Origin: Octopus sinensis
Taxonomy: Eukaryota
NCBI RefSeq assembly: GCF_006345805.1
Contig: NW_021826038.1
Span: forward strand, 1 to 13,993
Length of the DNA: 13,993 bases
Reading direction: 5' to 3'
The position numbers and the translations under genes are program-made. A model generated the notes under the pieces. It searched no databases. It was not told the origin of the DNA and saw only the letters and a program-made list of their open reading frames with translations. Below are positions 1 through 13,993 of this stretch, piece by piece. Numbering within the stretch: position 1 is the stretch's first letter; every line of letters starts with the position of its first letter.

Positions 1-90
1 TTTATTTTTCATCGCTTCATTAATGAAGTTAAAATGACTATCAGTTATTTCTGTCTATAATTTGCGGTAAGGACGTGAAAAATGCTGTTC

Positions 91-264
91 GGCGAAGAAG
101 TTCGCTCTGCTACCAATACCACATGGGTTTTTATCTTTGATCCTGCAAGACTGCACCGTGAGCAAGTTCTTTCTACTCTACTTTAGCTGCTGAATGACCG
201 ATGTAAACAAATTTTGGGAAACACGGAATCAAAATGGTGTGTTGAAGCTCGTTGTATCACCCAT
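91..264 (+). mobile_element. Highly diverged SINE C-related fragment
   Basis: AAGAAGTTCGCT..CCACATGG..GCACCGTGAGCAAGTTCTTTCTACTCTA aligns in order with the SINE C heads at 2540-2604 and 13720-13800 (AAGAAGCTYGCT..CCACAYGG..GCACCTTGGRCAAGTGTCTTTTACTATA). Confidence 0.5.
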
Positions 265-647
265 ATGGAAGCACTCCGTCGGTTACGACGACGAGGGTTC
301 CGGTTGATCCGATCAACGGAACAGCCTGCTCGTGAAATTAACGTGTAAGTGGCTGAGCACTCCACAGACACGTGCACCCTTAACGTAGTTCTCGGGGATA
401 TTCAGCGTAACACAGAGAGTGACAAGGCCGGCCCCTTGAAATACAGGTGCAACAGAAACAGGAAGTAAGAGTGAGAGAAAGTTGTGGTGAAAGAGTACAG
501 CAGGGATCACCACCATCCCTGCCGGAGCCTCGTGGAGCTTTATGTGTTTTCGCTCAATAAACACTCACAACGCCCGGTCTGGGAATCGAAACCGCGATCC
601 TACGACCGCGAGTCCGCTGCCCTAACCACTGGGCCATTGCGCCTCCA
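263..647 (-). mobile_element. tRNA-derived SINE, family A, apparently full length
   Basis: Minus strand starts TGGAGGCGCAATGGCCCAGTGGTTAGGGCAGCGG, with A box TGGCCCAGTGG and B box GGTTTCGATTCCC. The first ~180 nt are homologous to 5809-5984. Confidence 0.9.
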
Positions 648-712
648 TATATATATATATATACAAGCACACACAAATGAGCATATATATATATATATAT
701 ATAATATATATA
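648..712. repeat. (TA)n microsatellite, interrupted
   Basis: Direct reading. Confidence 0.9.
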
Positions 713-1023
713 TTATACAGACAAGAAAGTAATATTTCGAACGCAGTATAGCCGTGGAAACAGTGGAAAGATTGGGTGTTTTACCTGTAAAAGGCGGAAA
801 AAGTCAGCAGACAACCACGGAACTCGAACCGGTAGCACTCCGATAGTGACTGAGTACTCTACCATTAAGCAAGACTGCCATCTGACAACGATCTCCCTAA
901 AATTAAACGCTAAATATCAAAGTTTTTTTTTAATGCAACAGCATATTGTAAATAAATTTTGTCTTTGTTTTTGGAAGCGTTGAATGTGTTTCGTATTATA
1001 CAGAGAAGAAAGTAATATTTCGA
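711..1023. repeat. 30-bp direct repeats (711-740, 994-1023) bracketing the tRNA-like unit
   Basis: TATTATACAGA[C/G]AAGAAAGTAATATTTCGA, 29/30 identical, 283-bp offset. Confidence 0.9.
809..879 (-). pseudogene. tRNA-like sequence (tRNA pseudogene or SINE head) followed by T5
   Basis: GGCAGTCTTGCTTAATGGTAGAGTACTCAGTCACTATCGGAGTGCTACCGGTTCGAGTTCCGTGGTTGTCT (71 nt). Acceptor stem pairs with G-U wobbles, D loop AATGGT, T loop TTCGAGT. Anticodon and T stems each have a mismatch. TTTTT at 802-798. Confidence 0.7.
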
Positions 1024-1215
1024 TATAACAGCAGAAAGTTATATGTACAGAAAAAGGGAAGTCAGCTCAAAACTTCATTTCTCCGAAGATTTCCCGAAGA
1101 AGAGATTCTAAACCCGAAATATTGAAATGCAAGGTGAAAGTATAAACCATCGATTTGTATACAATATGCATTGTTTTGACTTTAAAAGAAAAGTTAAAAT
1201 CGTGTATGATCATGT

Positions 1216-1216
<1 letters not shown>

Positions 1217-1292
<76 letters not shown>

Positions 1293-1317
1293 CAAACAGA
1301 CAAATAGATAGACAGGC

Positions 1318-1371
<54 letters not shown>

Positions 1372-1379
1372 ACAGACAA

Positions 1380-1444
<65 letters not shown>

Positions 1445-1460
1445 CAAACAGACAAATAGA
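1217..1460. repeat. (TAGA)n microsatellite with recurring ACAAACAGACAAA interruptions
   Basis: Direct reading; source of the YLSI ORFs. Confidence 0.97.
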
Positions 1461-1647
1461 GAGAGATGGAGAGAGAGATAGAAAGAGAGAAACAGAGAGG
1501 GAGAGATACAGATAGTTGTCGTTATCCTCGCCTTCGTCGTCGTCATTGATTTCTTTTTCCTTCGTCCTTTTCTTTTACTTCTCCCTCTTCGTCCTCCCCC
1601 TCCCCCCGTCCTCCACATCTTCGTCTCATTCTTTGTGTTCTTCTTCA
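1461..1647. repeat. GA-rich then CT-rich low-complexity tract
   Basis: Direct reading. Confidence 0.8.
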
Positions 1648-1801
1648 AATCCTATTACATTCACAGACATGGGTCGATTCAGCATCTATCTCCAACTGAC
1701 ATTATACCGAGAGTTTGTCACTCCTTAAATGTGCATTAAGATGGTACCTAACATTAAAAAAATCAAACTGACCTCACAACAATATGTTCCTGTCAGATGT
1801 C

Positions 1802-1857
1802 AATATAAAATAATATAAAATAATATAAAATAATATAAAATAATATAATATAATATA
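1802..1857. repeat. (TAATATAAAA)n / (TAATA)n microsatellite
   Basis: About four 10-bp units decaying into 5-bp units. Confidence 0.9.
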
Positions 1858-1954
1858 GCATGATACAATAGAAATATTAAATATTATGAGATCCCTTATT
1901 GTCATTTAACAGTTATTTCCTAAAGTGAACATTAACAAATAAAATCATAAAACT

Positions 1955-2524
1955 AGGCGTGGCTTATAGGCGCTGGCGTCGCTTATTGGCGCAGGCGTGG
2001 CTTATTGGCACGGGCGTGGCTTATAGGTGCAGGTGTGGCTTATAAGCACAGGCGTGGCTTATAGATGCAGGCGTGGCTTATAGGCGCAAGCGTGGCTTAT
2101 AGGCGCAGACGTGGCTTATAGGCGCTGGCGTGGCTTATTGGCACGGGCGTGGCTTATAGGTGCAGGTGTGGCTTATAAGCACAGGCGTGGCTTATAGATG
2201 CAGGCGTGGCTTATAGATGCAGGCGTGGCTTATAGGCGCAGGCGTGGCTTATAGGCGCTGGCGTGGCTTATTGGCACGGGCGTGGCTTATAGGTGCAGGT
2301 GTGGCTTATAAGCACAGGCGTGGCTTATAGATGCAGGCGTGGCTTATAGATGCAGGCGTGGCTTATAGGCGCAGGCGTGGCTTATAGGCGCTGGCGTGGC
2401 TTATTGGCACGGGCGTGGCTTATAGGTGCAGGTGTGGCTTATAAGCACAGGCGTGGCTTATAGATGCAGGCGTGGCTTATAGGCGCAGGCGTGGCTTATA
2501 GGCGCAGACGTGGCTTATAAGTGC
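1955..2524 (+). repeat. 19-bp GC-rich minisatellite, 30 units, 133-bp higher-order repeat
   Basis: Consensus AGGCGTGGCTTATAGGCGC; all 30 units are exactly 19 bp; 2126-2258 is identical to 2259-2391. Confidence 0.97.
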
Positions 2525-2658
2525 AAGCATGACTGTAGTAAGAAGCTCGCTTCCTAACCACACGGTTCCGGGTTCAGTCTACTGCGTGGCACCTTGGACA
2601 AGTGAGTGGATTTGGTAAATGGAAACTGAAAGAAGCCCGTCGTACATATACGTGTGTG

Positions 2659-2694
<36 letters not shown>

Positions 2695-2866
2695 CTATGT
2701 CTGTGTTTGTCCTCCCATCATCGCTTGACAACCGAAGATGGTGTATTCACGTCTCCGTAACCTAGCGGCTCGGCAAAAGAACCGATAGAATAAGTACTAG
2801 GTTTACAAAGGCGGTGCTCCAGCATGGCCGCAATCACATGACGGAAACAAGTAAAAGAGTAAAAGA
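2525..2866 (+). mobile_element. SINE family C with internal (GT)n and two internal deletions
   Basis: Colinear with 13427-13812(-). Head ..TAAGAAGCTCGCTTCCTAACCACACGGTTCCGGGTTCAGTC, internal (GT)n at 2652-2692, tail CCAGCATGGCCGCA..GAAACAAGTAAAAGAGTAAAAGA. Confidence 0.9.
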
Positions 2867-2995
2867 CCAAGAAACAAAGAACGATATAATAATAAACGTA
2901 AATGACTGTGGTGACGATATTGCAAAGATATTTCGGTTAAACGGATCCAAACTGTGTTGGAGGCTCGTTTTATCAACCATTTGTACATCCAAATA

Positions 2996-3010
2996 CACGC
3001 ACACACACCA

Positions 3011-3050
<40 letters not shown>

Positions 3051-3143
3051 ACACACACACACACATATATATATATATTATATATATTATATATATATTA
3101 TATATATATACATATATACATATATACATATATACATATATAT
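2996..3143. repeat. Compound (CA)n-(TA)n microsatellite
   Basis: Direct reading. Confidence 0.95.
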
Positions 3144-3359
3144 CGAAATTCTACCAAAGGATCTTTAGATTTACCTGTCATGCATGAAGGTTTACTTGGG
3201 ATCTGTATTCTACTTACATTTAGTTTTGTTTAATTGTTGAATATTGTAAATCAAATTCTTTTAATACTGAGGACCTTCTTGCTATCATCCAAGATTTTTA
3301 TCCTTTTTTTTTTTTTCGTATATAACAAACGTATAGACATGTATGTATATGTATTGCAG

Positions 3360-4260
3360 GAGATGGATGTTACAGTTGCTAAAATGAATGTAAGGTCACG
3401 AGAGAGCTGTTATTGTATCTGGAATATAGTTATGGGCGCAAGATTGATGTTACTGTCTGTACAATGTAGTTATGCTAACAAGATGGATGTGCTTGTGTCT
3501 ACAGTGTAGTTAGGATCACGTGACAGGGTCTATAACTTATACGATTTAACTATGAACGTAGATGAAGTTATAGTCTCTACAATGCACTTATGAACATGAA
3601 GCATTTATTAGTCTATACAAAGTAGTTATGGTCACGGAAGATGTTATAGTCTGTACGATATAGTTAGGATCACAAGACGGCGAGCTGGCAGAAACGTTAG
3701 CGCGCCGGGCGAAATGCGCAGCCGTATTTCGTCTGAGTTCAAATTCCGCCGTGGTTGACTTTGCCTTTCATCCTTTCGGAGTCGATTAAAAAAGTACCAG
3801 TTACGCACTGGGGTCGATATAATCGACTTAATCCGTCTCTCTGTCCTTGTTTGTCTCCTCTGTGTTTAGCCCCTTGTGGGTAGTAAAGAAATAGGTATTT
3901 CGTTTGCCTTTATGTTCTGAGTTCAAATTCCGTTGTGGTCGACTTTGCTTTTCATTCTTTCGGGGCTCGATAAAATAAGTACCAGTTGAGTCCTGGGGTC
4001 GATCTAATCGACTGGCCCCCTCCTTAAAAATGTCGGGCCTTGTGCCTAGAGCAGAAAAAAATATAAATAGGACCACGAAAGACGTTACAGTTTATACAAG
4101 CTAGTTATGATCACGGAGGGTACTATAGACTGCACAGTGTAGTTACAATCATGAGATGGGTGTTATAATTTGCACCCTTCTTATGACTATAAAACAGTGT
4201 ATTTATGATCAAGAGCTGGTTGTTATAATCTGTACAACACAATTGCAATTAGTACATAAA
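3360..4260. repeat. Old degenerate 38-40-bp minisatellite interrupted by a SINE B
   Basis: TAGTTA-like anchors at 3427, 3467, 3507, 3547, 3585, 3623, 3661, resuming at about 4102 and 4140. Approximate consensus TAGTTATGATCACGAGATGGATGTTATAGTCTGTACAATG. Confidence 0.75.
3676..4061 (+). mobile_element. SINE family B, two internal units
   Basis: Head GACGGCGAGCTGGCAGAAACGTTAGC; B-box-like GAGTTCAAATTCC twice; body GACTTTGCCTTTCATCCTTTCGG twice; tail GGCCTTGTGCCTAGAGCAGAAAAAAA. Confidence 0.9.
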
Positions 4261-4886
4261 TAGAAGTCTCTAATGCAGTAATTATATCAGGAGATAGTTG
4301 TTATTATCACCTCAAATGCAATATTGAAATCAAAAGTTGATGGTTGTAAATGCAACCGCGTTATTAAGAGCGTCTTGGTGTAGAAGGAACAGGGTGTTCT
4401 AGACTTGACAGTTCTTTTGTAAGATATGATTAGTTAATATAATCACTGTTGTTTTAGATAAGAGCTGGGCATATCAAAAGTCAATATGAAGCTGGTAACA
4501 AATTCGTAAAATCGTAAATAAAGTTGTAAATAATCTTAAGGTTATTTTATATCAGCTGGTTCATAAAGTGACATCGTTACATTCTTCAGGAGGTTACTGC
4601 TGTTGTAAAAGCTATCCAATATTCTCTCAGAAGAAGATCCTTGTTTATGATAGATCGCCATGCTATATTTAGCTGACCAATGGCTGTTTATGAAATGTGT
4701 CAATGTCATACTTAAAAGATGCTGGTTGTTTAGGTGTTAACCCCGGGGCTGAGTGTTTATAGTGTCCATGTTATTGTGAATAACTCCTGAATATTACATT
4801 TCTTTATATAATAATGAGCGTAGTGTTTTTGTATAGTTGTCCAGAATCATGTTATTGATAATAGTAGCAATGTGCTGATGTAGCAA

Positions 4887-5083
4887 GGCGGCGAGCTGGC
4901 AGAAACGTTAGCACGCCGGGCGAAATGCATAGCCGTATTTACGTTCTGAGTTCAAATTCCGCCAAGGTTGACTTTGCCTTTCATCCTTTCGGATAAATTA
5001 AGTACCAGTTGCGTACTGGATTCGATCTAATCGATTGGCTCCCCTCTCCAGAAATTTCGGGCCTTGTGCCTAGAATAGAAAAG
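4887..5083 (+). mobile_element. SINE family B, single unit, with diverged TSD
   Basis: Complete head to tail; flanks ATGTGCTGATGTAGCAA (4870-4886) and ATGTGCTGATACAGCTA (5085-5101), 14/17 identical. Confidence 0.92.
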
Positions 5084-5808
5084 TATGTGCTGATACAGCT
5101 AAGTCAATTTTAGCAAGTGGTCTACGTTATAAAGTCAGCGTAGTGCATAAATCAAGCGCTGTTGTTACAAATGTCGTACATACAATCTTCTTATGACAAG
5201 CTGTTATAAACGCCCTCAACGTTAATGGAGAAACAATTGTTGCCGCTGTATTAATAATATCGAAGTTATTTACAGCATGAACTAGTTGTTTATGAATACT
5301 CTTTGTTTGTTTGATCATTTTTATGATCAAAAGAGATAAAAAGTTGTAATTCTAAAATGTATTAAATTTTGCCAGGAGTTAGATGACAAATAAGTGAATT
5401 TATTGTTAATATATGAGTTCAGACTATTAAATAGTCACTCTGTTATGTTTAGTTGGTCGATGTTAATTAGTATATTATTGTTAATGAGAGCTGAATGATA
5501 TCAGTAGATCGCATGATATGATCAATTGTTGAATGTTGTAAATATAGTGACTGGGTGTGTATGGTCTCAATTTTATTGTTAACAATTGCTTGGGGTTGAT
5601 GTACGAAATATTTCGTAAAATGTTGATGCTTGATATTAGAAGGTACCTTCTATGATGTTGTCAACAAGAGTTACATGATATAAATATACTCTGTGTCATC
5701 TTTAACATAAACTGGGCATTTCGGGAGTTCCATGTTATACGCACGTCTACTCCTTGTATTGTTCCACGGACACTTGGTGTTAAATATGTATTCTTATATT
5801 TGATAGGG

Positions 5809-6069
5809 TGGAGGCACATGGCATAGTGGTTAGAGCAGCGGACTCGCGGTCGAGGGATCGCGGGTATAAATCTCTCAGACAGGGCGATGTGTGTGTTTAT
5901 GAGCGAAACACCTAAACTCCACGCGGCTCCGGCAGAAGGTAATGGCGAACTTCTGCTGACTCGCCACAACTTTCTCTCACTCTTTCCTCTTGCATTTTGC
6001 AGCTTTCCTGCGATGGGCCGGCGTCCCGTCCAAGTGGGGAACCTATACGCCAAGGAAACCGAGAAACCG
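5809..6069 (+). mobile_element. SINE family A variant with a different 3' module, probably 3'-truncated
   Basis: Head TGGAGGCACATGGCATAGTGGTTAGAGCAGCGGACTCGCGGTCG; matches 647-467(-) up to ACAACTTTCTCTCACTCTT, then diverges. Confidence 0.88.
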
Positions 6070-6199
6070 TAATGTTCCACGGACACCCTTCTCATGCAGA
6101 CCCCAGACTTCACTACTTAATGTGGCCTTCCTTTTTAGATGTATTTGTTGGCTAGCTGTAGAACTATTTATTTATTTATACTGCAGCCCTCGTGGTCAT

Positions 6200-6500
6200 T
6201 TACTCATTGTTATATTTAATAACACTTGATTGGTATCGATTAACACCTTGTTGCAAGGGACTAGGCTTAGATATTTTATATTAACACTGTGTTATATTTA
6301 ACAAGAGATAAGGGTTATAAAATTACACCCTTTATTTAAGAGCTGTTGAAGGTTGACATTTACGCCTAGAGTACCATTATTATATTTGATGTAAATCATT
6401 AAAAGGTGTTAGATTTAATAGGAGTTTGATGTCATTGATTTACACCTTGTTATATTTAATGAATTTGCCATTATATAAATCTACACCCTGTTGTATTACT
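6200..6500. repeat. Degenerate ~41-bp repeat (ACACCYTGTTATATTTAA motif)
   Basis: Motif variants at about 6242, 6283, 6325, 6441, 6482. Confidence 0.5.
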
Positions 6501-6963
6501 CCTATTGAAATATTGTTATACCTGTTCAAAGAGTTTGATCTTGTTTTTGTTTTGTGTGTGTGTGCGTTTTTTTCTATTTTGGTGGGAGGGAGGTTCTCTT
6601 TCTCGCATTTCAAACATTTCTCTCTCCTTCCATTCCTTCGCCATTTTACTATCGTAGCTGTTATCGTTAAACCCTGCATCGTTCTTTATCTGCATTCTTT
6701 TAATCACACCGCAATAGATAATGTCTGTTATCTCGATATCATACCGTTGTATAATTAGCTGTTTTAGCTCATTGTATCTTTTACGTTATTCTCTGTTATC
6801 TTTTTCATCACACTGCTACACGTTGTTCTTATGGCTGCAGTCTGTTATCTCTACATCGATAAATAACTGTTATCAATGTTTCTTTTAGCTCTGTTGTTTG
6901 TTTGTATCCATAGTTTTATCATTGCTACAACAGTTGTCCGTTATTATTTTGTCTTTGCGTTAA

Positions 6964-7544
6964 GGCGGCGAGCTGGCAGAAACGTTAGCACGCCGGGCGA
7001 AATGCTTAGCGGTATTTCGTCTACAGCTACGTTCTGAGTTCAAATTTCGCTGAGGTCGACATTGCCTTTCATCCTTTCGTGGTCGATTAATTAAGTACCA
7101 GTTACGCACTGGGGTCGATGTAATCGACTTAATACCTTTGTCTGTCCTTGTTTGTCCCCTCTATGTTTAGCCCCTTGTGGATAATAAAGAAATAGGTATT
7201 TCGTCTGCCGTTACGTTCTGAGTTCAAATCCCGCTGAGGTCGACTTTGCCTTTCATTCTTTCGGGATCGATTAAATAAGTACCAGTTACGCACTGGTGTC
7301 GATATAATCGACTTAATCCGTTTGTCTGTCCTTGTTTGTCCCCTCTGTGTGTAACTCTTTGTGGGCAGTAAAGAAATAGGTATTTCGTCTGTCTTTACGT
7401 TCTGAGTTCAAATTCCTCCGAGATCGCCTTTACCGTTCATCCTTTTGGGGTCGATAAATTAAGTACCAGTTGCGTACTGGGGTCGATCTAATTGACTGGC
7501 CCTCTTCCCCAATATTTCGGGCGTTGTACCTAGAGTAGAAAAAA
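6964..7544 (+). mobile_element. SINE family B, three internal units (184-bp period)
   Basis: One head at 6964; GGTATTTCGTCT at 7011, 7195 and 7379; one tail TTGTACCTAGAGTAGAAAAAA. Confidence 0.93.
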
Positions 7545-7975
7545 TGATTTATCTTTTCATTCTCTTCCACAAATATTTTCTGTTGTTCTTTTAATTAAAA
7601 TTACACCATATTAAAAGTCATTTTGATTGAATCACCATTTCTTTTTCAGACCTCTACATCATTATCAGTGAGCTCACTGTTGTGTGACGATGGACGTCAC
7701 GTATTGCCGTGAATGCGGTGATCATCAGAAAGAATGCGGTGATCCCAGATTATATCAGACTTCCCTTAAAAAATATATACACTCACTGATTTATAGCTGT
7801 AATTTGAAACCAAGATTATAGTTATAAGAAATACAAGATGTTAATCGATGTGTGAATGTGATTAGTGAGGTATAATTCATATATAATATTTCATACTTCA
7901 ACTTTTCCATGTCTAATTCGTTAATAATGGCAGATTATAAAGGCACAGATCCAGTAATCTTGTCAAGTTTTGTTG

Positions 7976-8066
7976 ACATCGATCTATTTGACTAAAACCC
8001 TTCGGGGTGGTGCCCCAGCATGACCGCAGTTTAATGGCTGAAACAAGTAAAAGATAGAAAATAAGA
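7976..8066 (+). mobile_element. 3' tail fragment of the SINE C type
   Basis: TCGATCTATTTGACTAAAACCCTTCGGGGTGGTGCCCCAGCATGACCGCAG..CTGAAACAAGTAAAAGA matches the tails at 2811-2866 and 13431-13506. Confidence 0.8.
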
Positions 8067-8091
8067 TATTAGACTTAATAGGAATTAATTG

Positions 8092-8353
8092 GAGACATTG
8101 GTCCTCTGAAGAAAGTCTTCCCAATGCACTCTGCATATTAACAGAACGTGCCTAAGACAAATGGAGACATTTAAGTATCTCGGGGCCGTATTGACGAGTT
8201 ATGGGAGACAACAGAAGGCTAAATTGGATGCTGGGATTGCAGGAAATGGTACAAGAATGCGTCAACTACAGCATTCGATTCTCAGAAGAGAAGTTGGCAA
8301 AAGAGCCAAACTTGCAATCTTCAGTTCTGTTTTTCGTGCCTATCCTTACCTAT
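8092..8353 (+). mobile_element. Degenerate RTE-clade (Rex3/Expander-like) LINE RT C-terminal fragment, left part
   Basis: ETLVL*RKSSQCTLHINRTCLRQMETFKYLGAVLTSYGRQQKAKLDAGIAGNGTRMRQLQHSILRREVGKRAKLAIFSSVF, then +1 shift to VPILTY. Matches the recalled RTE pattern FKYLG..ELD.RI..KREL..KAKL.I..S.FVP.LTYG. Confidence 0.88.
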
Positions 8354-9419
8354 TAATGACCTGTAGGGACACCGTATTTCGTTATGCAGCCATATGCTAC
8401 AAAGTATATTAATGCGCTTATGTAATAGCACTGTTAACATGGGAGAACATGGTAGAATAACATGGGAGAACATGGTAGAATAACATGGTAGAACATCGTA
8501 GAATAACATAGTAGAACATCGTAGAATAACATGGTAGAACATCGTAGAATAACATGGTAGAACATGGTAGAATAACATGGGAGAACATGGTAGAATATCA
8601 TGGTAGAACATGGTAGAATAACATGGTAGAACGTGGTAGAATAACATGGTAGAACATGGTAGAATAACATGGGAGAATATCATGGTAGAACATGGTAGAA
8701 TAACATGGTAGAACATGGTAGAATAACATAGTTGAACGTGGTAGAATAACATGGGAGAACAGGGTAGAATAACATAGTAGAACGTGGTAGAATAACATGG
8801 GAGACCTGGTAGAATAACATGGGAGAACATGGGAGAATAACATGGGAGAACATGGTAGAATAACATGGGAAAACATGGTAGAATAACATGGTAGAACATG
8901 GTAGAATAACATGGGAGAACATGGTAGAATAACATGGGAGAACGTGGTAGAATAATATGGGATAACGTAGTAGAATAACATGGTAGAACATGGTAGAATA
9001 ACATAGTAGAACGAGGTAGAATAACATGGGAGACCATGGTAGAATAACATAGTAGAACATGGTAGAATAACATAGTAGAACGTGGTAGAATAACATGAGA
9101 GACCACGGTAGAATAACATAGTAGAACATGGTAGAATAACATGGGAGAACATGGTAGAATAACATAGTAGAACGTGGTAGAATAACATGGGAGAACATGG
9201 TAGAATAACATAGTAGAACGTGGTAGAATAACATGGGAGACCGTGATAGAATAACATGGGAGAACATGGGAGAATAACATGGGAGAACATGGTAGAATAA
9301 CATGGGAGAACATGATAGAATAACATGGTAGGACACAGCATTGACTTATAAAAGCGTTTAGCAAAATCAGTGATGATTATAATTTCCTAGAAAATCCTCG
9401 GAGATAATCTTGACAAGTG
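8354..9419. mobile_element. 1,066-bp insertion of unknown class flanked by a 12-bp TSD
   Basis: ATCCTTACCTAT at 8342-8353 and 9420-9431; removing the insert and one copy restores PILTYGHEGW. Confidence 0.85.
8438..9331. repeat. 23-bp minisatellite (10+13-bp subunits), 38 full units plus partials
   Basis: CATG(G/A)(T/G)AGAA + C(A/G)TGGTAGAATAA; one lone 13-mer at 8668-8680 and one 22-bp unit at 8796-8817. Confidence 0.97.
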
Positions 9420-9637
9420 ATCCTTACCTATGGTCATGAAGGTTGGGTAACAACCGAAAGAGTACGACTGCGAGTGCAAGCGGCCGAAATCAGGTCTCTC
9501 CGAGAATCTCTGGAGTAATATTACTCAACAGGGTACGATTCCTGAAGATCAGGAATTCTGTCCAGATCGAACCCCTACTTCACCGCATTGAGAGGTTGTA
9601 GTTCCGGTATTATTGACATGTGATTAGAATGTGACAG
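9420..9637 (+). mobile_element. Degenerate RTE-clade LINE RT C-terminal fragment, right part
   Basis: ILTYGHEGWVTTERVRLRVQAAEIRSLR, then -1 shift to RISGVILLNRVRFLKIRNSVQIEPLLHRIERL*FRYY*HVIRM. Matches the recalled RTE pattern LTYGHE.W..TER.R.R.QAAEM.FLR..IEPLLLRIERSQLRW.GH..RM. Confidence 0.92.
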
Positions 9638-9940
9638 ATAGTGAAGATAGAAGAATAGACACGCGGAAAATTTTTCTATGCCTCTACACAGAACTGATGT
9701 ATAAAGATCAAAATATATATCTACAGTAATTAAGAGTTCAATTGATAAAATATCGTTAAACTCAAAAACAATGTTAAAACATTAAACGATATTGTATTTC
9801 ATTCAAAGAGATGTAGAGAATAATTAGATTATGAACTACATGTGAAATTTATGCTTTTCTGCATTTTACTCTGAATATGTCACATCTCATTTACATATTA
9901 ACACAAAAGTAACTACCTACATTAGTGCAACGCTCCAGAG

Positions 9941-10012
9941 TATGGAACAAAATCGAAGACATAAATTTACTTGATAAACTTGATAAACTATGGAACACAA
10001 TCGAAGATATAA
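9941..10012. repeat. Short direct repeat, 24 bp x2 with 48-bp period
   Basis: TATGGAACA[A/C]AATCGAAGA[C/T]ATAA at 9941 and 9989; spacer contains ACTTGATAA twice. Confidence 0.8.
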
Positions 10013-10039
10013 TATTTGAGATAATAACATGCGTGTTTG

Positions 10040-10072
<33 letters not shown>

Positions 10073-10073
<1 letters not shown>

Positions 10074-10352
10074 ACTTATAAACAAGGGCAAAAGAAAATT
10101 AATTTCTATGCCAATATGCTGATAACAGACTTTTAAATCGTCAATTTCCACATATTATATACCCGCTACAGAATTACGTTGTGCTGAAATCGAGGAAAGC
10201 TAGCCAACAGCATTTTTTTTAAATGTTCGTTATTTCATCAAAAAAGTGGCTGCATATTAAAATACCTTTAAGGTTAAAATTATAAACAACTTATAAAAAG
10301 GGCAAAAGAAAATTAATTTCTATGCCATATGCTGATAACAGACTTTTAAATC
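10073..10352. repeat. 67/65-bp direct repeats separated by 148 bp
   Basis: 10073-10139 and 10288-10352 differ only by two 1-bp indels. Confidence 0.92.
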
Positions 10353-10453
10353 TCTCTCTCTCTCTCTCTCTCTAGATATATATATATATATATATATATC
10401 TATATATATTAATATATATTATATATATATATATATATATAATATATATATAT
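10351..10453. repeat. (TC)n-(TA)n compound microsatellite
   Basis: Direct reading. Confidence 0.95.
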
Positions 10454-10510
10454 AAGGAGAAACAAGCAATAATACATCTCTGAGCGAGAAATAAACAGTA
10501 GCAGCACGGA

Positions 10511-10643
10511 ATCGTGAAGTATATTTGCCACCTAAATATATCATTAGCCAGATGAATGAGGTGTCTTCCTGTGGCTATACAAACAGTAGCGTCGTCCCCT
10601 ATGGTATGTCTGCTACATTTACGTGGCAAATGTACTTCGCGAT
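10511..10643. mobile_element. Possible MITE / foldback with 27-bp inverted repeats
   Basis: 10511-10537 versus the reverse complement of 10617-10643: 24/27 identical; no TSD seen. Confidence 0.55.
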
Positions 10644-10644
10644 A

Positions 10645-10664
10645 TTATATATATATATATATAT

Positions 10665-10695
<31 letters not shown>
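10645..10695. repeat. (TA)n microsatellite
   Basis: Direct reading. Confidence 0.95.
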
Positions 10696-10698
<3 letters not shown>

Positions 10699-10701
10699 TA
10701 T

Positions 10702-10767
10702 GTTTTCCAGTTTCAGCTCTTGAACTGTGGCCATGCTGGGGCACCGCCATTGTTGGGGCACCGCCAT
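10702..10767 (-). mobile_element. Orphan SINE/LINE 3' tail with internal 17-bp duplication
   Basis: Minus strand GGCGGTGCCCCAGCATGGCCACAGTTCAAGAGCTGAAACTGGAAAA; TGGGGCACCGCCAT at 10737 and 10754. Confidence 0.75.
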
Positions 10768-10877
10768 ATATATATATATATAACGGGAAAGTTTACGAAA
10801 ATAAACAAAGACGAAGGCAGGTAGAGTACAAACAAACAAATGTATTAGTATAGCGCTCAGGAATAGAAATAGAAAAA

Positions 10878-10915
10878 GTCTTTACGTTTCGAGCTTACGC
10901 TCTTCGACAGAAAGA
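10878..10915 (-). ncRNA. Minimal type-I hammerhead-like motif, non-canonical core (possibly Penelope-like element remnant)
   Basis: TCTTT-CTGTCGA-A-GAGC-GTAA-GCTC-GAAAC-GT-AAAGAC; core CUGUCGA instead of CUGANGA. Confidence 0.45.
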
Positions 10916-11216
10916 TACACAGAAAAAAAGGCAAGGAGAGAAAAAAATGCGTGTAGGAGCTAACGATCTATCAATATATATATATATATATCTCTATATA
11001 TATATATCTATATTATTCTGCTAAAATGAATTCCCAGAAACACATATAGCATCCAAAGGTACAGCTTTTCCCTGCTGATGATATTATGGTTATGTTGCAA
11101 AATGTAAATTTAATGTTTATTGAGTATTAATTGAAACGGCTGTAGTGAAGATCAATTGTGTGTAATAATAAACAATTATTAACTTCCTAATCTCAATTTT
11201 CTTCTCCTTTAAATGT

Positions 11217-11344
11217 ATATATATATATAGTACATTATACATATATAGATATATATATATATATATATAGATATATATATAATATATATATATACTATAT
11301 ATATTACATATCACATATATATACATATATATATACATATATAT
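11217..11344. repeat. (TA)n microsatellite, degenerate
   Basis: Direct reading. Confidence 0.93.
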
Positions 11345-11347
11345 AAA

Positions 11348-11483
11348 GTCGTCAGCATGCCGGAAAAGAAGCTTAGCGGCAATTCGCTACCATTCTTTCT
11401 AAGTTCGAATTCCTTCGAGGGTCAATTTTGGCTTTCATCCTTTTCACAGTCGATGAAATAAATACCAGTCGATAAGTTGGGGT
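11348..11483 (+). mobile_element. Diverged, truncated SINE B
   Basis: AGCATGCCGG..GCTTAGCGG..AAGTTCGAATTCC..GGCTTTCATCCTTT..GTCGATGAAATAAATACCAGT. Confidence 0.75.
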
Positions 11484-11740
11484 AATTGTGAGGGCCCTGG
11501 GTGGGTACCACCCGTGATTAAGTATGTGGAGGGATGGAAGTTGTGCTGAAATGATGTTTCCTTGAAACGAGTGGCATTTGTATTTTGTTGCTGTTAAAGG
11601 AAACAAGATTGATAAAAATCGGTTGGAGAAATCCTTACGAGATATCTCTTCGGAATGTTTGTGTGTGTTTTACGATGACAGAGCAAGAATTGAACTAACA
11701 TCGCGGACAGTCGGAATAAATGTCGTGGCAGACAGAGACA

Positions 11741-11793
11741 GGTAGGTAGGTAGGTAGGTGGGTAGGTAGGTAGGTAGATAGGTAGGTAGGTAG
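11741..11793. repeat. (GGTA)n microsatellite
   Basis: Direct reading. Confidence 0.95.
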
Positions 11794-11806
11794 AACACTG
11801 TAATAT

Positions 11807-12020
11807 CGGTTTCAAATTTTAGCACAAGGCCAGAAATTTCAGGGGATGGGGTTAGTTGATGACCTCGACCCCCAACTTTTAACTGGTACTTATTTAATCG
11901 ACCTCGAAAGGATGAAAGGCAAAGATGACCTAGGCGGAATTTGAACTCAGAACGGAAAGATGAACGAAATGTCATTAAACATTTAGTCCGGCGCAGTAAC
12001 GAATCTGACAGCTCACCGTC
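11807..12020 (-). mobile_element. SINE family B, single unit, diverged
   Basis: Minus strand GACGGTGAGCTGTCAG..GAGTTCAAATTCCGCC..TTTGCCTTTCATCCTTTCGAGGTCGA..GGCCTTGTGCTAAAATTTGAAACC; CTGTAATAT at 11798-11806 and 12031-12039 may be a TSD remnant. Confidence 0.88.
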
Positions 12021-12182
12021 TTATAAGACTCTGTAATATTATAATCAAAGATAAATGAATTCGTTAGTTAGTTGAACATCTCGTCCATATATATATTAGA
12101 TTCAATCCGTCGCCATATTTAAGGCCACTACATGGCACTTGGAGTAGCTTTGGCGAAGAATACTATATAAAGTCTAACCCTT

Positions 12183-12582
12183 GACCTCGTCGTGGTGGGG
12201 AAGTTAAACGAGTGAATGTCAGAGTTATGCCGTCGGAGACTTCGAGTCCCTGGTAAGGTCACCCAAGGCGGACAGGTCTGATACCCGCGGTGCTAGGGCT
12301 GCAACCCGGCTAACTGTAAGGCAATGGGGAATTCCAGGTGGCGCCTGTTCCGGAACCTGAAGGCTTCCTGGTGGCGTTGTATCGCGTCTGCGGGCATCCT
12401 GAGGTGTGAAGGTGTAACACGAGGACGACCAGCCACCGGTCGTGTACGGTGGCTAGCGAATACTAACGGAAACTGTTTTCACGGATTCTGGTCATCCCTT
12501 GAAACTGCTATGAACTCACAATATGGGAACATGCTTAAGCCCTCTCGGGTGAATGCCGACTAAGAAAGAAAGAGAAAAGAAG
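12183..12582 (+). mobile_element. GC-rich ~400-bp element, probably a non-autonomous RTE-related retroelement
   Basis: CCTCGTCGTGGTGGGG..AGTTATGCC..GGTCACCCAAGGCGGACAGGTC resembles the RTE/Bov-B 5' UTR block as I recall it; ends in an AAGAAAGAAAGAGAAAAGAAG tail. Confidence 0.5.
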
Positions 12583-12699
12583 TACACTATACTACAACCA
12601 TTCAGTTAATTTAAACATTCTGATAATAACTTCTATCCTTATCCTCCCTAGTCTTCGAAACCCTAAGAAATGTCACGGGTGTTGATCTACAAAATAATT

Positions 12700-13004
12700 T
12701 CAGTGAATTTGTTTATGAAAACTATGTCCGACATGTTTTCGTCGTCTGCGATAATGATTGATGGTTATTATAGGAAGAGATCCTCTGTTATATTGATTTA
12801 ATGTTAAGATATCTTGTTGTTTGATCAAATGAGAACTTCCATGATTAATGTAAGCTTCGGGTCATTGAATCCGAGTGAAATTTAAGTCGCCAATTAATAT
12901 TGATATAATGTTAGTTTGAAGAAGCTTCAAATTTTCGTAGCCATTTTGGATCTGTCTGAGATATGCCTTGGTGTGAATCTCGAGTCGGGAGGTCGGAAAA
13001 TGAT
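12700..13004 (-). pseudogene. Eroded CR1/L2-type LINE apurinic endonuclease fragment
   Basis: Ordered motifs across frameshifts: IIFRPPDS (about 13004-12981), ILIGDLNFTRIQ* (GDLN in 12894-12877), ENMSDIVFIN (12737-12711). Compare YRPP, GDFN.P.IDW and N.LDLVFTN; spacing about 34 and 47 codons. Confidence 0.65.
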
Positions 13005-13051
13005 ATTTATCATTAAGCTATAATTACAGACCTTCGCACAAGCTCACGATT

Positions 13052-13066
13052 ACACATACACACACG

Positions 13067-13101
<35 letters not shown>

Positions 13102-13120
13102 CACACACACACACACATAC
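13052..13120. repeat. (CA)n microsatellite
   Basis: Direct reading. Confidence 0.95.
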
Positions 13121-13295
13121 AGGATATTCTTATAAGAATCATGTTAGCTGTGGGGGTTTCCATTTCAAATACAGAGCCGTTCCGCCATGCACTACGATTT
13201 TGTTGTCACTTCTCTGCGTTATAAAAGTCTGGTGTATTGCATGTCATCGTTGTTATACAAGTTTCACTCCTCGCGCACAAACACACACACACCAC

Positions 13296-13296
<1 letters not shown>

Positions 13297-13370
<74 letters not shown>

Positions 13371-13427
13371 AATATATATATATATATATCTATATATATA
13401 TATATATATATAATATATATATATATA
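13297..13427. repeat. (TA)n microsatellite
   Basis: Direct reading. Confidence 0.97.
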
Positions 13428-13812
13428 CTCTTTATTTCTTTTACTTGTTTCAGTCACTTGGCTGCGGCTATGCTAGAGCACCACCTTCAGTCGAACAAAT
13501 CGATCCCAAGACTTATTTTCTGTATGCGTAGTACTTATTCTATCGGTTTCTTTTGACGAACCGCTAAGTTACGGGGTCGTCAACACACAAACATCGGTTG
13601 TCGAGCGATGGTGGGGGTAAACACAGACACACAAACGTATATGCATAGATATATACGACAGGCTTCTTTCAGTTTCCGTCTACCAGATCCACTCATAAGG
13701 CCTTGGTCGGCCCGAAGCTATAGTAAAAGACACTTGCCCGTGGTGCAACGCAGTGGGACTGAACCCGGAACCATGTGGTTGGGAAGCAAGCTTCATACCA
13801 CACAGACACACA
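13427..13812 (-). mobile_element. SINE family C, near full length
   Basis: Minus strand GTCTGTGTGGTATGAAGCTTGCTTCCCAACCACATGGTTCCGGGTTCAGTCCC..tail CTAGCATAGCCGCAGCCAAGTGACTGAAACAAGTAAAAGAAATAAA; colinear with 2525-2866. Confidence 0.92.
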
Positions 13813-13993
13813 TAAACCTTTATATAATTGGTAAGAATACGTCAGAAAAAGGGCGTATAATAGATACAGGCAATAAGTGCTGAAACCGGAAGATACCTAA
13901 GACCCAATGGCAAATGAAGGGTGACGGAGTCCAAATAGATAAGAGTTGGTTACATACACCGAATCGATCGAGCTAAAGAAAGTTTAATGCGGT

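Follow-up and report, generated by a model that had tools for sequence, protein, structure and literature searches.

LINEs of the RTE clade with tandem-repeat 3'UTRs or tails, among which a lepidopteran RTE is reportedly also counted, are among the described elements closest to the locus analysed here. SVA, LAVA and PVA, the composite VNTR retroposons of hominoids, are LINE-mediated, make duplications of 4–20 bp and contain an array of variable length. In bivalves and Drosophila, arrays are carried by MITE-like or Helentron-derived elements, which have terminal inverted repeats (TIRs) or Helitron termini and make no long duplications. The octopus element RTE-2_OV has a 3'UTR of ~600 nt which is mostly tandem repeat from the end of the ORF (PMC9115989), and in Rex3 of fish, which belongs to the RTE clade, the stop codon comes 3 nt ahead of the tail repeats (PMC6274825). 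Given this anatomy, a 5'-truncated copy should therefore retain a few final codons with their stop, followed by a long array and then the 3' end, within a 10–12 bp duplication. Target-site duplications of the RTE clade measure 7–15 bp, mostly 10–12 bp (PMC6007223, Nishiyama and Ohshima), and RTE-related insertions begin roughly a turn of the helix downstream of a stretch of T, which lies near P-10; in most animal RTE LINEs P1 is A, and one horse SINE combines A at P1 with T at P-1 (PMC6007223).

The window analysed here is a stretch of 13,993 nt of Octopus sinensis DNA, and the features of the locus are given in Table 1. An exact 12-mer, ATCCTTACCTAT, borders a span of 1,066 bp on both sides, this span being non-coding and built around a 23-bp tandem array. 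An earlier reading of the DNA from its letters (the sequence-only reading) had proposed the two exact repeats; both were located, with no further occurrence on either strand of the whole window, and the identity of the two copies ends precisely at each border. The repeat-rich window also contains a few other unexplained exact 12-bp direct repeat pairs no more than 3 kb apart, hence the ATCCTTACCTAT repeat alone is weak evidence of an insertion.

Table 1 Positions of the insert, its target-site duplication and the interrupted LINE in the window
Feature	Position	Strand	Description
Left part of decayed LINE fragment	8068..8341	+	RT C-terminal region, ...FKYLG...KAKLAIFSSVF; stops and frameshift
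TTTTT run	8330..8334	+	P-12 to P-8 from the first base of the duplication; RTE-type target signature
Left duplication copy ATCCTTACCTAT	8342..8353	.	LINE codons I-L-T-Y
5' unique segment of insert	8354..8432	+	~79 bp; stop codons in all three + frames
Minisatellite	8433..9335	+	~39 units of 23 bp, degenerate edge units (TRF, unit register)
3' unique segment of insert	9336..9419	+	~84 bp (84–88), ends ...GGAGATAATCTTGACAAGTG
Right duplication copy ATCCTTACCTAT	9420..9431	.	Sequence identity to left copy
Right part of decayed LINE fragment	9432..9631	+	GHEGWVTTERVRLRVQAAEI...IEPLLHRIERL*FRYY*HVIRM

The decisive evidence comes from the flanks. Translated with their frameshifts and stops, ...FKYLG...KAKLAIFSSVF on the left and VPILTYGHEGWVTTERVRLRVQAAEI...IEPLLHRIERL*FRYY*HVIRM on the right give C-terminal sequence of a LINE reverse transcriptase. 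Excising 8354–9431, so that 8353 is joined to 9432, regenerates SVFVPILTYGHEGWV, and translation over the rejoined junction runs ...KAKLAIFSSVF/VPILTYGHEGWVTTERV... Two related LINE proteins and a related copy of LINE DNA have the same SVFVPILTYGHEGWV without a break and the 12-mer only once. The proteins were found with a stitched 146-aa translation of both LINE flanks as the query and are P0003 (a Pycnogonum litorale "uncharacterised protein", 57% identity, E 1.9e-41) and P0004 (an ENA ORF, E 5e-19); in their alignment, SVFVPILTYGHE (S-V-F-V-P-I-L-T-Y-G-H-E), followed by W, V and TER, is invariant and unbroken. The DNA copy, on ENA contig L122, reads TTCAGTTTTT-GTTCCTATCCTCACCTATGGTCATGAG (also written TTCAGTTTTT-GTTCCTATCCTCACCTATGGTCATGAGAGTTGGGTAA) straight across the junction and contains the 12-mer once. 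The continuity of the LINE after excision, as proposed by the sequence-only reading, is thus borne out in all three relatives.

Since an invariant LINE motif reappears on excision, in protein as well as in DNA, the 1,066-bp block is a true insertion. Of the two copies of the 12-mer, one is ancestral and the other came with the insertion, hence the ATCCTTACCTAT pair is its 12-bp target-site duplication, and the predicted empty-site sequence of the locus is TTCGTGCCTATCCTTACCTATGGTCATGAA. The alternative, that there was no insertion and a chance 12-bp repeat stands beside an array grown in place, or that the assembly is at fault, can point to the other 12-bp pairs of the window. However, the repeat is placed exactly where its excision regenerates the invariant motif in protein and DNA, and ~160 bp that are neither array nor LINE would be left to explain. 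We give this alternative a negligible chance and consider it effectively refuted by the protein and DNA alignments.

The interrupted LINE is a dead internal fragment (~8068–9631) with stops and frameshifts, and homology to its relatives ends past ~9631, after HVIRM. Just left of the duplication, at ~8335, the window has an extra C (TTTTTCGTGCC versus TTTTT-GTTCC in L122), which shifts the frame of the LINE a few bases before the insertion, hence the host frame is not intact. The earlier proposal of a reading frame split by the insert is therefore right in that a LINE is interrupted and wrong in that its frame is broken by stops and the extra C. The fragment gave no Pfam match and its relatives do not bear informative names. 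Its C-terminal motifs are common to several LINE clades, and the RTE label given to it by the sequence-only reading is putative.

Read on the + strand, the insertion site is CAGTTCTGTTTTTCGTGCCT followed by ATCCTTACCTAT, with T at P-1 (8341), A at P1 (8342) and a 12-bp duplication. Together with the T run upstream (Table 1), this corresponds to the published RTE-type signature (PMC6007223), and the length of the duplication, which had been taken as typical of target-primed retrotransposition, does fit that process. Of all window positions, 0.075% show the full signature and 0.87% a T5 run in the same interval; in the opposite orientation there is no T run and P-1 is C. On the other side, the T run is ancestral to the host LINE and simply belongs to its coding sequence, for S-V-F-V. 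The signature was established from plants and vertebrates, not from cephalopods, and was matched post hoc at one site, hence it lends moderate support to an RTE-type endonuclease and to a + orientation of the insert. A LINE-type, probably RTE-type, target-primed insertion mechanism is well supported.

In the mechanism that we infer, with an RNA intermediate, an oriented insert, a LINE origin and other copies in existence, an RTE-type LINE endonuclease would nick the bottom strand ~10 nt downstream of the T5 run. A non-coding RNA made up of a short unique 5' piece, the 23-bp minisatellite and an 84-bp unique 3' end would then be reverse-transcribed from the nick, and a second nick 12 bp away, followed by fill-in, would produce the ATCCTTACCTAT duplication. 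The insertion would have taken place in + orientation into an already inactive LINE fragment, and array length may shift by replication slippage or unequal exchange. No function is inferable for the array.

The insert starts with TAATGACC... and its 3' terminus is ...CAAGTG. The sequence-only reading had divided it into 84 bp of unique sequence, an array of 894 bp and 88 bp of unique sequence. The order of unique, array and unique sequence holds, with a left unique segment of ~79 bp, as the 84 bp had included the first bases of the array. TRF reports the array with period 23 at 8435–9335; in register it has ~39 units, 36 of them exactly 23 bp long. Its consensus, AATAACATGGTAGAACATGGTAG, is AAT plus two copies of AACATGGTAG, and the units differ from it by 6.9% on average, mainly at four transition-prone columns. 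A 46-bp higher-order periodicity is weak (lag-2 identity 20.85 versus lag-1 identity 20.51 of 23). Both unique ends (~8354–8432 and ~9336–9419) are single-copy within the window. The last + strand stops, at 8410–8412 and 8420–8422, lie 11–21 bp upstream of the array.

The absence of TIRs, a poly(A) tail, a tRNA head and coding capacity, claimed from the letters alone, was upheld by alignment, ARAGORN, Rfam and ORF search, which were all negative. No terminal or subterminal inverted repeats were found between the insert ends (the left end against the reverse complement of the right scores 12, the shuffle mean being 14); inverted repeats had been suspected by eye and were rejected on this score. 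Neither end of the insert has a poly(A) tail or terminal microsatellite. ARAGORN found no tRNA gene in the insert, and across 8300–9470 no Rfam family reached its gathering score or E<=10, in a scan which covered hammerhead ribozymes and, as possible heads, tRNA, 5S, 7SL and snRNA. By ARAGORN and Rfam, the insert thus contains no Pol III promoter head of a SINE (tRNA, 5S or 7SL). A structured RNA or ribozyme of the Penelope or retrozyme type was also considered, and was rejected with no Rfam match and no fold signal; the insert ends fold no better than shuffled sequences on either strand (z -0.9 to +1.2).

No credible coding capacity was detected in the insert, where the long ORFs are only low-complexity read-throughs of the array on the minus strand. 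One of these, of 347 aa (8321–9364, minus strand), matched only the proteins P0001 and P0002, which were rejected as homologues: the arrays in their source DNA differ, (AACATGGTAT)x38 in L123 and TTTTACCATG(TACGAC) units in L001, and both have unrelated flanks. The L123 array occupies 247–629 of a TARA Oceans scaffold and its repeat is 9/10 identical to the 10-bp half-unit of the window array; this likeness, which the search itself had selected for, is probably due to convergence on a simple motif. For peptides of the unique 5' segment, no protein relatives were found in a collection which also does not contain the window's own ORFs.

These termini bear on a DNA-mediated origin of the insert, for which MITEs, Mutator-like elements, array-carrying Helitrons/Helentrons and solo LTRs come into question. 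Array-carrying MITE-like elements and Helentron derivatives do occur in molluscs, and moving the boundaries by 1 nt would give the insert a TC start, between A and T. The array carriers of bivalves and Drosophila share with the insert a central tandem array between unique ends, but the insert has a 12-bp duplication and neither TIRs nor Helitron termini. Against a Helitron in particular, the 3' end ...AAGTG has no CTRR, a weak 3' hairpin (9370–9380 / 9404–9414) is not better than in shuffled sequence, and the duplication of 11–12 bp would be left unexplained; against an LTR, there are no TG...CA ends and LTR duplications measure 4–6 bp. Cut-and-paste elements require TIRs, and to our knowledge neither LTR elements nor any described superfamily of eukaryotic DNA transposons makes duplications as long as 12 bp. 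We regard a DNA-mediated origin as very improbable.

The reading we favour is that 8354–9419 is one copy of a LINE-dependent retroposon, likely the 3' end of a 5'-truncated LINE or a non-autonomous derivative of one (probability roughly 0.55). The sequence-only reading had proposed an unclassified non-autonomous element, than which the 3' end of a truncated LINE is no less likely. In the latter case the source LINE would supply its last codons and stop, followed by a repeat-rich 3'UTR, and the insert, with + strand stops shortly ahead of the array, would fit the predicted anatomy. The insert shares with 5'-truncated RTE LINEs that have a tandem-repeat 3'UTR or tail (RTE-2_OV, PMC9115989; Rex3, PMC6274825) the 10–12 bp mode of duplication, the T run near P-10, the A at P1 and the lack of poly(A); as in the insert, stops lie shortly ahead of a long array and short copies are non-coding. 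It differs from them in having a 23-bp minisatellite rather than a microsatellite, in the 84–88 unique bp past the array and in lacking an RTE-2_OV primer match, and the LINE origin of its 5' piece is putative.

The comparison with RTE-2_OV was made through its primers alone: none of six, including LineR7, which ends 6 nt before the end of the ORF (PMC9115989), matched the window at up to four mismatches, hence the insert is not RTE-2_OV. Two further points count against a truncated LINE, firstly the 84–88 unique bp beyond the array, where known RTE repeats form the very 3' end, and secondly the 23-bp unit, which is not a microsatellite, together with the lack of poly(A) or a terminal microsatellite. 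A non-autonomous derivative or a composite, SVA-like family fits the anatomy equally well. The signature, the length of the duplication and the lack of poly(A) are also those of RTE-tailed SINEs (Au-like, Sauria, AfroSINE and Bov-tA; PMC6007223), however their Pol III head derives from a tRNA, and they share their 3' end with an RTE and add a terminal microsatellite; the insert has no such head or microsatellite, and nothing similar to its 3' end was found in the window. The window also contains two abundant SINE families (e.g. 6961–7544 and 2520–2866), which we take to resemble octopus SINEs. Five copies of window SINEs match the O. vulgaris transcript comp3721 (PMC9115989 supplement) at 76–83% over ~100 nt, hence an octopod or cephalopod source with active RTE LINEs is plausible.

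Less likely, in our judgement, is a dedicated and previously undescribed non-autonomous family, more than just a truncated LINE and SVA-like in having a VNTR between a unique 5' and a unique 3' end, which would be mobilised by a LINE in trans. The anatomy and 12-bp duplication speak for it exactly as they do for the retroposon copy that we favour, the array is flanked by unique sequence on both sides, unlike RTE tails, and there is no RTE-2_OV primer match and no Rfam or protein relative. Like the insert, SVA, LAVA and PVA are non-autonomous, do not encode protein and have a VNTR enclosed by unique modules. SVA, however, ends in poly(A) and depends on L1, whereas the insert has no poly(A), an RTE-like signature and no homology to SVA, its family status being putative. 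Against a dedicated family stand the lack of a second copy, of a promoter-bearing head and of poly(A), and the failure to find matches reflects collections which contain neither this genome nor a Repbase/Dfam library.

It is somewhat more doubtful still that the insert represents the first observed copy of an undescribed cephalopod family of composite VNTR retroposons, an RTE-driven analogue of SVA which disperses a 23-bp minisatellite. If such a family exists, LINE machinery would disperse minisatellites in a very repeat-rich invertebrate genome; spread around the genome, the 23-bp minisatellite would seed variable arrays. The copies would be length-polymorphic markers, and invertebrates would have a VNTR-bearing retroposon driven by a LINE other than L1. 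As a single copy in a dead LINE, the insert is an ordinary nested transposable element insertion with no evident gene effect. It departs in nothing from known kinds of element and is new at most as a family.

We searched for further copies with three probes. The array probe, as an exact pattern, gave zero matches in metagenome, genome and viral contigs, the left-end probe zero in genome and viral contigs and the right-end probe zero in viral contigs, all of these being collections evidently without this genome. As a control, a 23-mer from the core of a window SINE, GCCTTTCATCCTTTCGGGGTCGA (7063–7085), matched at least 120 JGI metagenome contigs, which share merely ~35–57 bp with the window, hence the zero matches for the insert carry no weight. 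The spread of this 23-mer suggests that the core domain of the SINE is deeply conserved and occurs in the host DNA of metagenome samples unrelated to each other. The array motif and SINE strings had no relevant match in the literature, and the array and end strings had none in the part of the O. vulgaris transcriptome that was available.

These results also bear on whether the insert was a one-off, either a LINE retro-copy of an unrelated minisatellite transcript or filler DNA at a staggered break, with no mobile family behind it. Repetitiveness is the defining property of a transposable element, and the single known copy would count against a retroposon; a one-off accords with ends that are single-copy in everything searched and with the absence of hallmark termini. 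However, missing further copies are uninformative in these collections, and LINEs with stringent 3'-end recognition, RTE included, rarely copy unrelated RNAs. We consider a one-off event improbable.

Several other repeats were observed in the window. A 19-bp minisatellite, AGGCGTGGCTTATAGGCGC, at 1955–2519 has ~30 copies and a higher order of 133 bp, or seven units, at 96% identity. It abuts the body of a SINE copy (2520–2866) and has the look of that SINE's 5' head amplified in tandem, making it a second array attached to a retroposon in the window. Copies of the second SINE family, at 7011–7497 and 3732–4013, contain an internal 184-bp tandem duplication (2.6 units, 86% identity). As the two loci are separate, the di- or trimeric form probably characterises the family and is not a local event. 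In a stretch rich in AT microsatellites, a 74-bp direct repeat (10066–10139 and 10281–10352, 214 bp apart and 95% identical) represents either a duplication in place or the two ends of something. Finally, a dispersed repeat of ~220 bp is present in two inverted copies (427–647 and 5809–6022, 78% identity), and ARAGORN detected a tRNA-Ser-like structure near the first of these (809–879, minus strand), possibly a SINE head.
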